The notes under the pieces: generated by a model
What the model saw: only the letters and a program-made list of their open reading frames with translations
The model's database searches: none
Told to the model about the DNA's origin: nothing
Sequence record: MT446420.1
Length of the DNA stretch: 64,000 nucleotides
Source: Escherichia virus TH54
Direction: 5' to 3' (one strand)
Shown: positions 1 through 64,000 of the stretch, one piece after another
Layout: the number at the start of each line of letters is the position of its first letter
Numbering within the stretch: the first letter of the stretch is position 1
Translations under genes and position numbers: made by a program

Positions 1-29
1 TCACCAGCAGCTTTGATTAATTCTAACAT
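1..29 (-). CDS. hypothetical early protein, N-terminal fragment (gene continues left of window)
   Basis: ATG at 29 on minus strand, preceded by GGAG and the conserved early-promoter leader; only about 9 codons visible. Confidence 0.3.
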
Positions 30-32
30 TTT

Positions 33-100
33 ATTCTCCGTTTGTTTATTTGGTAACTCAGTATGGAATCATTATGCATCATGACCATCTGGTTGTACAC
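33..100 (-). promoter_or_regulatory. early promoter cassette (-35 GTGTAC, -10 CATAAT) with conserved 5' leader
   Basis: minus-strand GTGTAC-N18-CATAAT, then leader GATTCCATACTGAGTTACCAAATAAACA..GGAG..ATG shared with cassettes at 19.5k, 20.0k, 20.9k and 57.5k. Confidence 0.55.
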
Positions 101-146
101 ATATACTAAATAAAAATACTTAATAAAACCATAAAGGAGAAAGTTT

Positions 147-893
147 ATGATTTTATCCGGAAGAACTGTTGATGAACTCAATGAAAAAGTCCAGGCTGCC
201 TTGGCTAATAATTGGTATTTGTTTGGTTCGACTATGGTGTTGCCGAATACCCCTACGGATAGCAAAGAGCGTTTTTTCCAAACTATGTCCAGCTCGGAAA
301 CTCAGATACCGGGTCCACCTGGTCCCAAAGGAGAACCGGGTGTACCAGGACCAAAAGGAGACCCAGGTGGGGATGGAAAATCTTCTTATCAGATATGGCT
401 TGACTTGGGAAATACAGGAACTGTTGATGATTTTTTAACTGATACAGCAGGAAAGAGGGAAAAATCCGAGGTGTTTTGGAGTGGTATAAACGTTCTATTA
501 ACCAATGGTGTGACTTCAAACATAATTAGTGTTTTAAAGGGGATTCCACCGACTGCAGGGACTCTATCTCCGTTTTTTAGAACCACTGATGATAAGTTGT
601 GGCCATATAACCAAGACAGAAGCCTAATGTTTAAACTCAACCTTATTGGTAATTTTGCAGGAGCCTCGCAAGCTCGAAGTATAACATTAAATTTCGTTGG
701 AACCAACGGAAACACTTATATACAGAATCGTCCGGAAAATGCTACAGATATTTTGTCTTTTACAACGTTCTTTAGCATTGATAAAGATGGGGCAATGGCA
801 ACCAATGGTACAGCTATAACTGTTATGCCAAATGGCGGCAACTTTACAATAACCTCTGCATTGTTAGTAGCCGAACAAACAGTGACTTCATAA
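147..893 (+). CDS. collagen-like repeat protein with tail-fibre-like motif, opposite strand to neighbours
   Basis: 248-aa ORF, AGGAG 7 nt before ATG; eight G-X-Y triplets (GPPGPKGEPGVPGPKGDPGGDG) followed by KSSYQIWLDLGNTGTVDDFL; GC hairpin just past stop. Confidence 0.5.
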   Translation: MILSGRTVDELNEKVQAALANNWYLFGSTMVLPNTPTDSKERFFQTMSSSETQIPGPPGPKGEPGVPGPKGDPGGDGKSSYQIWLDLGNTGTVDDFLTDTAGKREKSEVFWSGINVLLTNGVTSNIISVLKGIPPTAGTLSPFFRTTDDKLWPYNQDRSLMFKLNLIGNFAGASQARSITLNFVGTNGNTYIQNRPENATDILSFTTFFSIDKDGAMATNGTAITVMPNGGNFTITSALLVAEQTVTS

Positions 894-895
894 AC

Positions 896-920
896 AAAAA
901 AGGGCCGTATGGCCCTTAGA
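896..920. terminator. intrinsic terminator hairpin GGGCCgtatGGCCC, A-run upstream and T's downstream
   Basis: perfect 5-bp GC stem with 4-nt loop; reads as hairpin plus U-tract on the minus strand. Confidence 0.5.
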
Positions 921-1111
921 TTGCACTCCAAAAATTATGGAATCTTATAGTATTGATAGCCCAGTTAACAAACCTGCGAGTTTGCTTGGGAGTTGGTTTG
1001 CATATGTACTTGATATTGACCCGACGACCAGTTTCACGACAGACTGCTTCGAGATACCAGCGGCGACCTTTATGAGGTCTTCCATACGATAAGAAGACCT
1101 TGATTTCCTGG

Positions 1112-2122
1112 TTATCGATAATAGGAATTGTGGTTGTCAAGATATACCTCCTCAACAAACTTGTCCCAGAACTTCATGTCCACCTTCGCAGGCATACCAT
1201 TCTTAGCAGCCCAGATGGCATTAGTTTCGACTTCATCAACGATAGCTTCAAGTTCAGCCTGTACATCTTTAAAAGCATGTAACCCTTGTTTGATTTCAAG
1301 GATAAACGGTGCTGTTCGTAAAGGATATTGAAGGTCACCGGTCATATAAATTTCCTTCAGCTGATATCCAGCTCGATAAGCATGACTCAATGCTTTCCAG
1401 TCAATACCTTCATTCGCTTCGGCCTTACGAGCACGTTCACCATATTCGGCATCAAGTTTATTCAGAGATTGCTTGAGCTCGATTAAAGACAGAGTAGTTT
1501 GGTATTTACGACCGAGGACAGTATAGAACGTTTGAGGACCTGTTTTCTCATGGTTATGAAATACCCATTCACAGAACTCGTTTTCAGGGAGCCGGTGCTT
1601 AATATCTTCTACCTTAGTACGTCGTTGCTTAGTAGAACCATCTTCTTGATAATCGACCCATTGTTCAGGAATCTGGTTAACGATTTCCAATACACCACGC
1701 AGTGCAGCCAATCGAGAACCTTTAACACCATATTTGGAAGCTTGCTTGCGGACATACCCCAAATAGGCTTTCATGTTGGTTGTATAGAACCGCGAACGGT
1801 TATCCTGAATAAACTTCCATACATCTGGTAAATCGGATTTGACAACCAGGTCAGCCGGCGTGTGAATCATGTCCAGAGCAACGGTTTCGCCTTCGGCCGC
1901 CAGTTTAAAGAAATATTTCAGACTATAAAGTTCATGGTCAACATCATCTTTTGTATTTTTGGTAGCCGTGTTATTCGTGTTCAGGTTGGTATGGTTCATC
2001 GCCGTCCCAAGTAGAATATCACGAGGATGTGGAACAAAGATTTCTTTAAAATCGACATCAGATTCTGGGGTACTTGTTCCATAAAGGTGGCTACCGAAGT
2101 AGCCTTTCATAATAGTTTTCAT
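1112..2122 (-). CDS. nucleotidyltransferase-fold protein (Pol-beta superfamily motif GS-x10-SDVDF)
   Basis: 336 aa from MKTIMKGYFGSHLYGTSTPESDVDF; GAGGA SD; 4-nt overlap with upstream gene. Confidence 0.6.
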   Translation of the reverse strand: MKTIMKGYFGSHLYGTSTPESDVDFKEIFVPHPRDILLGTAMNHTNLNTNNTATKNTKDDVDHELYSLKYFFKLAAEGETVALDMIHTPADLVVKSDLPDVWKFIQDNRSRFYTTNMKAYLGYVRKQASKYGVKGSRLAALRGVLEIVNQIPEQWVDYQEDGSTKQRRTKVEDIKHRLPENEFCEWVFHNHEKTGPQTFYTVLGRKYQTTLSLIELKQSLNKLDAEYGERARKAEANEGIDWKALSHAYRAGYQLKEIYMTGDLQYPLRTAPFILEIKQGLHAFKDVQAELEAIVDEVETNAIWAAKNGMPAKVDMKFWDKFVEEVYLDNHNSYYR

Positions 2123-2571
2123 TCTTTGTCCTCGAAGTGGATTACTGGGCACATCTTAAATTTACGAGCTTTAATATATTGAATGAAAACATTTTCTTTA
2201 ATTTCCTTTCCTTCACGTTTAGCTTTAATGCGTTCCCATTCTTTTTCTTCTTTACGTAAATCGTACCAGGCCCATAAATTCATTATACAATATACAATAC
2301 CGACGGCTACCGCTAGAATAAGAGCCAGTGTAACCAGTCCTAAAATAAAACCTAAACTTAAGCCAACAGGAGTACTCAATACAAAGAACTGCTCCAATAT
2401 ACCAGCACCTGCAACAGTTAAGCCGAAAATAGTACTACCTGCAAGCACAGAACACATAAAGCACACCCAAACCATTTTCCAGAAGTATGCGCATAATGAG
2501 CGTGGACGTGAATAACTGGCATAAAAACGGTCGTGTAATTTAACGTGCCAAGAGTTTGAATTGATAATCAT
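2119..2571 (-). CDS. predicted membrane protein, about 3 TM helices
   Basis: 150-aa ORF with long hydrophobic stretches (VWVCFMCSVLAGSTIFGLTVAGAGIL; LGFILGLVTLALILAVAVGIVY); AAGGAAA SD. Confidence 0.5.
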   Translation of the reverse strand: MIINSNSWHVKLHDRFYASYSRPRSLCAYFWKMVWVCFMCSVLAGSTIFGLTVAGAGILEQFFVLSTPVGLSLGFILGLVTLALILAVAVGIVYCIMNLWAWYDLRKEEKEWERIKAKREGKEIKENVFIQYIKARKFKMCPVIHFEDKE

Positions 2572-2581
2572 AATATTTTCC

Positions 2582-3142
2582 TTAAGAGTTCATAGTTGGG
2601 ATAACAGAGTTCAGATAAGAGACTAAAACTTTTAGCTCGTCTTTAGTAAATACCACTTCACTTTCGCCGTCATGTCTTTGGACAATGGACAACAAGTCAC
2701 GGCCGTTATGTTGATGCACAGTCAGTTCAGTATTATAATCTAATTCCTCTTCATCGCCTTCAAACGTTTCGCTAGAGCGAATCAGTGCGTCTTGTCCTGG
2801 GACTTTCCATTCAACTTCTGGTTTACATTCTTCCTGGAACAGTTTGAAAATACAATCAAAGAATTTATCAGAATCGCTGATGCTCAGACATTCAATACCA
2901 TTTTCTAAATTAAACCCGTTTTCGTTTTTATAGATATAGGCATACATATCATCATTGATATCAACAGGAGCACTAGCACGACCATTAAGATAATCGTGTC
3001 TATCCAAAACCATTAAATCATAAAGCGGTTTAATATCAGCGATAGTCAGTACGATTTTATCGTCTTCTTGACAAAGCTCAATTGCGTTATTAACTACTTC
3101 AGCGGTCAGTTCGCCAAACAATTCAGTTGTTTCAATAATCAT
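2582..3142 (-). CDS. hypothetical acidic protein
   Basis: 186-aa ORF in a tightly packed minus-strand gene run. Confidence 0.45.
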   Translation of the reverse strand: MIIETTELFGELTAEVVNNAIELCQEDDKIVLTIADIKPLYDLMVLDRHDYLNGRASAPVDINDDMYAYIYKNENGFNLENGIECLSISDSDKFFDCIFKLFQEECKPEVEWKVPGQDALIRSSETFEGDEEELDYNTELTVHQHNGRDLLSIVQRHDGESEVVFTKDELKVLVSYLNSVIPTMNS

Positions 3143-3152
3143 TTTCTGTTCC

Positions 3153-3368
3153 TCAACGGTTATGTTTTAAAATACTATAAAGTGCTTCTACTTGGCTTGC
3201 ATCCAGGTAAATAACATCATCATCTTGCTCAATGGAAATCCCACCAGTATTACCTTTAACAAAATTACATTCGCACACTTCAACCGGGCGGTATACGTCA
3301 CCAACTGGATGCTCAGGCTCCAGAACAATCACACCATTTTCAGAATTACCACTTGGGTCATATAACAT
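3153..3368 (-). CDS. hypothetical small protein
   Basis: ORF with internal ATG at 3368 preceded by GAGGAA; track start is TTG. Confidence 0.35.
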   Translation of the reverse strand: MLYDPSGNSENGVIVLEPEHPVGDVYRPVEVCECNFVKGNTGGISIEQDDDVIYLDASQVEALYSILKHNR

Positions 3369-3459
3369 TACAGTTTCCTCGCTAACCATGAAAAGAATAA
3401 ACCAATTAAAACAGGCCCTATAGCCATTGTTAACCAAGCCCAAGGTTCAAGATAGTAAA

Positions 3460-3717
3460 TCATCTCATGCTCCTGTGCCAACAATTTCTTGGTTCACGTT
3501 TAAAAATTTCATCATGCATTGATTGACAACCAACACAATATATCACACCCCTAATCGCTTGTCTCCGCGCTTCAGGAATTTTTTCATCGCAGTCAAAACA
3601 GAATTCAGCAGACTCCCTTTCAACTGCAACCTGTGCTCTCGCATGGGTGATAGCGGCTTGTACAACCGCTTCCATCTCTAACTGTTCAGCACCATCTTTT
3701 GCAAATCCAACAGCCAT
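3460..3717 (-). CDS. DksA/TraR-type C4 zinc-finger protein
   Basis: 85 aa with CFDC-x17-CVGC spacing typical of the TraR/DksA zinc ribbon. Confidence 0.5.
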   Translation of the reverse strand: MAVGFAKDGAEQLEMEAVVQAAITHARAQVAVERESAEFCFDCDEKIPEARRQAIRGVIYCVGCQSMHDEIFKREPRNCWHRSMR

Positions 3718-3899
3718 TATTCTTTCAACCCATTCAGATAAGCAATTAATTCTTCTTTAGAACTATTCAAATCACGCTTGCACTGTTCTATTCCAGAATA
3801 TGAATAACCTTCACATAATTCAACAGCCAGGTCATTGGATGCGTTTTCAATGTGCCAAGCAAGTTTGATAATTTTTTCAATCTGTTCAGTAGTTAACAT
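3717..3899 (-). CDS. small helical protein, member of tandem MITLEQA/MLTTEQ paralog triplet
   Basis: 60 aa, MLTTEQIEKIIKL N-terminus; similar to two upstream neighbours. Confidence 0.45.
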   Translation of the reverse strand: MLTTEQIEKIIKLAWHIENASNDLAVELCEGYSYSGIEQCKRDLNSSKEELIAYLNGLKE

Positions 3900-4093
3900 T
3901 ATGCAGTCCTGTAATCAATAATTTCGTCAAGGAACATATCCAATGCTTCCAGAGCATTGTCAACCTTTGCTTCTAATTCTTCACCACCACCAAGCGATGG
4001 GGACCAATACGCAAAGTCATTTAGTGTTTCATCTGCTTCGCGAATCGCTTTTACCAATGCTTTAATTCTATCAGCTTGTTCTAAAGTAATCAT
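3899..4093 (-). CDS. small helical protein, tandem paralog
   Basis: 64 aa, MITLEQADRIKAL; start region DNA nearly identical to the 4278 copy. Confidence 0.45.
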   Translation of the reverse strand: MITLEQADRIKALVKAIREADETLNDFAYWSPSLGGGEELEAKVDNALEALDMFLDEIIDYRTA

Positions 4094-4278
4094 TATTCCA
4101 CCAATGATTCAATGAAGGTATCAAGAGCTGCTTTAGCTTCATCCATTTGTTCTTCACACCGATTTCTGGTGTAATAATCAGATAAATCAGATTCAGATAC
4201 TACAGTAAAGAATCGGACTTCTTTCTTGTAGTTGGCGATAAGTTCTTTAAGTTTTTGAGCTTGTTCTAAAGTAATCAT
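4093..4278 (-). CDS. small helical protein, tandem paralog
   Basis: 61 aa from internal Met MITLEQAQKLKEL; about 30-bp identical DNA repeat at its start. Confidence 0.45.
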   Translation of the reverse strand: MITLEQAQKLKELIANYKKEVRFFTVVSESDLSDYYTRNRCEEQMDEAKAALDTFIESLVE

Positions 4279-4481
4279 TATTCCACCACATATGATAATG
4301 AGAAAATTGCTGATGAAAGATGAGTAGCATCTTCTTCGCACAGTTCAAATGGAGCTTTCTGTAAGAGTTCAACAACTTCTTCATCAGTGGCACTGTCCAT
4401 AAAGATTGCATAATCATTAAGATAGATAACAACCTCATCACCAGTATTAACTGCATCAATCTTGATATTTTTAATTCTCAT
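4278..4481 (-). CDS. hypothetical small acidic protein
   Basis: 67-aa ORF directly downstream of an early promoter cassette. Confidence 0.45.
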   Translation of the reverse strand: MRIKNIKIDAVNTGDEVVIYLNDYAIFMDSATDEEVVELLQKAPFELCEEDATHLSSAIFSLSYVVE

Positions 4482-4483
4482 TG

Positions 4484-4540
4484 TATTCTCCTCAGTAGTT
4501 GATGGGATAATAGTACACCCTTTTTATGAGGATGTAAACC
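4484..4540 (-). promoter_or_regulatory. early promoter (-35 GTTTAC, -10 TACTAT) with GGGATA inverted repeat
   Basis: minus-strand GTTTAC-N18-TACTATTAT immediately upstream of GGAG and ATG at 4481. Confidence 0.5.
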
Positions 4541-4547
4541 CCTAAAT

Positions 4548-4582
4548 GAAAAAAGGTCCACCCGAAGGCAGACCTTTTGAAT
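4548..4582. terminator. bidirectional intrinsic terminator hairpin
   Basis: AAAAAA-GGTCCacccgaaggcaGACC-TTTT; sits after the stop of ORF 4582-4965. Confidence 0.5.
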
Positions 4583-4965
4583 TACTCTAGTGTTAACAGA
4601 TACTTAGTCTGAAAGAAAACTCCAACGATATCGTCCAGAGTCGATTGAATAGCCTTAGGTACAACTTTATAGACTCTTTCCGAGCTTTTAATCATTTCAT
4701 CTAAAAACAAAATTGTATCTTTCGGCAAGTCCGAGGCGGACGGTAATGCAGCTTTGTATTGTTTCCCGCTGTAACCTAACCATTGCTCACTGAACTGGTC
4801 GAGTGGACCTTGGATTTCTGTGAAGTAGAAATCATAAGCTTTATGGCGGGCGTAACTTTTGGTTTCAAGATGGGCGGACTTAAAATAAGCCAAAGAGACT
4901 AACAACCACCCAATATATGAATCCACCTCAGACCCACGACCCGTTACGAAATCATCAAATTTCAT
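4582..4965 (-). CDS. hypothetical protein (rI.-1 position)
   Basis: 127-aa ORF immediately downstream of rI-like gene; followed by terminator. Confidence 0.45.
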   Translation of the reverse strand: MKFDDFVTGRGSEVDSYIGWLLVSLAYFKSAHLETKSYARHKAYDFYFTEIQGPLDQFSEQWLGYSGKQYKAALPSASDLPKDTILFLDEMIKSSERVYKVVPKAIQSTLDDIVGVFFQTKYLLTLE

Positions 4966-5272
4966 CTTCCAATTTTACCTTCATTAATTTAGCGTATTCG
5001 ACTGCAGCAGCACGGCCATCAATTTGACATGTGATTTCATTTACACATTGGCTCTTATTGTTCCATTCAGTTTTAATAAAAGCCCAAAATTGTTCGGACT
5101 GCTCGACGCTGGGTTCTTTGAATTGCGAATAGATTTGCATCGCACTATCTGCATACTGGGTAAATTTACCATCTGTAGCAGAGGACATATTTGGGCCTAA
5201 ACAGCCCATTAGTAATAGACTTAGAGAAAGTCCTCGAATAAGGTCCATAAAGGACTCCTTATTGTTGGTCAT
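4955..5272 (-). CDS. rI: lysis-inhibition regulator rI-like protein
   Basis: N-terminal hydrophobic signal/anchor; C-terminus ...AAAVEYAKLMKVKLEDEI resembles T4 RI ...AEMAQSYARIMNIKLETE; lies next to tk as in T4. Confidence 0.6.
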   Translation of the reverse strand: MTNNKESFMDLIRGLSLSLLLMGCLGPNMSSATDGKFTQYADSAMQIYSQFKEPSVEQSEQFWAFIKTEWNNKSQCVNEITCQIDGRAAAVEYAKLMKVKLEDEI

Positions 5273-5319
5273 GATTACGCTTTGCAGCCTTAACATAGCG
5301 GAATACTAGTTAGTAACTG

Positions 5320-5327
5320 TATTTATA
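5320..5327 (-). promoter_or_regulatory. late promoter TATAAATA on minus strand upstream of rI
   Basis: exact TATAAATA about 50 nt upstream of the rI ATG. Confidence 0.4.
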
Positions 5328-5598
5328 ATCTTTTAAACTTGAAACAATATATTGCAAATAAATCAGAAAAATGGCTATCAACCCATATTCTTTGCACTGG
5401 ACTAGTAACAGTCAGCATATAATGTGCTTTTTGTAAATTTATTCCATTTTTATTCGGACATTCTTTATTAACAGAATGGTACGTGCTTGCTACTATTTCA
5501 ATTTCCCTTTCATATCTCTCGCTATCTGTTTGTGTGGGGATAAATGCAATTCCAGCAATAACAAAAATAGAGATATACGTCCAAATCTTATATATCAT
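5323..5598 (-). CDS. small membrane protein
   Basis: 91 aa with one N-terminal TM helix (ISIFVIAGIAFIPT). Confidence 0.4.
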   Translation of the reverse strand: MIYKIWTYISIFVIAGIAFIPTQTDSERYEREIEIVASTYHSVNKECPNKNGINLQKAHYMLTVTSPVQRIWVDSHFSDLFAIYCFKFKRL

Positions 5599-5605
5599 AA
5601 GGACC

Positions 5606-6178
5606 TCAGCTTGTCAATTCGAGCCAATGTTTCCTGCATAAAGATACGTACGATTCATTCCCACCGACCAATACTTGCTCGCCGTCCTTTACAGCAGCAC
5701 CGTCGATTACTCGAGCGGTCATGGTTGCTTTCCGGCCGCAATGGCAGACGCCCTTTAATTCAACCAGTTTATCCGAAATAGCCAGAAGTCTGGCTGAACC
5801 GGGAAATAACTGACCCCGAAAATCTGTTCTTAGCCCGTAACACATAACGGGGATATTGTAATTATCAACCACTCGTGCTAACTGGTCAATTTGCTCTGGC
5901 AACAAAAATTGAGCTTCATCGACCAGGACACAATGGATGTCCTTTTGAGACTCGGCCCATTTATAGAATTCAAACAGGTTCATGTCGGCCGTTACCAGGT
6001 TTGCTTCCTGGCTAATACCAATACGTGATTTAATTTCAGATTCCGAGTCCCGATTATCAATAACAGGCTTTAGCAAAAGCACACTCATTCCACGCTCTTT
6101 ATAGGAATAAGCGGCAGTCAGCAATGAAGCTGTTTTGCCTGCATTCATTGCTGCGTAATGATAAATTAAACTCGCCAT
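5606..6178 (-). CDS. tk: thymidine kinase
   Basis: 190 aa; P-loop AAMNAGKTASLL, VDEAQF and CHCGRKA zinc motif; near-colinear with T4 Tk. Confidence 0.9.
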   Translation of the reverse strand: MASLIYHYAAMNAGKTASLLTAAYSYKERGMSVLLLKPVIDNRDSESEIKSRIGISQEANLVTADMNLFEFYKWAESQKDIHCVLVDEAQFLLPEQIDQLARVVDNYNIPVMCYGLRTDFRGQLFPGSARLLAISDKLVELKGVCHCGRKATMTARVIDGAAVKDGEQVLVGGNESYVSLCRKHWLELTS

Positions 6179-6187
6179 ATCACCTTC

Positions 6188-6373
6188 TTAAAGCGTATTC
6201 ACATAAGCTATTAATTCGTTTTCTTTCTCATCAAATCGATTAGCAAATTCTTCCAGATGGTCGGCATCTATCGGGCCATATTCATCATAAAAGGCGTTTG
6301 CTTCCGTATGCTCGTCCAAAAGCTCATGGATAAGCTCAAACAATCTACTTTTCTGACTAATACTTAAACTCAT
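6188..6373 (-). CDS. hypothetical small acidic protein
   Basis: 61-aa ORF, overlaps next gene start. Confidence 0.4.
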   Translation of the reverse strand: MSLSISQKSRLFELIHELLDEHTEANAFYDEYGPIDADHLEEFANRFDEKENELIAYVNTL

Positions 6374-6576
6374 TTCAGTTCACCATATCGTACAAATTCA
6401 GGGTGTTCACAATCACCAGAATGGAGACCTTCACCTTCATGGTTAGGACATCCTTTATTAGAACAGTACCACCAGTAATCAAATCCACATTCCATTTCAT
6501 CGTTGCATAAAACTGCGATTACTGGCCATTCGCATTTTTCACATTTGGCCGTTTTAAGAATTCGGGCTTGGCTCAT
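6370..6576 (-). CDS. Cys-rich small protein, probable zinc ribbon
   Basis: 68 aa with CxxC...C...C...CxxC...C pattern. Confidence 0.45.
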   Translation of the reverse strand: MSQARILKTAKCEKCEWPVIAVLCNDEMECGFDYWWYCSNKGCPNHEGEGLHSGDCEHPEFVRYGELK

Positions 6577-7027
6577 AATCCACCACTATTAAATCAATAT
6601 CAGGAGTAAACATGTCGATTAATTTAGAAACCTTATCCCAATCGCCGCCAGCAATACCACAACCAATACGAGGAATATAAATTACCGGTTTAAACAAAAG
6701 GGTTTCTGCCTGTAGATTTAATTCTATCATACAATTTACTAAAGCGCCATAATCAAGATTAGGGCCCGGTTCATATTGGGTGTACAAATTATAACACATA
6801 CCAAACCCAGTAGGCTTATGTTTAAAAACAATAGACATATCACCGAGTTTTTCTCTGGAACCATATTCAGTAGTGGTTTTATCTATTTCTAAAACTTTTG
6901 GATAAGCCTTCGCCAACTGTCCAGCTACGCCAGAACCCATTGTGTGAAAGCAGTTGCAACCATGTGCAATAATATTGCCTTGAAGAAAGAGGGCGACAAT
7001 ATCGCCCTTAATATACTGGGTAATCAT
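6554..7027 (-). CDS. macro-domain protein (ADP-ribose-binding/processing fold)
   Basis: 157 aa; GDIV..GNIIAHGCNCF..MGSGVAGQ and later IGCGIAGGDW resemble macro-domain glycine-rich motifs. Confidence 0.5.
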   Translation of the reverse strand: MITQYIKGDIVALFLQGNIIAHGCNCFHTMGSGVAGQLAKAYPKVLEIDKTTTEYGSREKLGDMSIVFKHKPTGFGMCYNLYTQYEPGPNLDYGALVNCMIELNLQAETLLFKPVIYIPRIGCGIAGGDWDKVSKLIDMFTPDIDLIVVDYEPSPNS

Positions 7028-7383
7028 TTAGAGTTCAATCCTCTATTATATGAATCCACTAACCTGTCAACCATACTGGTGCAGGCCGCCTTATATTTTG
7101 CACTTGAAAGAATGCAATCCATTTCAAATAATTTCTTTTCATATTTGTTGGATAATACATTCTTTTTCAAAAGTGTATGTTCAACATCATTTTGACCATC
7201 TTTATATGCCGCGGTGAGCTTGGCGCTGAACTGGATTACACAATCCACATTGCTTGCTGCGCAATAATCTTTAGCCGTCCTCGTTGCATATTCTATGATG
7301 CTGTTGTTGTCATCGCTCTGTACTGAAGCTATTCCTCCCATGCTGAATACTAACCCTATGGCTAAAGTGATAACTCTTACCAT
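7024..7383 (-). CDS. secreted/periplasmic hypothetical protein
   Basis: 119 aa with N-terminal signal peptide MVRVITLAIGLVFSMGGIASVQS. Confidence 0.45.
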   Translation of the reverse strand: MVRVITLAIGLVFSMGGIASVQSDDNNSIIEYATRTAKDYCAASNVDCVIQFSAKLTAAYKDGQNDVEHTLLKKNVLSNKYEKKLFEMDCILSSAKYKAACTSMVDRLVDSYNRGLNSK

Positions 7384-7385
7384 TT

Positions 7386-7928
7386 TTAATCCACCGTTTT
7401 TAATAGGCCTCGTGATTTTAAGTAGTTAGCTTTTTCTAGGACTTGTGAAGCATACTTATTACCAGCTTTCACATTCCACCCTGCGTTATATGATGATAGT
7501 GTTTTCCTTATATCCCCCTTATGAATATCCAACCAGTATGAAAGCTCAATGTAAGCCCAGCGTGCACTGTTCTCTCTCTTGCTTATCATCTTGATTATTT
7601 CTTTATCTGTCATTGTCCACCCAACCTGTTTCACGCGTTCGCGCACGGTTGGAAGATAATTTTGGAATATACCATATGCATGGTGCTTATCTTTATTTAA
7701 TCCAGTATTAATCCCAGCAGAACTCTCCTGCCAGGTTAAACCAGCCATGATATATCCCAAACCATTATGTTGGTGCGGATTTTCTTTGTACTTACCATTT
7801 TTCTGGAACTGTTCTCCAAACGCATAAGCATATTGAAGGTTTTCCATTTGTTCATTACTGAAAGTAGGCTCTACGCTATGGGCAGACATACTAACTGTCA
7901 ATAGTAAGGTGGCGATTACTTTTTTCAT
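7386..7928 (-). CDS. secreted lysozyme-like / lytic transglycosylase-like protein
   Basis: signal peptide MKKVIATLLLTVSMSAHS; E-S...GIFQ...YNAG pattern reminiscent of SLT domain. Confidence 0.45.
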   Translation of the reverse strand: MKKVIATLLLTVSMSAHSVEPTFSNEQMENLQYAYAFGEQFQKNGKYKENPHQHNGLGYIMAGLTWQESSAGINTGLNKDKHHAYGIFQNYLPTVRERVKQVGWTMTDKEIIKMISKRENSARWAYIELSYWLDIHKGDIRKTLSSYNAGWNVKAGNKYASQVLEKANYLKSRGLLKTVD

Positions 7929-7938
7929 GAATTCCCCA

Positions 7939-8397
7939 TTAGATATAAATCACTTTTGTGCTAATTTTTCCTTCCAGACGATTAGAGTTAACAAACGCCA
8001 TACGGCAACACATGGTTGGAGACTTCCCAGGAATAGCGGGGTTAACTGTCATTCCTAACCATAGGTTCTTGTCCGTGATTTCCAGACGAAGTGGACGGTA
8101 GTTCACATTCGGGTCAATTTGTGCTTCAACTTCCGGGAGTGGTTTCATCTCCAAGAATTCAACGATTTCTTTTACATGTGGTGTGATTTTTCCAAACAAG
8201 TCAAAAACATATTGTTCATCAATTTCACGCTGGATTGCACGGTCCAATAGGTGTGGACTGTACTTAATGAAGAATGCTTCAAGGCCTGCTTCTTTACAAG
8301 CCTTGTTGATAGCATTATTAATTTTGAGGAACTCCGTTTCAAAAATGCGACGAAGTTTATTGCGGCGAATGTAAACACTTGAATCGATAGTAGTCAT
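7939..8397 (-). CDS. regB: RegB endoribonuclease
   Basis: 153 aa from MTTIDSSVYIRRNKLRR; near-colinear with T4 RegB; AGGAG SD. Confidence 0.85.
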   Translation of the reverse strand: MTTIDSSVYIRRNKLRRIFETEFLKINNAINKACKEAGLEAFFIKYSPHLLDRAIQREIDEQYVFDLFGKITPHVKEIVEFLEMKPLPEVEAQIDPNVNYRPLRLEITDKNLWLGMTVNPAIPGKSPTMCCRMAFVNSNRLEGKISTKVIYI

Positions 8398-8399
8398 GA

Positions 8400-8453
8400 T
8401 TATCTCCTTTTGTTTGATGGGATAATCATAACTCATTTCAATCTGCTTGTACA

Positions 8454-8455
<2 letters not shown>
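8400..8455 (-). promoter_or_regulatory. early promoter (-35 TGTACA, -10 TATGAT) with GATGGGATA inverted repeat
   Basis: minus-strand TGTACA-N17-TATGAT upstream of regB SD. Confidence 0.5.
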
Positions 8456-9033
<578 letters not shown>

Positions 9034-9037
<4 letters not shown>

Positions 9038-9252
9038 TTCACTTCCTCGCCAGTTGCGATATCATATTCCACCAAACGAATGCCGTCAGTCCAACCTTGC
9101 ACGGAGATATAAGTAGTTGGATAAATCATTTCTTTACCATTCCACTGACCACCGTCCCAGCATTCCAGAAAGTCTTGTTCACCTGGTCCATTAAACCATT
9201 CAACAAATCTCTTCAAAGCTGCATCAGAACCTTCAATTGTCAATTTAGACAT
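9034..9252 (-). CDS. hypothetical small protein
   Basis: ORF from MSKLTIEGSD; Trp-rich. Confidence 0.4.
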
Positions 9253-9544
9253 ATTTTTTCCAGTCACTAATTAATCGCACATCCTGGTCATACGTCAGGA
9301 GGCTACGAGTTATAATACCCTTACATGGTCCAGAAATAAATTCCAGGGTAAAGTAAGGAACCAACTTCATCAAGCGAATACTCGGAGCAGTGCAACGAAA
9401 TCTGGACCCAATAAAAGGTCCAGACAAAAACACATACTCAAAGAAATTTGCTTTATTAAAGATTTCAAAATTCTTTACGAAATCTTCTGACCTAACCTTT
9501 GGAATAAAATAGATTTGGTCAAAAAGCTCTTCATGGGTCATCAT
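9245..9544 (-). CDS. hypothetical protein
   Basis: 99-aa ORF with ATGA overlap to upstream gene. Confidence 0.4.
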   Translation of the reverse strand: MMTHEELFDQIYFIPKVRSEDFVKNFEIFNKANFFEYVFLSGPFIGSRFRCTAPSIRLMKLVPYFTLEFISGPCKGIITRSLLTYDQDVRLISDWKKYV

Positions 9545-10086
9545 TGCATTCCTATCACAAAGAACAGTGGACGTGTGGTTTGATTGGTTTCTTCACATGA
9601 TGCACGACAGCAATGTTGCACCACCTTTATATGGGCATCGTAAATTTTATCCATATCCGGTGTTTTAATAGGTTCATCAATTATATACAGAATACGTGAA
9701 AGTGATAATCCACGGAATTTGCATGCAGTATTACCAATAAAACTACGAACAGAATCAGTGTACAAACGATACTTAATACTTTCTGTATGGTTATTAAAAT
9801 ATTCCTTTCTGATTGCAGTAGCCGAAACATTAGCATATGCCGTGTTATTAGACAAAATAACAATAGAACCGCCATCAGCTAACCATTCCGTAGCAAAAAT
9901 GGATACCGCTTTAGTTTTACCGGATTGGCGCCCGCCATCAAGTTTTAAGGTGCAGCATTCTTTAAACAGGGTTTGTGAATCGGGTACATAAAACCCACTA
10001 TTACAAATGTGTTCTACTCTAGCATCAGAATGGTTTGCAAAAGCATTCATCAGGGATAGATAACTACCGGTTAAAAACGTTTTCAT
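9541..10086 (-). CDS. small P-loop NTPase
   Basis: 181 aa; Walker A GGRQSGKT and Walker B-like ILYIIDEP. Confidence 0.5.
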   Translation of the reverse strand: MKTFLTGSYLSLMNAFANHSDARVEHICNSGFYVPDSQTLFKECCTLKLDGGRQSGKTKAVSIFATEWLADGGSIVILSNNTAYANVSATAIRKEYFNNHTESIKYRLYTDSVRSFIGNTACKFRGLSLSRILYIIDEPIKTPDMDKIYDAHIKVVQHCCRASCEETNQTTRPLFFVIGMQ

Positions 10087-10087
10087 A

Positions 10088-10155
10088 ATTGTCTCTTTTT
10101 AAGTTGTGGGCCGTTCCTTGGCACATTAATTCATCCATGTATCCGAATGTAAACC
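10088..10155 (-). promoter_or_regulatory. putative early promoter (-35 GTTTAC) for P-loop gene
   Basis: minus-strand GTTTAC with AT-rich -10 region and AAGAG SD before ATG 10086. Confidence 0.3.
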
Positions 10156-10250
10156 CCTTACCGCACTCGGGCTCGACCTTATTACAGGTAGGGAAAGGTC
10201 CATCACTCAGAGGACGCGACGTTCATGAGGAGAGGGTCGGTTTGCCTTTA

Positions 10251-10550
10251 TTAAAAAGAACCAGAGCCTTTAATTGTGTTCTGGCGACCTTTATTTTCTA
10301 ATTCAGAATGGTCGATTTCGTATGCTTGTGCTACACCAAAGGCCTTTTTAACTTTAGCTAAAGAACCTTTAGATGTAACAATATTAAAAGTATTACCTTT
10401 AGTAAAATCAACCAAATCCACTTGTACACCCTGTTTACCGAGGCTTGCTACAATAGCATCAACATATTGTTGGTCTAAATTACCCTGAACCCCAATTTGA
10501 AATGCTTTAGGAGCTTTGACTTCAGTAATAAATTCTTGATAAGTTTTCAT
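10251..10550 (-). CDS. internal-protein-like, N-terminal capsid targeting sequence
   Basis: 99 aa starting MKTYQEFITE, matching the conserved CTS of T4 IPI/IPII/IPIII. Confidence 0.6.
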   Translation of the reverse strand: MKTYQEFITEVKAPKAFQIGVQGNLDQQYVDAIVASLGKQGVQVDLVDFTKGNTFNIVTSKGSLAKVKKAFGVAQAYEIDHSELENKGRQNTIKGSGSF

Positions 10551-10552
10551 TT

Positions 10553-10605
10553 ATTCGCTCCAAGTTGATAGGATAATTATACACTATCCCATCATAAAGT
10601 AAACA
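10553..10605 (-). promoter_or_regulatory. early promoter GTTTAC-N17-TATAAT with -10 inside inverted repeat
   Basis: minus strand GTTTACtttatgatgggatagtgTATAAT; GATGGGATA / TATCCTATC arms flank the -10. Confidence 0.6.
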
Positions 10606-10606
10606 G

Positions 10607-10870
10607 TTATGCTTTACCGCCAGAAACAATACCAAAGGTCTCAAAGTCCCATTCAATATCGTCAACATCAACTTTCTTACCAGCAACCACGAATGCGATT
10701 TCGCGACGTTTTGCATAGGTGACAATTTCTTTACCATCACCACCAAAGAAAGAATAACCATTGCGCTTCATGGTGCCAAAGTCTTCAGCATCACCGGCGA
10801 AGGCGCGGACTTTAAAAGCACCGGTAGGAGCTTTAGCAGATTCAGTAATAAATTCTTGATAAGTTTTCAT
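10607..10870 (-). CDS. internal-protein-like, CTS-bearing
   Basis: 87 aa starting MKTYQEFITE. Confidence 0.6.
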   Translation of the reverse strand: MKTYQEFITESAKAPTGAFKVRAFAGDAEDFGTMKRNGYSFFGGDGKEIVTYAKRREIAFVVAGKKVDVDDIEWDFETFGIVSGGKA

Positions 10871-10883
10871 AATGTCTCTTTAA

Positions 10884-11198
10884 TTACTCTTTAGGGAAAT
10901 CACGCAAAAATGCATCATAAAGTTTATTACCAATGCGACGGAATGCTTTTGCCGCATGAACGTTATCCGGATTTGCAATTTTAATCTGCATTACATGACT
11001 ACCAGCCCATGATTTGGCTTCATCATAATAGCCTTTAATTTCTTTAATAGTCTTACGTTTTCCACCAGGGCCATCAACAGTAATTTTCCACGAACCCGTG
11101 CTCGTTTCACTTGGTGGGGTTAATTGTTCAATCCAGACATAACCACCTTCAACACGTTTTTGGGTAGATTCAGTAATAAATTCTTGATAAGTTTTCAT
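10884..11198 (-). CDS. internal-protein-like, CTS-bearing
   Basis: 105 aa from internal Met MKTYQEFITESTQKR; promoter and SD precede this Met. Confidence 0.55.
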   Translation of the reverse strand: MKTYQEFITESTQKRVEGGYVWIEQLTPPSETSTGSWKITVDGPGGKRKTIKEIKGYYDEAKSWAGSHVMQIKIANPDNVHAAKAFRRIGNKLYDAFLRDFPKE

Positions 11199-11200
11199 TT

Positions 11201-11258
11201 TATATTCCATTGTTTGGTTGATAAAATCATTATACAACCTTTTTAGTTAAGCGTACAC
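11201..11258 (-). promoter_or_regulatory. early promoter (-35 GTGTAC, -10 TATAAT)
   Basis: minus strand TGTACG-N17-TATAAT upstream of ATG 11198. Confidence 0.5.
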
Positions 11259-11663
11259 AGCTTTCCCATAGTATTTGTACCAGGTAGGCTTTTGAGAAAT
11301 TTTCTCATTCAGTCTGGCTTGACTGATTTCAATTGACCAGATTGATGGTTGATAATCATTTTTCCATTCATCAGGAATATCACTTAAATCTTGGGTAGAA
11401 ATATCTTTTATGTTAAACCCTCGCTTTAAACATTCTGCAATAAGTTCTTGATGACGGTTTTTAAGGAACAAAAGTTTATCATAAAAGAAGGTAACATGAC
11501 CAGTCCCTAAAAGAAAAGATGATGGGATTTTAAAGTCAGAAACCTTTTTACCATTTTGCACATGCTTACGAACAGCACCAAACACGCGAGGAAGTTCACG
11601 ATATTCAGCCATAAGATGTTGGTCAGCGAGTTCAGATACCAGGGTTAAATTAATGCGAGTCAT
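11247..11663 (-). CDS. denV: endonuclease V (pyrimidine dimer DNA glycosylase)
   Basis: 138 aa, [34 protein letters not shown]...; near-identical to T4 DenV. Confidence 0.9.
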
Positions 11664-11665
11664 GT

Positions 11666-11719
11666 TTGTTCTCCGTAGTTGATAGGGTCATTATAACCCT
11701 ATCATTTGGAGATGTACAC
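11666..11719 (-). promoter_or_regulatory. early promoter (-35 GTGTAC, -10 TATAAT) inside GATAGGGT inverted repeat
   Basis: minus strand GTGTACatctccaaatgatagggtTATAATgaccctatc. Confidence 0.55.
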
Positions 11720-12207
11720 TAATATGCGTCAAAAGTTCCGGTACGGAACGTTTCTATAACTCGTTTGGCTCGGTTCGGAGTCTGGACTTTATACCATCTC
11801 GAGTCGGCCAGTTCCTTAGCGGCGGCTTCCCACGATTTGGCCTTCAACAATCGCATACCCTTAGGAAAACCAGCTACCCCTGCAACACCCATCTGGAATA
11901 CCATATTAATGAGTGCACAACGACGAACTTCATCCAGTACATCATAAACAGGTTTTAAGACAGGATGCCTCAAGATTCCGGCTTTAGCTTTTTCGACCGA
12001 ACGGTTAAACAATGTTTCAGCTTCGTGCTGGGTTATGCGACCATTGCAAACGCGACCCATGAGCTTATCGAGTTCGGCACGAGCAACATCTTTTGATGGG
12101 TTCTTAGTTATCAGTTGCCCGATACCAATGGTCCAATAGCCTTCAGTATCTTTATACAAATCCAACTTACAACCTTCATCTATGCGTAACATTTCGAATA
12201 TATTCAT
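11719..12207 (-). CDS. e: lysozyme (endolysin)
   Basis: 162 aa, [12 protein letters not shown]...[10 protein letters not shown]...; catalytic Glu11/Asp20 context as in T4 lysozyme. Confidence 0.92.
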
Positions 12208-12234
12208 AATACCCCCTTTATATAGGGGTATTTA

Positions 12235-12693
12235 TTATCCGAAAATTTGAGTCATTACCTTGTACATCGATTTACCCATCACATACTGCCATTGACTCGG
12301 TTTAATCAAAGCAAATGCATCGAACTCTGGGACTGTACTACCATCCGGGAAGGTATGATAGGCAGAGCATTTACTATGTCTGAACTGCTCATGCTCGACC
12401 GGAACCGTGTACAGAAACAGGTGAAGATTTTTGTTATCTGAATAGCGGAATTCACCCAGGTCCTTTAAGAATGCTGGGTCATATTGGGTAAACCCGGTTT
12501 CTTCTTCGGTTTCACGGATAGCAGCTTCAATCGGGGATTCATCAGCTTCAACATGACCCTTAGGGATGTCCCATTTGTGTGCAGGCATACCTGGTTTACG
12601 AGAACCGGTCACACGACCCATGAATAACTCTTTATCTTCAGTCATGAAAATAATGCCAGCAGATAATTCTTTCACCTTGTTTTTCTTACTCAT
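12235..12693 (-). CDS. nudE: Nudix hydrolase
   Basis: Nudix box GHVEADESPIEAAIRETEEETG; start MSKKNKV overlaps upstream stop. Confidence 0.8.
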   Translation of the reverse strand: MSKKNKVKELSAGIIFMTEDKELFMGRVTGSRKPGMPAHKWDIPKGHVEADESPIEAAIRETEEETGFTQYDPAFLKDLGEFRYSDNKNLHLFLYTVPVEHEQFRHSKCSAYHTFPDGSTVPEFDAFALIKPSQWQYVMGKSMYKVMTQIFG

Positions 12694-12922
12694 CGTCACG
12701 TTCCCAGGATTGGTTAAAAATATCACTCATTAAAAATTCAAGTCTATTTTCCAATGAAGGGGATTCACTATCAGAAATTTGAATTCTGTATTCAGAAATA
12801 GGGCGGAACATATCCAAGTCAGTTTCTAAATCATCTTTGATTTTCTCTTCTGATGTACCTGTATCATAGGAATACAGATAAGAATCACACGACTCAGATT
12901 TAATATAAATTGCAATACTCAT
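12686..12922 (-). CDS. hypothetical acidic protein
   Basis: 78-aa ORF, coupled to nudE. Confidence 0.4.
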   Translation of the reverse strand: MSIAIYIKSESCDSYLYSYDTGTSEEKIKDDLETDLDMFRPISEYRIQISDSESPSLENRLEFLMSDIFNQSWERDDE

Positions 12923-13506
12923 TTACGGCATTCCTCAATAAAAGAGTTCAATGTATTTTTCTTGGCGATATCGTCGTATACCTTTTTAACTTTAGAAATA
13001 CGAAAAGGTACTTCAATAACCATAGTCCATAAAAGTGATGCAATAAGTCCAACAGCAGCAGAAGAAATGCACGCGCCCATTACAGCTACAGGTGCTTCAT
13101 TTTTACCTGTCAGGAAAAACCACAGGATTGGTAAAAATAAGATTCCAGCCCATGCATAAAACCTGGAACAAATTAACTTATCAAATTCATCTTTCCAGGT
13201 ACGAAATCCATATTTCTTGCTATAAGAAATTAATGGGTCTGGTGTCTGTTCTTTGAGTGGTTCTGGTTGATGCCCATTAATGATGTATCCCATTTTATAT
13301 TCCTTAATTAAAAGCTCTTTCATATGACGATTGCATCGCGACCAATCAACATTTTCAACCTTGATTCCTTCATCACCATCATCAAGGTTCGCCCAATATT
13401 TTTTGGCAATCATAAATTCGTCTCTTGATACAATTATACCTGTATTTTCTGGGCGACGGATGAAGTTTACATCAACACCCATACACCCAGGTTCATAAAG
13501 GGCCAT
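12919..13506 (-). CDS. membrane protein, 2 TM helices
   Basis: 195 aa; hydrophobic segments AWAGILFLPILWFFL and VMGACISSAAVGLIASLLW; C-terminal FIEECRK shared with paralogs. Confidence 0.45.
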   Translation of the reverse strand: MALYEPGCMGVDVNFIRRPENTGIIVSRDEFMIAKKYWANLDDGDEGIKVENVDWSRCNRHMKELLIKEYKMGYIINGHQPEPLKEQTPDPLISYSKKYGFRTWKDEFDKLICSRFYAWAGILFLPILWFFLTGKNEAPVAVMGACISSAAVGLIASLLWTMVIEVPFRISKVKKVYDDIAKKNTLNSFIEECRK

Positions 13507-14195
13507 TACCAGCCCTCCATGGGGAATTCCAGATATACTTGAGCATTAACGCGGATTTCATTGGTAACTTTATTAACACGGTCAGTTTTACGAGATACGC
13601 GACCAAACCAGCGCCAACCGTTACTAACTGTTTTTGTTCCAGTATGCCAGGTCTGCCAGTTGAATTCACATAATGTGCGGTCAGGAGCTTCTTGAACTAA
13701 AAGTTCACCCGCCTTGATTTTTTCCAGAACTTCCTGGTGCCACTGGCGATAGATAAGTTCGCCATCAGGAATCTGACTGAATTCTGCAGTTCCAAGAGCA
13801 AAATTAGTAGGGCAAACAGAAGCGTTAACCAGACCCAGGATGTGTTCAGAATGGTAACGAGGGTTATCATAATCAGGTTGTCCTGCTGTAATAAAATGTT
13901 GTCCTGCTGGAATATCTGGTCGCGGTACGTCATCATGGTGATATCCAGGGATAGCAGGATACCAACCAGGCATTAACATGTGTACACGGGAATCAAATAC
14001 AATATCAGGGCCACATTGCCAATCTTCAGGCAGGTTTTCAATAAAGCTACGAGTAATAGGACCGCCATGCTTATGCGCAAATTCTGGATAGCAGTTAAAG
14101 AACATGGGCTCATTTTTAATCATATCATTACTGATATCTTGAGCAAATTGACCAACTTCACGCATTTGACTATTAAAAGTTTTTGGACTGTTCAT
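13506..14195 (-). CDS. hypothetical protein with His/Asp-rich motifs
   Basis: 229 aa; GYHHDDVP and RYHSEH motifs; preceded by promoter/stem-loop. Confidence 0.45.
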   Translation of the reverse strand: MNSPKTFNSQMREVGQFAQDISNDMIKNEPMFFNCYPEFAHKHGGPITRSFIENLPEDWQCGPDIVFDSRVHMLMPGWYPAIPGYHHDDVPRPDIPAGQHFITAGQPDYDNPRYHSEHILGLVNASVCPTNFALGTAEFSQIPDGELIYRQWHQEVLEKIKAGELLVQEAPDRTLCEFNWQTWHTGTKTVSNGWRWFGRVSRKTDRVNKVTNEIRVNAQVYLEFPMEGW

Positions 14196-14197
14196 AA

Positions 14198-14252
14198 TAT
14201 TTTCCTCATTGATTGTGGGACCATTGTGTCATGGTCCCACTTGGATGTACAC
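14198..14252 (-). promoter_or_regulatory. putative early promoter with 10-bp inverted repeat GTGGGACCAT
   Basis: minus strand GTGTACA upstream; perfect inverted repeat GTGGGACCATgacacaATGGTCCCAC. Confidence 0.4.
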
Positions 14253-14254
14253 AA

Positions 14255-15214
14255 TTATTTTTCGAAAGGACGAATTAAATGTTGGTTAGCCTTAAAGCGT
14301 TTAACATAGTCTTCATGACCCAGTGTGTTATACATATTAACCACGTCCTGATAATGTTCCCAGGCATACTCACGGAACCATCCAGAAGTAATGGAGGTGC
14401 AGACTTTTTCCAGCGCAATATGGAAGCTCATGGATGGAGAGATATTGAACTCATTAGGAACCTGCGAACGTTCCAGAGCGAGCACACATGCTTCTTCATA
14501 AACCCCTGCCAGTTTAATAACATCAGGCAGTGCTTCAAATTTTTCACGTGAGGTCATGACTTCTGAATCATCCTTCATATAGAACTTATATGCAGGCTTA
14601 TCAGCAAGCGCCACAGCCTCGTGGATGGAGTCATGGTCAAGGGTATAGATTGTATCATTAAAGAAAGTTTTCTTGCCCACATCTAGTTTAGGGTGACTGT
14701 ATGACAGTGTTTCTGCCTGACGCTGCAGCATGATTTTCTGCAGTTCATCATTAAGAACAACACCCTTATTGCGAAGATAATTAATATGACTCATGGTCTT
14801 CAGGAAGAATGGGTTGTTCTTCAGGTAACGATGAGACAATTTAATCGCCAGACAAATATCAGGAGTCGCCCAATAGAAACCTGTAAGACGGTCTTTCTTA
14901 ATATGATTTTCAGCGTATTTCAAGAGACGATAACTTGAGGTGAAATCTTCGTCTTGAAGCTCACCAGTAATTTCTCGTACGTTAGTCAGGGCACGGACAA
15001 TATAAGCTTCAAAATAGGTTTCTTTGCCATTGTACATACATTTAAAAGCTTGGACATCAGGGTTATCCACAGGAACATGAGCACCGAACATACGTGCTTT
15101 AAAGTGGTTCCAAGAACCCTGGTCAGCGATAAAGTCCCAATCAGAGTTTTCAATTTTCTGACTTTCAATCAGACCAGCGTTATGTAATGCACGAGAACCA
15201 ATAACTAACATCAT
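14255..15214 (-). CDS. hypothetical protein
   Basis: 319 aa from MMLVIGSRALHNAG; GS...SDWDF spacing loosely nucleotidyltransferase-like; GAGGAAA SD. Confidence 0.45.
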   Translation of the reverse strand: MMLVIGSRALHNAGLIESQKIENSDWDFIADQGSWNHFKARMFGAHVPVDNPDVQAFKCMYNGKETYFEAYIVRALTNVREITGELQDEDFTSSYRLLKYAENHIKKDRLTGFYWATPDICLAIKLSHRYLKNNPFFLKTMSHINYLRNKGVVLNDELQKIMLQRQAETLSYSHPKLDVGKKTFFNDTIYTLDHDSIHEAVALADKPAYKFYMKDDSEVMTSREKFEALPDVIKLAGVYEEACVLALERSQVPNEFNISPSMSFHIALEKVCTSITSGWFREYAWEHYQDVVNMYNTLGHEDYVKRFKANQHLIRPFEK

Positions 15215-15233
15215 AATATTTTCCTCAGTAAAC

Positions 15234-15473
15234 TTAAATTTCAGCAACGTAATCGTTATGCAATTCCCACATATCATCAGAATTATTCTTAATGATAGGA
15301 ATTATCTCATTAGAGATTTCTTCTGCATAAGGGTCATTGATACAGTGAGCATCTTCAAAACGAACACCATAATCAGACTTCTTATAAGAGAAGCCATAAA
15401 TCTTTTTAAACTTGGCACGAGTAATGCGTACCGGTTCATTAGACTTATCGGACATCGGAGCGTAATACCACAT
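15234..15473 (-). CDS. hypothetical small protein
   Basis: 79-aa ORF. Confidence 0.4.
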   Translation of the reverse strand: MWYYAPMSDKSNEPVRITRAKFKKIYGFSYKKSDYGVRFEDAHCINDPYAEEISNEIIPIIKNNSDDMWELHNDYVAEI

Positions 15474-15585
15474 ATATTCTCCTCATATTGTGTAAAGTAA
15501 TAGTATCGCAGTTTTTTGGAGTTGTATACTGCTTCTGCAATATTCTAAAAATAATTTATCCTCCTATCACATCCTTGTGATAATT

Positions 15586-15819
15586 TTAGCAGCTACTCGG
15601 ATACCAGATTTTACCATCGGCACGAGCAACGAAGGTACGACCAGCTTCTTCACCATAACAAGAGCTGTTCAACCAGTCTTCAAGACGGACTTCGCCGTCA
15701 TAATCATCAAGCTCAACACCAAAATCTTGAGCAGAAGCCATATCTTTTACTTTCTTATACAGTGCAGCCAGTTCAAGGGCAGCTTTTTCTAATTCAGCAT
15801 GTTCAACAGCAGTAGTCAT
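15586..15819 (-). CDS. small protein of C-terminal W-x-SS-C family
   Basis: 77 aa from MTTAVEHAELEK, ends WYPSSC; SD lies in upstream gene's last codons. Confidence 0.45.
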   Translation of the reverse strand: MTTAVEHAELEKAALELAALYKKVKDMASAQDFGVELDDYDGEVRLEDWLNSSCYGEEAGRTFVARADGKIWYPSSC

Positions 15820-15829
15820 TTTTATTTCC

Positions 15830-16057
15830 TTAGCAAGACATAGAGGAGTTAAACCAGAAACCTTTACCATCTGGGATACCATAATCACCGCGAATCCAGT
15901 CATACTCTTCGTATTCTGGACAACCCGCAGGAATATATCGTTGAAGACTGTCAGCATACACATGAAAGTATTCACCAGTTTTATCGGCCAGTTGTTCACC
16001 TTCACAGATTAGTGCACGGATTTGGTCTTCAATTTCTTTAACAGTTTTAGCAGTCAT
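15830..16057 (-). CDS. small protein of C-terminal W-x-SS-C family
   Basis: 75 aa, ends FWFNSSMSC. Confidence 0.45.
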   Translation of the reverse strand: MTAKTVKEIEDQIRALICEGEQLADKTGEYFHVYADSLQRYIPAGCPEYEEYDWIRGDYGIPDGKGFWFNSSMSC

Positions 16058-16066
16058 TTTATTTCC

Positions 16067-16264
16067 TTAGCATTCGTAAGAGGAGGACACCCAGGAGCCA
16101 CCCGTAATTGTAATACAGCCATTGTAAATCGTGATATGACGGTCCAGATGGTTTTCACCTTCGATATAGATGTCGGCTTCTTCACGTTCTTCTTTACAAA
16201 TCTGGATAACGTTTTCAATAGCTGCCGCGGCAGTACGGATTGCACAATCTAATTCACGAGACAT
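16067..16264 (-). CDS. small protein of C-terminal W-x-SS-C family
   Basis: 65 aa, ends GGSWVSSSYEC. Confidence 0.45.
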   Translation of the reverse strand: MSRELDCAIRTAAAAIENVIQICKEEREEADIYIEGENHLDRHITIYNGCITITGGSWVSSSYEC

Positions 16265-16273
16265 AATAATTCC

Positions 16274-16555
16274 TTAACATTCAACAGAAGAGGACACCCA
16301 ACCACCATTTTCCAGGTCAGTTGTATAGTCATGAGTATTAACAATAGCCCATTCAGGATGACCATGTTCTTCCCAATGAGCAAGGTCGGCTTTCAAGGCG
16401 CCAGGAGAATAATAGTCACCGCCCATACCGCGAGCAGGGTATATATTAAAATGAGTCTCATATTTGTCTGCAATTTCCTCGGCACGACGAATAGCTTTAT
16501 GGATATCATTTACTGCGGCCAGAAGCTCTGGTTGGTTATGGTTATCATTCATCAT
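16274..16555 (-). CDS. small protein of C-terminal W-x-SS-C family
   Basis: 93 aa from MMNDNHNQ, ends NGGWVSSSVEC. Confidence 0.45.
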   Translation of the reverse strand: MMNDNHNQPELLAAVNDIHKAIRRAEEIADKYETHFNIYPARGMGGDYYSPGALKADLAHWEEHGHPEWAIVNTHDYTTDLENGGWVSSSVEC

Positions 16556-16556
16556 A

Positions 16557-16847
16557 TTAGCACACCTCAGAAGAGGAAACCCAGGCACCAACAGTAACAA
16601 TGCCGTTTTCAACTTGCCCGCCGTTGTTTTCAATATGGTGGGCGAACCATTCGGAACATTCATAACCGACTGGGTGATATGTACGGCCGGTGCCGTAATC
16701 GCCAGTGCTGAATTCGATACCATATTCATCTGCGATTTCTTCACAGTGTTTTTCAATTTCAGAGGTCTTATTTAGAAGAGAATAGATAGCTTTTTCTGCA
16801 GATTTCTCATCATAATACTTGGGGATAGCAATTTCAATTTTATTCAT
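16557..16847 (-). CDS. small protein of C-terminal W-x-SS-C family
   Basis: 96 aa, ends GAWVSSSEVC. Confidence 0.45.
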   Translation of the reverse strand: MNKIEIAIPKYYDEKSAEKAIYSLLNKTSEIEKHCEEIADEYGIEFSTGDYGTGRTYHPVGYECSEWFAHHIENNGGQVENGIVTVGAWVSSSEVC

Positions 16848-17197
16848 GATTTACATTCCTTAATAAAGGTTTCAAGGTCATTACGTTTTGTTTTGTCTAG
16901 AAACTTATTATACTCAGCCATTGCCGAAGCATATCTCTTACGACTAGGAGCATTCACGGCGTTTGTGTGACAAATATCATACACAACCGGGATAAAATAA
17001 GCCACAATAGCCGGAGCGATTATCATAAAGAAACCCATCTCAATAGGCATGACTCCCTCGATTGCAGCCATAACCGTGGTCATTACCAGACCAACCAAAC
17101 CACCAAGCATGGCGGTGACAATCCCTAATAATAAATTGCCACCAATATCATATTCAGCCAATTGATAAACATGTGAGGCAAGACTAGGCCGTTCCAT
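16844..17197 (-). CDS. membrane protein, 2 TM helices
   Basis: 117 aa from MERPSLAS; AAGGAGG SD; C-terminus TFIKECKS. Confidence 0.45.
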   Translation of the reverse strand: MERPSLASHVYQLAEYDIGGNLLLGIVTAMLGGLVGLVMTTVMAAIEGVMPIEMGFFMIIAPAIVAYFIPVVYDICHTNAVNAPSRKRYASAMAEYNKFLDKTKRNDLETFIKECKS

Positions 17198-17543
17198 TAC
17201 GAACCTCCTTAATAAATTCTTCGGCACATTTAATTTTGTGCTCTTCTTGTAGGGAAACACATTTTTGTTCCCACGCTTTAACTCGCCCGCGATAACCTTT
17301 ATTCATATGATTTTGATGCCACACGTTTATCAATAACATGCTCAGGACTGTAATAAAAGGTGCTGCAATTACTAGCGTCCAGGCGACTCCAACACTAATG
17401 ATATTCATATCTCCACAAAGCACCATCATTATAACCCCAACGATGCACATGGACAGAGCTCCAAATGGAGGCATAAGGTCTTTATCAATCTTGTCTGCGT
17501 ATACAAATTTTTCTGGTTTACTTGGCAGATATAACGTTCGCAT
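17184..17543 (-). CDS. membrane protein, 2 TM helices
   Basis: 119 aa from MRTLYLPSKPEK; AAGAGG SD; C-terminus EEFIKEVRNGTA. Confidence 0.45.
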   Translation of the reverse strand: MRTLYLPSKPEKFVYADKIDKDLMPPFGALSMCIVGVIMMVLCGDMNIISVGVAWTLVIAAPFITVLSMLLINVWHQNHMNKGYRGRVKAWEQKCVSLQEEHKIKCAEEFIKEVRNGTA

Positions 17544-18075
17544 TTTGAACCTCTTTAGCATATTCACGACATTCAGCAATAAAACGATTAAGCTTACGTT
17601 TCCGTTTACGACATTCTAATGTGTACTCAGCCGCCAAATCAAAAAGCTCATCTTTATCATAATTTTTAATATCAGTATAAGTTGGGCGGCGGTCAACCAT
17701 TCCAAAGTGGTCACCATTTTCCAACATCAAATAACACACCAAATGGTCATCATCGTCCGCATTAATAAGCTGCTTATAATCACTTGGTTCATTTAACGCA
17801 TACACAGAATAACTCAGTCCAGCGAATTCCACTCGTTGAATACCCAGATTTACATCAATAATTTCCAAGGCATCTGCGAAAGAAAGGTCTTCAGCTAAAG
17901 CAAAAATAAAAGGCAATTTGGTAGTATCACCGCGACTTGTTGTTCTTCTTAAGAAATCATTGGAATAGCCCAGGTCACCACGGATTCTATAAAGAACTGT
18001 ATTAGTTTCAGTGGCAAGACCGCTACCACCAAACCAGTCTACATTTGATATAAGGTCAGTGTATAAGCTCATAAT
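17518..18075 (-). CDS. hypothetical protein
   Basis: 185 aa from MSLYTDLISN; GGAGG SD. Confidence 0.45.
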   Translation of the reverse strand: MMSLYTDLISNVDWFGGSGLATETNTVLYRIRGDLGYSNDFLRRTTSRGDTTKLPFIFALAEDLSFADALEIIDVNLGIQRVEFAGLSYSVYALNEPSDYKQLINADDDDHLVCYLMLENGDHFGMVDRRPTYTDIKNYDKDELFDLAAEYTLECRKRKRKLNRFIAECREYAKEVQNANVISAK

Positions 18076-18087
18076 TTTCTCCTCTCC

Positions 18088-18107
18088 CAATTAGGGGGCA
18101 AAGCCCC
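18088..18107 (-). other. intercistronic GC hairpin GGGGGCaaaGCCCCC abutting the downstream SD
   Basis: perfect 6-bp GC stem between stop of 18117-18710 and GGAGAGGAG SD. Confidence 0.4.
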
Positions 18108-18116
18108 CATTTTATC

Positions 18117-18710
18117 TTACTTAAGCGAATTGATATATTCTTCAATGTCAGCGGATGTGGTATCCACACCAACCTGTGGGCCTTTGAAGGTTTCAACACG
18201 CATCAGAGTGTCTTCAATATCAATCTTAGTCAATGCAGCGATTTCAACAACATCATCTGCAGTCGCAATACCTAGGGCAGATACTTTACGGGTTTCGCGG
18301 ATGTATTCCAGTTTAACAGCTAGTTCCTGACGAGAGTCATCTAGCTCTTTAACTTTCAATTTAATTTCATTACGCATTTCAACATAATCATCTGCCTTCT
18401 TACGAAGTTGTTTAGCAGTGCGACGATACAGGAGACCCAGTTTAGCATGGACCTGGACATCTGCACCATCAGCAATCAGTTTGCGGATTTCACGCTCTTT
18501 TGAAGCGGCGAGTTGGTCTTTTTCATTCGCTAACTCGCGGATGCGTTTTTCTTCATTAACAGACTTAACGTGGGCAGTCTGGAGCTCAGTAATCTTGTCA
18601 ATCAGGGTAGAAGCCGCTTGAGTATATTGGTCTTCAATAGACAGGTTTTTTGCCATTGCAGTACCCAGTTTGGAGCGGATGAATTCAACAAGTTTCTTTA
18701 AAGTATTCAT
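18117..18710 (-). CDS. coiled-coil protein
   Basis: 197 aa, highly charged heptad-like sequence; weak resemblance to PspA/IM30-type coiled coils. Confidence 0.45.
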
Positions 18711-18711
18711 G

Positions 18712-18772
18712 GTATTTCCTTCAGTTGGTTAATGTTTTATTATCCAGGGAACATACTATCATGTTCCCAGAG
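18712..18772 (-). promoter_or_regulatory. early promoter (-35 GTTTAC, -10 TAGTAT) inside GGGAACAT inverted repeat
   Basis: minus strand GTTTACAaacctctgggaacatgaTAGTATgttccc. Confidence 0.5.
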
Positions 18773-18785
18773 GTTTGTAAACATT

Positions 18786-19184
18786 TTATTTCATTTTTGC
18801 GAGGCAGATTTCATTGGCTTCCCATTGAGCTTGCTTAATAATAGCTTTGGATACAGGAACCTTTTGACCATAAGTTTTTGACGTTGAGAGAACAATATAT
18901 TTGTTTGCCTCATTATGCCAACCCCATGATTTTTCGCCATGAGTACCTTTAACAACAGCTGACACCTCAACAGAACAACCATCAGCGCCAATCTTGGTAT
19001 CAACAATCCATTCATTTCGCTTAATTGCTGCTTCCAATGTTGCTGCTTCCGCCATCCAGTGCGTTTCAGGGTCTATTTGTTCAATCTCACGAGTTAACGC
19101 AACTCCCAGGTCTTTTGCATATTTTTGTTGTTCAGGAGTTAATGAATCATATAACTTCTTCATTTCTTTATCTTCAATATTCAT
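18786..19184 (-). CDS. hypothetical protein
   Basis: about 132 aa from MNIEDKEMKK; GAGGAAA SD preceded by GGGGCgaaaGCCCC hairpin. Confidence 0.4.
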   Translation of the reverse strand: MNIEDKEMKKLYDSLTPEQQKYAKDLGVALTREIEQIDPETHWMAEAATLEAAIKRNEWIVDTKIGADGCSVEVSAVVKGTHGEKSWGWHNEANKYIVLSTSKTYGQKVPVSKAIIKQAQWEANEICLAKMK

Positions 19185-19218
19185 AATATTTTCCTCAAGG
19201 GGCTTTCGCCCCAATCAT

Positions 19219-19524
19219 TTAGATTTTGTTTTCCTGTACACCATAATAAAGCTCATCAGACACAATATCCAGGATGCGGCGAACATATTCATCATGGTAT
19301 TGACAGTCAAAATCAAATGCAACAGTAGTTTCCGCTTCACGAGTGAATTTAACTTGCACATTCAGGTGATTAACAACGTTAGTTAATTTATCAGTAAAGA
19401 ACTCTTTTGCTACCGCCTGTTGGACTTGCACTTTGAACTTGGTGTTACGAATCATATTTTCAGCAGATGCGAAATTACCAGTTTTATCAAAGTCAACAAG
19501 CGCCAGGTTGATGATGAATTTCAT
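19219..19524 (-). CDS. hypothetical protein
   Basis: 101-aa ORF downstream of promoter cassette. Confidence 0.45.
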   Translation of the reverse strand: MKFIINLALVDFDKTGNFASAENMIRNTKFKVQVQQAVAKEFFTDKLTNVVNHLNVQVKFTREAETTVAFDFDCQYHDEYVRRILDIVSDELYYGVQENKI

Positions 19525-19527
19525 TTT

Positions 19528-19600
19528 ATTCTCCAGTGTTTTATTTGGTAACTCAGTATGGAATCATTATGCCTTAAAGCAGGGGGCTTGTATACCCCCT
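19528..19600 (-). promoter_or_regulatory. early promoter cassette; -35 in loop of GGGGG/CCCCC hairpin; conserved leader
   Basis: minus strand GGGGGTATACAAGCCCCC hairpin, CATAAT -10, leader GATTCCATACTGAGTTACCAAATAAAACACTGGAG. Confidence 0.55.
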
Positions 19601-19606
19601 TTTTAA

Positions 19607-20038
19607 TTAAATTTCAAATTCTTTGCGGAAGTTGGAAGCATAAGACTGAACTGATGCTTTGTTGAATCCAAACTCACGCACAATCATATCAATAACAGCT
19701 CTACGAGCAGCACCATTAGACATATTGACAGTTTTGAACATATCATAGCATAAATCTTTGTTGCTCATGCCGGAGCGTTTAGGTGCCTTACGTTCAGCTT
19801 TAGGAGTAGGTTTAACTTCTGGTTTAACCTGTCCATCATTCAGACCTTTAAAAATTTTACCTGCCAGCGTTGCCAGTTTAGCAGCTTCGCCACGAGTGAT
19901 ACCAAATACTGCCGGGTTAAATGAAATACCTTCAGCTGTCAGACGTTTGAAGAACATACGTGCTGCGGATTGTGCTTCAGCTTCAGAAGAGTTGTTTAAT
20001 GCCAGTTTAATGTACTTAACCAGTTTTGAAGTTTTCAT
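19607..20038 (-). CDS. hypothetical protein, paralog of 20491-20916
   Basis: 143 aa; C-terminus ...ARRAVIDMIVREFGFNKASVQSYASNFRKEFEI matches paralog. Confidence 0.5.
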   Translation of the reverse strand: MKTSKLVKYIKLALNNSSEAEAQSAARMFFKRLTAEGISFNPAVFGITRGEAAKLATLAGKIFKGLNDGQVKPEVKPTPKAERKAPKRSGMSNKDLCYDMFKTVNMSNGAARRAVIDMIVREFGFNKASVQSYASNFRKEFEI

Positions 20039-20041
20039 TTT

Positions 20042-20110
20042 ATTATCCCGTTTGTTTATTTGTTAACTCAGTATGGAATCATTATGTCTTAGTTAAATTC
20101 CAAAGTACAC
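20042..20110 (-). promoter_or_regulatory. early promoter cassette (-35 GTGTAC, -10 CATAAT) with conserved leader
   Basis: same leader block as 33-100 and 19528-19600. Confidence 0.55.
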
Positions 20111-20111
20111 A

Positions 20112-20408
20112 TTAATTTTCAGAAGTTGGGAAATAAACTTCAAAGTCATACATGTTTACTACCGCAGACGCGATTGCCTGGTACTGCATACCTAAGAAAG
20201 TTTTCTTATTCTTGCGCCACAAGTTAACCATTTCTGTTTTGATGCATGCCAGGGAATAGTTGGATGCAGGATACTGTTTGATGATTGCAACAACTTCTTC
20301 AGAAGCAGTTTCACACAATTCATTCAGTTGAGCTTCAATTTTAGCAGAAATGATTGCTTTGTTTTCTTCTTGAGCTTGGGTAGCGTGCCATGCAGGTGCG
20401 TTAAACAT
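20112..20408 (-). CDS. hypothetical protein
   Basis: 98-aa ORF flanked by two promoter cassettes. Confidence 0.45.
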   Translation of the reverse strand: MFNAPAWHATQAQEENKAIISAKIEAQLNELCETASEEVVAIIKQYPASNYSLACIKTEMVNLWRKNKKTFLGMQYQAIASAVVNMYDFEVYFPTSEN

Positions 20409-20411
20409 TTT

Positions 20412-20478
20412 ATTCTCCAGTGTTTTATTTGTTAACTCAGTATGGGATAATTATACAATATCCCACCTGGAAGTAAAA
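20412..20478 (-). promoter_or_regulatory. early promoter cassette (-35 GTTTTAC, -10 TATAAT) with GGTGGGATA inverted repeat
   Basis: hybrid of the two cassette types: leader block plus GGGATA..TATCCC arms around TATAAT. Confidence 0.55.
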
Positions 20479-20490
20479 CACTTTTCTCAA

Positions 20491-20916
20491 TTATTTTTGA
20501 GCTTTGCGGAAGTTGGAAGCATAAGACTGAACAACAGTCTTTTTGATATCATGGGTGGTAACCAGAACATCAATCAGAGCGCGTCGAGCTGCATTATCAT
20601 TCATATCAATTTCTGCAAATGCCTGGAAGCAAATGTCACGGGCGTTACCCGATTTGGACCGGATTTTTTCTTCTTTAACTTCTTCAATTGGGAATTCAAT
20701 CATTTCAGCTTGGATTAATTCAATGATAGATTCTTTTGACTGTTTGGTGTTTACCTTCAGTTCAGAATTAAGGGACTTGGCGATGGCAACAATCTGGGTT
20801 GAAGTCAGATGAATAAGTGCATCTTCACGAATGCAGATTTCACATACTTCGTCAGCAACCATTTTGTTGGTGATGCGGGTAACAGAGAATGCAGAGGTCA
20901 GGGTCAGAAAGTTCAT
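20491..20916 (-). CDS. hypothetical protein, paralog of 19607-20038
   Basis: 141 aa from MNFLTLT; shares C-terminal ..VVQSYASNFRK and a 30-bp identical DNA block. Confidence 0.5.
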   Translation of the reverse strand: MNFLTLTSAFSVTRITNKMVADEVCEICIREDALIHLTSTQIVAIAKSLNSELKVNTKQSKESIIELIQAEMIEFPIEEVKEEKIRSKSGNARDICFQAFAEIDMNDNAARRALIDVLVTTHDIKKTVVQSYASNFRKAQK

Positions 20917-20919
20917 TTT

Positions 20920-20998
20920 ATTTCTCCAAAGTTTTGTTTGATTCAGTGTGTAACTCAGTATGGAATCATTATGCACCCGGTCAATTCGGATGTACACT
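20920..20998 (-). promoter_or_regulatory. early promoter cassette (-35 GTGTAC, -10 CATAAT) with conserved leader
   Basis: GTGTACAtccgaattgaccgggtgCATAAT plus leader block. Confidence 0.55.
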
Positions 20999-21039
20999 AC
21001 TTTTTGAAGAAAATTTCAAATTTATTCGGGGTATAAAAA

Positions 21040-21078
21040 AGCCCCAACCTTTCGGGAGGGGCTATACCTTGTCGGGGT
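21040..21078 (-). terminator. intrinsic terminator downstream of ORF 21101-21484
   Basis: minus strand AGCCCCtcccgaaaggttGGGGCT followed by TTTTTTAT. Confidence 0.5.
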
Positions 21079-21100
21079 TCCACCTGCAAGGCAAGTGTTC

Positions 21101-21484
21101 TTATCCGCGAGCGAATGCCATTGCAGCGCGTTCGTTGGCACGGTCGGTGATGTTCAAGAATTTATCACGAGCGATTTCGATTGGAGCGCCAACCCAGTCA
21201 GCAGCACCATTACCCGGAGACTGTTTAGGACGGACCATATAAGTCGAAACTTTGGAACCGGCTAGTTTGGCACCTGGTGCCGCGGCATTTTTAACGTCTT
21301 TGGCTTTGATGCCAAATCCAGTTACGATACCCCAAGAAACGCCATTAACTGGTTTCTTGAACATAACACGGTCACCAATTGAAACACCAGCTTTTTCTGG
21401 AGCCACTAAAGAAAATTTACCAGCTTCAGTCAGTACGGATTCGGTGATGGTATTGCGATTTAAAAATTCTGCATATGTAAGCAT
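21101..21484 (-). CDS. hypothetical protein, possibly late-expressed
   Basis: 127-aa ORF; exact TATAAATA about 30 nt upstream on minus strand; terminator downstream. Confidence 0.45.
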   Translation of the reverse strand: MLTYAEFLNRNTITESVLTEAGKFSLVAPEKAGVSIGDRVMFKKPVNGVSWGIVTGFGIKAKDVKNAAAPGAKLAGSKVSTYMVRPKQSPGNGAADWVGAPIEIARDKFLNITDRANERAAMAFARG

Positions 21485-21515
21485 TTTGTTTTTCCATTAT
21501 TAGGGTTGTTGTTAA

Positions 21516-21523
21516 TATTTATA
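21516..21523 (-). promoter_or_regulatory. late promoter TATAAATA on minus strand
   Basis: exact T4 late-promoter octamer upstream of ORF 21101-21484. Confidence 0.4.
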
Positions 21524-21529
21524 TTCCAT

Positions 21530-21720
21530 AGTACCGGATGCACCATCCGCTCGGATTTCTCATACTACCGGACGCACCGTCCGCTCTGGAAAAAACTCCG
21601 TTAAAAGGATGCGCCGTTTCAGCTGTGATATAAGGGGACATCAACAAATCGTAAAGATTTATTAATGCCAGTCCTTAAACAGGGAACATCAGTCCGACGA
21701 CTTACCGGTAGCGACCCGGT
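21530..21720 (-). ncRNA. candidate small stable RNA region downstream of tRNA-Arg
   Basis: non-coding 190 nt with tandem hairpins CGGATGcacCATCCG / CGGACGcacCGTCCG showing compensatory changes, plus ACCGGgtcgctaCCGGT. Confidence 0.4.
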
Positions 21721-21723
21721 TTC

Positions 21724-21963
21724 TCATTCAATTGTAATAGCTAATTTGACTTTAACAACCTTATAATTGGAATCAAGGTCATTGAATTCCATAAAATTTG
21801 TTGCTAATCTGCGAGTCGGGAAACTTAGATATTTATTATGCTCAGGTGGAGCAGTTAATGCAAACCATGGGACTTGTTTATCATTTTCATCAAACTCATC
21901 AAAGCTATAAACCAGCTCGTTGTTGGTTATATCCATAACTGCATATGATTCACTAATAACCAT
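21724..21963 (-). CDS. hypothetical small protein immediately 3' of tRNA-Arg
   Basis: 79 aa from MVISESYAVMD; GAGGA SD a few nt after tRNA 3' end. Confidence 0.4.
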   Translation of the reverse strand: MVISESYAVMDITNNELVYSFDEFDENDKQVPWFALTAPPEHNKYLSFPTRRLATNFMEFNDLDSNYKVVKVKLAITIE

Positions 21964-21978
21964 AATATCCTCAGTAAT

Positions 21979-22055
21979 TGGTCGGGGTGGTGGGATTCTA
22001 ACCCACAACCTACGGTTTAGAAGACCGTTGCTCTATACAATTGAGCTACACCCCG
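21979..22055 (-). tRNA. tRNA-Arg (anticodon UCU)
   Basis: hand-folded cloverleaf: acceptor CGGGGTG/CACCCCG, D arm GCTC/GAGC, anticodon loop CTTCTAA, T arm GTGGG/CCCAC, 3' ACCA; ends +/- 2 nt. Confidence 0.8.
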
Positions 22056-22057
22056 GG

Positions 22058-22131
22058 TGGCCCCATCCGGACTTGAACCGGAAACCTGCCAGTTATGAGC
22101 CGGATGCTCTAACCAATTGAGCTACAGGGCC
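22058..22131 (-). tRNA. tRNA with CAU anticodon, probably tRNA-Ile (AUA-decoding) rather than Met
   Basis: acceptor GGCCCTG/TGGGGCC with two G-U pairs, anticodon loop CTCATAA, T arm TCCGG/CCGGA; no encoded CCA. Confidence 0.7.
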
Positions 22132-22136
22132 TAAAA

Positions 22137-22406
22137 TTAAATTACAAATCCAGCGGGAGCATTATCATCTTTAACCATATGCTGAATTGTATGATAAGTC
22201 ATTTCTTCTGGTGCAACCAGATAAGCCGCCGTATTAACCAACGGGATTAATTTGACTTTATTGAATGTTGAACAACCAATTGACATAAAGGTTTCGCCTG
22301 TTGGATGCTGAATTTCGCCAAATTGACACTCATACGAAATAGAGCAACGTTTGGTAGTGGTTGTCTTTGTTTTAGGGTCGTAAAAAGCTAATTTTAATAC
22401 TAACAT
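22137..22406 (-). CDS. hypothetical small protein upstream of tRNAs
   Basis: 89-aa ORF ending 5 nt before tRNA. Confidence 0.4.
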   Translation of the reverse strand: MLVLKLAFYDPKTKTTTTKRCSISYECQFGEIQHPTGETFMSIGCSTFNKVKLIPLVNTAAYLVAPEEMTYHTIQHMVKDDNAPAGFVI

Positions 22407-22526
22407 AATACCTCAAGTAAAATTAAGTAAAGTAAGTTTGATTAATAGCACATGCTATTATGAAAGGTTCTTTGAGGGAAGAACCTTTGGTAATAGAGGG
22501 TACTTATTAATAATAACGCGTTTTTA

Positions 22527-23003
22527 TTAAAGCATATCAAGTGCTTTAACGGATGGGATTTGGATTTCTTCTTCAATGATGTATAGCTTAACATAAGAAA
22601 TTACACGCATGAAATCACCATCATATTCACAAGCCATACCTAAAAGTTCGGTCAGGGCTTCATTTAGGTAGTATTCTTCATCATCGCCATTTAGCAATGC
22701 ATCTAAATCTTCTACACCCAGAACCTTACTTAAAAATTCATGGGTTAACTGACCAGATTTTACACCAGATGCAATGTGGGCGATAACCAAGTGTTTAACC
22801 ACATCCCATTCTGAATTACCACATTTATTGTGGTTGTTGCAATGCGAACCATGGAAAAGTTCCAGGATATATTTGTACTGTTGAATTTCTTGTTCTTCTA
22901 CACCAAATACAGTCTGGGTTTTATAATTATCACCATCATTTTCCCAGGTTTCAATTTCAATCACATAACCTTTAGGGATGGTCTGACCAAATTTGATATT
23001 CAT
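22527..23003 (-). CDS. hypothetical protein
   Basis: 158-aa ORF. Confidence 0.45.
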   Translation of the reverse strand: MNIKFGQTIPKGYVIEIETWENDGDNYKTQTVFGVEEQEIQQYKYILELFHGSHCNNHNKCGNSEWDVVKHLVIAHIASGVKSGQLTHEFLSKVLGVEDLDALLNGDDEEYYLNEALTELLGMACEYDGDFMRVISYVKLYIIEEEIQIPSVKALDML

Positions 23004-23389
23004 TCACATGTTCCTTCATCAACAATAGTATGTGTATTGGCATTGACAATCTGCCACCAGTCAAAACGGTTGGAACCATAACAAGGTTTATTCTCGTTTT
23101 CTTTAATGATAACGCGCAGTTCATCTTCAGTCGCAGCCTTTGCGATTAAGTCAGCATAACCGCCACGAGGATAATAGCTATCACCAGCAAAGAGCAAAAA
23201 GTTTGTTTTGATATTCTTGAATTCTTCAAGAGTGATAACTGTTCCACCAGGTTGAACAATATCTACATAACTATATCCTAATTTCTGTGCTTCGTTTACC
23301 GCTTCAAGCAGGGTGTCATGTGCCCATCCAATTTGACAATCTGGTTTTTCAGATGGATTTGCCTGATAATCCGCGTACACTTTATACAT
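23000..23389 (-). CDS. hypothetical protein
   Basis: ORF from MYKVYADYQ; start chosen just downstream of upstream stop. Confidence 0.4.
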   Translation of the reverse strand: MYKVYADYQANPSEKPDCQIGWAHDTLLEAVNEAQKLGYSYVDIVQPGGTVITLEEFKNIKTNFLLFAGDSYYPRGGYADLIAKAATEDELRVIIKENENKPCYGSNRFDWWQIVNANTHTIVDEGTCE

Positions 23390-23390
23390 T

Positions 23391-23576
23391 TTACTCACCT
23401 TTGGAGATTTTATCCATAACAAAAGAGATTGAACCAATTAAAAATGCAACTACTAAAGAGATTATATTCTCAGAAGTTGAAAGCATATTCAACATAAAGC
23501 CAGCAAACATGCTAAAACCAAAAGCGGTAACAGCAACAAGGGCAGTAACATTTCTAATTAATTCGCAACGTTTCAT
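23391..23576 (-). CDS. small membrane protein, 2 TM
   Basis: 61 aa, hydrophobic (VTALVAVTAFGFSMFAGFML; SLVVAFLIGSISFV). Confidence 0.4.
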   Translation of the reverse strand: MKRCELIRNVTALVAVTAFGFSMFAGFMLNMLSTSENIISLVVAFLIGSISFVMDKISKGE

Positions 23577-23579
23577 TTT

Positions 23580-23633
23580 ATTCTCCTCAGTAGTTGATGG
23601 GATAATTATACGCTATCCCATTCAAATGTACAC
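23580..23633 (-). promoter_or_regulatory. early promoter (-35 GTGTAC, -10 TATAAT inside GGGATAG inverted repeat)
   Basis: minus strand GTGTACAtttgaatgggatagcgTATAATtatccc. Confidence 0.55.
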
Positions 23634-23888
23634 TTATTTTTTAGGGATACGATAGTAACGCATCTCAACATCTTTCTGCTTGTGCCACTTTTTGATAAGG
23701 TCTTCAGAACCTTTAATGGTAACGATGTCATAGCGACCATCATGCGATACTTCAGCACTTAACTGCATGAAGTTGTCTAATGAACGGCGGAATTCTTCAT
23801 TAGAAAAACTGCCACGCGGGGAACCAACATAAGCAAACTCAACTTTTGCATCTGCGGCTTCGTTAATAAATTCTTGATAAGTTTTCAT
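23634..23888 (-). CDS. internal-protein-like, CTS-bearing
   Basis: 84 aa starting MKTYQEFINE. Confidence 0.6.
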   Translation of the reverse strand: MKTYQEFINEAADAKVEFAYVGSPRGSFSNEEFRRSLDNFMQLSAEVSHDGRYDIVTIKGSEDLIKKWHKQKDVEMRYYRIPKK

Positions 23889-23889
23889 T

Positions 23890-23945
23890 AGTAGCTCCAG
23901 TAGTTGATGGGATAATTATACTGCAACTATCCCATCGCGTACATT
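23890..23945 (-). promoter_or_regulatory. early promoter (-35 ATGTAC, -10 TATAAT inside GGGATAG inverted repeat)
   Basis: same architecture as 23580-23633. Confidence 0.5.
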
Positions 23946-24243
23946 ACATTTTTGAACCACGAATTACACCATAAGCGGCGAAGTCGTCAGAAATATCTTT
24001 AGGAGAGTTCTTACCAGTTTCAATGAAGGCAATGCTTGACTTCTGACTAAAAGAGGTAATTTTGTTATAGTTGGAGTCAAGGAAGGTATAACCATTTTTA
24101 CGCAGCTGGTCAAAGTCTTCAGCGTCGCCTTTACCTTTGAAGTCAACCCATTTGTAGGTGTTTTTCTTCTGAAGGCCCAGAGGCCAGGTTTTTGCTTCTG
24201 CCAGGTAATTGTTTTCTACCAAAAATTCATGAAAAGTTTGCAT
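23944..24243 (-). CDS. internal-protein-like, divergent CTS
   Basis: 99 aa starting MQTFHEFLVE. Confidence 0.5.
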   Translation of the reverse strand: MQTFHEFLVENNYLAEAKTWPLGLQKKNTYKWVDFKGKGDAEDFDQLRKNGYTFLDSNYNKITSFSQKSSIAFIETGKNSPKDISDDFAAYGVIRGSKM

Positions 24244-24251
24244 TTGAAATC

Positions 24252-24524
24252 CTATTTTAGATAAATTGCATATTTTTTATAACCAGCCGTCTCATGACGG
24301 AGACCCTTGTCATTGGCAAAACGCTCAATGTTATTAATTTGGTTCTGGTCAAGTTCTGAAATGTCAAACGCGAAAAAGTTGCGTTTGTTGCCAATTGTTA
24401 TATGGTCAGTTAAGTCAATGCTATACAGGTGATTGATATTGTCAATCATAGCTTTGACTGCTTTACTAATTTTTACTTCTTCATTCAGTTGGGACTCGTT
24501 GAAAAATTCATTGAAAGTTTTCAT
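24252..24524 (-). CDS. internal-protein-like, divergent CTS
   Basis: 90 aa starting MKTFNEFFNE. Confidence 0.5.
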   Translation of the reverse strand: MKTFNEFFNESQLNEEVKISKAVKAMIDNINHLYSIDLTDHITIGNKRNFFAFDISELDQNQINNIERFANDKGLRHETAGYKKYAIYLK

Positions 24525-24532
24525 AAGAAACC

Positions 24533-24865
24533 TTATTTATAAAGTTTTGCCAGTTCTTTACGTCCGCGAGCAGACATAATAAATTGTTCATCGCCAATTT
24601 TAAAATAAGCCATACCGCCGTCAACAGCGATACCAATTTCTTTAGTACCTTCTTTGCCTTTCCACTTGCCACCAGATTTCAGGACAGCTTCAACTGCAGC
24701 TTTGGAATATTTGGACGTTTGAAAACGTTCATTACCAATCTGAAAGAAAACACCATCTGCATTTTTGGTTAAACCAAATTTCAGAGAGCCTTCACTATCA
24801 TCAATTGATTTGGTCTCATTGATGGCGGATTCGGCTAAAAACTCGTTGTAAGTCTTGATGTTCAT
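24533..24865 (-). CDS. internal-protein-like (ipI locus position)
   Basis: 110 aa from MNIKTYNEFLAE; immediately upstream of 57B as ipI is in T4. Confidence 0.55.
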   Translation of the reverse strand: MNIKTYNEFLAESAINETKSIDDSEGSLKFGLTKNADGVFFQIGNERFQTSKYSKAAVEAVLKSGGKWKGKEGTKEIGIAVDGGMAYFKIGDEQFIMSARGRKELAKLYK

Positions 24866-24867
24866 TT

Positions 24868-24925
24868 TAACTCCGTTTGTTCGTTGGTGTAGGAACATAA
24901 TACTGCACCTACACTCATTTGTACA

Positions 24926-24927
<2 letters not shown>
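24868..24927 (-). promoter_or_regulatory. early promoter (-35 GTGTAC, -10 TATTAT inside GTGTAGG inverted repeat)
   Basis: minus strand GTGTACAaatgagtgtaggtgcagTATTATgttcctacac. Confidence 0.5.
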
Positions 24928-25613
<686 letters not shown>

Positions 25614-25614
<1 letters not shown>

Positions 25615-26291
25615 TATATTACCTTATTAATTTTATCAAAAAGTTCTTCGAGTGTGCCATTGTTTTTAATAACAATGTCACTAGCTAGTGGTGGAAGTCC
25701 AGCTTCCGTAATGTGTGTATCAGTAGAATGATTTGCTTCATCGCGTTCTACAAAAATTATTGTAGCACCCATCGCCCGAAGCGAATCAAGTTCGTTCTTT
25801 TGGCGAACATCAGGGACAACGTAATATTTATATCCAGAATAAAGGTTGTCAAGATAGTCGCATGCAAAAGTTTTAATCCAAAACATGCTGTCGAACTCTG
25901 TACAAACGATGTCAGTTCCAAGGGTCTGCATGAAACGTCTAACCGTCCAGGGCTCAACATTATTTAGTGTGTGAAATTCAATGATTTTACGAACCATATC
26001 TGGATTCGGAAGGTCAAGATTGTATTGTTGTTTCAACCATTCAAGAGCATCAACCAGAAGAATATAAGCTTCGGTGTTGTTCATTATCAAGGTTTTTTCA
26101 CGGTCATAACCTTGTCCATCAAAATTTTCCAGGGTCAAATTGTGTGGTAGGTCTTGACGAATCCACGCTTTATAAAGCGCTTCTTTAATCGGACCCGCAA
26201 GCTGCCACTTTGTTCCGTTTTGACTAATAACATAATCAGCAGTCGTATCTTTACCACTGCGTTTTTTACCCACAATCGCAATTAATTTCAT
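25614..26291 (-). CDS. 1: dNMP kinase (gp1)
   Basis: 225 aa with P-loop GKKRSGKDTTAD; colinear with T4 gp1. Confidence 0.85.
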
Positions 26292-26887
26292 ACGTTTCTC
26301 ATAGATGGATGCATTGACTTAGACCTGATTTCCTGTTGCATTGCTGCATTACTATCAATCTGTGGTCTACCTTCTATTATTATACCATCAATTTCTACAG
26401 CAAAAGACTTGAAGTTGAAAGTTGCTGTTGCGTTGATAGCCGGGTCAGAATCTTCTTTATATGAATACTGAATCTCTGACAGGTCGGACGGCCATGCTCC
26501 ATAGTAATGGATTGACATGACAATTTTGTCCTTGTTGTTATCTAAGATATGAAGCGTGACCGCTTCGGGACGACCCTTCGGATGCCATGCTTTTGATTCG
26601 TGTGTGATGTAGTTGTTGAGCGAGAGCATCCATTTATAGATGTCAAGCCACGCTCTTAAGTCTTTGTCACACAGAAAGTTAACAATCAGTGGGTCGAATT
26701 CTATTGTACTACCAGGAAGACTGGAGCGATTTATACCTTGTGTTCCCCCAGGGACATCCGTCACAGGAATGTGAACTCCAGGGAGGGTAACGTCTTGAAC
26801 GTTGAGTTTAAAGGTCTGTGTGAGGTTTGAATCGCTTACCTCTAATATAAAGTTAGTCGTGTTAGTTTGATTATATAAACCTGACAT
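26288..26887 (-). CDS. 3: tail completion / sheath stabiliser gp3
   Basis: synteny between genes 1 and 2; start placed at internal Met MSGLYNQ, uncertain. Confidence 0.55.
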   Translation of the reverse strand: MSGLYNQTNTTNFILEVSDSNLTQTFKLNVQDVTLPGVHIPVTDVPGGTQGINRSSLPGSTIEFDPLIVNFLCDKDLRAWLDIYKWMLSLNNYITHESKAWHPKGRPEAVTLHILDNNKDKIVMSIHYYGAWPSDLSEIQYSYKEDSDPAINATATFNFKSFAVEIDGIIIEGRPQIDSNAAMQQEIRSKSMHPSMRNV

Positions 26888-26972
26888 AGTGCACCTTGTT
26901 TGCTTTAAAACAATCAGTGTTATAATGGTTCTAGACCTTTTGTCCTTACCAATAACACTGACCGATAATAGA

Positions 26973-27806
26973 TTATGAATTTCTCCATACTTTCTGGGAA
27001 GAGAATCTTTTGCCTTTCGACATAAATTGTTGCAACGGAAGCATAACAACGTTTGCCCAGTCGCTGGGCTTGATTTCAGTGATAGTACCTTTTATATTGC
27101 CAGGTATATATGCTTTAATCATCTGGTCAGCCCCTTTAAATCCCTTCACCTTTGACCAATCAATCTTTAGATGAGTCTTGTTTGTAATCGTAGGGGTATT
27201 AGCATATTGCTTAAGAAGTTCCTCAAGGAACTCTTGGCGTGCCTTCGGTGGAATATAGTGCAAGTTCAAACCATACATCAAATTATGCTTACCTAGACCA
27301 AGATAAATGATTAACGGATATTTGTCCCAGTATGGAAGAGTATCCTTATGCTTTGCATCATAGATATAAGCATAAAGTTTACCTGGTTGAGGTTTAGCCG
27401 TTACGTGGCCGCGAACTGATTTCTTAATTGTCTCTGCGAACCATCTGGCAGATTTGGTGTTGCTTGCAGCGCCTTCGTTGGCAATCTTATCTCTTATGCT
27501 CTTTCTAAAGCTATTCACCATTATCAGCTGGCGTTCTGCCTTCGTAAGTTTACCAGCAGGTTTCTTTTTGAGTTTGGATACTTTATAAGCAGTCTGAATT
27601 CTCGAATTGTATCTTGACATGCTTTTGGTAAAGGTCGAATAGTTGATTCCTTTCTCTTCAGCAAACTTCTTCGAGGTCATTCCCTTTTCTTTTGCTGTAT
27701 AAAATTCAACCCCTATCTCAACCCATTGTTGTTCGGATTTACTGGGTTTCGGACCTGGTTTATCTACAGATTCATTGATAAATGTAAAAATACTCATCCT
27801 TTCCAT
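26973..27806 (-). CDS. 2: DNA end protector gp2
   Basis: 277-aa basic protein in gene 2 position between 3 and 4. Confidence 0.7.
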
Positions 27807-28243
27807 CCTAATTTTTTCAGTGAGTTTTCAGTGATTATCCTGAACGTTATACCCATTTTATCTGCGGTAGCTTGCGCAGCTTTCCATTTGTCAGAGTTAA
27901 CGCTCCAAGTGTACATCTCGTTAATAAATCTCTTTTTACTCGCGGCTGTATTATTGACCGGTTTGGTTGGAGGTCTTGTTTCTTTTAATGGCTTAACTTC
28001 AAAAAAGAACTGTTGTCCTGTATCAAACTTAACCCAGAAATCCATATAATATCTGCGCTTTTTACCTTCAGCATTGCAGAAGTATGGAATAATCACAGTC
28101 TCAGAGCCCCATTGAACAACGTTCGGATGGTTGTCTAGCCATCTCATCAGCCACGCCTCCCAGCTTGACCGGTATTGTATTTTCTTCCAGTCGCCCTTAT
28201 ATTTTTCTATATTAGTGGGCTTAAATTTCCCGGAGTATGCCAT
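27794..28243 (-). CDS. 4: head completion protein gp4
   Basis: 149 aa; T4 gp4 length and position, divergent from gene 53. Confidence 0.8.
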
Positions 28244-28271
28244 ATAGCCTCCTAATAAATATTGATATACT

Positions 28272-28279
28272 TATTTATA
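28272..28279 (-). promoter_or_regulatory. late promoter TATAAATA for gene 4
   Basis: exact octamer on minus strand about 27 nt upstream of gp4 ATG. Confidence 0.5.
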
Positions 28280-28291
28280 AATGGAGGCTTT

Positions 28292-28894
28292 ATGCTTTTT
28301 TCATTTTTTAACCCAATTGATTATGATGCAAAAACAATCAGAAAAAATTCAGCATCATTGACGAAAGAAGACGTCTTAAGCATTCCAATGACTGACATCT
28401 TCAGAAACTACCGTGCTTATTTCGATAAGGTCGCTGCTAATTATACGCCAAAAACCTATTACATCGCAGGAGCTCCGAGGCCTGAAGAATTAGCATATCA
28501 GCTCTATGGGAATACGCAGCTATATTGGGTTCTCCTTATGCTCAATGATATCTATGACCCTTATTATGGTTGGCTCGGCTCTCAGGAATCATCTTACCAG
28601 GCATCTATTCAGAAATATTCGAATGTTGGTGGTAACCAGGTCCTTTATCATGTGAATGAAAACGGCGAGAAGTTCTGGAACCTTGTTTCTTATCCTGATA
28701 ATCCATACACATGGTACGATAAAGGTGATAAGAACAAATTATACCCGCAGTATGAAGGTCCATTAGCTGCGGTGGATATCTATGAAGATGCTATCCGTAA
28801 AAATGAATACAAACGCGAAATAAAAATAATTGACCCGGAAGACATTGAGTCATTTATTTCCGCGCTTATCCGTGAAATGGAGAAGGCATTATGA
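28292..28894 (+). CDS. 53: baseplate wedge protein gp53
   Basis: starts MLFSFFNPIDYDAKT with GGAGG SD; colinear with T4 gp53. Confidence 0.85.
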   Translation: MLFSFFNPIDYDAKTIRKNSASLTKEDVLSIPMTDIFRNYRAYFDKVAANYTPKTYYIAGAPRPEELAYQLYGNTQLYWVLLMLNDIYDPYYGWLGSQESSYQASIQKYSNVGGNQVLYHVNENGEKFWNLVSYPDNPYTWYDKGDKNKLYPQYEGPLAAVDIYEDAIRKNEYKREIKIIDPEDIESFISALIREMEKAL

Positions 28895-30633
28895 TTAATA
28901 TGTCAGATAATGTAAGTTGGTTCGTCGGGGTTGTTGAAGACCGAATGGACCCACTTCAGCAAGGTCGTGTACGTGTTCGCGTATGGGGTATGCATCCATA
29001 TGAGAAAGCACAAGGGCCAGTAAAAGGTATCAGAACTGAAGACCTTCCTTGGATGTCAGTATTGATGCCAACATCATCTGCATCGGTTTCTGGAATTCAA
29101 ACTGCCATGACTGGTATGGTCCCGGGAACCCAAGTGTATGGTCACTTTTTAGACAAGTGGAAGCTCAACGGTCTTGTCATTGGCACATATGGTTCAGCCT
29201 CAAGACAAAAAGCAAATCCTAACGAAGGTTTCTCTGACCCCACCGGGCAATATCCGCTTTATATAGGTAATGATGCTGCTGCGCTTAACCGTGGAGGCGA
29301 AGTCGGTTATGGTGCCACTTCGAACGTAATACAAGATGCAAACCTTGATTTGGGTATTAACCCGGATGGTCTTGATTTGAGTCAGGTTAAACCAGATGAT
29401 AATCCTAATTTCACAATTGAAAATATGCTTCATCGTGATGAAGGTCTTCGTTTGAAAGTATATTGGGACACCGAGGGTTATCCTACTATAGGTATAGGGC
29501 ACTTAATTGCACCACAACCTATTAGAGATATGAATCAGATAAACAAAATATTATCTAATCAAATAGGCCGTGAAGTTAAAGGTAACCCTGGTGCAATATC
29601 AATGGACGAGGCTTCTAAGTTATTCCAGGAAGACCTTAAAAAAGTCCAAAATGATATAGGCAAGCATAGTGTTGTAGGTCCGGTTTACAATAAAGAAAAC
29701 CGTTCGAGACAAATGGCTCTTGAAAACATGGCTTTCCAAATGGGATTAGGTGGATTGGCTAAATTCCGTGGAATGCTTAGTGCAATGTTAATAGGTGATT
29801 ATAAGAAGGCATTTGAGGAAGCTCGCAATTCAGTATGGTTTAACCAAACTAAAGGGCGTGCATCAAGAGTATCAATGATTATCCTTACCGGTAATATGGA
29901 ATCATATGGTATTATGGCCCCTAAAGAAAGAGAATTTAATGGCCGTTCTTATAGGATGATTCAAACCTTTGCAGCCCCTACAAATTCTGACCCGGCCGAC
30001 CCGTGGACTCCAGAAGATACGAGGATTCTGTTTAAAGAACCAGAATCAAGTTACAAGGGTGAATATCCTTACGTGCAGACAATGCAAACTGAAGGCGGTC
30101 ATATTCAGGAATTCGATAATACACCCGGGCAAGAACGTTATCGACTGATTCACCCGACCGGGTCCTATGAGGAAGTTGCACCAGATGGCCGTAAAACTTC
30201 GAAGACTGTTGCCGATGGTTATTATATGACCCAGGGTGATTCGAGTACTTATGTTGGTGGTAATAATAAAGTCAACGTTGGCGGTGATGAAACCTATTAC
30301 AATATGGCTAATGTTCGACGTCAGACTGATGGAAACGAAAGTATTCATATCAGAGGGAATGAAACCAAAACTATCGAAGGTGATGGTACAATTATCGTCA
30401 AAGGTAATGTAAGTATTCTTGTCGAAGGTAATGCTGAAATAACTGTTAAAGGTGATGCAAAAACTCTTGTCGAAGGTAACCATGATTATACGGTAAATGG
30501 TAATGTCAAATGGTCTGTTAATGGAAACGTTGATATGACCGTGGCTGGCAATTGGTCCGAAACAATGTCAACAATGAGTTCAATTGCATCTGGTCAATAT
30601 ACTATTGATGGTTCGAGGATTGACATTGGCTAA
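28891..30633 (+). CDS. 5: baseplate hub / tail lysozyme gp5
   Basis: 580 aa; internal T4-lysozyme-like domain (YWDTEGYPTIGIGHLI) and C-terminal VxGxxxxx beta-helix repeats. Confidence 0.92.
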   Translation: MINMSDNVSWFVGVVEDRMDPLQQGRVRVRVWGMHPYEKAQGPVKGIRTEDLPWMSVLMPTSSASVSGIQTAMTGMVPGTQVYGHFLDKWKLNGLVIGTYGSASRQKANPNEGFSDPTGQYPLYIGNDAAALNRGGEVGYGATSNVIQDANLDLGINPDGLDLSQVKPDDNPNFTIENMLHRDEGLRLKVYWDTEGYPTIGIGHLIAPQPIRDMNQINKILSNQIGREVKGNPGAISMDEASKLFQEDLKKVQNDIGKHSVVGPVYNKENRSRQMALENMAFQMGLGGLAKFRGMLSAMLIGDYKKAFEEARNSVWFNQTKGRASRVSMIILTGNMESYGIMAPKEREFNGRSYRMIQTFAAPTNSDPADPWTPEDTRILFKEPESSYKGEYPYVQTMQTEGGHIQEFDNTPGQERYRLIHPTGSYEEVAPDGRKTSKTVADGYYMTQGDSSTYVGGNNKVNVGGDETYYNMANVRRQTDGNESIHIRGNETKTIEGDGTIIVKGNVSILVEGNAEITVKGDAKTLVEGNHDYTVNGNVKWSVNGNVDMTVAGNWSETMSTMSSIASGQYTIDGSRIDIG

Positions 30634-30643
30634 TATACTTCCA

Positions 30644-31165
30644 ATGAGCACTGACCTAGGAGACTCCATGGAAGGAGCTTCAATCGATGTTACGTTTACA
30701 GCTCAATTAGAAACAAACGAAACATTAGTCGAAATAAATATAACTGAATATGAGGCCACCCTTGGCGTTAATGTTGAGGGTAATCATCTTTATGGTGTTT
30801 ATGAATCCGTGTTCGGATTTGCAGATGATGCGCTTAAATATCGGCTTAATGATGAATTCAAAACTGCTGGTTCATGGGAAGACCTTCCTACAGATAAGAG
30901 TACTCAATTGTATCTCTGGAGGGCCCCAGCGAGCCTCCAGAAGGTCTTTTCATACACGGTAACCCTAACCTATGACTTTCAAGAAGAGAGCTCTGGTGGA
31001 GACACAGGGACCTCTGGTGGCAGTAATAGCCGTACAGGTAATGAGACCGACCCACCTCCTGCTCCAGTAAGAAAGACAATGACAAAAGTTTACACAAAAA
31101 CTATCGTCGGCAACTGGTCAAGATGGGCAGATAAATTGCGTTCATACGTATACGCGAGGGATTAA
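30644..31165 (+). CDS. 5.1: gp5.1-like hypothetical protein
   Basis: ORF from [11 protein letters not shown] between gp5 and gp5.4. Confidence 0.55.
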
Positions 31166-31458
31166 TGGCTGGATTAAGTTTCAATCAATGTGTTACAGCA
31201 GGTCATGAAGCCTGGCCACCGACTGTAATCAATGCAACTCAAGGTAAAGTATTCACCGGGGGAATTCCGGTATTAGTTGCCGGAGACCCTATTACCGAGC
31301 ATACCGAAATTAAAAAACCATATGAAACCCACGGCGGAGTAACACAACCAAGAACTCCGAAGGTATTCGTTACCGGCAAGAAAGCTGTTCAAATGGCAGA
31401 CCCGATTTCATGTGGTGATACTGTGGCTCAAGCCTCATCAAAAGTCTTTATAAAATAG
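31165..31458 (+). CDS. 5.4: PAAR-repeat tail spike tip protein gp5.4
   Basis: 97 aa, position and size of T4 gp5.4. Confidence 0.75.
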
Positions 31459-31466
31459 GAAATAAA

Positions 31467-33425
31467 ATGGCTACTCCTACGAATTACCAATTAACAAGAA
31501 CCGTTAACGCTATCCCAAAAGTATTTGTGGGAGCTACGTTTGAAGAAATTAAAAAGAACATCATCGACTGGCTATCAAGCCAGGATGAATTTAAGGATTA
31601 TGATTTCGTAGGTTCGCGAATGAATATCCTGATTGATATGCTTGCATATAATACATTGTATATGCAACAGTTTGCTAATACAGCAGTTTATGAATCATTT
31701 ATCGGAACTGCAAACCTAAGGTCTTCGGTTGTTCAGGCTGCACAGGATAATGGTTATCTTCCATCTTCGCGTTCGGCCGCAAAGACTTCGGTTATGCTAA
31801 CATGTTCTCATGCTCTCCAACCATCGAATATTGAAATTCCGCGCGGGACCAAGTTCCTGGCTTATGCTCGTGATACATCAGCTGACCCTTATATGTTTGT
31901 CACAACGGATAATGTAATCGCGGTAAAAGACATTAATAACCAATATCTGCCGATTGTATCCCTTGCACAAGGCCGCATTATTCGTACCGAACTTTTGTAT
32001 GACCCGAAACAGCCTATTCTTATTCGTGACCCGGATATTGACCGAAAAGAAGTTAAGCTTTTTGTGAACGGCATCGAGTGGACTGACTGGACAAACAAAT
32101 CAATGGTTCATGCTGGTTCAACGTCCACCATTTTCTATATGCGTGAAACTGTTGATGGTAATACCGAATTCTTCTTCGGTGAAGGTGAATCGACCAAATC
32201 TGTTGCCGGTGGCGTATTGGAAGCAAACTATATTGGTGGACTGAAACCCGTACAGGATTCAACAATTGTTATCGAATATCTTCGTACATCAGGGGCTGAT
32301 GCAAATGGTGCAGTTGACTTCAGCTATGCTGACTCCTTGTCTTATATCACTGTTGACAAGATTACCGAAAACTATAATAATGATAAAGATTACGTTGGAG
32401 CTGATGGCGGCGGTGACCCGGAAGATATTGAACGAATCCGCGAACTGGCTGTAGTTAAACGTGAAGCGCAGATGCGTGCTGTCACCGGGACTGATTATGA
32501 TACCTTCGTATCAGAAAGATTTGGCTCAATCGTACAAGCCGTACAGACGTTTACGGACGCAAATAAACCTGGGTATGCGTTTATATCAGTTAAGCCTAAA
32601 TCGGGCTTGTATCTCACCGCAGTGCAGCGTGAGGACATCAAAAACTACCTTAGTGAGTTCAACGTATCGACAATTACACCATCAGTTATTTCTCCTGATT
32701 ATTTGTTCCTTAAACATAATATCAAAGTGTCTTATGCACTGAATAAATTACAGGAATCTGAACAGTGGCTGCAAGCACAAATCATTAACCAGATTGACCG
32801 CTATTATATCGATGAAGTTGAATTGTTTAACCACAGTTTTGCTAAATCGAAAATGCTCACTTATGTGGATAATACTGACCATAGTATTTTGGGTTCGTCT
32901 GCAACGGTGACAATGGTTCGTGAAGTCTTGAACTTCTTTAAGACTCCAGAATCAGGCATTAAATATTATAATCAATATACTAATAGGTCTGTGGAATCAA
33001 GCGAATTCGAATTTATTCCAACTAACCAAAGCGATACTGTTACCTCATATAACGTCCGTATTGTAGCGACTGACCGCAACTCATCAGGCGATGGTAAAAT
33101 GGTCATTGGTCCGTTCCGTCCAGGTGATGTTCAGCTTAATACGAATATTCAACCTTATACAGGTAATGACTTTAATAAGATGACTGCACCAGCTGACCAG
33201 ACTCAATACTTTGTAATCGGTGAAATTGATTATTGGTCTGATTATATCTTCTGGGACATCGCTGCGATTGGTTTGACTTCGGACCGTTTTGAAGTGCAAT
33301 CAATCGAATTGTATGCAGGTCCAGTCCAGGACAATATCTATACAAAAGACGGTTCGCTTATCGTATTCGAAAATGACCTTCGTCCACAGTATACGACTAT
33401 TAATTTAGAACCAATTACATTATAA
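31467..33425 (+). CDS. 6: baseplate wedge protein gp6
   Basis: 652 aa, T4 gene order 5.4-6-7. Confidence 0.9.
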   Translation: MATPTNYQLTRTVNAIPKVFVGATFEEIKKNIIDWLSSQDEFKDYDFVGSRMNILIDMLAYNTLYMQQFANTAVYESFIGTANLRSSVVQAAQDNGYLPSSRSAAKTSVMLTCSHALQPSNIEIPRGTKFLAYARDTSADPYMFVTTDNVIAVKDINNQYLPIVSLAQGRIIRTELLYDPKQPILIRDPDIDRKEVKLFVNGIEWTDWTNKSMVHAGSTSTIFYMRETVDGNTEFFFGEGESTKSVAGGVLEANYIGGLKPVQDSTIVIEYLRTSGADANGAVDFSYADSLSYITVDKITENYNNDKDYVGADGGGDPEDIERIRELAVVKREAQMRAVTGTDYDTFVSERFGSIVQAVQTFTDANKPGYAFISVKPKSGLYLTAVQREDIKNYLSEFNVSTITPSVISPDYLFLKHNIKVSYALNKLQESEQWLQAQIINQIDRYYIDEVELFNHSFAKSKMLTYVDNTDHSILGSSATVTMVREVLNFFKTPESGIKYYNQYTNRSVESSEFEFIPTNQSDTVTSYNVRIVATDRNSSGDGKMVIGPFRPGDVQLNTNIQPYTGNDFNKMTAPADQTQYFVIGEIDYWSDYIFWDIAAIGLTSDRFEVQSIELYAGPVQDNIYTKDGSLIVFENDLRPQYTTINLEPITL

Positions 33426-33447
33426 GCCTCTTCGGAGGCTTTAAGGA
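33424..33447 (+). terminator. hairpin AGCCTCttcgGAGGCT after gp6
   Basis: UUCG-loop GC hairpin; weak U-tract. Confidence 0.35.
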
Positions 33448-33453
33448 ATCTTA

Positions 33454-36400
33454 ATGACTGTTAAAGCCCCTTCTGTTACTAGCTTGCGGATTGATAAACT
33501 ATCTGCCAACCAAGTTAGTATTAAATGGGATGATGTAGGCTCCAACTTTTACTATTTTGTGGAGATTGCACAAATCACAGAAAATGGAGTACGCATCCCA
33601 ACCAGAGATTTAATTTGGCGTGACCTTGGTTATACCGCAGACAATGAATGGTTCGAGCAGGAATATATTCGTCCGTTAACAAGTTATCAGATGCGTGTGT
33701 CTGTTGCGGCAATGGGCTTCGAACGGTCTGATTGGGAATATACCGAAGAATTTGAAACTTTTGCAACAAACGCATATACTTTTGAACATATGCGTGAATT
33801 TAGTTTGGCTAATAAGTTCATTGAAGAAAAATTCACTAATAACAATCAGAGTTATATCAACTTTAACAATGATGCTATTATGGCCTCATTGATGTCCGAA
33901 GACTTTACATGGACCTCCGCATATTCTCATTTGTCTTCAATCTCGAACTATGTTTTACAAGAAGACCAATATCACGAAATCCAGGGACCGATTCAAGCCG
34001 TCTGTGTTGACCAAAACCGCACGATGCTTGCTGAACTTGGTGGAGTTCTTTATCTGTTTGAACGTTTTCAGCCAATGGTTAAAGTCTCCAATGACAAAGG
34101 CCAGAACTGGTATTACATAAGACTCTTTAACGAGCGGGTCGGTAACCCTGTATCAAGAACTGTATATTACCAGACTGATACCACAACTTACGTTCTTGGA
34201 TATGACCGCATATTCTATGGCCGTCAATCAAGCGATATAAGATGGTCTGCAGATGATGTTCGATTCAGTTCTGAAGATATTACATTTGCTAAAGTCGGTT
34301 CGGATATTAATCTTGGATTTGATATTGAAATCTTCGGTAACTATGCAAGACTTCCGGCTTATATTTCGCAAATAGCAGAAGCTATTACGGTTTCGGATGA
34401 GTTCATTTATGTTGCGGCTCGTGGTCGTGTATATAAAGCAAAAACCTCTGATGCGCCGATTGATACAACCCCAGGGTCTCCGACCTTTGGTGAAAAACTA
34501 TTTGAAACTGGTTACAGTACAATTACGGCGAACCCTAAAGCGGTTTGCTATAAAATGGATTCAGTTCAAGGTCATACGTTTGCATTAATTACTGGTGAAG
34601 TTAAAGAAGAAAGACAAGACCCAACTAAACCTGAAAACGTTGTTGACTCTCTGGATAAAGGCGTTTATAAATTAGACCCTGTTACTGATACATGGACGAG
34701 AGTTTTTGGTAATACAGAAGAAGAACGACGCCGAATCGAACATGGTTATGCGAGCATGTCAACTGATGGCATCGAGGTGTTCTTTAGCTCCAGTAACTTC
34801 AAATATTCGGTTGAGCCTGATACTGAACTCCCTCTTAAATATCCTGATGAAGTTAACGAAGCAGTCAAATATGTTTACGACGAACAATGGATACATGATA
34901 AGCATTACCTGATGATGAGCTTCAGGGCTGGTGAAGATTCTGGCTTCGAAGAGTTCAAACCAGGTCGTATGACTTACTATGCAGAGCCGTTCTTTAACTG
35001 GTCAAGACGTGACGATACTCGTTGTTGGATTACGACTTCAGACCGAGCAATGGTCGTCTATAATGATGTTCTTTATCAGTATATCATCGATACATTTAGT
35101 GGAACTTCCCCGGAACGTATCGTGCATGAATATTGGAACAAAGGTCAAGTAACGATTACTGCACCTAACATCGAATTCAATGGCTTTAAAAAATATGCCT
35201 CCGGGATTATGCTTCATAAAAATACCGGGGAATTAATTGGCTATTTTGAGTTTGACTATCGCGTGCGCGATGAAGTGCGTATCATCTGGAAGCCAAAAGA
35301 AATTATGCTTATGGCCGAACTGCAAAACCAGGAACATGATATTCCATGGACTCCAGAAAATGAGAACAAAGAAAAAGACCCTGACCTGCAGCCATTATTA
35401 ACGAAGATGGTTCCGGATAGTTATCTTTTGCAGGATAGTAAATTTGAAAAATTCTGTGAATATTATTTGCAGTTCATCAGTGATGGTTCCGGTACATATT
35501 ATAACAACCTGCTGAATCTTATTCGTAACCAATATCCACGCGAGGAAGATGCATGGGAATACCTCTGGAGTGAAATGTACAAACGCAACATTTACCTCTC
35601 CAAGGAAAAACGTGACGAAGTTGTTCGATTCTTCCAGGCCCGACAGTCTGATTTTTGGGCAACAAAAGGCACAGAAGCATCTTATAAATTCCTGTTCAAA
35701 TTACTGTATAATGAAGATGTTGAAATTGACATCGAATCCAAGAACGGAACCGAGTATGATATCGTAGTTGAATCTGATAATATCAGTGAAGACATCGTAG
35801 GCCAAACCATTTATACCGCAACTGGTCGCAGTAATGTGACTTATATGGAGCGCGATTATAAAGATGGTAAATTAAGATGGCGCATTACGATTCATAACCT
35901 CCTGGGGCGTTTTATTGTTGGTCAAGAAATTAAATCAGAAAGAACCTCATTCGAGGGGATGATTGTGCAAGGTGTTCGTGGTAAAGAGTTGTTGAGCAAC
36001 AACATCGATTATATTAATCGTAACCGCTCTTATTACGTAATGACAATTAAGTCAAACCTTCCAACCTCTCGTTATCGTAATGATGTTTTGAGATTTGTTC
36101 ACCCGGTTGGATTTGGATTCATCGGTATTACGTTGCTGACAATGTTTGTTAACGTTGGTTTGACTCTTAAACACACCGAGACAATCATTAATAAATTAAG
36201 TAACTATAGATGGTCTTCTGGTATTCCGTCTGAATGGAATGACCGAGTTGCGGTGATTGGTGTTGATGGTACTATTGAGAAAAACCCTACCACAGGCGAA
36301 GCAATATATAACATCGCTCCTAATGCTGGTCAGCCTTTCCCATTACCAGCGGATTATGATGCCGAGAATGATTTCTCCATGTTCTATGGGTTGTTACCGT

Positions 36401-36549
36401 CACAACGTCGTGGAAAATATAGTCCACTGTTTGACCAGTCGGCTGTTACATTCTCAAATTGGAGAGCATTAGTTGACCAACGTCTTAAAGATGATATTGG
36501 TAATCCAAGAGACCCGGTTAATCCTACACAGGTAAATGTAAATGAATAA
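33454..36549 (+). CDS. 7: baseplate wedge protein gp7
   Basis: 1031 aa, matches T4 gp7 size and position. Confidence 0.9.
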   Translation: MTVKAPSVTSLRIDKLSANQVSIKWDDVGSNFYYFVEIAQITENGVRIPTRDLIWRDLGYTADNEWFEQEYIRPLTSYQMRVSVAAMGFERSDWEYTEEFETFATNAYTFEHMREFSLANKFIEEKFTNNNQSYINFNNDAIMASLMSEDFTWTSAYSHLSSISNYVLQEDQYHEIQGPIQAVCVDQNRTMLAELGGVLYLFERFQPMVKVSNDKGQNWYYIRLFNERVGNPVSRTVYYQTDTTTYVLGYDRIFYGRQSSDIRWSADDVRFSSEDITFAKVGSDINLGFDIEIFGNYARLPAYISQIAEAITVSDEFIYVAARGRVYKAKTSDAPIDTTPGSPTFGEKLFETGYSTITANPKAVCYKMDSVQGHTFALITGEVKEERQDPTKPENVVDSLDKGVYKLDPVTDTWTRVFGNTEEERRRIEHGYASMSTDGIEVFFSSSNFKYSVEPDTELPLKYPDEVNEAVKYVYDEQWIHDKHYLMMSFRAGEDSGFEEFKPGRMTYYAEPFFNWSRRDDTRCWITTSDRAMVVYNDVLYQYIIDTFSGTSPERIVHEYWNKGQVTITAPNIEFNGFKKYASGIMLHKNTGELIGYFEFDYRVRDEVRIIWKPKEIMLMAELQNQEHDIPWTPENENKEKDPDLQPLLTKMVPDSYLLQDSKFEKFCEYYLQFISDGSGTYYNNLLNLIRNQYPREEDAWEYLWSEMYKRNIYLSKEKRDEVVRFFQARQSDFWATKGTEASYKFLFKLLYNEDVEIDIESKNGTEYDIVVESDNISEDIVGQTIYTATGRSNVTYMERDYKDGKLRWRITIHNLLGRFIVGQEIKSERTSFEGMIVQGVRGKELLSNNIDYINRNRSYYVMTIKSNLPTSRYRNDVLRFVHPVGFGFIGITLLTMFVNVGLTLKHTETIINKLSNYRWSSGIPSEWNDRVAVIGVDGTIEKNPTTGEAIYNIAPNAGQPFPLPADYDAENDFSMFYGLLPSQRRGKYSPLFDQSAVTFSNWRALVDQRLKDDIGNPRDPVNPTQVNVNE

Positions 36550-37546
36550 CTCTACCGTAGTTTACCGTTCAATTGTTACATCAAAATTCAGAACGGAAAA
36601 AATGTATAACTTCTACAGCGCTATCGGAGATGGCGCAACTGAAAATACAATGTATGTCACGTTTGGCCGTGCAGAACCATGGGCCGCAAACGAAAACGAC
36701 CCGGGCTTTGCTCCACCTTATCCGGTTGATGATGCTCAAGGTGTTGAAGATGTTTGGACCAATATGATGGGCGCAGTCAAGGTTTATAAATCCATGCTTG
36801 ACTGCGTGGTTCCTCGTAAAGATTGGGGTGATGTTCGTTATCCTAACCCGCTGAACTTTCAGATTGGTGAAATTGTCGTAAGTAATACAGCGCCATATAA
36901 CCGAACTGATGTTGGTAAAGGTTGGATGGTTTATCGTTGCGTGGATATTCCTGAATCTGGCACATGTTCGATTTATTCCATCACCAATAAGCAAGAATGT
37001 CTTAAGCTTGGTGGCAAATGGACGTCAGACTATGCTTCCAGTCGTGCTCCATCTGGGACTGGTGACACCGAAGGACGTGTTGATATGGGTGATGGTTATC
37101 TCTGGGAATATCTCTATGAGATTCCGCCTGATGTATCCATTAACCGTTGTACAAACGAATATATCGTTGTTCCATGGCCAGAAGAAATTGCAGAAGACCC
37201 GGAACGTTGGGGATACAAAGATAACCTGACATGGCAGCAAAATGATTATGGTTTAATCTATCGTATCAAGGGCAATACAATTCGTTTCAAGGCTTTCATG
37301 GATTCGATTTATTTCCCTCAATTCAGCCTTCCAGGTAACAAAGGTTTTCGACAAATTTCAATTGTTGCTAACCCTCTGGAAATCAAAGCTGCACCTAATG
37401 ACCCGAACATCAAAGCAACAAAAGAATATTACGATGCTATTGATTTGAGTCGTCATTCTGGTGAAATGATTTACATGGAAAACAGACCACCTGTTTATCG
37501 TGCAATGGACCAAACTGAAGAAGTAAATATTATTTTTGAATTCTAA
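36542..37546 (+). CDS. 8: baseplate wedge protein gp8
   Basis: 334 aa, ATGA-type overlap with gp7. Confidence 0.9.
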   Translation: MNNSTVVYRSIVTSKFRTEKMYNFYSAIGDGATENTMYVTFGRAEPWAANENDPGFAPPYPVDDAQGVEDVWTNMMGAVKVYKSMLDCVVPRKDWGDVRYPNPLNFQIGEIVVSNTAPYNRTDVGKGWMVYRCVDIPESGTCSIYSITNKQECLKLGGKWTSDYASSRAPSGTGDTEGRVDMGDGYLWEYLYEIPPDVSINRCTNEYIVVPWPEEIAEDPERWGYKDNLTWQQNDYGLIYRIKGNTIRFKAFMDSIYFPQFSLPGNKGFRQISIVANPLEIKAAPNDPNIKATKEYYDAIDLSRHSGEMIYMENRPPVYRAMDQTEEVNIIFEF

Positions 37547-37549
37547 CTA

Positions 37550-37571
37550 GGGACCTTCGGGTCCCTTTTTT
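37550..37571 (+). terminator. intrinsic terminator GGGACCttcgGGTCCC + T6
   Basis: perfect 6-bp stem, UUCG loop, TTTTTT. Confidence 0.7.
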
Positions 37572-37575
37572 ATTT

Positions 37576-37583
37576 TATAAATA
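37576..37583 (+). promoter_or_regulatory. late promoter TATAAATA for gene 9
   Basis: exact octamer about 28 nt upstream of ATG. Confidence 0.6.
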
Positions 37584-37610
37584 TAACTATATCAATAATG
37601 AGGCTTACCT

Positions 37611-38480
37611 ATGATTAATCAAACTCCAAAACTTTTAATAGATGTCGGCGAAATTGGTAACGCCAGCACCGGCGATATCTTATATGATGGTGGTCGTAAA
37701 ATTAACGAAGATTTTGATAACATCTATAATACCTTCGGTGACCAACGTCTTTATGCAGTCGATAATGGTCAGAACTCCCAAGTCTTGCATGCTACTGGTT
37801 ATTATCAAAAAGCAACAAACATAATCGAATGGAACACTCCTGTTGCGCTTGGTTCTCTCCGTGATGTTGATACCTCCAAGGGTGTTGTTACTGCCAGGAT
37901 TGCCCGCGGTAAAATGGGTGAAGGTATTATCTTCATTAATTCTAATGGGACTTTATCGCCAACTCAATCTTTAGAAATCGAACTACAAGGCACAGATACT
38001 TTCGTTTCGGCTCCGACCAACAAAATTCGCTTCACCAGCCCTTATACAAAGATTACTCTTTGGTGTATCGATGATGCAAACGGTGTCGGTACCTGGGATT
38101 ATTCAATCGAAAATATGTTTGGTGTAAAACACATTCCTTTGGACCGAACTTATAATATTGGCCTGAACGCAAGAGATATTCCCATTGCATTGCGCGGTGA
38201 TTTCAAAACAATGAAACTTTTGTTAACCGCTATATCTACCGATGAAACTAAATACAAAGCATCAGAGGTCATGCTCTTTGTAGACACTCAAGCTAACCAA
38301 GTGTATAGCACAGAATACGGTGTATTGCGTCGTGGTCACGTGGATGACGATGACGAGTTATATACCATTAACTTTAAAATAGGCGCTGACAACTTCGTTA
38401 CGGCGACCGTAAGCGCACCAGTCTCCATGAAGCTCGCCATTAAGGTAGCCGAGACACAAACCATTGGGGTAGCAATCTAA
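37611..38480 (+). CDS. 9: baseplate wedge / long-tail-fibre socket protein gp9
   Basis: 289 aa. Confidence 0.9.
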   Translation: MINQTPKLLIDVGEIGNASTGDILYDGGRKINEDFDNIYNTFGDQRLYAVDNGQNSQVLHATGYYQKATNIIEWNTPVALGSLRDVDTSKGVVTARIARGKMGEGIIFINSNGTLSPTQSLEIELQGTDTFVSAPTNKIRFTSPYTKITLWCIDDANGVGTWDYSIENMFGVKHIPLDRTYNIGLNARDIPIALRGDFKTMKLLLTAISTDETKYKASEVMLFVDTQANQVYSTEYGVLRRGHVDDDDELYTINFKIGADNFVTATVSAPVSMKLAIKVAETQTIGVAI

Positions 38481-40291
38481 TGAAACAAAATTTAAAAATA
38501 GGCGTGATGGTCGATGATGGCACCGGCGATTATCTTCGTCTCGGCGGTCAAAAAATTAATAATAACTTTGATGACCTTTACTACCAGCTCGGTGATGGGG
38601 AAAATCCTCATGCTGCTGGTGCATGGAAAACATGGTCAGTAGCCGACGGCACAACCCTGGAAGCTGTTATGGGTCGTAGTTATGCAGTGAATACCTCAAA
38701 TGGTATGATTACTGTTAAACTCCCTAAAGGAACACCAGCCGAATATAATTACGTTATTCGTTTGCGTGATGTATTTGCAACATGGCAAGTCTCCCCGGTG
38801 ACGATTGTTCCGGCTGTCGGCGACACAATGAAAGGTTCTCCTGACCCTGTGGTTATTCGTCGTAACCTAGCGGATATCGAACTGGTTTATTGTTCTCCTG
38901 GTCGTTGGGAATATATTGACAACAAACAGATTGACAAGATTTCAAATAACGATGTAGCAACCGTTGAGACTCAGCAATTCATTGCAACAGAAGGCCAAAC
39001 GGACTTCCTGGACGTGTTTAATGGTCGTCCTTATAACATTGCTAGCCTCGAAGTTAAACACCGTGGTAACGACCTGTTTTATGGTAAAGATGATATTTTT
39101 GACCCTGATAATGCTGAATTTGGTTCGCCTGGCGCAGCAGCTGGTGAAATTGTATCCCTTGACGGTCGCAATATTCGTTTACGTATGCCTTGTGCTGCTG
39201 GTGATACAGTCATTGTCAGAACATTCAACGATGGTATTGCTCAGTATCGTAGTTCTTATAACCGTCGAGATGTTCAAATTCGTGATTCGAAATTTACTCT
39301 TGAAACCCCGGTTGAAGGTTCTTTGATTGTAGCTGATTTGTCTACTAAGCACACATTTATGGTTACTGAACTGGCGGTATCTCCGAGCAGTCCGATTAAC
39401 CCGAACGCATGTGAAGTTTATATCAACAGCATATTACAACACGAAGCAGGAACTGCAAACTATCCAGCTTATACCTGCGAAGGTGCTAATGGTGAAACTG
39501 CAGAAGAGTGTACAGATAATGGTGGCCAATGGGCCAAATCGAAAGAAGATTATATAACAACCTTTGATGAAAATAACCGCATCGAATCTTTTGAGTTTGC
39601 TCGTACATTTGAAGATGGTGATATTCTGTCCATAGTTTGGTACAATAACGATATCGGTACCACAATGACTCTTGACGAAATTACAGATGAAACAAATAAC
39701 ATTTATGTTTCTCAAGGTCCAGAAGTTTCAATCACCGGCGATATAAGAATTACGGATTATGATAATCCATTTGCTCCTAACCTGGAACCGGTTGACCCAA
39801 GCGAAATTAAACCATCTGCTGTTTCGATTCTCTTTAATATGTTCCATCCAATTGGCACAATTTACGAGAACACGACTAACCCAAATAACCCCGCAACATA
39901 TATGGGTATGGGGACATGGAAGCGCCTTGAAGAGCGTGTTTTGATTGGTTGGTCTGCTGACCCAGCCTCGAACTTCCATACGAACAATAACGACCTGGAT
40001 TCTTCTGGTGTTCCACAGGCAACTGCTGGGGGTACTGGGGGTAATGTACAAATTCACATTAAACCAACCAATATTCCTAAAATTCAGACCGATGAAAAAG
40101 TATTAGTAGCTGATGCAACTGGCCCAATTATTGTTGGTGGTTGTCAGATTGACCCAGATGCACAAGGTCCGGCTTATACGAACTATCGCGAAGATTATGC
40201 GACTATTAATGAAGCTCTTGACCCACTGGCACAGCCAATAGATATACTTCCTCCATATTTGATTGTTTACCGTTGGGTAAGGATTGCATAA
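38480..40291 (+). CDS. 10: baseplate wedge protein gp10
   Basis: 603 aa. Confidence 0.9.
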   Translation: MKQNLKIGVMVDDGTGDYLRLGGQKINNNFDDLYYQLGDGENPHAAGAWKTWSVADGTTLEAVMGRSYAVNTSNGMITVKLPKGTPAEYNYVIRLRDVFATWQVSPVTIVPAVGDTMKGSPDPVVIRRNLADIELVYCSPGRWEYIDNKQIDKISNNDVATVETQQFIATEGQTDFLDVFNGRPYNIASLEVKHRGNDLFYGKDDIFDPDNAEFGSPGAAAGEIVSLDGRNIRLRMPCAAGDTVIVRTFNDGIAQYRSSYNRRDVQIRDSKFTLETPVEGSLIVADLSTKHTFMVTELAVSPSSPINPNACEVYINSILQHEAGTANYPAYTCEGANGETAEECTDNGGQWAKSKEDYITTFDENNRIESFEFARTFEDGDILSIVWYNNDIGTTMTLDEITDETNNIYVSQGPEVSITGDIRITDYDNPFAPNLEPVDPSEIKPSAVSILFNMFHPIGTIYENTTNPNNPATYMGMGTWKRLEERVLIGWSADPASNFHTNNNDLDSSGVPQATAGGTGGNVQIHIKPTNIPKIQTDEKVLVADATGPIIVGGCQIDPDAQGPAYTNYREDYATINEALDPLAQPIDILPPYLIVYRWVRIA

Positions 40292-40956
40292 TGACTACGT
40301 TGACAAATAAAAAGGCGAGTGTAATATCTCGCCATGCTGGTTACCTCCAGTTTGATTATACAACTACTGATTCCACTGCTGTAGCGGGTAACCGCTATAT
40401 CGGTGGTCCGTCTGCTAACCAGACAAATGATGGTGTATTCTATCCAACAGTCCAAAGTGCAATTGATGATATTGCATTTCGTGCTGAACTTCCTGTTGGT
40501 TCGATAATTACCCGTCATGAGAATACCGCCCCTGGATTTATTAGTCAGTCTGATAAAATTAAGTTCACTGGGTCTATTTCTGGTGAAACTCTTGGCGCAA
40601 CCGTGCTTATTAAAGTATTCGGTTTCCCGGTAGAAGTTATTGTTGGTGACTCAAGCGTGCTGGTTGCATCGAAGGTCAATGATGTTCTTTTGACTGCGAT
40701 TTCACAAGGTCTTATTCTTGCGGAAACATCAATTGATGCACTGGACCAGTCTATATTAAATATTACATATAACGACTATCAGAATCATATATTTGAAACC
40801 AAATCCCAATATGGTTGCGTTATGGAACAAACTATTGTTCAACAACCACGTGCCGGGTATGGACAATGGGAATATCTTGGTTTACAAGATGTAACATTGC
40901 AAGGTGGTTCGGTTAATGGTCCAACATCTCTTTACTACTATAAGCGAGTCTACTAA
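40291..40956 (+). CDS. 11: baseplate wedge protein gp11 (short tail fibre attachment)
   Basis: 221 aa from MTTLTNKKASVISR; TAATG overlap with gp10. Confidence 0.85.
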   Translation: MTTLTNKKASVISRHAGYLQFDYTTTDSTAVAGNRYIGGPSANQTNDGVFYPTVQSAIDDIAFRAELPVGSIITRHENTAPGFISQSDKIKFTGSISGETLGATVLIKVFGFPVEVIVGDSSVLVASKVNDVLLTAISQGLILAETSIDALDQSILNITYNDYQNHIFETKSQYGCVMEQTIVQQPRAGYGQWEYLGLQDVTLQGGSVNGPTSLYYYKRVY

Positions 40957-42491
40957 TGACAACGACTAACACGCTAAAACATATTAGCGATAAATCCGAA
41001 TATAAAACATTTGACCCGGCAGGAACTTCATTTCCTCCGTCGGTAACAAATGTTCAGGAAGCATTGGGAGCTTTGGCTCCTATTGCTATTGATGGATTTA
41101 TCCCAGAATCTACGGTTGCAGTACCAGGTATTATTCGCCTGGCGACCGAACAAGAAGTTATTGATGGCATAGGCAATAACACTGCGGTAACTCCCGAAAC
41201 TCTTAAAGCTCGTTTGAATATTCCAACCCAGGCCACAGAGACTGTTGTCGGAATTACCCGTTACGCAACCGATGCAGAAGCTATTGATGGAACAGTAACC
41301 GATGCGGCTATTGTTCCGTCAAGTCTTAAAGCTTCTATTGATAATACATTTAATACCCGCACTTCTACAGAAGACCGTAATGGTGTAATTAAGATTTCGA
41401 CTCAAGCCGCTGCTCTGGCAGGAACAGATGATACAACGGCCATGACTCCTTTGAAGGTTTCATTGGCCATTGGTGCAGCAACTGCAGCTCTTCCAACTTA
41501 TAGCGCAGCAACAACCACTGTACAGGGGATTGTTAAAATTGCAACCCCGGCCGAGGTTCAAGCTGGTGCAATGAATAACGGTGTGGCAGTTTCTCCACTT
41601 GGACTTATTTCATTGACTGCAAATGCCTCCCGCCGAGGGTTGGTCCAATTGGCTTCCAGTGCTGAAGCAATTACAGGTACGGATGCAACAAAAGCAATTA
41701 CTCCACAAGCTCTTCAGGCAAAAACTGGTAATACCGGACGACTTGGCATTGTCAAACTGACAACTACCGTTGGTTCAGGGGATGGTAACACTGCTCTTGC
41801 ATATAATGCAAACGTAATTTCAACCACTGGTGGTACAATTACTGGAACTCTTAACGTCAATGGAACTTTACGTAGAAATGGCCAGGACGTTGTAACCCGC
41901 AATGAAATTAAAGATGATGTTCCAATCGGAACTATTATTATGTGGGGTGGGCAGACAGGAAATATTCCTTCTGGTTGGGAAATTTGTGACGGTGGTAATG
42001 TCGGTGATGCTGGTTTCCGAAATGTCGTTGGTAGTAAATGGGGCGCAACTGGTAATAAGCCAGATTTTCGTGGATTGTTTCCTCGTGGTTCAAACAGCTC
42101 TAACGATGGTGCTATGAAGGAATGGGAAACAAACATTAATATAAGAAACGCCAAGGGAAATGATTCCAAACAAAAACCTAAATTGGGCCAAGGTGTTGGT
42201 TCATATGGTCACGGTACAGTACAGGCACAACAACTCCGTTTCCACAAGCATGCCGGTGGTTTTGGTGAACATGATAATGCCGGTGCATTTGGTAACACAG
42301 TTCGTTCAAACTATGCAGGCACTCGTAAAGGTTTGGACTGGGATAACCGTTCTTATTTTACGAACGAAGGTTATGAAATCGATGGCGCTGGTAGCCGTGA
42401 TTCTCGAACTACATTAAACAGCGAAGGTCTGATAGGTAATGAAAGCCGTCCATGGTCTATGTCCATTCTTTTTATTATTAAGGTCAGATAA
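40956..42491 (+). CDS. 12: short tail fibre protein gp12
   Basis: 511 aa; repeated V.GI.R.AT..E...G motifs. Confidence 0.9.
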   Translation: MTTTNTLKHISDKSEYKTFDPAGTSFPPSVTNVQEALGALAPIAIDGFIPESTVAVPGIIRLATEQEVIDGIGNNTAVTPETLKARLNIPTQATETVVGITRYATDAEAIDGTVTDAAIVPSSLKASIDNTFNTRTSTEDRNGVIKISTQAAALAGTDDTTAMTPLKVSLAIGAATAALPTYSAATTTVQGIVKIATPAEVQAGAMNNGVAVSPLGLISLTANASRRGLVQLASSAEAITGTDATKAITPQALQAKTGNTGRLGIVKLTTTVGSGDGNTALAYNANVISTTGGTITGTLNVNGTLRRNGQDVVTRNEIKDDVPIGTIIMWGGQTGNIPSGWEICDGGNVGDAGFRNVVGSKWGATGNKPDFRGLFPRGSNSSNDGAMKEWETNINIRNAKGNDSKQKPKLGQGVGSYGHGTVQAQQLRFHKHAGGFGEHDNAGAFGNTVRSNYAGTRKGLDWDNRSYFTNEGYEIDGAGSRDSRTTLNSEGLIGNESRPWSMSILFIIKVR

Positions 42492-42500
42492 GGAATAAAA

Positions 42501-44078
42501 ATGATTAACAAATTAGAATTAGCGAATCTTCCGTTTGTCGATGGTGTACCAGAAGCTGACCAGAAACGAATTGAATGGATTCGAGATGGTGATTGCTTAA
42601 CTGCAGCCACTACCAAATACGGGCACGATGGTGCCCTTAATGCCGCCGCTTTGGGTGTACAGACCAACGTTGAAACTTTGGAAAAGAATGACACGACCAC
42701 TAAGGACAAAGTAAACGAAATAGTCGATAGTGTTAACCAGATTAAAGAAGCTCTGGATATTTCTACCGATACAAGTGTTATTCAACAGATTGAAACCAAC
42801 CGTAAAAATATTGTTGACCTCCAAACTGGTTTAGCCGAAACTGATATTGCTTTACTTGATACCGGCACAAATCTCGGTGAATTACAGGAAGATGTTGGTT
42901 ATTATAACCCGCTGGAAGATGGACCATATTTGACCGTTCGTGCCAATATTAACCGTATTAAGCGTGAAATGGGTCATTATGCAAACCAAGATATCAATGG
43001 CGACCCGTTGCCTGAAGGCGAAACCAATGATGCCACCGGGATGAAACGTATTATCATCGATAACAGTACAGCAATTGCAACCACGCAACGCCGTCTTACT
43101 ATTCTCGAGGAAAATTACAATGATTCTGATGTGGGTGGTCTCACGATTAAATTAAATGAGATACGCGAAGAATTAGGTCCGCGTACAGAAGGTATTGGCA
43201 AATCTCCTGTTTATACTCGTTTAACTGCGGTTGAAGCTAAAGCCGGAACCAATGAAACTGACATAGGGAATATCAAAACTGCAATTGGTTTTGGTCAAGG
43301 TCAAAGTATCGCAAACCGTGTCGGGACTCTGGAAACCAAGGCAACAAATTTAGAAAATACCACATCTGGTATGAATACAAGATTGTCAAAGGTTGAAACT
43401 GATATTGGTACCGATGCCGAACCTACTTCAATTAATGGACGTCTGAAAACGTTGCGTGACGATATGACAGGTGTTCGTGTTGTTATCGGGGAAAATACAA
43501 GCAGCGGTTTGCAGGGACAAGTTGTTGCCCTTAACGTTGCAGTAGGTATTAGCGATAGCCCTGCACCAACTTCCTTGATTCCGCGTATGCGTGAAGTCGA
43601 AACTTCTAGTCGCGCAAATGCCGCGGCCATTCAGGATATTCAGGCTGAAATCGGTAACAATCAGTCAGGTATCAAAGGTTCTATCCTAACGATTAAATCA
43701 CAAATCGACGGAACTAACCCAAACGGTTCGACTGTTGCTGAAAAAGGTATTCTCCCGACTGTCGAAGGTCTGGCCAATGAAATGCCGACTAAGCTTAGTG
43801 ACGCTCCATCTGATACGAAGATATATGGTCGCCGTGACGGTGCTTGGGCCGAAATCGTAGGTGGTGATGTATCTGCTCTGACATTGCGTATGGATGGTAT
43901 CGAAACGCGCACCGATGAAGCCGAGACGAAGATAACTGAACTTGAAGGTAAAGTATTAGCCTTAGAAACAGAACTCGCCAAAAGGCCTCCTGTTGCTCCT
44001 ACGGCTGACGGACTCCCTTATGTGCTCGTTGATAATGCATGGGTTCTTTTGTCGACATTCGTGACTGTTGGACCATAA
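42501..44078 (+). CDS. wac: fibritin (whisker) Wac
   Basis: 525 aa coiled-coil protein with C-terminal foldon-like ...GLPYVLVDNAWVLLSTF. Confidence 0.85.
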   Translation: MINKLELANLPFVDGVPEADQKRIEWIRDGDCLTAATTKYGHDGALNAAALGVQTNVETLEKNDTTTKDKVNEIVDSVNQIKEALDISTDTSVIQQIETNRKNIVDLQTGLAETDIALLDTGTNLGELQEDVGYYNPLEDGPYLTVRANINRIKREMGHYANQDINGDPLPEGETNDATGMKRIIIDNSTAIATTQRRLTILEENYNDSDVGGLTIKLNEIREELGPRTEGIGKSPVYTRLTAVEAKAGTNETDIGNIKTAIGFGQGQSIANRVGTLETKATNLENTTSGMNTRLSKVETDIGTDAEPTSINGRLKTLRDDMTGVRVVIGENTSSGLQGQVVALNVAVGISDSPAPTSLIPRMREVETSSRANAAAIQDIQAEIGNNQSGIKGSILTIKSQIDGTNPNGSTVAEKGILPTVEGLANEMPTKLSDAPSDTKIYGRRDGAWAEIVGGDVSALTLRMDGIETRTDEAETKITELEGKVLALETELAKRPPVAPTADGLPYVLVDNAWVLLSTFVTVGP

Positions 44079-44083
44079 CAAAA

Positions 44084-44101
44084 GGGCTTCGGCCCTTTTT
44101 T
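44084..44101 (+). terminator. intrinsic terminator GGGCttcgGCCC + T6
   Basis: hairpin plus TTTTTT immediately after wac. Confidence 0.65.
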
Positions 44102-44103
44102 CG

Positions 44104-44111
44104 TATAAATA
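44104..44111 (+). promoter_or_regulatory. late promoter TATAAATA for gene 13
   Basis: exact octamer 19 nt upstream of ATG. Confidence 0.6.
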
Positions 44112-44129
44112 CAGTAAAGAGGAAAACAT

Positions 44130-45068
44130 ATGGCAACTGAATCATACAACCCAAAACAATTAAAAGATGCAATCCTTCGTCGTCTTGGCGCTCCAATCAC
44201 GAATATCGAAGTCACGACCGAACAGGTTTATGATTGCATCCAGCGTGCATTAGAATTATATGGCGAATATCATTATAATGGTTATAACAAAGGATATCAG
44301 GCTTTTTATATCGGTCATGATGAAGTTTCTCAACAGAAATTCCGTGATGGTGTTTTCGATTTAAAAGGACGTAATATTTTTGCAGTAACGCAGATTATTC
44401 GTACTAACGTCGGTTCATTAACTTCGATGGACGGTCAAGCAACATATCCATGGTTTACGGATTTTGTTCTGGGACTTGCCGGAATTAATGGTGGGATGGG
44501 AAGTTCGTGTAATAGCTTTGGCCCAAATGCTTTTGGTGCAGACCTTGGTTATTTTACACAGCTTATGCAATATCGTTCGATGATGCAAGACCTGATGGTT
44601 CCGCTTCCTGATTACTGGTATAACGACGATACTGAACAACTTAAAATTATGGGCAACTTCCGTCAGGGAGATGTGATTGTAATTGAAGTTTACACCAAAT
44701 CCTTTAATGGTGTTGATGCAATGGCCAGCAATACTGCAGGTTATGGTTATGCTTCCGGTGATTGTTCAAATCCATGGAATGCTGGTGCGCAGTGGGATAA
44801 CCCGGCTCGCAGAATAAGTGGCATGAGAGCCGGTGAGGACCTTGGACTTCAAGATGGTGCATACAACAACCGTTGGGTTAAAGACTATGCCACAGCGCTC
44901 GTTAAGGAAGTTAACGGCAACGTATTGGCTAAACACCAGGGGATGATGATGCCAGGTGGTACCACGGTTGATGGTGTTCGTTTAATTGAAGAAGCTCGTA
45001 TGGAAAAAGAACGTCTCCGCGAAGAACTTGACCTGCTGGATGCACCGACTCCTATATTGGTGGGCTAA
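44130..45068 (+). CDS. 13: neck protein gp13
   Basis: 312 aa. Confidence 0.9.
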
Positions 45069-45853
45069 TGGCTACTTATGACGCAAGATTATTCGCCCGG
45101 CTCGAAGACGGGACCGGGTATGACAATACCAATGCTACAGAGATATTGAACCCTTATGTAAACTTTATGCATCATGAAAATACCCAGACTTTAGCCGATG
45201 CTATTGTTGCTGAAAGTATTCAGATGCGCGGAATGTCTCTCTATTATATCCCAAGACAATTCGTTAAACCGGATTTGTTATTTGGTGAAGACCTCCAGAG
45301 TAAATTTGATAAAGCATGGAAATTTGCTGGATATCTGGATACGTTCGATGCATATCAGGGTGATGGTTCTATCTTTAGTAAATTCGGTATGACTGTAAAC
45401 GATGAAATTACAATATCGATTAACCCTAACCTGTTTAAACACCAATGCAATGGAACCGAACCTATTGCCGGGGATTTGATTTATTTCCCTCTTGATAACA
45501 GCCTGTTCGAAATTACATGGGTGCAACCTTATGACCCGTTCTATCAGGTAGGTCAAAACGCCATTCGTAAAATCACCGCGAGCAAATACATTTACTCCGG
45601 AGAAGAGCTTAAACCCGAATTGCAACGAAATGAAGGTATTAATATTCCAGAATTCAGTGAGCTCGATTTGCAACCAATCCACAATATCGATGGTCTTACA
45701 GATATCAGCGATATCCCTTATGCTGAATCCAATGAGATTAACGCAGAAGCAGCTGAATATGTTAAACCGTATTTTGTGCAGAATGGTCGTGGTCTTGAGG
45801 CTCCACCTAAGGCAAAACAGGACAGCTTTGACGATAGTTTCTTTGATGAATAA
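45068..45853 (+). CDS. 14: neck protein gp14
   Basis: 261 aa. Confidence 0.9.
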
Positions 45854-45896
45854 ATACATTTATTAATGCGCCCGAACTGGGCGCCTGGAGGTTACT

Positions 45897-46768
45897 TTGT
45901 TTGGGCATTTTTATAATTCGTCTCTGCGTCGCTATATCGTTTTAATGGGCGATTTATTTTCCCATGTACAAGTGGCCAGAACCAGAGAAGACACTGGACT
46001 TAAATATATTAAGGTCCCTATTTCTTATGCTTCAAAAGAAAAATTCATGATGCAGCTTGGAAAATGGACCGCTATTCAGAATACACCGACTCCTGACATG
46101 TCACCACAAGAACGTGCTGCTCAGAAGGCTAAAATCGAGACCGTATTGCCCCGTATGAACCTGCATATGGTTGACTTGATGTATAACGGGCAATATAAAA
46201 CGGCTCTCCAGAATCACACACAGGCGCGATTTGCTAATAACGACCCTCGCAAGCAGATATCTCAATATTCTCCTGTACCGGTCAAAATGATTTTCGAGCT
46301 TGGAATATATACAAGGCATCAAGATGATATGTTCCAGATTATCGAACAAATCATGCCTTACTTCCAGCCGCATTTTAATACAACCATCACCGAACTTTAT
46401 ACGAATGAAATTACGTTCGAACGTGATATAAGAATCGTATTGCAGTCCATAGCAATGGATGAGCAAATTGAAGGTGATGCAATGACTCGTCGTAGACTCG
46501 AATGGTCCATTATGTTCGAAGTTAACGGTTGGTTATATCCACCGGTCAAGGAAGTAGCCGGGGAAATCCGTACTATCTATCTTGACTTCTTTGCAAATTC
46601 CAGAGAGCTTGCACCGGAAGGTAATTTCGAATCTGTTGACTCGGAAGCCGTTCCACGAGACGTCGACCAAGAAGACTGGCAAGGCGAATCTGTTCAAACC
46701 TATTCGCAGGATATTCCTGTACCGGTTGACCCAGCACCTCCAGCTCCAAGAAAAAATAGGGTACCATT

Positions 46769-46772
<4 letters not shown>
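45897..46772 (+). CDS. 15: tail sheath stabiliser / connector gp15
   Basis: 291 aa; [13 protein letters not shown] matches T4 gp15 N-terminus; apparent TTG start after GGAGG. Confidence 0.88.
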
Positions 46773-49079
<2,307 letters not shown>

Positions 49080-49108
49080 AAGTAAAGCAAACTATTAGAG
49101 GACTCAAA

Positions 49109-51088
49109 ATGGCTTTATTATCCCCGGGCATTGAGCTCAAAGAAACAACGGTCCAAAGCACTGTTGTTCGTAACGCGACGGGTCGTGCGGCGCTGGTTGG
49201 TAAATTCCAGTGGGGCCCAGCTTTCCAGGTAACTCAAATTACAAACGAAGTGGAACTTGTCGATTTGTTTGGTGGTCCGAACAATATTACGGCTGACTAC
49301 TTTATGAGTGGAATGAACTTCCTTCAATATGGTAATGACCTGCGCACAGTTCGTGTTGTTAACCGTGAATTTGCTAAAAACGCATCCCCAGTAGCAGGGA
49401 ACATCGAAAGCACAATCGCTACTGCAGGTTCTAACTATGCAGTCGGTGACGTTATCCAGGTTAAACACAACCAGACTGTTGTTGAAACCGCTGGCCGTAT
49501 CACCAAGGTTGACGTTGACGGGAAAATCCTTGCGGTCTTCATTCCGTCTGACAAAATTATTGCCTTTGCAAAATCTGTAAATCAGTATCCTGCTTTAGGC
49601 CCGGCTTGGACTGCTGAAATCCTGACCACTTCTTCAGGTGTGTCTGGTACGATTACCCTTGGAAAAATTGTTACCGATTCTGGTATCCTGTTGACCGAAG
49701 CGGAAAATAGTGAAGAAGCTATTACCTCTCTGGAATTTCAGGCTTCCCTACAGAAATATGCAATGCCAGGTGTTGTTGCTCTTTATCCTGGTGAAATCGG
49801 CTCGACTCTCGAAGTTGAAATCGTTTCCAAAGCTGCTTATGATGCTGGTGCTTCGAAGATGTTGGATATTTATCCAGGCGGCGGTTCCCGTGCTTCTGTA
49901 GCTCGTGCGGTGTTTAACTACGGACCACAGTCTGACGACCAGTATGCAATCATCGTTCGTCGTGATGGTGCTATCGTTGAAAACGTTGTTCTGTCAACTA
50001 AAGAAGGCGATAAAGACGTTTACGGCAACAACATTTATCTGGACGACTACTTTGCAAAAGGTACTTCCAATTACATCTATGCAACTTCTCTGAACTGGCC
50101 AAAAGGCTTTGCAGGCATCATCAATCTGATGGGCGGTATTTCTGCAAACGACCAGGTTACTGCTGGTGATTTGATGCAAGGTTGGGACCTGTTTGCTGAC
50201 CGTGAAGCACTGCATATTAACCTGCTTATCGCTGGTGCTTGTGCTGGTGAAGGTGATGCGACTGCTTCCACTGTTCAGAAGCACGTAGTTTCTATCGCTG
50301 ACGAACGTCAGGATTGCCTGGCATTTATCTCTCCACCGAAAGGTCTGTTGGTTAACGTTCCCCTGACCCGCGCAGTGGATAACCTGATTGACTGGCGTAC
50401 GGGTGCTGGTGCATTTGATACTGATAACATGAATATCAGCACGACTTATGCAGCGATTGATGGTAACTATAAATATCAGTATGATAAATATAACGACGTT
50501 AACCGTTGGGTTCCTCTGGCAGCTGATATGGCTGGTCTGTGTGCTCGTACTGATGATATTTCTCAGCCTTGGATGTCTCCAGCCGGTTATAACCGTGGTC
50601 AGATTCTGAACGTTCTGAAATTGGCAATCGAACCTCGCCAGACCCAACGTGACCGCATGTATCAAGAAGCTATCAACCCAGTTGTTGGTTTCGCAGGTGG
50701 TGATGGTTTTGTTCTGTATGGTGATAAGACTGCAACTAAAGTTCCATCTCCGATGGACCATATTAACGTTCGTCGTCTTACGAATATGCTGAAGAAAAAT
50801 ATCGGTGACGCATCCAAATATAAACTGTTTGAGCTTAACGATAACTTCACTCGTGCATCATTCCGTATGGAAACTTCTCAATACTTGGATGGTATTCGTG
50901 CGCTTGGTGGCATTTATGAAGGTCGTGTGGTTTGTGATACTACTAACAACACCCCGTCGGTCATTGACCGAAATGAGTTTGTTGCTAGCATTTATTTTAA
51001 ACCCGCGCGCAGCATCAACTACATCACTCTTAACTTCGTGGCAACAAGCACGGGTGCGGATTTTGATGAGCTGATTGGGCCACAATAA
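49109..51088 (+). CDS. 18: tail sheath protein gp18
   Basis: 659 aa. Confidence 0.92.
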   Translation: MALLSPGIELKETTVQSTVVRNATGRAALVGKFQWGPAFQVTQITNEVELVDLFGGPNNITADYFMSGMNFLQYGNDLRTVRVVNREFAKNASPVAGNIESTIATAGSNYAVGDVIQVKHNQTVVETAGRITKVDVDGKILAVFIPSDKIIAFAKSVNQYPALGPAWTAEILTTSSGVSGTITLGKIVTDSGILLTEAENSEEAITSLEFQASLQKYAMPGVVALYPGEIGSTLEVEIVSKAAYDAGASKMLDIYPGGGSRASVARAVFNYGPQSDDQYAIIVRRDGAIVENVVLSTKEGDKDVYGNNIYLDDYFAKGTSNYIYATSLNWPKGFAGIINLMGGISANDQVTAGDLMQGWDLFADREALHINLLIAGACAGEGDATASTVQKHVVSIADERQDCLAFISPPKGLLVNVPLTRAVDNLIDWRTGAGAFDTDNMNISTTYAAIDGNYKYQYDKYNDVNRWVPLAADMAGLCARTDDISQPWMSPAGYNRGQILNVLKLAIEPRQTQRDRMYQEAINPVVGFAGGDGFVLYGDKTATKVPSPMDHINVRRLTNMLKKNIGDASKYKLFELNDNFTRASFRMETSQYLDGIRALGGIYEGRVVCDTTNNTPSVIDRNEFVASIYFKPARSINYITLNFVATSTGADFDELIGPQ

Positions 51089-51146
51089 TTATCATCGCTT
51101 AGAATGAATTAACTAGCAGCAAAACCGTAGAACCATTATACAGTGC

Positions 51147-51154
51147 TATAAATA
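51147..51154 (+). promoter_or_regulatory. late promoter TATAAATA inside inverted repeat, upstream of gene 19
   Basis: octamer lies in loop between CCGTAGAACC and GGTTCTACGG arms. Confidence 0.45.
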
Positions 51155-51233
51155 AAAGCATAATCGGTTCTACGGGCTCCTGTGGTTGATTCTGGGAAGC
51201 CATTATCTTGAGATGATGAATCATATTACCTAG

Positions 51234-51241
51234 TATAAATA
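51234..51241 (+). promoter_or_regulatory. late promoter TATAAATA for gene 19
   Basis: second exact octamer about 50 nt upstream of ATG 51294. Confidence 0.5.
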
Positions 51242-51293
51242 CATGCATCAGGGGCGCGTACGCGCGACCTGTGTCTATAAAGAGGATTCCTTA

Positions 51294-51785
51294 ATGGAGT
51301 TGACCGATATCACACGCGCTTTCGAATCCGGTGACTTTGCTCGCCCTAACCTGTTCGAAGTCGAAATCCCGTTCCTGGGTAAAAACTTTGCTTTCCATTG
51401 TAAAGCAGCCCCGATGCCAGCAGGCATTGTAGAAAAAGTTCCTGTCGGTTACATGAACCGTAAAATCAACGTTGCGGGCGACCGTACATTTGATGACTGG
51501 ACTATTACGATTTATAACGACGATGCTCATAAAGTTCGTCAAGCAATTGTTGATTGGCAAAACCTGTGTCACGGTATGACTAACGAAATCACCGGTGCAG
51601 CTCCTGCTGATTATAAGAAAACCGCTACTGTTCGTCAGTTCCATCGTGATGGTAAGACCGTTACGAAAGAAGTTGTTATTACCGGCATGTGGCCAACCAA
51701 CGTTGGGGAAGTCCAGATGGATTGGGACAGTAACAACGAAATTGAAACGTTCGAAGCAACGTTCGCAATTGACTGGTGGGAATAA
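51294..51785 (+). CDS. 19: tail tube protein gp19
   Basis: 163 aa from MELTDITRAFESGDFARPNLFEVEI; near-identical to T4 gp19. Confidence 0.9.
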   Translation: MELTDITRAFESGDFARPNLFEVEIPFLGKNFAFHCKAAPMPAGIVEKVPVGYMNRKINVAGDRTFDDWTITIYNDDAHKVRQAIVDWQNLCHGMTNEITGAAPADYKKTATVRQFHRDGKTVTKEVVITGMWPTNVGEVQMDWDSNNEIETFEATFAIDWWE

Positions 51786-51786
51786 G

Positions 51787-51794
51787 TATAAATA
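51787..51794 (+). promoter_or_regulatory. late promoter TATAAATA for gene 20
   Basis: exact octamer followed by 5' leader hairpin ATGAGGCttcgGCCTCAT. Confidence 0.55.
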
Positions 51795-51842
51795 AAGTTA
51801 TTATGAGGCTTCGGCCTCATTTCCCAAACTTCGGAGACTCTA

Positions 51843-53417
51843 ATGGCAGGTTTTAACACAATACTAAATTTTCTTAAGCCTTGGGCTAAAGAAGATGAAC
51901 AAGAATATAAGCAACAAGAAAAAAATAATTTAGAGTCAATGACCGGGCCGAAGTTTGACGATGGGGCTCGCGAAATTGAGTCACAAGAACAAAACGTCCC
52001 GTATAATGCATTGATGCAACAGATGTTCGGGAGTAATGAACCTGAAGTAAAAAATACCAGGGAATTAATTGACACCTACCGCAACTTACTAAATAATTAT
52101 GAAGTTGATAACGCGGTGCAAGAAATTGTGTCTGATGCTATCGTTTTTGAAGACGGTAAAGATGTTGTAGCTCTTAATCTTGATGCTACCGAATTTAGTC
52201 AGAAAATTAAAGACCGAATCCTTGAAGAATTCGCGGAAGTTAATAACCTCCTTAATTTCGAGCGTAAAGGTTCTGACCACTTTAAACGTTGGTATGTGGA
52301 TTCTCGAATTTTCTTCCACAAAATTATCAACCCAGCAAAACTTAAAGATGGAGTTCAAGAACTTCGTCGTCTTGACCCAAGACAAATCCAGTTCATCCGT
52401 GAAATCGTTACACGCATGGAAAATGGTACAAAAATTGTTGACGGTTACAGAGAATATTTTGTATACGATACTGGTCATGAAAGTTATTGTGCCGATGGTC
52501 GTATATATGAAGCAGGTACTAAAATAAAAATTCCTCGTGCGGCGATTGTATATGCGCATTCTGGATTACTCGATTGTTGTGGCAAGAATATCATCGGATA
52601 CTTGCAACGAGCAATTAAACCTGCAAACCAATTAAAACTATTAGAAGATGCTTTAGTCATTTATCGTATAACTCGTGCTCCAGACCGCCGAGTCTTTTAT
52701 ATTGATACTGGGAATATGCCGTCTCGTAAAGCAGCAGCGCATATGCAACATATTATGAACACGATGAAAAACCGTGTCGTATATGATGCAACCACGGGTA
52801 AAATCAAAAACCAACAGCACAACATGTCTATGACAGAAGACTATTGGTTGCAACGTCGTGATGGTAAAGCTGTCACTGAAGTTGATACTCTTCCGGGCGC
52901 GCAAGGCATGTCGGATATGGATGATGTTCGCTGGTTTAAGAACAACCTATATCAGGCTCTCCGAATTCCATTATCTCGTATCCCTAATGACCAAAACAGC
53001 GGCGTTATGTTTGATGCGGGCTCGACAATTACTCGCGATGAATTGAATTTCTCTAAATGGATTAGGCAGCTACAGAATAAATTTGAAGAAGTTTTCCTCG
53101 ACCCGCTTAAAACCAACCTTATCCTGAAAAAAATTATTTCAGAAGAGGAATGGGAAAAGGAACTAAATAATATTAAAGTTACGTTCAACCGTGATAGCTA
53201 TTTCACCGAAATGAAAGACGCAGAAATCATGGAACGCAGAATCAATATGCTAACGATGGCTGAACCGTTTATCGGTAAATATATTTCGCATCAAACGGCT
53301 ATGAAGGATTTCCTCCAGATGTCTGATGAAGAAATTAATCAAGAAGCTAAGCAAATTGAATTGGAGTCCAAAGAGGCTCGTTTCCAAAACCCTGAAGAAG
53401 AAGAAGAGGATTTCTAA
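51843..53417 (+). CDS. 20: portal protein gp20
   Basis: 524 aa. Confidence 0.92.
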
Positions 53418-53674
53418 TGGATGATTTATTTGAAGCCATTAAATCAAACGACCTCGTAGCCGTTCGCAAATATTTTGCTGAAAACATTGGCCCAGTATGC
53501 GGTAGTTTGATTGAAGAACGTAAGATTGAAATTGCACGTTCCATCATGATTGAAGGCGAAGAGCCTAAAGAAGAAGATGAAGGCAAGGACGACGGCAAAG
53601 AAGAAAAGAAAGACAAAAAAGAATCTGATGACGCTGACGAAGGCGACGATGATGAAGATGAGGACGATGAATAA
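53417..53674 (+). CDS. 67: prohead core protein gp67
   Basis: 85 aa, acidic Glu/Asp-rich tail. Confidence 0.75.
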
Positions 53675-54102
53675 TGTTTATTATCCCTGATGATTACGAA
53701 TTAACTCTTGAAAACATCGAAAGTGTTTCCGAAGAAGCTCAGGGACAATTTGATTCATTATCCGAAGCCTTAGAAAAAGACGATATAAATATTATTGTAG
53801 AAAACATGTTTGCAGCCGGTGAATACGAAAAAGCAACGGTTATCGGCGCACTGAATGAAGGTGTTCAGCTTAACGAATTTATCGTTAAACATGTATCGTC
53901 TCGCGGTGAGTTAACCCGCACAAAAGACCTAGCTACTCGTAAGCGTAATGCTTTCCAAACAACTGGTCTTTCTAAAGCTAAACGTCGTCAAATTGCCCGT
54001 CTGGCTACTAAAACAAAAAGAGCAAACCCATCTACGCAAATCAGAGCAGAGCGCAAGCGCAAAAAAGCTCGAGCTAAGCGTAAAGCATTCGGACTTGATT
54101 AA
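53674..54102 (+). CDS. 68: prohead core protein gp68
   Basis: 142 aa, basic C-terminus. Confidence 0.75.
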
Positions 54103-54740
54103 TGGAACAGAAACCAGAGTTACTAATCGAACACTGGGGTCAACCGGGCGAAATTAAAGATGGTGTACCGATGTTGGAATCTCATGATGGTTCCAGCAGC
54201 GGTTTAAAGCCAGGACTTTATATTGAAGGTATTTTCCTACAAGCTGAAGTTGTTAACCGTAATAAACGACTTTATCCTAAACATATTTTGGAAAAAGCCG
54301 TTGCGGACTATATCGCCGAACAGGTTGAAACCAAACAGTCTCTTGGAGAATTAAACCATCCACCTCGTGCAAACGTTGACCCTATGCAGGCGGCAATTAT
54401 TATAGAGGACATGTGGTGGAAAGGGAATGATGTATATGGCCGCGCGCGTATTATCGAAGGCGACCATGGCCCAGGTGATAAACTTGCTGCGAATATAAGA
54501 GCAGGTTGGATTCCTGGTGTATCTAGTCGTGGACTTGGTTCCTTGACTAAATCAGCAAAAGGTTATAGCATCGTTAATGAAGGTTTTAAATTGACGGTTG
54601 GAGTAGACGCAGTATGGGGGCCAAGTGCTCCGGACGCTTGGGTCAAACCAAAGCAGATTACAGAATCACAAACGGCAGTTGCCGATACCAGTGCCGATGA
54701 CGCCTTTATGGCTCTCGCAGAGGCTTTAAAGACGTTATAA
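54102..54740 (+). CDS. 21: prohead core protease gp21
   Basis: 212 aa. Confidence 0.9.
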   Translation: MEQKPELLIEHWGQPGEIKDGVPMLESHDGSSSGLKPGLYIEGIFLQAEVVNRNKRLYPKHILEKAVADYIAEQVETKQSLGELNHPPRANVDPMQAAIIIEDMWWKGNDVYGRARIIEGDHGPGDKLAANIRAGWIPGVSSRGLGSLTKSAKGYSIVNEGFKLTVGVDAVWGPSAPDAWVKPKQITESQTAVADTSADDAFMALAEALKTL

Positions 54741-54743
54741 ATA
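54736..54743 (+). promoter_or_regulatory. late promoter TATAAATA for gene 22
   Basis: exact octamer 30 nt upstream of ATG. Confidence 0.55.
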
Positions 54744-54772
54744 AATGTATATCTTAACAACAGGACTACAAA

Positions 54773-55591
54773 ATGCTTAAAGAACAACTCATTTCTGAAG
54801 CTCAGAATATCGATGCTTCCGTTGCTCTTGATAGTATTTTCGAATCAGTTAATTTGTCCCCGGAAGCGAAAGCTACCTTCGGCACTGTATTCGAAGCTAC
54901 CGTCAAGCAACACGCCATCAAACTGGCAGAATCTCACATTCACGCCATCGCTGAAAAAGCTGAAGAAGAAGTCGAAAAGAATAAAGAAGAAGCCGACGAA
55001 AAAGCAGAGAAAAAACTGAAAGAATCTGCAGCTAAATTCCTGGACCACGTTGCTAAAGAATGGCTCGCTGAAAATAAACTGGCTGTCGACCGTGGCATTA
55101 AAGCCGACCTGTTCGAATCCATGTTCACCGGCATGAAAGAACTGTTCGTTGAGCACAACGTTGTTGTTCCAGAAGAATCTGTCGATGTTGTTGCAGAAAT
55201 GCAGGAAGAACTGGCTGAACAGAAAGAAGAAACCGCTAATCTGTTCGAAGAAGTTGCTAAGCGTGATGCTTATATCAATTATGTCCAACGTGAAGTTGCG
55301 TTGACTGAAGCGACTAAAGACCTGACTGAATCTCAAAAAGAAAAAGTTGGTTCTCTGGTAGAAGGCATGGAATACTCTGATGCATTCGGTACCAAAATTG
55401 GCGCTATCGTTGAAATGGTTAAAGGTCAGGTAGAAGCCACCGACAAACCAATCACCGAAGCCGCTATAAATAAAAATGTAGACGATGCTGCGGCACTGAA
55501 TTACATTTCAGAAGCAGTTGAAGAAAAAGGCACCAAGCCTACCCTGTCCTTTGCGGACTTGTCTGCTCTCGCAGCATCACGAATTTCTTAA
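54773..55591 (+). CDS. 22: prohead core scaffold protein gp22
   Basis: 272 aa, highly helical and acidic. Confidence 0.85.
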   Translation: MLKEQLISEAQNIDASVALDSIFESVNLSPEAKATFGTVFEATVKQHAIKLAESHIHAIAEKAEEEVEKNKEEADEKAEKKLKESAAKFLDHVAKEWLAENKLAVDRGIKADLFESMFTGMKELFVEHNVVVPEESVDVVAEMQEELAEQKEETANLFEEVAKRDAYINYVQREVALTEATKDLTESQKEKVGSLVEGMEYSDAFGTKIGAIVEMVKGQVEATDKPITEAAINKNVDDAAALNYISEAVEEKGTKPTLSFADLSALAASRIS

Positions 55592-55612
55592 TTTAATAAG
55601 GTTATACAACAC

Positions 55613-57172
55613 ATGAAAAAGAATGCATTAGTTCAAAAATGGTCCGCTCTGTTGGAAAACGAAGCTCTTCCGGAAATCGTTGGTGCTTCCAAACAAGCTA
55701 TCATCGCTAAAATCTTTGAAAACCAGGAACAAGATATTCTGACCGCTCCTGAATATCGTGACGAAAAAATCTCCGAAGCATTTGGTTCTTTCTTGACCGA
55801 AGCTGAAATCGGTGGTGACCATGGTTATGATGCTACCAATATCGCTGCTGGCCAGACCTCTGGTGCAGTAACTCAGATTGGGCCGGCAGTTATGGGTATG
55901 GTTCGTCGTGCTATCCCGCATCTGATTGCGTTTGATATTTGTGGCGTACAGCCTCTGAACAACCCGACTGGCCAGGTATTTGCCCTGCGCGCAGTTTACG
56001 GTAAAGACCCTGTAGCTGCTGGTGCTAAAGAAGCTTTCCACCCGATGTATGCTCCGAACGCTATGTTCTCTGGTCAGGGCGCCGCTCAGACTTTTGAAGC
56101 TCTGGCTGCAAGCAAAGTTCTGGAAGTTGGTAAAATTTATTCTCACTTCTTCGAAGCAACCGGTTCCGCGCACTTCCAGGCTGTTGAAGCTGTAACCGTT
56201 GATGCTGGCGCTACTGACGCTGCTAAACTGGATGCTGAAGTTACCAAACTGCTCGAAGCTGGCAAACTGGCTGAACTGGCTGAAGGTATGGCTACCTCTA
56301 TCGCCGAACTTCAAGAAGGTTTTAACGGTTCCTCTGATAACCCGTGGAACGAAATGGGCTTCCGTATCGATAAACAAGTTATCGAAGCTAAATCTCGCCA
56401 GCTGAAAGCAAGCTACTCTATCGAATTGGCACAGGACCTGCGCGCTGTTCACGGTATGGATGCTGATGCCGAATTGAGTGGTATTCTGGCTACCGAAATT
56501 ATGTTGGAAATCAACCGCGAAGTTATCGATTGGATTAACTACTCCGCACAGGTTGGTAAATCTGGTATGACCAACACCGTTGGCGCTAAAGCTGGTGTGT
56601 TTGACTTCCAGGACCCGATTGATATCCGTGGTGCGCGTTGGGCTGGTGAAAGCTTCAAAGCTTTACTGTTCCAGATTGATAAAGAAGCCGCTGAAATCGC
56701 TCGTCAGACCGGTCGTGGTGCAGGTAACTTCATCATCGCTTCCCGTAACGTAGTTAACGTACTGGCTGCTGTTGACACTTCCGTAAGTTATGCTGCTCAG
56801 GGTCTGGGTAAAGGTTTCAACGTTGACACCACTAAAGCTGTGTTCGCCGGTGTTCTGGGTGGCAAATACCGTGTCTATATCGACCAGTATGCTCGTGCAG
56901 ACTATTTCACCATCGGTTACAAAGGCGCTAACGAAATGGATGCTGGTATCTACTACGCACCATATGTTGCACTGACCCCGCTGCGTGGCTCTGACCCGAA
57001 AAACTTCCAGCCGGTTATGGGCTTCAAAACCCGTTACGGTATCGGTATCAACCCGTTTGCTGACCCTGCTGCTCAGGCTCCGACCAAGCGCATTCAGAAC
57101 GGCATGCCGGACATCGTTAACAGCCTTGGCTTGAACGGTTACTTCCGCCGCGTATATGTTAAAGGAATTTAA
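55613..57172 (+). CDS. 23: major capsid protein gp23
   Basis: 519 aa. Confidence 0.95.
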   Translation: MKKNALVQKWSALLENEALPEIVGASKQAIIAKIFENQEQDILTAPEYRDEKISEAFGSFLTEAEIGGDHGYDATNIAAGQTSGAVTQIGPAVMGMVRRAIPHLIAFDICGVQPLNNPTGQVFALRAVYGKDPVAAGAKEAFHPMYAPNAMFSGQGAAQTFEALAASKVLEVGKIYSHFFEATGSAHFQAVEAVTVDAGATDAAKLDAEVTKLLEAGKLAELAEGMATSIAELQEGFNGSSDNPWNEMGFRIDKQVIEAKSRQLKASYSIELAQDLRAVHGMDADAELSGILATEIMLEINREVIDWINYSAQVGKSGMTNTVGAKAGVFDFQDPIDIRGARWAGESFKALLFQIDKEAAEIARQTGRGAGNFIIASRNVVNVLAAVDTSVSYAAQGLGKGFNVDTTKAVFAGVLGGKYRVYIDQYARADYFTIGYKGANEMDAGIYYAPYVALTPLRGSDPKNFQPVMGFKTRYGIGINPFADPAAQAPTKRIQNGMPDIVNSLGLNGYFRRVYVKGI

Positions 57173-57190
57173 TCCTAGATTAAGTTAAAT

Positions 57191-57222
57191 AAAAAGGGAC
57201 CCTTGAGGTCCCTTTCTTGTTT
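57191..57222. terminator. bidirectional intrinsic terminator GGGACCcttgaGGTCCC
   Basis: perfect 6-bp stem flanked by A5 and TTTCTTGTTTT. Confidence 0.7.
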
Positions 57223-57504
57223 TCATACCATACCATTTAAATGAACTTCTACCCGGCGCTTGATAAGGTCTCTGAAGTTAACATTGTTTTCTTGAAGTTT
57301 CAACCAGTTACCATTTTTATCTTTAGTGTGAGTAGAATAATTACCATTCCACCAGAAATCAGTGTCATATGCTAAGTTTTCATATTTTTTAACTAGTTTG
57401 TTCAGAGCATTGCCATTAACACCATTTGGGTATTTGTTGACCAATGCAATAACTTCAATTTCCAATTTTTTAAAGGTATTCAGAAGGAAAGTTGCTTTGT
57501 TCAT
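57223..57504 (-). CDS. small hypothetical protein inserted between genes 23 and 24
   Basis: 93 aa from second Met (MNKATFLLNTFKK), which is preceded by GGAG; early promoter cassette upstream. Confidence 0.45.
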   Translation of the reverse strand: MNKATFLLNTFKKLEIEVIALVNKYPNGVNGNALNKLVKKYENLAYDTDFWWNGNYSTHTKDKNGNWLKLQENNVNFRDLIKRRVEVHLNGMV

Positions 57505-57506
57505 TT

Positions 57507-57571
57507 TAGACTCCATTGTTTGGTAACTCAGTATGAAATCATTATGTCTTATCTTAATCGGGTTGTAAACA
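57507..57571 (-). promoter_or_regulatory. early promoter cassette (-35 GTTTAC, -10 CATAAT) with conserved leader, inside late module
   Basis: same leader block as cassettes at 33-100 and 19.5-21 kb. Confidence 0.55.
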
Positions 57572-57576
57572 ACTTT

Positions 57577-57584
57577 TATAAATA
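57577..57584 (+). promoter_or_regulatory. late promoter TATAAATA for gene 24
   Basis: exact octamer 27 nt upstream of ATG. Confidence 0.55.
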
Positions 57585-57610
57585 AAGTATATCACAAAAG
57601 GAAAGCGCAA

Positions 57611-58891
57611 ATGGCAAAGATTAACAAATTACTGCGCGAGTCAACTATTACTACCAGCAACTCCTTGGGCCGCCCGAATCTTGTTGCTTTGACCCGCGCT
57701 ACGACTAAATTGATTTACCGCGATATCATCGCTGAACAACGTACTAACCAGCCTGTTGCTGCACTGTATGGTGTTAAATATCTTACTCCTGATAACGAAT
57801 TCAGTTTCCAGACGGGCGCTACTTATGGAGGTGAAGTCGGTTCTAAAGACCGTACAACTATTCCAGAGTTAGCTACAGCCACTCAGCCTGTGGCTAAAGG
57901 CGAATATGTAAAATACCAAAATATCGTTTACAAAGCTCTGGTTGATAATCCATTTGCATCGACCACAGAAACAGTGTTATCTGATGTTCTGCAAGAAGGT
58001 CTTATTGCATCGACTATTCGCCTTGTTCCTGATGCAGCACACACCGAGAAATTTGAAACCGGTGATGTTGAAATTAGCAATGCTGTATTCCAGGTTAACA
58101 AATGGAATGCTCCGGTTAAAACACGTAAATTGAAAACTGCATTAACTGTTGAACTTGCCCAGGATATGGAAGCAAATGGTTTTAATGCTCCTGCTTTCTT
58201 AGAAGACCTGCTTGCCACTATTATGGCAGATGAAATTAACAAAGATGTTCTTCAGTCTCTTATTACCGTTTCCAAGCGTTATAAAGTAACTGGCGTTTCT
58301 GACAATGGTTCGGTTGATTTGACATATGATGCAGCCCCGGAAGGCGCACGTAAACTGTATGAACTGGTTTGCGAAATGAACTCCGAAATTCAGAAAACTA
58401 CATCTTATTCCGGTACCTTTGTTGTTGCCTCTAGCCGTGTTGCTGCTATGTTGGCCGGTTCTGGTTGGTTGAAACACAGACCAGAAGATGAGCAATGGCT
58501 CCCCGAAACCGCTTATGGATATTTGATTAATGGTCTCCCTGTATTCTGTGATGTTAACAGCCCATTGGATTATGTAACCGTTGGCGTTAAAGAAAATTAC
58601 GGCGGAAACGAAGTCGTAGGTTCAATCTTCTATGCTCCTTATACCGAAGGCCTGGACTTGGATGATGAAGAGCACGTGGGCGCGTTTAAGGTCATCGTGG
58701 ACCCAGACAGCTTGCAGCCATCTATCTCCCTGATGGTTCGATATGCACTTTCAGCCAACCCTTACACCGTTGCTAAAGACGATAAAGAAGCTCGTATTAT
58801 CGATGCAACCAATATGGATTTAATGGCCGGTCAGAGCAACATGTCTTATCTGCTCGGTGTTAAACTTCCGCCAATCATTTATGAGGCGTAA
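57611..58891 (+). CDS. 24: capsid vertex protein gp24
   Basis: 426 aa; MAKINKLLRESTITTSNSLGRPNLVALTRATTKLIY close to T4 gp24. Confidence 0.9.
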   Translation: MAKINKLLRESTITTSNSLGRPNLVALTRATTKLIYRDIIAEQRTNQPVAALYGVKYLTPDNEFSFQTGATYGGEVGSKDRTTIPELATATQPVAKGEYVKYQNIVYKALVDNPFASTTETVLSDVLQEGLIASTIRLVPDAAHTEKFETGDVEISNAVFQVNKWNAPVKTRKLKTALTVELAQDMEANGFNAPAFLEDLLATIMADEINKDVLQSLITVSKRYKVTGVSDNGSVDLTYDAAPEGARKLYELVCEMNSEIQKTTSYSGTFVVASSRVAAMLAGSGWLKHRPEDEQWLPETAYGYLINGLPVFCDVNSPLDYVTVGVKENYGGNEVVGSIFYAPYTEGLDLDDEEHVGAFKVIVDPDSLQPSISLMVRYALSANPYTVAKDDKEARIIDATNMDLMAGQSNMSYLLGVKLPPIIYEA

Positions 58892-60175
58892 ATGCAAAAG
58901 ATTAATGCACTAATTCACGAATCAACATTAACGGCGGCCAACCAGGTCGCCCGTCCTAATTTGCTTTCTTATACACAGGCTACGAATAAACGAATTTTTA
59001 AAGCACTCGTGGCCGAGCAGAAAACTACCCAGCCTGTTGCAGCGCTGTATGGTGTTCGTGTTCTGAACCCAGATGATAAAATGACTTATCTCGGTGGAGC
59101 AACATTCGCGGGCCAGATTGGTATGTTCGAGCGTAAGAATATCCCAGAATTTACGAACAAAGACGAAGCTTATGCAGTCGGCGATATGTTTCAGTTTGAA
59201 AGTGTTGTATTCAAAGTTCTGGAAGCTTCACCCTTTGCCGGGACACTCGAAACTGATTTAGGTGAAGTTATTTCTGAAGCCATTGCTGCTGGACATATAA
59301 GAATGATGTCAGATGCTGCTTTCACTGATAAATTTGAAAAGGGGCATCCTGAAATTGCTGAAGCTGGGTTCCGTATCGATAAATGGCAGACTGAAGTTAA
59401 ATCCAGAAAGTTGAAAACTTCTTTAACTGTCGAGCTTGCCCAGGACCTGGAAGCAAACGGTTTCGATGCAACAGACTTCATCGATAATATTCTCGGCATT
59501 CAAATGGCAGAGGAAATTAATAAGGATGTATTGCAATCCCTTATTACTGTTAGTTCCCGCTTCAAGGTACAAGGTGTTTCTGAAAAAGGCGTCCTGAATC
59601 TTACTGACCCGAAATATGATAACGCACAGGACCGCGCACGAACCCTGTATTATTATATGTGTGAAATGAATTCTGCAGTTCAACGTCAGACTTCGTTTGC
59701 TGGTACATATGCGGTTGCTTCTTCCCGTTGTGCAGCTATTTTAGCCGCTTCTGGTTGGGTTGAGAAAAAGGAAGACCAAGATGAATTAGCCTATGGTGTT
59801 CTGAAGAATGGTTTGCCTCTTTATGCGGATATGAATAGTCCATGCGATTATGTTATTGTTGGTGTAAATGCGGATATGGGCGAGGGTCAGACGGTCGCAT
59901 CTTTGTATTATGCGCCTTATACGGAAGGGCTTAGCGAAGTTGATGATGAGGGTGATACCTCGGTTGGGGAATTCAAGGTTATTGTTGACCCTGAAAGCTT
60001 ACAGCCTACGGTTGCACTGTTAGCTCGTTATGCTTTGACTGCTAACCCTTACACCGTTGCTAAAGACGATAAAGAAGCCCGCATTATTGATGGAGCTGAT
60101 ATGGATAAGATGGCCAACCAAAGCCAATTGAGTTCTTATCTTGGTGTTAAACTTCCACCACTGGAAAAAGAATAA
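58892..60175 (+). CDS. second gp24-like capsid vertex paralog
   Basis: 427 aa colinear with upstream gp24 (shared SRKLKT..TVELAQD, LQSLITVS, YAPYTEGL, ANPYTVAKDDKEARIID) but more divergent. Confidence 0.85.
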   Translation: MQKINALIHESTLTAANQVARPNLLSYTQATNKRIFKALVAEQKTTQPVAALYGVRVLNPDDKMTYLGGATFAGQIGMFERKNIPEFTNKDEAYAVGDMFQFESVVFKVLEASPFAGTLETDLGEVISEAIAAGHIRMMSDAAFTDKFEKGHPEIAEAGFRIDKWQTEVKSRKLKTSLTVELAQDLEANGFDATDFIDNILGIQMAEEINKDVLQSLITVSSRFKVQGVSEKGVLNLTDPKYDNAQDRARTLYYYMCEMNSAVQRQTSFAGTYAVASSRCAAILAASGWVEKKEDQDELAYGVLKNGLPLYADMNSPCDYVIVGVNADMGEGQTVASLYYAPYTEGLSEVDDEGDTSVGEFKVIVDPESLQPTVALLARYALTANPYTVAKDDKEARIIDGADMDKMANQSQLSSYLGVKLPPLEKE

Positions 60176-60196
60176 GGGCCTTGCGGCCCTTTTTTA
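60176..60196 (+). terminator. intrinsic terminator GGGCCttgcGGCCC + T6
   Basis: hairpin and TTTTTT directly after second gp24 stop. Confidence 0.65.
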
Positions 60197-61201
60197 TTCA
60201 CTAATTAATGCAATCCAAACATGTCTTAATGTTTCTCTTACATTTGCGATAAGTTGCTTTTTAACTTCAACAGGATTTTCTGTTTGGGTCAATTCAAGGC
60301 CTTCACGACCCGCTTCTTCCAGGATATCCTGGACAGTCAAACCCATTACCTTCCCAAAATCCTTTGGCGATACTTCCCCAATCTTACTGATAACATTATT
60401 GATGCGGTTAACAGTCACATAATCAGTGAACTTCCATAAAATATCCAGGTCTTCCTGGGACAACACAACAGCAGCCTTAATAGGCTTATCAGACTTTTTC
60501 TTTTCACTGAATTTAGAGTTCTTGCATTTAATCGCCACACGCTCGCCGTTAGGTAACCAGGCAGGAACATCAGGTTTTAATACAAATCCTTCAGCAGTGA
60601 ATACTTTACCTTCCACCTTTGCATCAAAATCAGTGGTATTTGCTGTAGTCAATCCTGCGTTATCCACTGTAAAATTGTAATCAGGGACCACAGAATCCAG
60701 GTCATTAGGTAGCTTAATTAATTCTTCAAAACTACCTGTAGCCAGGCGCGGAGCAACTTTAAACTTATGAATAATACAAAAGGCTTCCATAAGTGTGTCA
60801 GTCAGGACGGATTCAGAGCCATCTTCCTTAGTAACGCGAATATCAAACACATAGAAATCTTTATCACCGTAATCCACATTCTTCTGGATACCTGACCCGG
60901 CAAACTCACCATAAATCTGATATGCCTGGTAATTAATATCCTGCAAAAGTTTCTGCACAGATTTAATAGAATCTGCGTAGTTCTTTAATACAATTTCATA
61001 ACCATAGAAATCTTCTGCAGGTAGGATAGGTCCAGTGCGTTTCGCGCATGTCACATTGTCTTGTTCAATAATTAATGAAAAATTGGTACCATGAATTTTC
61101 TCACGGGCTACCCATTCACCGCTGGTGAAGCCTTGTAGGCGAATTTTTTCAATGAATTTGTTGTTATAGTGATTTTCAAGGCTGTTATATTTCTTAAACA
61201 T
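60194..61201 (-). CDS. rnlB: RNA ligase 2
   Basis: 335 aa; [19 protein letters not shown]...[12 protein letters not shown] with ligase motif I KxHGxN. Confidence 0.9.
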
Positions 61202-61330
61202 ATTCTCTCACTTTTGATGTTATAAATATCATTATAAATTAGACCCACTATACTTTCTTTCTCTGAAAGGAATTAATAGTCGTAAAGGGTCTAGAACCAT
61301 TATACCGCATTTTTATTTGAAGCAAAAAGG

Positions 61331-61594
61331 TCAGAATTTTACATACAGCATTGGCTTGCCTTCTTGCCAATCATAATTCCAGGTAAAAGATGTAAATTTT
61401 TCTGCTCGCAGAAATTCAGATATCTTTGTGCGGTTTCCTTCTTCATACTCTTTTTCAGAAACTGCCATATTAACAGCATCTTTGCCATTCTCGGCGGCGG
61501 CAATAGCCACTTTGCGAAATATAGAAATAAAGTCATTTGCAACTTTATCTTGTGACTCTTTGGCTATTTGGCGTAGTTCTTCTGCGAATGTCAT
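61331..61594 (-). CDS. hypothetical protein (24.2 position)
   Basis: 87-aa ORF. Confidence 0.5.
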   Translation of the reverse strand: MTFAEELRQIAKESQDKVANDFISIFRKVAIAAAENGKDAVNMAVSEKEYEEGNRTKISEFLRAEKFTSFTWNYDWQEGKPMLYVKF

Positions 61595-61794
61595 TTCTTC
61601 ACCTTTTTGTTATTCAAACGTTTACGATAAACAATCTTTTCTTTCGCTTTAAATTTAGCTTTAGCTTGCTCTACATCAACCCAGGCCTTTGCCATCTCTT
61701 TAGCAGTCCCGCCTAATACCTTGGCGATTTCAATAAATGTCATGCCAGATTCATGCAGAAAATGTACTTTAACCTTATCCATAATGATTCTCAT
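61591..61794 (-). CDS. hypothetical small basic protein (24.3 position)
   Basis: 67-aa ORF with ATGA overlap to next gene. Confidence 0.5.
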   Translation of the reverse strand: MRIIMDKVKVHFLHESGMTFIEIAKVLGGTAKEMAKAWVDVEQAKAKFKAKEKIVYRKRLNNKKVKK

Positions 61795-61795
61795 G

Positions 61796-61842
61796 TTGAG
61801 TTAGTGAAGCTATCTTAACATGGAATTTTTAACTTGTAAACA
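61796..61842 (-). promoter_or_regulatory. early promoter GTTTAC-N17-TTAAGAT
   Basis: minus strand GTTTACaagttaaaaattccatgTTAAGAT upstream of ATG 61794. Confidence 0.45.
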
Positions 61843-61933
61843 TGTTTTTATGCCAGATGAACAATTGTTATGGTATGACCACAAGGACTTACCGGAAGGG
61901 GTCCAGGCAACGTTTGCTCAGTACCATAAAAAT

Positions 61934-61960
61934 AAAGGGACCCGAAGGTCCCTTTTTAAT
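61934..61960. terminator. bidirectional terminator GGGACCcgaaGGTCCC
   Basis: perfect 6-bp stem, A-run and T-run flanks; follows hoc stop on minus strand. Confidence 0.65.
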
Positions 61961-63093
61961 TAATAAACGTAATCGTATATAATACCAGCTTCTAAAGCGG
62001 TGCGATGAATAATTCGACCATTACGAGATTCTTGCACATCAACCTCTGGATAGTCGGTAATCATTTTTTGAAGTGTGTATCGGTGCAAATAATATGGGCT
62101 ATTTGGGTCATCGGTTTTCCAGTCTTGTCCAGCAAGAGCCATTTTCTGAATTTCATCCATAACCCACCAACCACACCAGATATAAGCTGAATTACGTACC
62201 GGCAATGGATGAACGTAAGGTAATTCGCCATCTGGAACTGGTGCGACTTTAGCCGTGACTGTTACATTACCGGTTTTTGTGACAGTCGCCGGGTCATAAT
62301 CAGTCGCCGAAACCACAACAGAAACTTCAATAACCTGGGAACCTTCGGTGCTTGTGTCGATTACTAGAGTATCCGTGGTGCCAACTACAGGAGAACCGTC
62401 TTTCTTCCAAGAATATGCAAAAGTAGCACCAGCAGGCGCGCCAACCACATCTGCTTGAAACGAAGCTGGAGTACCTTCCGGAACATTAATTGATTCTGGA
62501 GTTAATGTAACAGAAACACCCGACATAGTTTTCTTAACAAAAGTTACCGCAGCTCCTTTAGATGCGGTACCATTATTATAATCGGGTGCAGAAACAGTAA
62601 CTTCACAGTTCAATGTATAATTTGCTTCAGCCGATTCGGTGATGGTGATTGTTTTACCAGTTTGCCCTGGGATTACATCGGCATTTCGTTTCCATACATA
62701 AGAAGCAGACGCTCCATCTGGTTGCCCGCTGATATTAGCTGTAACAACTTGAGATTGTCCTATTTCTTTAGTAACAGAGGCTGGGTCTAAAGTCAGCGTG
62801 ATTGCCGGCATTGTTTTATTCTGGATAGTTAAAGTCGTCTCAGCTTCAGCAGTTTCCGGTTCGCCTTCCGCTGGTGTAGTTGTTGCAACAACTTTAATAG
62901 TCTTGCTGCCTGCTGGACCAACAGCAACATAATCCATCGCAGCGGTCACAGAAGATTGAGGAACGCCATCAACGGTCCAAACAAATGATTCAGTACCTTC
63001 AGCTGCAGCACCGGAACCGGTCGCAGTGAAATTTGTTGTTGCTCCAATAACGGCCGTAGCCGCCAAAGGAGCAATATCTACGGTATAAGCCAT
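61960..63093 (-). CDS. hoc: highly immunogenic outer capsid protein Hoc
   Basis: 377 aa with three tandem Ig-like repeats and C-terminal ...ELPYVHPLP..SAYIWCGWWVMDEIQKM as in T4 Hoc. Confidence 0.85.
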   Translation of the reverse strand: MAYTVDIAPLAATAVIGATTNFTATGSGAAAEGTESFVWTVDGVPQSSVTAAMDYVAVGPAGSKTIKVVATTTPAEGEPETAEAETTLTIQNKTMPAITLTLDPASVTKEIGQSQVVTANISGQPDGASASYVWKRNADVIPGQTGKTITITESAEANYTLNCEVTVSAPDYNNGTASKGAAVTFVKKTMSGVSVTLTPESINVPEGTPASFQADVVGAPAGATFAYSWKKDGSPVVGTTDTLVIDTSTEGSQVIEVSVVVSATDYDPATVTKTGNVTVTAKVAPVPDGELPYVHPLPVRNSAYIWCGWWVMDEIQKMALAGQDWKTDDPNSPYYLHRYTLQKMITDYPEVDVQESRNGRIIHRTALEAGIIYDYVY

Positions 63094-63102
63094 AATAAAC
63101 CC

Positions 63103-63771
63103 TTATTTTAAAGTGACAAAAGATGAGTTACGAGTTTCTCGTACTAGAACAGACCCATTACGATTGATGTAATAAATCAAACTGAATAGAGTTTGGTGCG
63201 CGGTGGGATGTGGGAAACTAGTTGGGTGTTCTTTCCAATCTGGTGTCTCGGAAATCCACTGATAAATCCACCATGGAACAGTACAGAATCCAGGGTTCTT
63301 ACCAATAAGCATAAGATTTGGACTAAAGTTTTTTGGCAGAGCAAATACAGGTTTTTCAGATTCGATAACCTTGGCTACAGCCTCTTTGAATTTCTCTTCG
63401 ACAAAGGGAACATCTTCTTCAACCAAAACTGTTGCAGGCTTTTCGATTTCTACAACTTCAACCTTTGCTTCGGCCGGAGCATCAAATAATAGTTTGGCTT
63501 CTTCTTTAGCAGACTCATCGCCTTCGAATTTAGCACCAGATAATTCATCGTCAGCATCAATAAGGTCAGTAATGCTCAGGCCTTCATTATCATCAGGCAT
63601 AGGCATGTCAGCAAATGCTTTAAGTCCTGCTTCCAGGTCAGCCAACATATTATCAAAGGTTTTTGTTTTCTTAACATCAACGCCAAGTGATGCTGCGTAT
63701 TCGGCTAATTTTTCTTTGGCTTCTTTTTTCTCGAGGACACGAATTTCCTCAATGTAGTTCTTGTCAATCAT
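63103..63771 (-). CDS. inh: Inh, inhibitor of prohead protease
   Basis: 222 aa in the hoc-inh-uvsW position. Confidence 0.7.
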   Translation of the reverse strand: MIDKNYIEEIRVLEKKEAKEKLAEYAASLGVDVKKTKTFDNMLADLEAGLKAFADMPMPDDNEGLSITDLIDADDELSGAKFEGDESAKEEAKLLFDAPAEAKVEVVEIEKPATVLVEEDVPFVEEKFKEAVAKVIESEKPVFALPKNFSPNLMLIGKNPGFCTVPWWIYQWISETPDWKEHPTSFPHPTAHQTLFSLIYYINRNGSVLVRETRNSSFVTLK

Positions 63772-63789
63772 GATGAACCTCGGTTAGTG

Positions 63790-63797
63790 TATAAATA
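63790..63797 (+). promoter_or_regulatory. late promoter TATAAATA upstream of uvsW
   Basis: exact octamer 30 nt before ATG. Confidence 0.5.
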
Positions 63798-63826
63798 TAG
63801 ATATATTTATTACCTTGGAATCATCA

Positions 63827-64000
63827 TGGATATTAAAATCAACTTTCTAAATTTTAGTCACGTGCATGTTGAATGTGAAGATGGAATCTTCTACGAACTC
63901 CGTGATTACTTCAGCTTCGAAGCTGAAAACTATCGCTTCAATCCAAAATTCAAGCAGGGAGTTTGGGACGGACGAATCCGCCTCCTGGATTACAATCGTA
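63827..64000 (+). CDS. uvsW: UvsW helicase, N-terminal fragment (continues right of window)
   Basis: MDIKINFLNFSHVHVECEDGIFYELRDYFSFEAENYRFNP... matches T4 UvsW N-terminus. Confidence 0.8.

Follow-up and report, generated by a model that had tools for sequence, protein, structure and literature searches.

An accessory gene of a T4-type phage encodes a collagen-like protein with an Sf6-type knob and a candidate capsid anchor

The gene and its setting

The DNA analyzed here, a stretch of 64 kb called the window below, comes from a Gaprivervirus-like T4-type phage, TH54, with approximately 92% identity to ECML-359, pEC-M719-6WT.2, and Yersinia phage vB_YenM_P8. Near its beginning is an open reading frame on the plus strand (147-893), which starts with ATG and encodes 248 amino acids followed by a stop codon. 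A Shine-Dalgarno sequence, AGGAG, is found at 135-139, with a 7-nt spacer to the ATG. These features had been given in a preliminary description of the sequence, as had the location of this plus-strand ORF within an early block that is otherwise on the minus strand. A survey of the ORFs agreed with the latter: between 1112 and 28243, every ORF of at least 120 aa was on the minus strand, except for two that overlapped minus-strand ORFs. The gene is bordered by a gene similar to RB69ORF102c on one side and by the gene for the nrdC.11 nucleotidyltransferase on the other. The late genes of the window are on the plus strand, where 14 exact copies of TATAAATA were found between 37 and 64 kb. Late genes embedded in early regions usually point in the same direction as the late genes, and ORF 147-893 has this orientation.

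The predicted product was 99.6% identical to ORF111 of Yersinia phage vB_YenM_P8, and carries the name "tail needle knob" in GenBank and RefSeq. Comparison with seven orthologs by the Nei-Gojobori method gave dN/dS ratios of 0.1-0.3, counting the comparisons in which synonymous sites were unsaturated, which indicates a real gene and not a chance ORF. The gene is a real and conserved, but optional, gene of T4-type phages. The preliminary description had allowed that its repeats could be a chance low-complexity stretch with no conserved relatives; the dN/dS ratios, and the recurrence of the G-X-Y tract and the motif that follows it in the orthologs, speak against this.

A variable cassette with a recurrent position

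Alignment of positions 1-1400 of the window with the genome of a close relative, Shigella phage SP18, by blastn showed that the only parts in common were 1-75 (97% identity) and 891-1400 (92%). The 815 bp between them (76-890), consisting of the promoter region and the ORF, make up a variable cassette, which in SP18 is replaced by 257 bp with a small minus-strand ORF. Copies of the gene with at least 60% protein identity were found in approximately 14 Tevenvirinae records of the phage collection; the flanks matched 352 records. The absence of the cassette from SP18 and most related phages fits a decoration protein and not an essential part of the tail.

Members of the family were found in Gaprivervirus, in Dhakavirus (AnYang and C6), in Kanagawavirus (PEi20), in two metagenomic T4-type lineages, and in Pseudotevenvirus, which includes RB43ORF128w and many phages of Citrobacter, Klebsiella, and Enterobacter. 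Comparison of the same locus across T4-type genomes, as the preliminary description had suggested, showed that in at least five T4-type lineages a gene of this family stands alone on the plus strand within the nrdC/tk early block, mostly beside nrdC.11. The gene had been described as foreign to the canonical T4 layout, which is correct in that it lies in an accessory cassette, but its position recurs in several lineages. The copy in Yersinia phage fHe-Yen9-01 is located a few genes away, between a gene similar to T4_y05I_C and an antiholin gene, rather than beside nrdC.11. A copy in a 60-kb Klebsiella siphophage comes directly after the large terminase gene and overlaps its stop codon, and the gene for a knob protein of Aeromonas phage 44RR2.8t is located between gp23 and gp24; both settings count in favor of the head. 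A possible link between the knob gene and gp24b, a second paralogue of the vertex protein gp24, would have hinted at a special vertex for a fibre. It was rejected because many JS98- and VR7-like phages carry gp24b but not the knob gene.

The gene itself is mosaic: pS between TH54 and phage C6 was 0.12 in the part encoding the knob and 0.90 in the part encoding the N-terminal module. The promoter region was the part most divergent from the Dhakavirus orthologs.

Promoters and hairpin

Late promoters of T4-type phages consist of the octamer TATAAATA at -13 to -6 of the transcription start. Seven late genes in the window were preceded by an exact copy, 9-96 nt ahead of the start codon, and none of the late genes with an exact copy used a variant instead. 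No exact TATAAATA was found upstream of ORF 147-893, as had been noted previously. The closest match was TAAAAATA, which has one mismatch and is located at 111-118 on the plus strand, 36 nt before the ATG; if it is used, transcription is predicted to start near position 124.

Orthologs of the gene had better matches. Exact copies of TATAAATA were located 30-33 nt before the ATG in C6, AnYang, PEi20, fHe-Yen9-01, and a metagenomic contig (L015), and at -65 in two further contigs (L012 and L013), while the RB43-type orthologs had CATAAATA at -33. Because orthologs in five lineages other than that of TH54 carry the exact octamer, the knob-fibre family is late-expressed by the usual criterion, and by extension the TH54 copy may be as well. 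Read-through from a late promoter further upstream was also considered, and discarded because the preceding 4 kb of two close relatives contained neither TATAAATA nor [AT]ATAAATA on the plus strand.

The promoter could instead have degenerated from TATAAATA to TAAAAATA, leaving an intact ORF that is silent or decaying, and poorly expressed, in the TH54 lineage. All late genes of the window with a recognizable promoter use the exact octamer, TAAAAATA occurs ten times on the plus strand of the window and could therefore easily be a chance match, and the divergence from the Dhakavirus orthologs is concentrated in this same region. However, the ORF was intact in eight independent isolates, with identities of 98.8-99.6%, and its few differences leaned toward synonymous changes (six synonymous and four non-synonymous against the RZ copy, dN/dS 0.2). 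The strong Shine-Dalgarno sequence was also retained, as was the distance between octamer and ATG seen with functional octamers. Position 1 of the octamer (-13) varies across the T4-like phages, and in Aeh1 the motif is CTAAATA (PMC1524935), indicating that the late motif tolerates some variation, though the mismatch in TAAAAATA is at position 3, which is outside the scope of that study. Considering both sides, a silent or decaying gene in TH54 seems very unlikely.

A TGTACA palindrome upstream of the ORF (94-99) had been proposed as a -35 element shared with the divergent early genes. A promoter scan did find a sigma-70-like promoter on the minus strand (99 to 71; TGTACA, 17 nt, CATAAT) for the divergent gene, which has its ATG at 29. 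In the other direction the proposal failed: no usable -10 hexamer was present on the plus strand 16-18 nt from TGTACA, and the scan found no sigma-70-type site on that strand. A second proposal was that the ORF is followed by a hairpin. The GC hairpin GGGCC GTAT GGCCC is indeed present at 900-917, and a hairpin follows the stop codon in all of the orthologs examined, but it does not appear to be the terminator of this gene. The T-run is found on the minus strand, with an A-run ahead of the hairpin on the plus strand, and the terminator scan called the hairpin as a minus-strand terminator. SP18 has kept the hairpin, with compensatory changes in the stem that still pair, even though it lacks the ORF. 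The hairpin is therefore best regarded as an element of the genome backbone that is bidirectional at best.

The C-terminal knob

Two domains of the protein, the most informative ones, were overlooked in the preliminary description: an Sf6-type knob (aa 99-244) and an N-terminal module similar to DUF1737. The knob makes up the C-terminal 60% of the protein (aa 103-248; 453-890 on the plus strand) and has the TNF/C1q-like jelly roll fold. It matched Pfam family PF16532 (Phage_tail_NK) over aa 99-244 with 112.1 bits (cut-off 27; E 2.9e-32) and phrog_1030 with an E-value of 3e-67, and the family profile matched the solved knobs of Sf6 and HS1 (PDB 3RWN and 4K6B) with an E-value of 7e-47. Identity to the Sf6/HS1 knob was 38% over the C-terminal 146 residues. 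An AlphaFold2 model built from 121 sequences had pLDDT values above 90 across residues 103-246, and comparison of the modelled knob with 3RWN and 4K6B by Foldseek gave an E-value of 1e-16, TM-scores of 0.87-0.90, and rmsd of 2.3-2.7 Å. The next fold matches were C1q, TNF ligands, the NC1 domain of collagen X, PRD1 P5, Bacillus ExsFA, and TNF-like lectins.

The solved homologues of the knob are trimers with L-glutamate between the subunits, and in Sf6 the residues that contact the buried L-glutamate are E146, K200, S248, and D250 (Leavitt et al., PMC3741392). Profile alignment to the Sf6 and HS1 knobs placed E108, K163, S210, and D212 of the TH54 protein at these positions. The first three were invariant among the 121 sequences and D212 was at least 90% conserved. 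From these homologues we infer that the product of ORF 147-893 probably forms a trimeric knob and binds L-glutamate.

Homologues of the Sf6 knob, their function unknown, were noted in 2013 in RB43, 31, 44RR2.8t, and ViI-like phages (PMC3741392). The likeness of the TH54 protein to the Sf6 gp9 and HS1 tail needles includes the homologous C-terminal 146 residues, the TNF-like jelly roll, and the four residues that contact L-glutamate, and it ends there. Sf6 gp9 has an N-terminal plug of the gp26 type and a coiled-coil shaft, whereas the TH54 protein has a DUF1737-like N-terminus and a collagen shaft, and the solved needle construct aligned to the family only over the knob (profile positions 106-251). 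Contractile-tailed T4-type phages have no tail needle. A tail needle like gp26 of P22 or gp9 of Sf6 was thus rejected as the identity of the protein, there being neither plug domain nor coiled-coil shaft.

The knob could nevertheless be part of the tail in another way. The product may be an accessory fibre or receptor-binding protein of the tail, baseplate, or neck, in which the N-terminal module would be seated on the tail or collar and the knob would touch the host during adsorption. The tail tip of P22-like phages is the only location for which such a knob has been characterized (PMC3741392), and fold searches found a structurally similar knob on the central spike of phi812 (9EUL). Relatives also fuse the knob to tail-fibre elements: the knob protein of 44RR2.8t carries the tail-fibre repeat PF22337, and the N-termini of P0105 and P0115 look like those of T7-type tail fibres, by eye only. 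These fusions indicate that such knobs are mounted on tail fibres too.

Knob-only homologues are found in Ackermannviridae. LIMEstone1 ORF169, from a myovirus of this family, was detected in virions by mass spectrometry with three peptides (PMC3296691). Its detection counts for a fibre of the virion, whether on the head or on the tail. Peptides of gp119 of Sajous1 have also been recovered, in a table that lists non-structural proteins as well. LIMEstone1 ORF169 and CBA120 orf226 share with the TH54 protein a homologous knob in a contractile-tailed phage, and have an annotated upstream late promoter and detection in virions by mass spectrometry. They differ in their length of approximately 172 aa and in having no DUF1737 module, collagen tract, or SAY-type motif. 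The anchor in these phages could have been split off into the small ORF that precedes the gene for the knob-only protein, and this was rejected since that ORF had no similarity to the N-terminal module and no Pfam match.

The collagen-like stalk

The collagen-like tract covers aa 56-79 (312-383, plus strand). Glycine at residues 56, 59, 62, 65, 68, 71, 74, and 77 forms eight in-register, uninterrupted G-X-Y triplets, six of which have proline at X or Y, and KSSYQIWLDLGNTGTVDDFLTDTAGK follows directly. Both the eight triplets and the motif after them had been recognized in the preliminary description, which also called for profile searches. Being short, the tract scored 17.9 bits against the Pfam Collagen family (PF01391), which has a cut-off of 27.2 bits; PF01391 was found in the longer tracts of orthologs P0008 and P0025. 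The orthologs varied in tract length, from almost no triplets in RB43-type proteins to over 20 in P0007 and P0008. The tract was disordered in the AlphaFold2 monomer model, and if a triple helix forms, it would be approximately 7 nm long.

The SAY-type motif (GKSSYQIWLDLGNTGTVDDFLTDTAG) at aa 77-102 (375-452, plus strand) is modelled as two short helices and matched no Pfam family. Members of the family have one to five copies of this repeat unit, with G-X-Y runs between them, and two to five tandem copies were found in relatives P0014-P0016, P0021, and P0025. Together, the collagen and SAY segment matched two tail-fibre families of PHROG, phrog_15437 (E 2e-8) and phrog_13286 (E 7e-6), and the likeness to PHROG tail fibres was confined to this segment. 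These matches are a further point for a tail location. With the absence of the cassette from SP18, they also support the accessory, fibre-like character that was first proposed for the protein. The proposed resemblance to tail-fibre and receptor-binding proteins holds only for this part of the sequence, however: no tail-fibre repeat or adaptor of Pfam, such as PF22337, was found in the protein at E ≤1, and its N-terminus does not look like a tail adaptor.

The N-terminal module and DUF1737

The N-terminal module (aa 1-50; 147-296 on the plus strand), the proposed capsid anchor, was modelled by AlphaFold2 as strand-helix-strand-loop-strand. It was conserved in all full-length relatives, from those of T4-type myoviruses to those of 60-kb Klebsiella siphophages; in the 234-aa proteins of Klebsiella siphophages Kpn BU9, Carvaje, and VLCpiS10a it was 37-39% identical to the TH54 copy. 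Scores against DUF1737 (PF08410; cut-off 24 bits) were 13.8 bits for the full TH54 protein and 17.6 bits for its isolated module, 21.8 bits for relative P0020, and 26.2 bits, which is above the cut-off, for P0127, a fragment with the same architecture. Eleven of 12 N-terminal modules of the family matched DUF1737 in Pfam at E <1, with a best E-value of 3e-6. In the reverse direction, a profile of the module had 21 matches among 1.84 billion representative proteins, and those outside the family included single-domain proteins that scored 27-47 bits on DUF1737. The nearest fold matches outside the family in BFVD were annotated DUF1737 proteins (TM-scores 0.67-0.83). This reciprocal profile relationship and the predicted fold point to a divergent DUF1737 domain. 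Searches of a copy of the PDB that did not include the phi24B model returned only coiled-coil noise by sequence (E >0.5) and only small alpha/beta folds by structure (E >0.6).

The module was also joined to unrelated C-terminal parts, in P0125, which has two modules in tandem, and in P0133. Such fusions to other distal domains are expected of a portable anchor. In a recent cryo-EM preprint on phage phi24B, the DUF1737 domain of gp84 docks this decoration protein on the capsid hexons, as a hexamer over the central pore of the hexon with a loop residue as anchor, and the remainder of the protein is cleaved off (bioRxiv 10.64898/2026.04.10.717836). The helix and three strands predicted for the N-terminal module fit the description of the phi24B domain in that preprint. 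Alignment of the two by hhalign covered 44 columns (gp84 residues 9-52) with an E-value of 7e-5 and a probability of only 63%, and the anchor loop, or "tooth", of gp84 aligned with the most variable part of the module. Capsid binding by DUF1737 is documented by this single preprint, and phi24B is an unrelated podovirus.

Phi24B gp84, a NanS-p esterase, resembles the TH54 protein in that its small N-terminal module, made up of a helix and three strands, is followed by a linker and a functional distal part. It differs in that the distal part is an esterase rather than a collagen stalk and knob, and in being a hexamer where a trimer is expected here. The TH54 capsid, moreover, is of T4 type with Hoc and Soc, and no cleavage motif was evident in the TH54 protein.

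DUF1737 is also known from giant viruses and from thousands of single-domain proteins, and may be a general module for oligomerization or binding. Most DUF1737 proteins are small and single-domain, and some come from prophage lysis regions. This gives some room to a further explanation, close to the "moron" mentioned in the preliminary description, that the product is a soluble or cell-associated trimer outside the virion, which might bind the envelope or glycans and act, for example, in superinfection, lysis timing, or aggregation. It would suit an accessory gene of patchy distribution among early genes of unassigned role, and a TH54 copy without an exact late promoter. On the other hand, orthologs have canonical late promoters, knob-only homologues are present in virions, and an anchor, stalk, and knob in succession are typical of surface fibres. 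The sequence also has no visible signal peptide or hydrophobic segment. A role outside the virion therefore appears very unlikely.

A proposed head fibre

The domain identities, the conservation and synteny of the gene, the nature of the cassette, and the promoters of the orthologs were determined in this analysis. The best-supported explanation, to which we give a probability of roughly 45%, is that the gene encodes an accessory, late-expressed, C1q-like trimeric fibre of the virion that is probably anchored to the capsid. It is best supported because of the phi24B result and because the myoviruses and siphoviruses that share the N-terminal module have in common only the HK97-type head and the connector. 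The preliminary description had left an adhesin, a decoration protein, and a moron as options; of these a decoration of the head is favored, as most likely, over a tail fibre, and the late promoters of the orthologs count against a moron. The location of the fibre on the tail, introduced above with the knob, is rather doubtful for related reasons: the N-terminal module is like DUF1737 and unlike any known tail adaptor, the same module is found in phages with unrelated tails, both myoviruses and siphoviruses, the gene can be dispensed with and is located at a distance from the tail genes, and T4-type baseplates already have a complete and conserved set of spike and fibre sockets. If the tail location were nevertheless correct, ORF 147-893 would be one more accessory adhesin. 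Literature searches returned nothing on what the full-length T4-type proteins do or where in the virion they are located.

From N- to C-terminus, the head fibre would consist of a DUF1737-type anchor of approximately 50 residues, a flexible linker, the eight-triplet collagen helix, the SAY-type motif, and the Sf6-type, TNF-like knob. Its gene would be transcribed late, on the late strand, which the promoters of the orthologs suggest and which is less certain for the TH54 copy, with its weak promoter match. The C-terminal knob would trimerize, enclosing one L-glutamate at every interface between subunits, and nucleate the collagen helix. The fibre would then attach to the outer surface of the capsid by its three DUF1737 modules, most likely in the pocket at the center of a capsomer. 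The knob would project approximately 12-15 nm off the head and, like Hoc, would serve in adhesion or dispersal without being essential. We infer trimer formation, incorporation into the virion, the docking site, and the adhesive role from the homologues and comparisons described here. A wider and more tentative proposal is that DUF1737 is a portable capsid-docking module across the heads of podoviruses, siphoviruses, and myoviruses, and that in some T4-type phages the C1q-like knob fibre is a third decoration besides Hoc and Soc, plugged into the capsomer pores.

T4-type capsids serve as a reference for how viruses assemble and are used for antigen display via Hoc and Soc. An optional trimeric fibre of the head, the third such decoration, with an anchor of approximately 50 residues that can be transferred, would represent a new docking principle for these capsids. 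It would be a previously unrecognized head appendage in the best-studied phage family, and a ready scaffold for display or adhesion. It would also explain why Sf6-type knobs are found in phages without a tail needle, a puzzle since 2013, and would widen the single observation on phi24B to a general role of DUF1737 in capsid binding. Automatic labels such as "tail needle knob" and "tail protein" mislead host-range prediction. The DUF1737-collagen-SAY-knob architecture, the conserved placement of a late gene in T4-type genomes, and the head-fibre hypothesis that results are new; no paper addressing the architecture or the hypothesis was found in the literature.

Several known capsid proteins provide precedents for such a fibre. 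In SPP1, gp12 forms a collagen-like trimer at the hexon center, a quasi-sixfold site (PMC7602432), and crAss001 gp21 is a trimer in which residues 1-38 dock in a pocket of the hexon (PMC10172136). Both are non-essential trimers with short N-terminal docking segments at hexon centers, as proposed here, but no sequence relationship to either was detected, they are anchored differently, and gp12 lacks a distal knob. T4 Hoc, which sits at the center of the hexon (PMC7602432), is likewise an accessory, late, outward-projecting capsid protein and is thought to be weakly adhesive, but it is a monomer of Ig-like domains. Hoc is also encoded in the window (61960-63093), so the obvious docking site at the hexon center may already be occupied in TH54, and the two proteins would have to coexist or compete. 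The overall layout, in which an N-terminal attachment segment is followed by a collagen helix and then by a trimeric jelly-roll head from which the helix is nucleated, is that of C1q, collagen X with its NC1 domain, EDA-A1, and other proteins with a collagen stalk and a TNF-like head. These match at the level of the fold, but with identities of 9-16% the resemblance is an analogy or at most a very distant relationship, and the phage protein has a much shorter stalk.

Modular composition of the knob gene

Comparison of the knob gene within its coding region (window 147-890) with its ortholog in Escherichia phage C6 (L014:1264-2019) showed that the two halves of the gene differed greatly in divergence. 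The knob-coding half was near-identical between the window and C6 (pS 0.12), whereas the half encoding the divergent DUF1737-like N-module and the collagen stalk was saturated (pS 0.7-0.9). The gene is thus an intragenic mosaic, and the contrast suggests that recombination joined the two halves near window position 375.

The N-module also appeared in other protein contexts. Among the representative proteins searched, P0125 (520 aa) carried two DUF1737-like N-modules in tandem, followed by repeats of an unrelated kind and by another type of C-terminal domain, and P0133 (151 aa) carried one ahead of another repeat region. In these proteins the DUF1737-like N-module behaves as a portable unit. 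A fold search of BFVD with the N-module model (window 147-314) found DUF1737-fold proteins in the giant viruses Yasminevirus, Harvfovirus, Terrestrivirus, and Edafosvirus. The range of the DUF1737 domain is thus not limited to the tailed phages with HK97-type capsids. The 288-aa knob protein of Aeromonas phage 44RR2.8t.2 (L017:3566-4432), which is encoded between gene 23 (major capsid) and gene 24 (vertex), contained the tail-fibre repeat PF22337 and lacked DUF1737.

Head genes of the window

The window encodes a tandem pair of gp24-type capsid vertex paralogues (57611-58891 and 58892-60175, plus strand) with 55% identity to each other, while SP18, a close relative without the knob cassette, has a single copy. 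The second paralogue, called '24b' or 'vertex protein II', is common in JS98- and VR7-like phages, and did not co-occur with the knob gene. The Hoc-like head decoration gene (61960-63093, minus strand) encodes 377 aa. In SP18 the hoc product has just 282 aa; Hoc thus varies in length between closely related phages, probably through differing numbers of Ig domains.

Elements flanking the cassette and in the early block

A terminator hairpin that separates the cassette from the nrdC.11 side is retained in both the window (900-917) and SP18 (L003, ~4340-4360). The stems differ in sequence (GGGCC/GGCCC versus GGACCCC/GGGGTCC), but the changes are compensatory, and the hairpin belongs to the backbone. 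Between the hairpin and nrdC.11 is a small conserved minus-strand ORF (916-1104), annotated in Yersinia phage vB_YenM_P8 as a 62-aa hypothetical protein, which is also part of the backbone that the window shares with SP18. Elsewhere in the early block, an exact late-promoter octamer, TATAAATA, was located on the minus strand at 5320-5327, immediately upstream of a minus-strand ORF (4955-5296) encoding 113 aa with a hydrophobic N-terminal segment, and may be a late promoter. Four further minus-strand copies were found in the window, at 21523, 24541, 25832, and 28279.

Follow-up and report, generated by a model that had tools for sequence, protein, structure and literature searches.

The RlaP family of nucleotidyltransferases was named by Burroughs and Aravind in 2016 (cited here through PMC12776372 and PMC7824862), and a 2025 preprint lists NrdC.11 of bacteriophage T4 among its members (PF10127, SSN cluster 5) (PMC12776372). 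According to the same preprint, the Pseudomonas RlaPs add one or two NMPs to the 3'-OH of RNA, prefer Mn2+, use neither DNA nor protein as a substrate, favour the end of a broken anticodon loop, and partly restore the aminoacylation of a tRNA lacking one nucleotide; in the crystal structure of PfRlaP an N-terminal NTase domain is followed by a C-terminal helical domain, whose final helix packs against the NTase (PMC12776372). The relevant phage background concerns the host anticodon nuclease RloC, which excises the wobble nucleotide and whose discoverers argued that it could defeat the T4 repair (PMC2610378), and the observation that T4 is viable on a laboratory host after loss of the nrdC.11-mobD.3 segment (PMC9825161). 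That viability fits an accessory counter-defence role, but is no positive evidence for it. Already known are thus the gene name, the RlaP assignment (2016) and the likely chemistry (2025 preprint); the new support provided by the present analysis is the RNA-repair operon context of the full-length cellular homologs of NrdC.11.

The window analyzed in this work is a stretch of 64,000 nucleotides from Escherichia virus TH54 (MT446420.1). The ORF at positions 1112..2122 of the minus strand encodes a 336-aa predicted RlaP-family (PF10127) Pol-beta nucleotidyltransferase and is the ortholog of phage T4 nrdC.11, an already catalogued gene, as judged from the ORF and its translation, Pfam and PHROG searches, sequence identity and an AF2 model. 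T4 NrdC.11 (NP_049709, gene T4p095) is of equal length and 82% identical over all 336 residues. Such a close match to a T4 gene had been named by the sequence-only reading as an argument against its own proposals if the gene encoded a characterised housekeeping enzyme; the match is close and the T4 gene has a name, but it has not been characterised experimentally. JS98/VR7-type orthologs (JS98 and phage 212 among them) are 96-99% identical to NrdC.11 of TH54, orthologs in JS98, VR7, SP18, RB51, ime09 and RB49 carry the annotation nrdC.11, and a tblastn search reported homologs in 1516 phage records. Many database records of NrdC.11 are labeled "thioredoxin", which is an annotation error.

The Pfam search matched PF10127 (RlaP) with 42.4 bits (gathering score 23, E-value 8.6e-11) over residues 6-133, i.e. 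in the N-terminal half of NrdC.11 only, and PHROG 388 ("nucleotidyltransferase") was matched with an E-value of 1.9e-132. The hhalign comparison of the NrdC.11 profile with a set of 12 canonical RlaPs confirmed the relationship (probability 94.8%, E-value 5e-8). Searches of the PDB with the NrdC.11 sequence and profile returned no relevant match, and Foldseek reported only weak, generic NTase matches among the PDB structures.

The translation opens with MKTIMKGYFGSHLYGTSTPESDVDF and contains the motif G10-S11-x10-D22-V-D24, so that the Pol-beta signature GS-x10-D-x-D proposed from the sequence alone for this ORF is confirmed. The codons of this motif, i.e. the nucleotide-binding GS and the first two catalytic aspartates predicted from conservation among 133 homologs, occupy positions 2051..2095 (minus strand). 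In this set of NrdC.11 homologs (33-82% identity) no substitution occurs at G10, S21, D22 or D24, and S11, D60, D62 and D84 are each conserved in at least 90% of the sequences. The predicted third catalytic carboxylate is D62 (codon at 1937..1939, minus strand), which pairs in the profile-profile alignment with the invariant D72, the third Asp of canonical RlaP, and which the AF2 model places on the β-strand 61-67. D84 was also considered for this role and dropped, as the profile alignment favours D62. The loss of catalytic carboxylates, which would have spoken against an enzymatic function, was not seen, since D22, D24 and D62 are conserved, and NrdC.11 is predicted with confidence to be a nucleotidyltransferase of the Pol-beta fold with an intact set of catalytic residues.

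The AF2 model (based on the 133-sequence alignment, pLDDT 94.8) comprises an NTase domain, a helical domain and a long C-terminal helix (residues 316-335). The helical domain expected from the sequence is therefore present, but the C-terminal ~230 residues are not helical throughout, since a β-rich insertion lies within this domain (about residues 154-208, codons at 1499..1663 of the minus strand, delimited from the AF2 secondary structure). This insertion is typical of the NrdC.11 clade; it is missing from NrdC.11 of RB49, a 232-aa protein without about residues 131-240, a region that the bacterial Pnkp-linked homologs retain.

We regard the ATG at 2122 as the true start of nrdC.11, because all homologs open with MKT/MR-T and because a GAGGA Shine-Dalgarno sequence is found at 2129..2133 (minus strand), within the 3' end of the neighbouring membrane-protein gene (the sequence 5' of the ATG reads ...CGAGGACAAAGAATG). 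A longer ORF starting from the GTG at 2152 was rejected as an artefact, as every homolog uses the ATG. Both genes lie on the minus strand, a detail absent from the earlier description of the locus. A terminator-like hairpin at 900..917 (minus strand; 7-bp stem, 5 of its pairs being GC, and then TTTTTGTTT) is located 3' of nrdC.11 and of the small ORF that follows it; a convergent gene on the plus strand, with its end at 893, also stops just short of this hairpin.

In T4 and TH54 alike, nrdC.11 lies between mobD.1 on the upstream side and the nrdC.x genes on the downstream side, within the early nrdC-tk block. The two phages differ in the gene directly upstream of nrdC.11, which encodes the homing endonuclease MobD in T4 and a membrane protein in TH54; moreover, TH54 lacks the nrdC.10 gene of T4 and has a plus-strand gene for a tail-needle-knob protein downstream. 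The membrane-protein gene (2119..2571, minus strand) encodes 150 aa, matches PHROG 944 (E-value 2.7e-52) and belongs to the JS98 ORF092c / RB69 ORF104c / RB32 ORF096c family, with homologs in 931 phage records (tblastn). The PHROG E-values and the 1516 and 931 phage records indicate that nrdC.11 and the membrane gene are real, far beyond chance. A Kyte-Doolittle scan identified three hydrophobic stretches (residues 26-44, 47-66 and 67-103), of which the last could accommodate one or two helices; the conserved motifs are SWH, LCxYFW and YIKARKxKxCPxIEF, and Pfam reported only sub-threshold matches (Oleosin and others).

The sequence-only reading had noted a 4-nt overlap of the enzyme gene with the upstream gene for a predicted three-helix membrane protein and had described the two as coupled. 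The overlap is indeed present (ATGA at 2119..2122, minus strand, in which the TGA stop of the membrane gene shares its nucleotides with the start of nrdC.11), and so are the three hydrophobic segments. The coupling is not supported, as the adjacency is limited to some Tevenvirinae and overlapping genes are commonplace here: 6 of the 12 junctions between 1112 and 6178 overlap, which deprives the 4-nt overlap of any special meaning. T4, RB49, PTP25 (KP15-type), phiAS5 (Aeromonas), Cr30 (Caulobacter) and Vibrio phage 11895-B1 encode the enzyme but lack the membrane gene; in M198, Cronus and Maestro 1-5 ORFs separate the two genes, and in some phages the intervening elements are unrelated ORFs or a terminator. 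phiR1-37 possesses the membrane gene, but the ±3 kb examined around it contain no NTase gene, and among 47 genes located upstream of cellular homologs just 2 encode a multi-pass membrane protein. The membrane protein is thus most likely a syntenic neighbour and not a partner, and the overlap a matter of local gene packing. As a more remote possibility, the SWH...CP membrane protein could recruit or regulate NrdC.11 where the genes are translationally coupled, i.e. in some Tevenvirinae.

Specific functional clues came from the genomic neighborhood of the cellular homologs. Among 78 loci encoding full-length homologs (33-50% identity, neighbours within 5 kb), RNA-repair genes were found in that range at 28 and none at the remaining 50. 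The gene for canonical RlaP is located immediately downstream at 16 of the 78 loci, and the other associated genes encode the Pnkp kinase-phosphatase-ligase (7 loci), Hen1 (6), RtcB (6) and Ro60 (3). An Asticcacaulis locus (L072) contains hen1, pnkp, the nrdC.11-like gene and rlaP in consecutive order, with start/stop overlaps. These operon contexts provide direct comparative support for a role of the NrdC.11 subfamily in RNA repair, and they suggest that the canonical enzyme could not simply take its place. Of the functions entertained by the sequence-only reading, the modification of tRNA or other RNA is thereby favoured, being backed by the PF10127 membership, the biochemistry of the bacterial RlaPs (PMC12776372) and the cellular operon context.

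On these grounds we propose, with fair though by no means full confidence, that NrdC.11 is an RNA-repair nucleotidyltransferase that restores nucleotides at broken tRNA ends during infection. The enzyme would transfer one or two NMPs from NTPs, independently of a template, to the 3'-OH of damaged RNA, with two metal ions presumably held by D22, D24 and D62, and its main substrate may be tRNA halves generated by cleavage of the anticodon loop. NrdC.11 would in this way complement the T4-type tRNA repair, i.e. the polynucleotide kinase-phosphatase PseT and RNA ligase 1: a nucleotide excised by cut-and-trim host anticodon nucleases (e.g. RloC) would be put back, and the subsequent ligation could then yield a usable tRNA. 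Addition to RNA 3' ends has been reported by others for bacterial RlaPs only, and it is by analogy with them that we infer the RlaP-type addition of 1-2 nt and the repair role for the phage protein. VR7, a close relative of TH54, encodes pseT and rnlA. In T4-like phages these two genes are unlinked to nrdC.11 (~85 kb away), and NrdC.11, PseT and RnlA occur in near-identical counts per host genus; this agreement is weak evidence, because each of the three is part of the conserved genome backbone of the Straboviridae. Nearly all T4-like phages encode NrdC.11. If it rebuilds specifically the excised wobble position, it could be the phage counter-measure against RloC-type anticodon nucleases that has been looked for since 2008, and phage survival of tRNA-trimming nucleases through NrdC.11, if demonstrated, would complete the story of PrrC, PseT and Rnl1.

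Several other functions may be considered for a protein of this fold. A minor but appreciable probability attaches to a general role in the tailing of RNA 3' ends or in the maintenance of tRNA acceptor ends (e.g. of a damaged CCA), with other host or phage RNAs also serving as substrates, whose function would be restored or altered by the addition. When supplied with total RNA, bacterial RlaPs label species the size of rRNA as well as full-length tRNA, and any RNA with a 3'-OH is accepted, but of the two ends of one tRNA mimic they favour that of the broken loop over that of the acceptor stem (PMC12776372). Genomic context can likewise be read in both directions: the ligase and kinase genes are unlinked to nrdC.11 in T4-like phages, and in Vibrio phage 11895-B1 a gene for tRNA (CCA) nucleotidyltransferase is followed by a 154-aa ORF (no Pfam match) and then by the NrdC.11 homolog, placing the latter one ORF past a CCA-adding enzyme, an arrangement also in line with the RNA-repair proposal, whereas the cellular homologs are tied to Pnkp/Hen1 and RtcB ligase systems, which act on internal breaks. 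We find it unlikely that NrdC.11 nucleotidylylates an acceptor other than RNA (a protein or small molecule) in the manner of aminoglycoside nucleotidyltransferases or of MNT-type antitoxins, which AMPylate a partner. Its structural neighbours do include kanamycin, lincosamide and ANT(4') nucleotidyltransferases and MNT/HEPN complexes, and there are sub-threshold matches to the NTP_transf_2 and MntA models; however, these scores are far below the cutoffs (PF01909: 14.2 bits vs 21; MntA of NCBIfam: 13.4 vs 60), NrdC.11 is three times the size of MNT with no HEPN gene adjacent, the cellular context is that of RNA repair and not of toxin-antitoxin systems or antibiotic resistance, and E. coli proteins are not substrates of the bacterial RlaPs (PMC12776372).

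The pairing of a nucleotidyltransferase with a membrane protein recalls the defence system Hailong. In Hailong, described in 2025, HalB makes oligo-dA that gates the channel HalA, which is toxic alone. NrdC.11 could by analogy synthesize an oligonucleotide that controls the neighbouring membrane protein, or it could keep a HalA channel of the host closed, but we consider either version very improbable. The structural match to HalB (PDB 9dbh/9dbj; 13% identity over 139 of 336 residues) covers only the generic NTase core and is little better than that to 3c18 or to kanamycin nucleotidyltransferase, the profile of 133 homologs did not detect HalB among the PDB sequences at E-value ≤1, and the membrane protein found no HalA at E-value ≤10. 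The obligate pairing of NTase and membrane protein does not apply either, as the genes occur separately across phages, and bacterial RlaPs use no DNA acceptors (PMC12776372). PADLOC reported no match for NrdC.11, but its release dates from 2023 and precedes the description of Hailong, so that this result probably does not test the relationship. Least probable of all, and in our view barely tenable, is that NrdC.11 makes or intercepts a nucleotide second messenger, cyclic or linear, by a cGAS/DncV-like or anti-CBASS activity. Besides the shared Pol-beta fold, the one argument in favour is the single case of Caulobacter phage Cr30, whose homolog is directly followed by a gene for an Acb3-type CBASS inhibitor; however, no CD-NTase/SMODS match was found in Pfam and none in PADLOC, no CD-NTase is present among the fold-search matches listed, and no effector or sensor genes recur near the cellular homologs. 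The synthesis or antagonism of a nucleotide signal, which the sequence-only reading had also considered, accordingly finds no backing in any model match, be it cGAS/DncV-like, CCA-adding or from a defence system.

Class II CCA-adding enzymes and poly(A) polymerases (PF01743) resemble the proposed RNA-repair nucleotidyltransferase in that they have the Pol-beta fold and extend RNA 3' ends without a template. NrdC.11 differs from them in the lack of a PF01743 match (E-value ≤0.1), of an NCBIfam match and of the head-neck-body-tail architecture, and Vibrio phage 11895-B1 encodes a separate, true CCA enzyme two genes upstream of its NrdC.11 homolog. The relationship to canonical RlaP is much closer: both types belong to one Pfam family above the gathering score, share the GS...DxD...D active site and, judging by the AF2 model of NrdC.11, appear to combine an N-terminal NTase domain with a C-terminal helical domain, and RNA ligase genes adjoin cellular members of both types alike. 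However, the two can be aligned only over the first ~120 residues, the C-terminal halves do not align, and NrdC.11 is ~85 residues longer and contains the β-rich insertion. In the published network NrdC.11 falls into cluster 5, whereas the assayed Pseudomonas RlaPs belong to cluster 1a, and T4-like phages encode the NrdC.11 type alone, while canonical RlaP was found in 80 records, mainly of jumbo phages. The diverged C-terminal half of NrdC.11 probably binds the substrate. That the different C-terminal half and the insertion make the NrdC.11 clade a distinct enzyme with its own substrate or nucleotide specificity is a rather doubtful proposition at present. The frequent tandem arrangement of the two types in bacteria implies that they are non-redundant and possibly differ in activity, and their side-by-side position in bacterial operons identifies them as paralogs with probably distinct roles. 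Specifically, the tandems in the Hen1-Pnkp and RtcB operons suggest that NrdC.11 and canonical RlaP restore nucleotides in two steps or as a heteromeric enzyme.

The nrdC.11 ortholog occupies positions 1112-2122 of the minus strand and encodes a 336-aa protein beginning MKTIMKGYFGSHLYGTSTPESDVDF, in which the GS-x10-D-x-D nucleotidyltransferase (NTase) signature proposed by the sequence-only reading was confirmed by translation as G10-S11, followed after ten residues by D22-x-D24. The ATG start codon at 2122 is preceded by GAGGA at 2129-2133; a longer ORF starting at GTG (2152) was rejected, as this start is used by no homolog. Directly upstream on the same strand lies a 150-aa membrane-protein ORF (2119-2571), whose TGA stop codon shares ATGA with the start of the enzyme gene. 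Both ORFs of the previously suggested pair are real; the enzyme matches PHROG 388 (E-value 1.9e-132) and the membrane protein PHROG 944 (E-value 2.7e-52), the phage records matched by tblastn number 1516 for the enzyme and 931 for the membrane protein, and both are genuine, widely conserved genes. Residues 6-133 of the enzyme match PF10127 (RlaP, "RNA repair pathway DNA polymerase beta family") with 42.4 bits against a gathering score of 23, and its membership in the NrdC.11/RlaP family is practically certain.

The first 6.2 kb of the window exhibit 91-95% nucleotide identity to JS98/VR7/SP18-type T4-like coliphages, and the enzyme is 82% identical to T4 NrdC.11 and 96-99% identical to its counterparts in JS98 and phage 212. 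The order annotated in VR7 in the direction of transcription is tk, rI, mobD.7, mobD.5, mobD.4, mobD.3, mobD.1, ORF102c (the membrane protein), nrdC.11, and that of T4 is mobD.1, mobD (a homing endonuclease), nrdC.11, nrdC.10. Gene order and identity therefore identify the enzyme as the ortholog of T4 NrdC.11, a gene already named and annotated as NrdC.11/RlaP. Many GenBank and UniRef records of NrdC.11 orthologs are labeled "thioredoxin" (one is labeled "HNH homing endonuclease"); the protein contains no thioredoxin domain, and the label is probably an error propagated from the nrdC gene prefix.

Further upstream on the minus strand are genes for a MobD.1/y05I-like putative transcription factor (2582-3142; PF24449 and PF24448) and an 85-aa protein (3460-3717), in which a CxxC...CxxC motif like that of DksA/TraR zinc fingers was recognized by eye via a related annotation in Klebsiella phage M198. 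The early region, otherwise on the minus strand, has one plus-strand gene (147-893) located between nrdC and nrdC.11. Its 248-aa product combines a short collagen-like Gly-X-Y run (GPPGPKGEPGVPGPKGDPGGDG) with a tail-needle-knob domain of the Sf6 type at the C terminus (PF16532, E-value 2.9e-32; PHROG 1030); the gene is annotated as "tail needle knob" in some close relatives and absent from VR7. This gene converges on the minus-strand genes at a shared terminator-like hairpin (900-917), where a small basic minus-strand ORF (916-1158; up to 80 aa, non-ATG start, containing ...KVFLSYGRPHKGRRWYLEAVCRETGRR...) also stops. The latter has an annotated counterpart in VR7 (VR7ORF100c, 86% identity) and overlaps nrdC.11 at the 3' end of that gene. 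Across the 64-kb window, ARAGORN identified no tRNA genes other than tRNA-Arg(TCT) and tRNA-Met(CAT), which directly abut at 21979-22131 on the minus strand.

Among 1.84 billion representative proteins, searched exhaustively, 3070 relatives were found (E-value <=1e-3), of which 133 with 33-82% identity were aligned for the analysis of conservation. G10, S21, D22, D24, Y131, H247, R250 and P267 are invariant in this alignment, while S11, D60, D62 and D84 reach a conservation of at least 90%. The profile-profile comparison with 12 canonical RlaPs, the other type of PF10127 protein (probability 94.8%, E-value 5e-8, first ~120 columns), aligned D62 with their invariant third aspartate. Because the catalytic carboxylates, whose possible loss had been raised earlier, are kept, the enzyme looks catalytically active at the sequence level. 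In the structure model built from a deep alignment (pLDDT 94.8), the C-terminal domain previously described as helical is so in part, but it also contains a confidently modeled β-rich insertion (residues ~154-208). Foldseek reported weak matches to generic NTases, and a search of predicted viral structures revealed many nucleotidyltransferases of phages and giant viruses that share the fold. The RB49-type NrdC.11 (L009 2501-3199) comprises only 232 aa and lacks residues ~131-240 of the window protein, i.e. two helices and the β-rich insertion; this naturally occurring minimal form nevertheless retains the PF10127 match.

Other NTase classes named initially for comparison (CCA-adding, MNT or cGAS/DncV-like) obtained no above-threshold model match: CCA-adding and poly(A) polymerase models (Pfam, NCBIfam), CD-NTase models (Pfam, PADLOC) and the PADLOC defence models did not match the enzyme, and its matches to MNT and MntA were far under threshold. 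Burroughs and Aravind chose the name RlaP because the family is linked to RNA ligase genes, according to the account in PMC12776372. In this December 2025 preprint, two Pseudomonas RlaPs added one or two NMPs to the RNA 3'-OH (DNA and protein were not substrates), favoured Mn2+ and, in a tRNA mimic, the end at the broken anticodon loop, and partially rescued aminoacylation of tRNA missing one nucleotide. The RlaP crystal structure consists of an NTase and a helical domain, and T4 NrdC.11 is explicitly included in the family; in the network it falls into cluster 5, as opposed to cluster 1a for the tested enzymes (PMC12776372). A comparative study of jumbo phages predicted the same RNA-repair function, the distribution of RlaP following that of RNA ligases (PMC7824862). 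The family and likely function of the enzyme are thus already covered by the literature.

The cellular context newly supports, on comparative grounds, a role of the NrdC.11 subfamily in RNA repair. When one genome of each prokaryotic species was scanned, 80 loci with full-length homologs (33-50% identity) were obtained, in 78 of which the NTase ORF was identified, and neighbours were classified by clustering and Pfam scans. RNA-repair genes were found within 5 kb of the homolog in 28 of the 78: a canonical full-length RlaP (E-value 9e-75 to PF10127) as the next same-strand gene downstream in 16 loci, a Pnkp kinase-phosphatase-ligase in 7, Hen1 in 6, RtcB in 6 and Ro60/TROVE in 3. In Asticcacaulis (L072), hen1 (1088-2485), pnkp (2338-5004), the nrdC.11-like gene (5001-5984) and rlaP (5981-6802) run with start/stop overlaps. 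The bacterial homologs at Pnkp-linked loci match the phage protein in their entire architecture, insertion included. The tandem of NrdC.11-type NTase and canonical RlaP also occurs in cellular loci L020, L025, L045, L051, L061, L062, L073, L088 and L089; stop and start codons of such pairs often overlap, and some follow hen1-pnkp or sit near rtcB and Ro60. The tandem arrangement implies that the two types are not redundant, and suggests distinct roles or a heteromer. Together with the divergent C-terminal half, it suggests that the NrdC.11 clade may have an activity related, but not identical, to that of canonical RlaP. T4-like phages have the NrdC.11 type only; canonical RlaP was found in 80 phage records, mostly of jumbo phages and none of Escherichia phages.

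The biological grounds for such repair are well established: T4 Pnkp and Rnl1 reverse the PrrC cleavage of tRNA-Lys. RloC, in addition, removes the wobble nucleotide, and the discoverers of RloC argued that Pnkp/Rnl1 repair would be defeated by this excision (PMC2610378); adding back one nucleotide is a logical counter, and an enzyme restoring it has been proposed as such (PMC12776372). VR7, a close relative whose NrdC.11 is 97% identical to the window enzyme, has pseT (polynucleotide kinase-phosphatase) and rnlA (RNA ligase 1) ~85 kb from nrdC.11. The counts of NrdC.11, PseT and RnlA are nearly equal by host genus (Escherichia phages 608, 632 and 636; Klebsiella 286, 286 and 287; Shigella 83, 83 and 83; Aeromonas 75, 77 and 77; Acinetobacter 69, 70 and 69), which is compatible with a joint function, but weakly so, since all three belong to the conserved Straboviridae backbone. 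The nrdC.11-mobD.3 segment is dispensable in T4 on a laboratory host (PMC9825161), as expected for an accessory counter-defence gene. In its most probable role, which we favour with some reserve, the enzyme would extend damaged RNA 3' ends by one or two nucleotides in a template-independent manner and thereby support phage tRNA repair.

In Vibrio phage 11895-B1 (L010 1-3421), one ORF (154 aa, no Pfam match) separates a tRNA nucleotidyltransferase gene from the downstream NrdC.11 homolog; the former is annotated as two joined pieces that enclose a second CDS, which may reflect an intron or intein containing a nested gene. In Caulobacter phage Cr30, an Acb3-type CBASS inhibitor (L008 3497-4297; PF25187, E-value 1.8e-68) lies directly downstream of the homolog, which indicates an anti-defence neighbourhood there.

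The membrane protein has three hydrophobic segments (residues 26-44, 47-66 and 67-103) and is a member of a real family, with conserved motifs at the N terminus (SWH), ahead of the first hydrophobic segment (LCxYFW) and at the C terminus (YIKARKxKxCPxIEF). Its gene adjoins nrdC.11 directly in VR7 and Shf125875 (RB69-type) and with an 8-nt gap in ECO07P2 (Tequatrovirus); the tequatroviruses RB14 and RB51 carry the homolog RB32ORF096c, annotated beside nrdC.11 in RB51. It lies three ORFs upstream in Klebsiella phage M198, five small ORFs upstream in Erwinia phage Cronus, and upstream past one ORF and an annotated terminator in Acinetobacter phage Maestro. It is absent from T4 (slot taken by mobD), RB49 (vs.6 upstream of nrdC.11), PTP25 (KP15-type; ProQ-C-like protein upstream), phiAS5, Cr30 and Vibrio 11895-B1. 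The unrelated Yersinia jumbo phage phiR1-37 encodes a homolog with all conserved motifs (L011 3001-3501) between the genes for an RNA polymerase beta subunit and a DNA ligase, with no NTase gene within 3 kb on either side; the family therefore exists independently outside T4-like phages. Among 47 same-strand upstream neighbours of cellular homologs, only 2 have at least two hydrophobic segments. Overlaps occur at 6 of 12 junctions of consecutive minus-strand genes in 1112-6178 and at about 13 of 30 in the VR7 block, hence the ATGA overlap is ordinary gene packing. Thus, the gene pair and its overlap stand, but the functional coupling read into them is unsupported, as the linkage is inconsistent among phages and overlaps are routine.

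The analogy to Hailong, which combines the HalB NTase with the HalA channel (PMC13434031), was tested because HalB is the top structural match to the enzyme model. This match spans only the generic NTase core, with 13% identity; the 133-homolog profile searched against the PDB gave no link to HalB (E-value <=1), and no sequence link leads from the membrane protein to HalA (E-value <=10). The membrane gene is missing from several of the enzyme-bearing phages named above, which an obligate pair of the Hailong kind would not tolerate; it stands beside nrdC.11 as a syntenic neighbour.

Follow-up and report, generated by a model that had tools for sequence, protein, structure and literature searches.

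Three short DUF7438 genes downstream of mobD.5

The window (the whole 64,000-nt stretch of DNA that was analysed) was assigned by megablast to Gaprivervirus, the VR7-like T4-type phages of E. coli. Three short genes, which we call g1, g2 and g3, make up a DUF7438 locus between a MobD.1-like gene and rI/tk. All features of this locus lie on the minus strand:

3460..3717, minus strand: DksA/TraR-type C4 zinc-finger gene, next in the operon after g1, which it overlaps in GAATAATG
3717..3899, minus strand: g1, 60 aa, start MLTTEQIEKIIKL; DUF7438 paralogue, orthologue of T4 MobD.3
3899..4093, minus strand: g2, 64 aa, start MITLEQADRIKAL; DUF7438 paralogue, orthologue of T4 MobD.4, with mosaic alleles
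4073..4103, minus strand: boundary block copy 2, the identical 31 nt; end of g3 (..L-V-E-stop), TAATG, g2 codons 1–7
4093..4278, minus strand: g3, 61 aa from the ATG at 4278, start MITLEQAQKLKEL; ncORF101c/phrog_4859 subfamily, an optional cassette
4258..4288, minus strand: boundary block copy 1; end of mobD.5, GGTGG Shine-Dalgarno-like run, TAATG, g3 codons 1–7
4278..4481, minus strand: mobD.5-like gene, 67 aa, phrog_3024; first gene of the operon
4510..4538, minus strand: promoter-like site of the T4 early type, ahead of the mobD.5-like gene (TTTACA, 17 nt, TACTAT)
4551..4578, minus strand: terminator-like hairpin, a 12-bp stem followed by a T run, closing the upstream DUF5856/rI unit
6188..6373, minus strand: fourth DUF7438 paralogue, tk.2-like, 61 aa, E 2.2e-16; 1.9 kb away, upstream of tk

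An earlier note on this DNA had described three back-to-back ORFs of 60–64 aa, and we recovered all three with the N-termini that it quoted (3717–3899, 3899–4093 and 4093–4278). The genes are consecutive, with one-base stop/start overlaps (TAATG). The g3 open reading frame can be extended to a GTG at 4341, in an extension that overlaps the mobD.5-like gene; MITLEQ is the start in all homologues.

Because the promoter-like and terminator-like sites lie upstream of mobD.5, we read the operon in the order promoter, mobD.5, g3, g2, g1 and DksA/TraR zinc-finger gene, continuing beyond, and we presume that the site at 4510..4538 is its start. In T4, mobD.5 has an early promoter and an early transcript (PMC1702504). 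The g1–g3 locus is probably part of an early, translationally coupled Gaprivervirus operon, a judgement that we make jointly for this and the other parts of the explanation developed below. Promoter-like matches were not enriched in the window (17 found versus 13.2 expected). A 28-nt leader beside the promoter-like site (from 4484) recurs at 23579.

All three frames look translated

Genes of 60–64 aa are very short, and at most one of these frames might be real, with chance ORFs in AT-rich DNA making up the rest; the earlier note had itself raised the case of a single translated frame. However, the products of all three frames match Pfam above its cut-off, and the genes are conserved in hundreds of phages, g1 being matched in 585 phage records and g3-like genes in 191. 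Between alleles, dN/dS was 0.11–0.34 for g1 (one pair having zero non-synonymous changes), 0.15–0.42 for g2 and 0.02–0.12 for g3. The coupled stop/start overlaps and the confident hairpin models for g2 and g3 (see below) also speak against chance ORFs, which we consider exceedingly improbable. Across the full dN/dS range of 0.02–0.42, g1, g2 and g3 are under purifying selection, and judging from these comparisons all three look translated. We saw no diversifying selection in the inter-helix loop, pN/pS being at most 0.57 and below 1 in every region.

Each gene has a closer counterpart in Tequatrovirus

The three genes belong to one family, as the earlier note expected. All three match DUF7438 (PF24219; curated gathering score 25 bits, model of 57 positions), with E values of 4e-17, 1e-10 and 1e-10 and scores of 62.8, 41.9 and 41.9 bits for g1, g2 and g3, respectively. 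The tk.2-like protein scores 60.4 bits, and all four matches cover model positions 1/2–57. g1–g3 also match PHROG 653 and/or 4859. Known members of DUF7438 and of these PHROGs (T4 MobD.3, MobD.4, MobD.2a and Tk.2, and RB14 ncORF101c) are 57–67 aa long and have the hairpin in common with g1–g3. In T4/RB14 as in the window, DUF7438 genes occupy the early hyperplastic region between nrdC.11/mobD and tk, with several paralogues per genome in tandem downstream of mobD.5. RB14 has four of them (mobD.4, mobD.3, mobD.2a and ncORF101c), and each T-even-type genome examined has two to four; unlike T4, the window phage has no mobD.2a at the T4 position. The family is phage-restricted, and a HMMER search (E ≤ 1e-3) of 1.84 billion cluster representatives yielded 26 DUF7438 clusters at 50% identity, most of whose proteins are ~50–70 aa long.

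Identity among g1, g2 and g3 is only 25–34%. By comparison, g1 is 60–62% identical to T4/RB14 MobD.3 (19–27% to the other paralogues) and g2 is 61–66% identical to T4/RB14 MobD.4 (23–34% to the other paralogues). g3 is 45% identical to RB14 ncORF101c over its full length, without gaps and with the longer helix 1 included, and its best profile match is to phrog_4859 (E 4.8e-13, versus 1.2e-11 for phrog_653). As for gene order, g2 lies directly downstream of mobD.5 in RZ and L011-18, as expected of mobD.4, with g3 intervening in the window; g1 lies directly downstream of mobD.4, as expected of mobD.3, and the g2>g1 boundary is conserved. g3 does not have an ncORF101c-type position: the RB14 gene is found between mobD.2 and ncORF100c, and g3 between mobD.5 and mobD.4. 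On the strength of these comparisons, we take g1, g2 and g3 to be true paralogues that diverged anciently into the MobD.3, MobD.4 and ncORF101c/phrog_4859 subfamilies. Since each has a closer counterpart in Tequatrovirus, the duplications would be older than the split of these genera.

g3 is a new and rare member of an established family, newly arranged within a hyperplastic region of a familiar kind. In the HMMER search it had a 50% cluster to itself. Compared with known DUF7438 genes it is a rare, divergent allele, at most 46% identical to any of 50,697 phage records, from which it is absent as such (best tblastn identity 45.8%, and no megablast match over the body of the gene).

The mobD.5/g3 and g3/g2 boundaries share an exact 31-nt block

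The earlier note had also reported a block of about 30 bp, nearly identical at two of the gene starts. The block proved to be an exact repeat of 31 nt (4073–4103 and 4258–4288), far beyond what chance would give in 64 kb (~2e9 position pairs × 4^-31); the coordinates first proposed for it, 4068–4100 and 4255–4285, were off by 3–5 nt. It is the core of a 44-nt direct repeat of 91% identity (4060–4103 and 4245–4288) with a spacing of 185 nt. The coding strand reads TGGTGGAATAATGATTACTTTAGAACAAGCT, that is, the V-E codons and stop of the upstream gene with the GGTGG run, the overlapping ATG and the ITLEQA codons; the left part of copy 1 is formed by the last codons (..V-V-E-stop) of the mobD.5-like gene. 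g2 and g3 are identical at 21/21 nt in codons 1–7 and at 43.5% of positions beyond. Given the peptide MITLEQA and the window's own codon usage, the probability that the six synonymous codon choices coincide is P = 0.0026. The block is absent from g1. In total, the window contains 21 exact repeat pairs of at least 18 nt, several of them also at gene starts.

The earlier note took this locus for a recent tandem amplification followed by diversification, in which a triplicated gene would have diverged fast and kept identical starts for lack of time. The three genes are indeed adjacent, similar in length, members of one family and alike in their N-terminal peptides, and tandem amplification of segments is known in T4 (PMC9391042). 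However, the 25–34% identity among them compares with 45–66% to the Tequatrovirus counterparts, g1 is without the block, g2/g3 nucleotide identity drops in one step to 43.5% after codon 7, the dN/dS values (0.02–0.42) show no burst of adaptive change, and some other contexts have g3 but lack g2. We abandoned recent triplication as very unlikely. As far as the sequences tell, the abrupt drop after codon 7 is best read as a boundary of recombination or conversion and not as the result of even divergence. Identical gene starts are thus not the same as recent duplication, however tempting that misreading may be.

Where, then, does the block come from? At the mobD.5/mobD.4 boundary it is present with 1 mismatch in RZ, with 3 in a T4-like contig from IMG/VR and with 5 in RB14, and we therefore consider it, with the same joint judgement as above, to be probably the ancestral mobD.5/mobD.4 boundary and not the remnant of a recent gene copy. 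The window would have two copies because g3 sits between mobD.5 and mobD.4, ends in TGGTGGAATAA like mobD.5 and begins with the 21 nt of mobD.4.

Alternatively, the identity of the block might be purely due to selection on the translation start (its ribosome-binding run, stop/start overlap and unstructured mRNA) and on an N-terminal helix-capping peptide, with no recombination or conversion at all. In codons 1–7 of g1, synonymous diversity is ~6–9 times lower than in the rest of the gene (pS 0.056 versus 0.31–0.50), and the boundary RNAs have less structure than shuffled controls (folding z +0.6 and +1.1), as initiation regions should; selection on the initiation region therefore contributes. 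Moreover, GGTG[GA] followed after 3–5 nt by ATG recurs at unrelated boundaries, including the end of p78 (see below). Conservation of the start region is partly functional constraint, and this could mimic homogenisation. Nevertheless, orthologous mobD.5/mobD.4 boundaries differ at 1–5 of the 31 positions, so the sequence is not fixed by selection, VR7 g2 carries 2 changes in codons 1–7, and the coincidence of codons has the low probability given above. With the gene orders and mosaics described in the next section, these points make selection on its own a rather unlikely explanation.

Several other roles for the block were rejected. It does not qualify as an RNA element: an Rfam search of the boundaries gave no match, and they have no stable structure. 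From a candidate promoter in copy 1 (4304..4277, 9/12), transcription would begin after the ATG. Nor does MITLEQA qualify as a capsid-targeting or protease site: it does not fit the gp21 motif, as the P3 position relative to the Glu is not L/I, and g1–g3 are early genes.

Gene order between mobD.5 and g1 varies among relatives

We compiled the arrangements found in related phage records and metagenome contigs. A search for contigs encoding the exact g3 of the window gave no record, and the contig contexts were taken from cluster members. The interval from mobD.5 to g1 occurs in six arrangements of g3, g2 and p78, the last being a 78-aa gene unrelated to g2/g3:

This window: mobD.5, g3, g2, g1
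RZ and eight metagenome contigs: mobD.5, g2, g1
VR7: mobD.5, p78, g2, g1
UPEC07 and most sequenced Gapriverviruses: mobD.5, p78, g1
L009 and L010: mobD.5, g3, p78, g1
L008: p78, g3, g1 (mobD.5 absent)

Copy number in related phages, which the earlier note had suggested comparing, thus differs between relatives. Every arrangement is joined exactly at the start codon ATG, and every recombinant would therefore be in frame and expressed. The window's g3 is 98.4% identical in nucleotides to that of L009/L010, where p78 follows it, and 94% identical to that of L008, where g1 follows it. Three near-identical metagenome copies of g3 exist, and in other contigs g3 occurs without g2 and beside other genes. 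The g2 alleles are fine-scale mosaics. L019/L020 are recombinants between T4-type and Gaprivervirus-type phages, with a T4-type mobD.5, a Gaprivervirus-type 3' part of g2 and g1, and a crossover in the 5' third of g2. Variable cassette order with exact joins, together with clear mosaic alleles and inter-genus recombinants, counts against block identity maintained by selection alone.

Taken together, these results suggest that old DUF7438 paralogues have been shuffled as cassettes by recombination at short boundary homologies within a coupled operon. We consider this explanation, as a whole, probable. Recombination of T4 at microhomologies of 6–10 bp, leading to amplifications and deletions, is known (PMC9391042), and conserved flanking motifs, the PeSLs, are sites at which ORF cassettes are shuffled in T4-type phages (Arbiol et al. 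2010, PMC2839356). Between mobD.5 and mobD.3 there would be a cassette site in which g3, g2 and p78 are present, absent or reordered among relatives. In the simplest origin, a mobD.5-g3-p78 genome and a mobD.5-g2 genome would have crossed over ectopically within the TGGTGGAATAATGA that they share, giving the arrangement of the window. The direct 31-nt repeats would also allow precise loss of g3, with the RZ arrangement as the result. The direction of events may have been either way: g3 may have been inserted, or a fuller ancestral array may have lost different genes in different relatives. We read this cassette recombination from arrangements and mosaics rather than from directly observed events.

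A variant would start from a full ancestral array (mobD.5, g3, p78, g2, g1) that was trimmed by deletions at boundary microhomologies, the window having lost p78. The order g3 < p78 < g2 < g1 is kept in 5 of the 6 arrangements, the boundaries of p78 (GGTGAyAT-ATGA) and g3 (GGTGGAATA-ATGA) have a common microhomology, and T4 deletes between microhomologies of 6–10 bp (PMC9391042). However, the full array was in none of the genomes found, the p78-g3-g1 order of L008, without mobD.5, is beyond the reach of deletions alone, and g3 is rare, being absent from the 50,697 phage records. We regard trimming of a full array as a serious but less likely history.

We also entertain, as a speculative extension, that the stop/start boundaries (GGTGG-AATA-ATG plus the first codons) are dedicated recombination linkers, that the DUF7438 hairpins are a diversified library of binders, and that g3 is one rare specificity. 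If so, mini-genes ready for expression would be exchanged within one operon, much as in an integron without the integrase, and the binder library would be directed at host defence or takeover targets.

Likeness to known shuffling systems

A close parallel is the PeSL, a promoter-early stem-loop motif with sigma-70-like -35/-10 boxes through which T4-type phages shuffle modules (PMC2839356; Comeau et al. 2014, PMC4122927). PeSL cassettes are likewise gained, lost and moved by homologous recombination between short conserved flanks that carry a Shine-Dalgarno sequence and end in ATG. In both cases recombinants stay expressed, and the cassettes are small accessory ORFs in hyperplastic regions. 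The breakpoints also agree with those of PeSL cassettes, the six arrangements being joined at the ATG. The flank in the window differs from a PeSL in being an intra-operon stop/start boundary with the first codons, 14–31 nt in all, and in having no promoter or stem-loop of its own, the cassettes lying under one upstream promoter. We accordingly do not class the boundary blocks as PeSLs: they form no stem-loop (z +0.6 and +1.1), and a well-placed promoter-like site with a terminator-like hairpin is found only upstream of mobD.5.

The ip genes of T-even phages are also tandem, otherwise divergent small genes with near-identical start DNA. Their start, MKTYQEFI(A/T)E, is a signal for capsid targeting and protease cleavage. 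g1–g3 do not carry this sequence, their N-termini being MITLEQA and MLTTEQI, and MITLEQA is not known to have a signal role. Genes bearing MKTYQEFI(A/T)E are present elsewhere in the window, and ip-type start repeats, in identical blocks of 30–33 nt, occur at ~10.5–11.2 kb and 23.9 kb.

The locus reveals no new kind of system. It is a small, clean example of T4-type accessory genes that appear to be reshuffled with joins at translationally coupled boundaries, such that new gene combinations would be expressed at once.

The proteins are predicted helical hairpins with widespread misleading labels

The earlier note had guessed that the proteins are helical hairpins, and structure prediction bore this out. 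AlphaFold2 models showed antiparallel helices at residues 4–30 and 37–63 in g2 (pLDDT 92.9) and at residues 4–29 and 35–60 in g3 (pLDDT 80.8). With these two models in hand, each of the three proteins is predicted to be a two-helix hairpin; all are acidic (pI 4.1–4.7) and roughly 7 kDa. Helix 1 is predicted to begin with MITLEQA as its N-cap and first turn. In BFVD, the closest matches are 54–61 aa long and uncharacterised, most of the named ones being from T4-like phages, and fold searches returned generic hairpins only. ColE1 Rop/Rom likewise consists of two antiparallel helices of ~27 residues (Foldseek TM 0.84–0.91 to Rop), and this geometry makes dimerisation into a four-helix bundle possible.

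Comparison of the family profile with PDB sequences gave no informative match, and searches of the proteins against NCBIfam and PADLOC gave nothing meaningful. In the literature we found no functional studies of mobD.3, mobD.4, mobD.5, DUF7438, mobD.1 or tk.2, and the supplements of the accessory-gene screen of Silas et al. make no mention of mobD.3/mobD.4/tk.2-type genes. T4 tolerates deletion of its nrdC.11-mobD.3 region (PMC9825161). From the early expression, the dispensability, the variable region, the small, acidic and helical nature of the proteins and the presence of multiple paralogues, we infer that g1–g3 are accessory proteins of early infection that the phage can do without, and that their helical surfaces and variable loop serve to bind components of the host or its defences, possibly in Rop-like dimers of four helices. 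DUF7438 is a reasonable candidate for host-interaction and counter-defence screens.

Finally, the current labels of these genes are misleading. 'Helicase loader' (phrog_4859 and some records) was rejected, DUF7438 being the only match above the Pfam/NCBIfam cut-offs and PDB giving no informative one; the label seems to have been carried over in annotation. 'Molybdopterin-guanine dinucleotide biosynthesis protein MobD', in many records, was rejected because no MobA/MobB-type Pfam/NCBIfam match was found, and this label would stem from the T4 gene name mobD.x having been misread as a molybdopterin Mob name. Such wrong labels are widespread, in the forms 'MobD molybdopterin protein', 'helicase loader' and 'valyl-tRNA synthetase modifier'.

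Natural recombinants at the mobD.4 locus

Two metagenome contigs (L019 and L020) are natural inter-genus recombinants. Their DUF5856 and mobD.5 genes are T4-type (56–61% identity to the window), and the 3' part of g2 (the mobD.4-like member of the DUF7438 tandem g1–g3), g1, and dksA are Gaprivervirus-type (97–100%). The crossover lies within the first third of mobD.4.

Further DUF7438 genes and their annotation

The window contains a fourth DUF7438 paralogue, separated from the tandem g1–g3 by rI, tk, and other genes:

6188..6373, minus strand, tk.2-like gene (profile match, E 2.2e-16)

In T4 (NC_000866), mobD.2a (5497–5678, minus strand) is annotated at 38 aa; RB14 mobD.2a has 57 aa. Two neighboring ORF pieces in the T4 interval align to family-profile positions 1–38 and 36–59, and T4 mobD.2a appears to be frameshifted relative to its RB14 counterpart.

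Public records give these 60-aa hairpins names such as [quoted passage not shown] "helicase loader," or "kilA," none of which is backed by similarity. A misreading of the gene name mobD.x, together with the copying of labels from record to record, probably produced them.

Annotation of p78, the unrelated gene found between mobD.5 and g1 in some relatives, is also uneven:

3597–3833, p78 in VR7
1555–1791, p78 in UPEC07
about 3400–3639, p78 in EAWsc9

The p78 family has 78 aa, starting at a TAATG overlap with mobD.5, and the VR7ORF109c annotation is thus 6 codons too short. The UPEC07 record calls p78 a "valyl-tRNA synthetase modifier," and in EAWsc9 no gene is annotated across the interval. No match to p78 was found in Pfam, NCBIfam, or PADLOC.

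One further start is uncertain:

3153..3443, minus strand, 96-aa ORF with a TTG start and a DUF7189 match from residue 26

Its homologues are annotated at 65–72 aa, and VR7 has a separate 31-aa ORF annotated upstream.

Repeated start regions and leaders

Other small genes share their start DNA:

10251..10550, minus strand, start-region repeat at 10521
10607..10870, minus strand, start-region repeat at 10838
10884..11237, minus strand, start-region repeat at 11166
23634..23888, minus strand, start-region repeat at 23864

The repeats (30–33 nt identical) encode MKTYQEFITE or MKTYQEFINE, which resembles the capsid targeting sequence carried by internal proteins of T-even phages. These genes resemble the g2/g3 pair in combining an identical start with a divergent body.

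The 28-nt leader of the mobD.5-like gene (4484–4511; + strand TATTCTCCTCAGTAGTTGATGGGATAAT) lies after the -10 box and before the Shine-Dalgarno sequence and recurs ∼19 kb away at 23579–23606, upstream of other small genes. Both copies look like PeSL-type early promoter/leader cassettes. Leader-type sequence also occurs in the repeat pairs 23588/23898 and 4493/23898.

Elsewhere, a 23–33-nt block (GTAACTCAGTATGGAATCATTATGC...) occurs four times (45–77, 19540–19572, 20064–20086, and 20950–20975), with extra 26–31-nt repeats nearby at 19522/20406 and 19621/20502; this block and its neighboring repeats are candidate boundary or regulatory blocks. Among the window's exact direct repeats, the longest measures 35 nt (AACCCTTACACCGTTGCTAAAGACGATAAAGAAGC, 58757–58791 and 60044–60078), with a spacing of 1.3 kb.

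What the first reader, a model, noticed from the sequence alone, without database searches (positions are those of the whole stretch)
6370..7027. Macro-domain protein plus Cys-rich zinc-ribbon ORF immediately upstream of tk
ORF 6554-7027 carries glycine-rich motifs (NIIAHGCNCFHTMGSGVAGQ; IGCGIAGGDW) typical of macro domains, which bind or hydrolyse ADP-ribose derivatives. The overlapping downstream ORF is a 68-aa Cys-rich zinc-ribbon-like protein. Macro domains reverse ADP-ribosylation or process ADP-ribose-derived signals, so in a phage this is a plausible counter-defence or host-takeover function. That role is inference only.
Basis: partly seen in the sequence, partly recalled or inferred. 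Interest (0 to 1): 0.6.

Follow-up and report, generated by a model that had tools for sequence, protein, structure and literature searches.

The report
T4-like phage macrodomain anti-DarT gene
This is the T4-like phage gene tk.4, a small macrodomain enzyme predicted to remove ADP-ribose; its T4 counterpart was recently shown to protect that phage from the bacterial DarTG2 defence, and it is followed here by a small zinc-binding gene of unknown function, so the finding is real but largely already described.

Summary
Both ORFs exist as described, on the minus strand. They overlap by 23 nt. They are not directly next to tk, because a 61-aa tk.2 homologue lies between.

ORF 6554-7027 is a confident macrodomain. 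Pfam Macro scores above its cut-off, the AF2 model has pLDDT 94.6, and the top fold matches are TARG1, DarG, BT1257, Poa1p and SCO6735. It is the positional orthologue of T4 Tk.4 (58% identity, same vs–tk.4 order) and is 100% identical to a protein of Escherichia phage RZ.

A 2025 preprint renamed T4 tk.4 as adfM, because its knockout makes T4 sensitive to DarTG2. The counter-defence idea is therefore supported, and already published.

One refinement: the catalytic Lys of DarG and TARG1 is replaced by a Gln, conserved in 254 of 255 family members. SCO6735, an enzyme proven to remove ADP-ribose from thymidine in DNA, has the same Gln. No Tk.4 protein has been tested biochemically.

ORF 6370-6576 belongs to Pfam PF23895 ("Phage zinc binding domain"), with conserved CxxC…Cx4CxxH. 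Its fold has no significant structural match. It is not T4 tk.3. Its contact with tk.4 comes from a precise tk.3 deletion. Outside T4-like phages it occurs without a macrodomain, so no functional link is shown.

The parts
6554..7027 (-). tk.4 / adfM orthologue: 157-aa stand-alone macrodomain of the ALC1/TARG1-like class, Gln-type as in SCO6735 and BT1257
   Evidence: Pfam Macro 2.8e-8, above cut-off. 58% identity to T4 Tk.4, E 3e-70. AF2 pLDDT 94.6. Foldseek top hits are TARG1, DarG, BT1257, Poa1p and SCO6735. 100% identical to the phage RZ protein.
6950..6964 (-). Codons for H22-G23-C24-N25-C26. N25 is equivalent to SCO6735 Asn27 and DarG Asn22; G23 is equivalent to SCO6735 Val25, whose backbone carbonyl is proposed to hold the catalytic water.
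   Evidence: hmmalign. N25 is conserved in 253 of 255 family members. The roles of SCO6735 N27 and V25 come from PMC9411070.
6776..6790 (-). Codons for N80-L-Y82-T83-Q84. Q84 occupies the position of the catalytic Lys of TARG1 (K84) and DarG (K80), and of the essential Gln85 of SCO6735.
   Evidence: hmmalign. Q is present in 254 of 255 family members and none has Lys.
6638..6673 (-). Codons for P119-R-I-G122-C-G124-I-A126-G-G-D-W130, the diphosphate-binding Gly-rich loop. G122 and G124 correspond to SCO6735 G126 and G128; A126 replaces TARG1 Asp125.
   Evidence: SCO6735 G128E is reported as reduced in activity in PMC9411070.
6370..6576 (-). 68-aa member of Pfam PF23895 (Phage zinc binding domain) / phrog_2306; function unknown; not homologous to T4 tk.3
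   Evidence: Pfam 2.7e-27. No similarity to T4 Tk.3. AF2 pLDDT 89. No significant fold neighbour.
6532..6543 (-). Codons for C12-E-K-C15, the first zinc knuckle (CxxC)
   Evidence: C12 and C15 are invariant in 48 family members.
6439..6465 (-). Codons for C38-S-N-K-G-C43-P-N-H46, the second zinc-ligand cluster (CSNKGCxNH signature)
   Evidence: N40, C43 and H46 are invariant; C38, S39 and K41 are conserved in at least 90%.
6573..6578 (-). TTATGA microhomology at the junction left by a precise ATG-to-ATG deletion of tk.3. It creates the present tk.4/Zn-ORF overlap (6554-6576) and a new Tk.4 C-terminal tail.
   Evidence: DNA alignment with Shigella phage SP18, which keeps tk.3.
6188..6373 (-). 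tk.2 orthologue (DUF7438), the gene that actually lies next to tk (context)
   Evidence: Pfam DUF7438 2.2e-16. 49% identity to T4 Tk.2.
5606..6178 (-). tk, thymidine kinase (context)
   Evidence: Pfam TK 4.5e-58.
7024..7383 (-). vs, valyl-tRNA synthetase modifier. Its stop codon overlaps the tk.4 start (ATGA) (context).
   Evidence: phrog_1256 1.4e-32; ORF coordinates.

Best explanation
ORF 6554-7027 is the tk.4 (adfM) gene of a Gaprivervirus-type T4-like phage. It encodes a stand-alone macrodomain, co-transcribed with its tightly packed minus-strand neighbours vs, tk.2 and tk.

[quoted passage not shown] This enzyme most likely removes that ADP-ribose and so lets replication continue.

Its chemistry is probably that of SCO6735, not that of DarG or TARG1. 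It has no catalytic lysine. Instead a conserved Gln84, held in place by Asn25, would position the distal ribose, and a backbone-held water molecule would start the hydrolysis.

What is shown here: the macro fold, orthology and synteny with T4 tk.4, and the Gln-type active-site signature. What is shown by others: T4 tk.4 is needed on DarTG2 hosts, and SCO6735 hydrolyses thymidine-ADP-ribose and needs Q85 and N27. What is inferred: this divergent allele has the same activity and the same substrate.

The downstream 68-aa zinc-binding protein (PF23895) is most likely an unrelated small accessory gene of the variable tk–tk.4 region. It came to touch tk.4 only through deletion of tk.3.
For: Macro family and fold:
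- Pfam Macro above its cut-off.
- Profile hits to BT1257 (3e-19), TARG1 (4e-17), SCO6735 (2e-15) and DarG (4e-12).
- AF2 pLDDT 94.6.
- Foldseek top 15 are all TARG1, DarG, BT1257, Poa1p or SCO6735.

Orthology:
- 58% identity to T4 Tk.4, E 3e-70.
- The gene order regB–vs.1–vs–tk.4…tk.2–tk is conserved.

Function of the orthologue:
- tk.4 is the single significant hit of the T4 library on a DarTG2 host.
- A clean tk.4 deletion is sensitive to DarTG2 (10.1101/2025.11.20.689424).
- T-even phages are all resistant to DarTG2, and AdfA and AdfN do not account for this (PMC11257639).

Active site:
- Q84 aligns with SCO6735 Q85, and N25 with N27; G122 and G124 align with G126 and G128.
- In SCO6735, Q85A is inactive and N27S nearly inactive, and the enzyme cleaves thymidine-linked ADP-ribose on DNA (PMC9411070).
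- These residues are conserved in at least 252 of 255 family members.
- Of the PADLOC defence-system models, only DarG is hit (2.5e-8, macro part only).
Against: - No Tk.4-family protein has been assayed biochemically. The T4 evidence is genetic and comes from a preprint.
- This allele is only 58% identical to the T4 allele that was tested.
- The diphosphate loop differs between the two: GCGIAGGDW here against GAGIGKGNW in T4.
- The long basic 'mobile loop' of SCO6735, whose Lys89 is important for activity on DNA, is absent.
- The catalytic Lys of DarG and TARG1 is absent, so similarity to DarG alone does not guarantee hydrolysis.
- SCO6735-type enzymes also act on protein Glu/Asp-ADP-ribose and on RNA uracil-ADP-ribose. 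The natural substrate could therefore be broader or different.
Confidence: 0.65

Rival explanations
1. It is a housekeeping Poa1p-like enzyme. It would act as an ADP-ribose-1''-phosphate phosphatase or an O-acetyl-ADP-ribose deacetylase on small ADP-ribose metabolites, which is what the database label 'phosphatase' implies.
For: - The HxCNC motif and the N-terminal half resemble yeast Poa1p (PDB 6lfu, 3.5e-9; Foldseek TM 0.77).
- T4 Tk.4 is annotated 'contains A1pp phosphatase motif'.
- phrog_335 is labelled 'phosphatase'.
- One Klebsiella phage record calls the gene 'Poa1p_like family protein'.
Against: - The label derives from a motif and not from an assay.
- The similarity to Poa1p is weaker than to BT1257, TARG1 and SCO6735 once a family profile is used.
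- The only phenotype known for the orthologue is loss of DarTG2 resistance.
- From my own knowledge, T4 tRNA repair goes through Pnk and Rnl1, not the 2'-phosphotransferase route that produces Appr-1''-p.
Confidence: 0.08
2. It neutralises DarT2 mainly by binding and inhibiting the toxin, with hydrolysis dispensable.
For: Catalytically dead SCO6735 Q85A, DarG K80A and TARG1 K84A all inhibit DarT in vitro, and SCO6735 does so most strongly (PMC9411070). The two sharply divergent tk.4 allele classes exchanged between genera would fit co-evolution with a protein target.
Against: - The protein lacks the C-terminal DarT-binding domain of DarG: it is 157 aa, and NCBIfam antitoxin_DarG scores 31 bits against a cut-off of 250.
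- The near-absolute conservation of the ADP-ribose-site residues N25, Q84, G122 and G124 across 255 members argues that ligand chemistry is under selection.
Confidence: 0.1
3. Its main substrate is not DarT2-modified DNA. It would instead act on another ADP-ribosylated target: uracil-ADP-ribose on RNA, or protein ADP-ribosylation, including marks written by the phage's own Alt, ModA and ModB transferases or by other host ADP-ribosylating defences.
For: SCO6735 and TARG1 also cleave uracil-ADP-ribose on RNA (PMC13036486) and Glu/Asp-linked protein ADP-ribose. The family is present in 2760 phage records of very different groups, which suggests a broad need.
Against: - In T4, tk.4 was depleted specifically on DarTG2 hosts and was dispensable on plain K-12.
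- From my own knowledge, Alt, ModA and ModB modify arginine, a linkage that TARG1-like macrodomains are not known to cleave.
Confidence: 0.1
4. The macrodomain and the overlapping Zn-binding protein form a two-part module. The Zn ribbon would, for example, target the hydrolase to single-stranded DNA or bind the toxin.
For: - The two ORFs overlap by 23 nt, which suggests translational coupling.
- In 23 of 43 viral loci the Zn gene lies between a Tk.4-type macro gene and tk.
- In Salmondvirus-like jumbo phages the Zn gene directly follows a DUF4326 gene. DUF4326 is a domain proposed to process ADP-ribose-derived phosphates and is often fused to Macro or NADAR domains (PMC9503650).
Against: - The contact is secondary: SP18, phiD1 and others have tk.3 between the two genes, and the overlap is inherited from the tk.4/tk.3 overlap after a precise deletion.
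- T4 has a functional tk.4 and no Zn gene.
- 17 of 43 loci have the Zn gene with no macro, tk or DUF4326 gene within 3 kb, next to unrelated genes including neck and tail genes.
- All 23 macro-linked loci share one ancestral synteny, so they count as a single observation.
Confidence: 0.07

Closest known systems
Phage T4 Tk.4 = AdfM (anti-DarT factor Macrodomain; bioRxiv 10.1101/2025.11.20.689424)
   Same: Positional orthologue: 58% identity over 153 aa, the same vs–tk.4 junction, the same length, and the same signature residues H22, N25, N80, Y82, Q84, G122, G124 and W130.
   Different: It belongs to a different allele class. tk.4 is a mosaic cassette: T4 and phiD1 are 96-100% identical in the flanking genes regB, vs.1, vs, tk.3 and tk but 58% in tk.4, whereas this window is 95% identical to phiD1 in tk.4 only. 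The second Gly-rich loop differs (GCGIAGGDW against GAGIGKGNW). The downstream neighbour differs too: a Zn gene here, tk.3 in T4. This allele has not been tested.
Streptomyces coelicolor SCO6735 (PDB 5e3b) and Bacteroides BT1257 (2fg1, 2afc)
   Same: Stand-alone ALC1-like macrodomains of about 155 aa. They have Gln in place of the catalytic Lys, the Asn partner, the GxG loop, and Ala in place of TARG1 Asp125. SCO6735 removes thymidine-linked ADP-ribose from DNA and protects against DarT.
   Different: Sequence identity is only about 25%. The long basic mobile loop, with Lys89, is missing. The phage family has its own signature, HGCNC…NxYTQ. SCO6735 and BT1257 are bacterial chromosomal proteins and not phage counter-defence proteins.
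DarG antitoxin macrodomain (M. tuberculosis 5m3i, T. aquaticus 5m31)
   Same: Same fold class (Foldseek E about 3e-8). It is the only PADLOC hit. It acts on the same predicted substrate, thymidine-ADP-ribose on single-stranded DNA.
   Different: The catalytic Lys80 is replaced by Gln. There is no C-terminal DarT-binding domain, and the NCBIfam DarG score is far below its cut-off (31 against 250 bits). The gene is not paired with a toxin gene.
PhiKZ gp104, also named AdfM (Cell Rep 2026, PMC13309987)
   Same: A phage-encoded stand-alone macrodomain that counters DarTG2. Hydrolysis of DarT2-modified DNA has been shown biochemically for this protein.
   Different: PhiKZ AdfM is DarG-like, with N23 and K78. 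The T4 and window proteins are Gln-type. These appear to be two independent recruitments that share one name.
Human TARG1 / OARD1 (4j5r)
   Same: Best Foldseek hit (E 4e-9, TM 0.73-0.81). It shares the PRIGCG loop motif and W130, and it cleaves thymidine- and uracil-linked ADP-ribose.
   Different: The Lys84/Asp125 dyad is absent; the window protein has Gln84 and Ala126.
Pfam PF23895 'Phage zinc binding domain' / phrog_2306 (for ORF 6370-6576)
   Same: Full-length match (95 bits) with all signature residues.

Membership tests
Macro domain superfamily (Pfam PF01661) | Sequence match above the curated threshold | tested here: met
   34.2 bits against a cut-off of 22; residues 22-136 cover profile positions 2-117 of 118.
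Macro domain superfamily (Pfam PF01661) | Mixed alpha/beta macro fold | tested here: met
   AF2 pLDDT 94.6, pTM 0.89. 144 PDB matches at E of 1e-3 or better; all 50 listed are macrodomains or serine hydrolases designed on the TTHA0132 macro scaffold.
Macro domain superfamily (Pfam PF01661) | Two Gly-rich ADP-ribose/diphosphate-binding loops | tested here: met
   M30-G31-S-G33 and G122-C-G124-I-A-G-G align with the corresponding loops of TARG1, DarG and SCO6735. They are near-invariant in the family.
Macro domain superfamily (Pfam PF01661) | Binding or hydrolysis of ADP-ribose derivatives | not testable with these tools
   Needs an in vitro assay.
T4 Tk.4 / AdfM | Sequence orthology with T4 NP_049723 | tested here: met
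   58% identity over 153 aa, E 3e-70.
T4 Tk.4 / AdfM | Conserved position downstream of vs in the regB–tk block | tested here: met
   The order regB, vs.1, vs, tk.4 … tk.2, tk holds in the window and in T4.
T4 Tk.4 / AdfM | Required for growth on DarTG2-expressing hosts | not testable with these tools
   Shown only for T4.
DarG antitoxin (NCBIfam NF048014; PADLOC DarG) | Catalytic Lys (K80) in the macrodomain | tested here: not met
   Gln84 occupies this position. None of 255 family members has Lys there.
DarG antitoxin (NCBIfam NF048014; PADLOC DarG) | C-terminal DarT-binding domain and full-length model score | tested here: not met
   The protein has 157 aa. Only model positions 3-149 of 338 match, at 31.4 bits against a cut-off of 250. 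The PADLOC match covers positions 4-146 of 329.
DarG antitoxin (NCBIfam NF048014; PADLOC DarG) | Encoded next to a darT toxin gene | tested here: not met
   The neighbours are vs and PF23895/tk.2/tk.
TARG1-type hydrolase | Lys84/Asp125 catalytic dyad | tested here: not met
   Gln84 and Ala126 occupy the aligned positions.
SCO6735 / BT1257-type (Gln-type ALC1-like macrodomain) | Gln at the position of the DarG/TARG1 Lys, with the stabilising Asn (SCO6735 Q85 and N27) | tested here: met
   Q84 and N25 align to these residues. They are conserved in 254 and 253 of 255 members.
SCO6735 / BT1257-type (Gln-type ALC1-like macrodomain) | GxG loop (SCO6735 G126 and G128) | tested here: met
   G122 and G124.
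SCO6735 / BT1257-type (Gln-type ALC1-like macrodomain) | Extended basic mobile loop (Lys89) implicated in DNA binding | tested here: not met
   The loop after Q84 is short (YEPGPN) and has no Lys. SCO6735 and BT1257 carry insertions at this point.
SCO6735 / BT1257-type (Gln-type ALC1-like macrodomain) | Hydrolysis of thymidine-linked ADP-ribose on single-stranded DNA | not testable with these tools
   Needs an assay.
Poa1p-like ADP-ribose-1''-phosphate phosphatase | Sequence and fold similarity, including the His of the HxCNC motif (Poa1p H23) | tested here: inconclusive
   H22 aligns with Poa1p H23 (alignment shown). Foldseek TM is 0.77. The sequence match is strong only for the N-terminal half, and it is weaker than to BT1257 and TARG1 with the family profile.
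Pfam PF23895 Phage zinc binding domain (ORF 6370-6576) | Match above the curated threshold | tested here: met
   95 bits against a cut-off of 27; residues 1-66 cover profile positions 1-67 of 69.
Pfam PF23895 Phage zinc binding domain (ORF 6370-6576) | Conserved metal ligands | tested here: met
   C12, C15, C43 and H46 are invariant and C38 is conserved in at least 90% of 48 members. C24, C30 and C56 are not conserved.
Pfam PF23895 Phage zinc binding domain (ORF 6370-6576) | Actual zinc binding | not testable with these tools
   Needs metal analysis of the purified protein.

The most novel reading that the evidence does not exclude
Two separate readings remain open.

(1) The two sharply divergent tk.4 allele classes, which are swapped as a cassette between T4-like genera, could be specificity variants. 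Each would be tuned to a different DarT2 or other base-ADP-ribosylating toxin, and both would use a lysine-free, Gln-dependent mechanism that has not yet been shown for any phage enzyme.

(2) The PF23895 zinc protein could be a new small effector linked to ADP-ribose metabolism or to thymidylate metabolism. It lies next to the macro gene in T4-like phages and next to DUF4326 in Salmondvirus-like jumbo phages. Elsewhere it lies next to tk, thymidylate kinase, DHFR or dCMP deaminase genes.
Probability: 0.15. Interest if true: 0.5.

Novelty: already known. Interest (0 to 1): 0.3.

Why it matters
DarTG systems block phage replication by ADP-ribosylating phage DNA. T-even phages carry layered countermeasures against them: AdfA, the NADAR enzyme AdfN, and the macrodomain AdfM.

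Identifying this ORF as the tk.4/adfM orthologue replaces the misleading labels 'phosphatase' and 'hypothetical protein' used in most related GenBank records.

Two points go beyond the published description and can be tested directly:
- The T4-type AdfM family is a Gln-type (SCO6735-like) enzyme, unlike the Lys-type PhiKZ protein that carries the same name.
- tk.4 is exchanged between genera as a discrete cassette with two allele classes, a pattern that would fit an arms race.

The zinc protein remains a widespread phage gene with no known function.

Tried and rejected
- **Homology of the Zn ORF to T4 tk.3, which occupies the same slot:** rejected, no similarity. The real tk.3 (DUF7202) is deleted in this window.
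- **Single-sequence homologue search for the Zn ORF:** only 2 hits. A profile search was needed and gave 51.
- **Macro–Zn functional linkage tested by gene neighbourhood in 43 viral loci:** the association is limited to the shared T4-like synteny.
- **Promoter and terminator scan of 5400-9200:** counts do not exceed the shuffled controls.
- **NCBIfam and PADLOC:** nothing for the Zn ORF or for tk.2.
- **DarG membership:** rejected on the catalytic Lys, on domain architecture and on model score.
- **Weak Pfam hit of tk.2 to Unstab_antitox (E 0.052):** disregarded as below threshold.
- **Active-site geometry:** I could not inspect the coordinates of the predicted model. The active-site equivalences therefore rest on profile alignments and not on a superposition.
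Full report
**Observation.** The region lies on the minus strand of a T4-like phage genome. Megablast of 5600-8460 gives 98% identity to Yersinia phage vB_YenM_P8 and Escherichia phage vB_EcoM_RZ, and 96% to Shigella phage SP18. RZ and SP18 are classified in the genus Gaprivervirus. Read in the direction of transcription, the genes are:
- regB (7939-8454)
- vs.1 (7386-7928)
- vs (7024-7383)
- the macro ORF (6554-7027, 157 aa)
- the Cys-rich ORF (6370-6576, 68 aa)
- a 61-aa ORF (6188-6373)
- tk (5606-6178)

The two ORFs overlap by 23 nt. The only factual slip is 'immediately upstream of tk': the 61-aa ORF in between is the tk.2 orthologue (DUF7438; 49% identical to T4 Tk.2).

**The macro ORF is a real macrodomain.**
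- Pfam Macro scores 34.2 bits against a cut-off of 22, and phrog_335 matches at 9e-71.
- A profile of 56 family members hits solved structures BT1257 (3e-19), TARG1/OARD1 (4e-17), SCO6735 (2e-15), Poa1p (2e-14) and DarG (4e-12). Viral MacroD-type domains such as SARS-CoV-2 Nsp3 reach only about 5e-3.
- An AlphaFold2 model built on 55 sequences has mean pLDDT 94.6.
- Its best Foldseek matches in the PDB are TARG1, T. aquaticus and M. tuberculosis DarG, BT1257, Poa1p and SCO6735, with TM about 0.7-0.8.

The protein therefore belongs to the ALC1/TARG1-like class of macrodomains.

**What it is.** T4 has the same gene order: regB, vs.1, vs, tk.4, tk.3, tk.2, tk.1, tk. The macro ORF is 58% identical to T4 Tk.4 over 153 residues (E 3e-70).

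A literature search found that T4 tk.4 was the single significant hit when a saturating T4 transposon library was grown on an E. coli host expressing DarTG2. A clean knockout made T4 sensitive to DarTG2. The authors renamed the gene adfM, for anti-DarT factor Macrodomain, and proposed that it removes ADP-ribose from DNA (bioRxiv 10.1101/2025.11.20.689424). This filled a gap noted earlier: T-even phages are all resistant to DarTG2, and neither AdfA nor the NADAR enzyme AdfN explains that resistance (PMC11257639).

The window protein is 100% identical to the product of a 'hypothetical protein' gene of phage RZ. Related records label the gene 'phosphatase', 'macro domain-containing protein' or 'tk.4'. 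Both the gene and the function of its orthologue are therefore already in the public record.

**How it probably works.** I aligned TARG1, two DarG macrodomains, BT1257 and SCO6735 to the family profile. The sequences of these solved chains were confirmed.
- The catalytic lysine of TARG1 (K84) and DarG (K80) aligns with Gln84 of the window protein and of T4 Tk.4.
- TARG1 Asp125 aligns with Ala126.
- Gln at this position is the hallmark of SCO6735 (Gln85) and of BT1257.

SCO6735 cleaves thymidine-linked ADP-ribose from DNA and protects Streptomyces coelicolor against DarT. Its Q85A mutant is inactive and N27S is almost inactive. The proposed mechanism uses Gln85 to position the distal ribose, and a water molecule held by the backbone carbonyl of Val25 to start the reaction. 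The catalytically dead protein still inhibits DarT by binding it (PMC9411070).

The window protein has the equivalents N25, Q84, G122 and G124, with G23 at the Val25 position. Across 255 homologues of at least 120 aa, the counts are Q84 in 254, N25 in 253, Y82 in 255 and N80 in 254, and none has Lys at position 84. The family signature is H-G-C-N-C … N-x-Y-T-Q … P-x-I-G-x-G-[IL]-[AG]-G-G-x-W.

The best-supported mechanism is therefore SCO6735-like, lysine-independent hydrolysis of thymidine-ADP-ribose on single-stranded phage DNA. The steps rest on different kinds of evidence:
- **Shown here:** the fold, the orthology and the active-site signature.
- **Shown by others:** the T4 genetics and the SCO6735 enzymology.
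- **Inferred:** that this protein has the same activity.

Three caveats apply. No Tk.4 protein has been assayed. The basic mobile loop that SCO6735 uses for DNA is missing. SCO6735-type enzymes also act on protein Glu/Asp-ADP-ribose and on uracil-ADP-ribose in RNA.

**Membership.** The protein is not a DarG. It lacks the Lys and the C-terminal toxin-binding domain, and it has no darT neighbour. NCBIfam antitoxin_DarG scores 31 bits against a cut-off of 250, and the PADLOC DarG model matches only over the macro part.

The chimallivirus protein PhiKZ gp104 has also been named AdfM, and it was shown biochemically to remove DarT2-made ADP-ribose. It has N23 and K78, so it is DarG-type (PMC13309987). 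The T4-type and PhiKZ-type 'AdfM' proteins therefore look like two independent recruitments with different catalytic residues.

**The Zn ORF.** It matches Pfam PF23895 ('Phage zinc binding domain') over its full length at 95 bits, and phrog_2306. In 48 family members C12, C15, C43, H46, N40 and G48 are invariant and C38 is nearly so. The other three Cys are not conserved. This gives a CxxC…CSNKGCxNH metal site.

It is not T4 tk.3. In SP18 and in the Tequatrovirus phiD1 the order is tk.4 – tk.3 (DUF7202) – Zn gene – small ORFs including tk.2 – tk. In this window tk.3 has been removed exactly from its ATG to the ATG of the Zn gene, across a TTATGA repeat. The Zn gene therefore inherited the old tk.4/tk.3 overlap, and Tk.4 acquired a new C-terminal tail. 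T4 lacks the Zn gene altogether.

Among 43 viral loci that carry the family:
- 23 show the T4-like arrangement macro…Zn…tk.
- 3 Salmondvirus-like jumbo phages have DUF4326 followed by Zn.
- 17 have none of these genes within 3 kb.

In those 17 loci the neighbours range from thymidylate kinase, DHFR and dCMP deaminase to GNAT, a calcineurin-like phosphoesterase and neck/tail genes. I conclude that the Zn gene is an independent small gene of unknown function. A functional pairing with the macrodomain is not supported, although it is not excluded.

**Side observations.**
- tk.4 behaves as a mosaic cassette. T4 and phiD1 are 96-100% identical in regB, vs.1, vs, tk.3 and tk but only 58% in tk.4. 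The window is 95% identical to phiD1 in tk.4 but 44-78% in the flanking genes. The DNA breakpoints lie about 120-180 nt into tk.4 and at its 3' end.
- A GC-rich hairpin 20 nt into the ORF (6990-7008) is identical at the nucleotide level in both allele classes. Its folding z-score is only -1.8.

**Verdict.** The gene is, however, the known tk.4/adfM of T4-like phages and is identical to a deposited sequence. What is new here is limited to three points: the Gln-type active site, the contrast with the PhiKZ protein that shares the name AdfM, and the cassette-like allele exchange. The zinc protein remains uncharacterised. Interest is low to moderate.

Noticed in passing
window 6573-6578 (junction); compare L002:2471-2683 (SP18 tk.3): tk.3 (DUF7202) is deleted precisely from its ATG to the ATG of the Zn gene, across a TTATGA microhomology. 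This creates the 23-nt overlap and changes the last residues of Tk.4 (…DYEPSPNS against …DYESTLP…). Judging by the length of the matched span, about half of the closest relatives share the deletion; the others keep tk.3.
   Followed up: yes
window 6554-7027; L001:4923-5390 (T4); L003:1841-2320 (phiD1): tk.4 is a mosaic cassette with two allele classes. T4 and phiD1, both in the genus Tequatrovirus, are 96-100% identical in regB, vs.1, vs, tk.3 and tk but 58% in tk.4. The window, a different genus, is 95% identical to phiD1 in tk.4 only. The breakpoints lie about 120-180 nt inside tk.4 and at its 3' end.
   Followed up: partly
window 6990-7008 (minus strand), inside codons 7-13 of the macro ORF: An 8-bp GC-rich hairpin (AGGGCGAT-ATT-GTCGCCCT) followed by a T-rich run was flagged as terminator-like. 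It is identical at the nucleotide level in the window, T4 and phiD1 although the alleles diverge downstream, and it is absent in Slopekvirus VAC13. The folding z-score is only -1.8. It could be regulatory, a recombination boundary, or chance.
   Followed up: partly
L004:2595-3041 and L004:3001-3216 (Dickeya phage JA33, MH460462); also L018, L019, L021: Two ORFs left unannotated in a jumbo phage record. A DUF4326 protein (Pfam 3e-20) is directly followed by, and overlaps, a PF23895 Zn-protein homologue. Iyer et al. 2022 proposed that DUF4326 processes ADP-ribose-derived phosphates and noted that it is often fused to Macro or NADAR domains.
   Followed up: partly
L033:1171-1857, L045:3192-3731, L038:1421-2068 and 3162-3629, L043:3979-4341; window 5606-6178: Outside the T4-like synteny the PF23895 Zn gene repeatedly lies near pyrimidine or dTTP-metabolism genes: thymidylate kinase, DHFR, dCMP deaminase, a MazG-like pyrophosphatase, and tk in T4-like phages. 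It also lies near neck/tail genes and unknown genes, so this is a lead only.
   Followed up: partly
literature (not a window feature): Name collision. 'AdfM' is used both for T4 Tk.4, which is Gln-type (this family), and for PhiKZ gp104, which is DarG-type with N23 and K78. The Cell Rep paper states that no macrodomain Adf had been reported.
   Followed up: yes
L046:2965-3639, L047:2965-3639, L045:2794-3195: In some environmental phage contigs the PF23895 domain is part of a longer protein. In one case it is the N-terminal domain of a 224-aa protein, and in another the C-terminal part of a 133-aa protein carrying an extra Cys-rich N-terminus.
   Followed up: no
window 7024-7383 (vs): The upstream neighbour vs (valyl-tRNA synthetase modifier) is only 44-49% identical to its counterparts in T4 and phiD1. 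In T4 the same HIDEN-SEQ preprint reports vs as the most strongly depleted gene in minimal medium.
   Followed up: no
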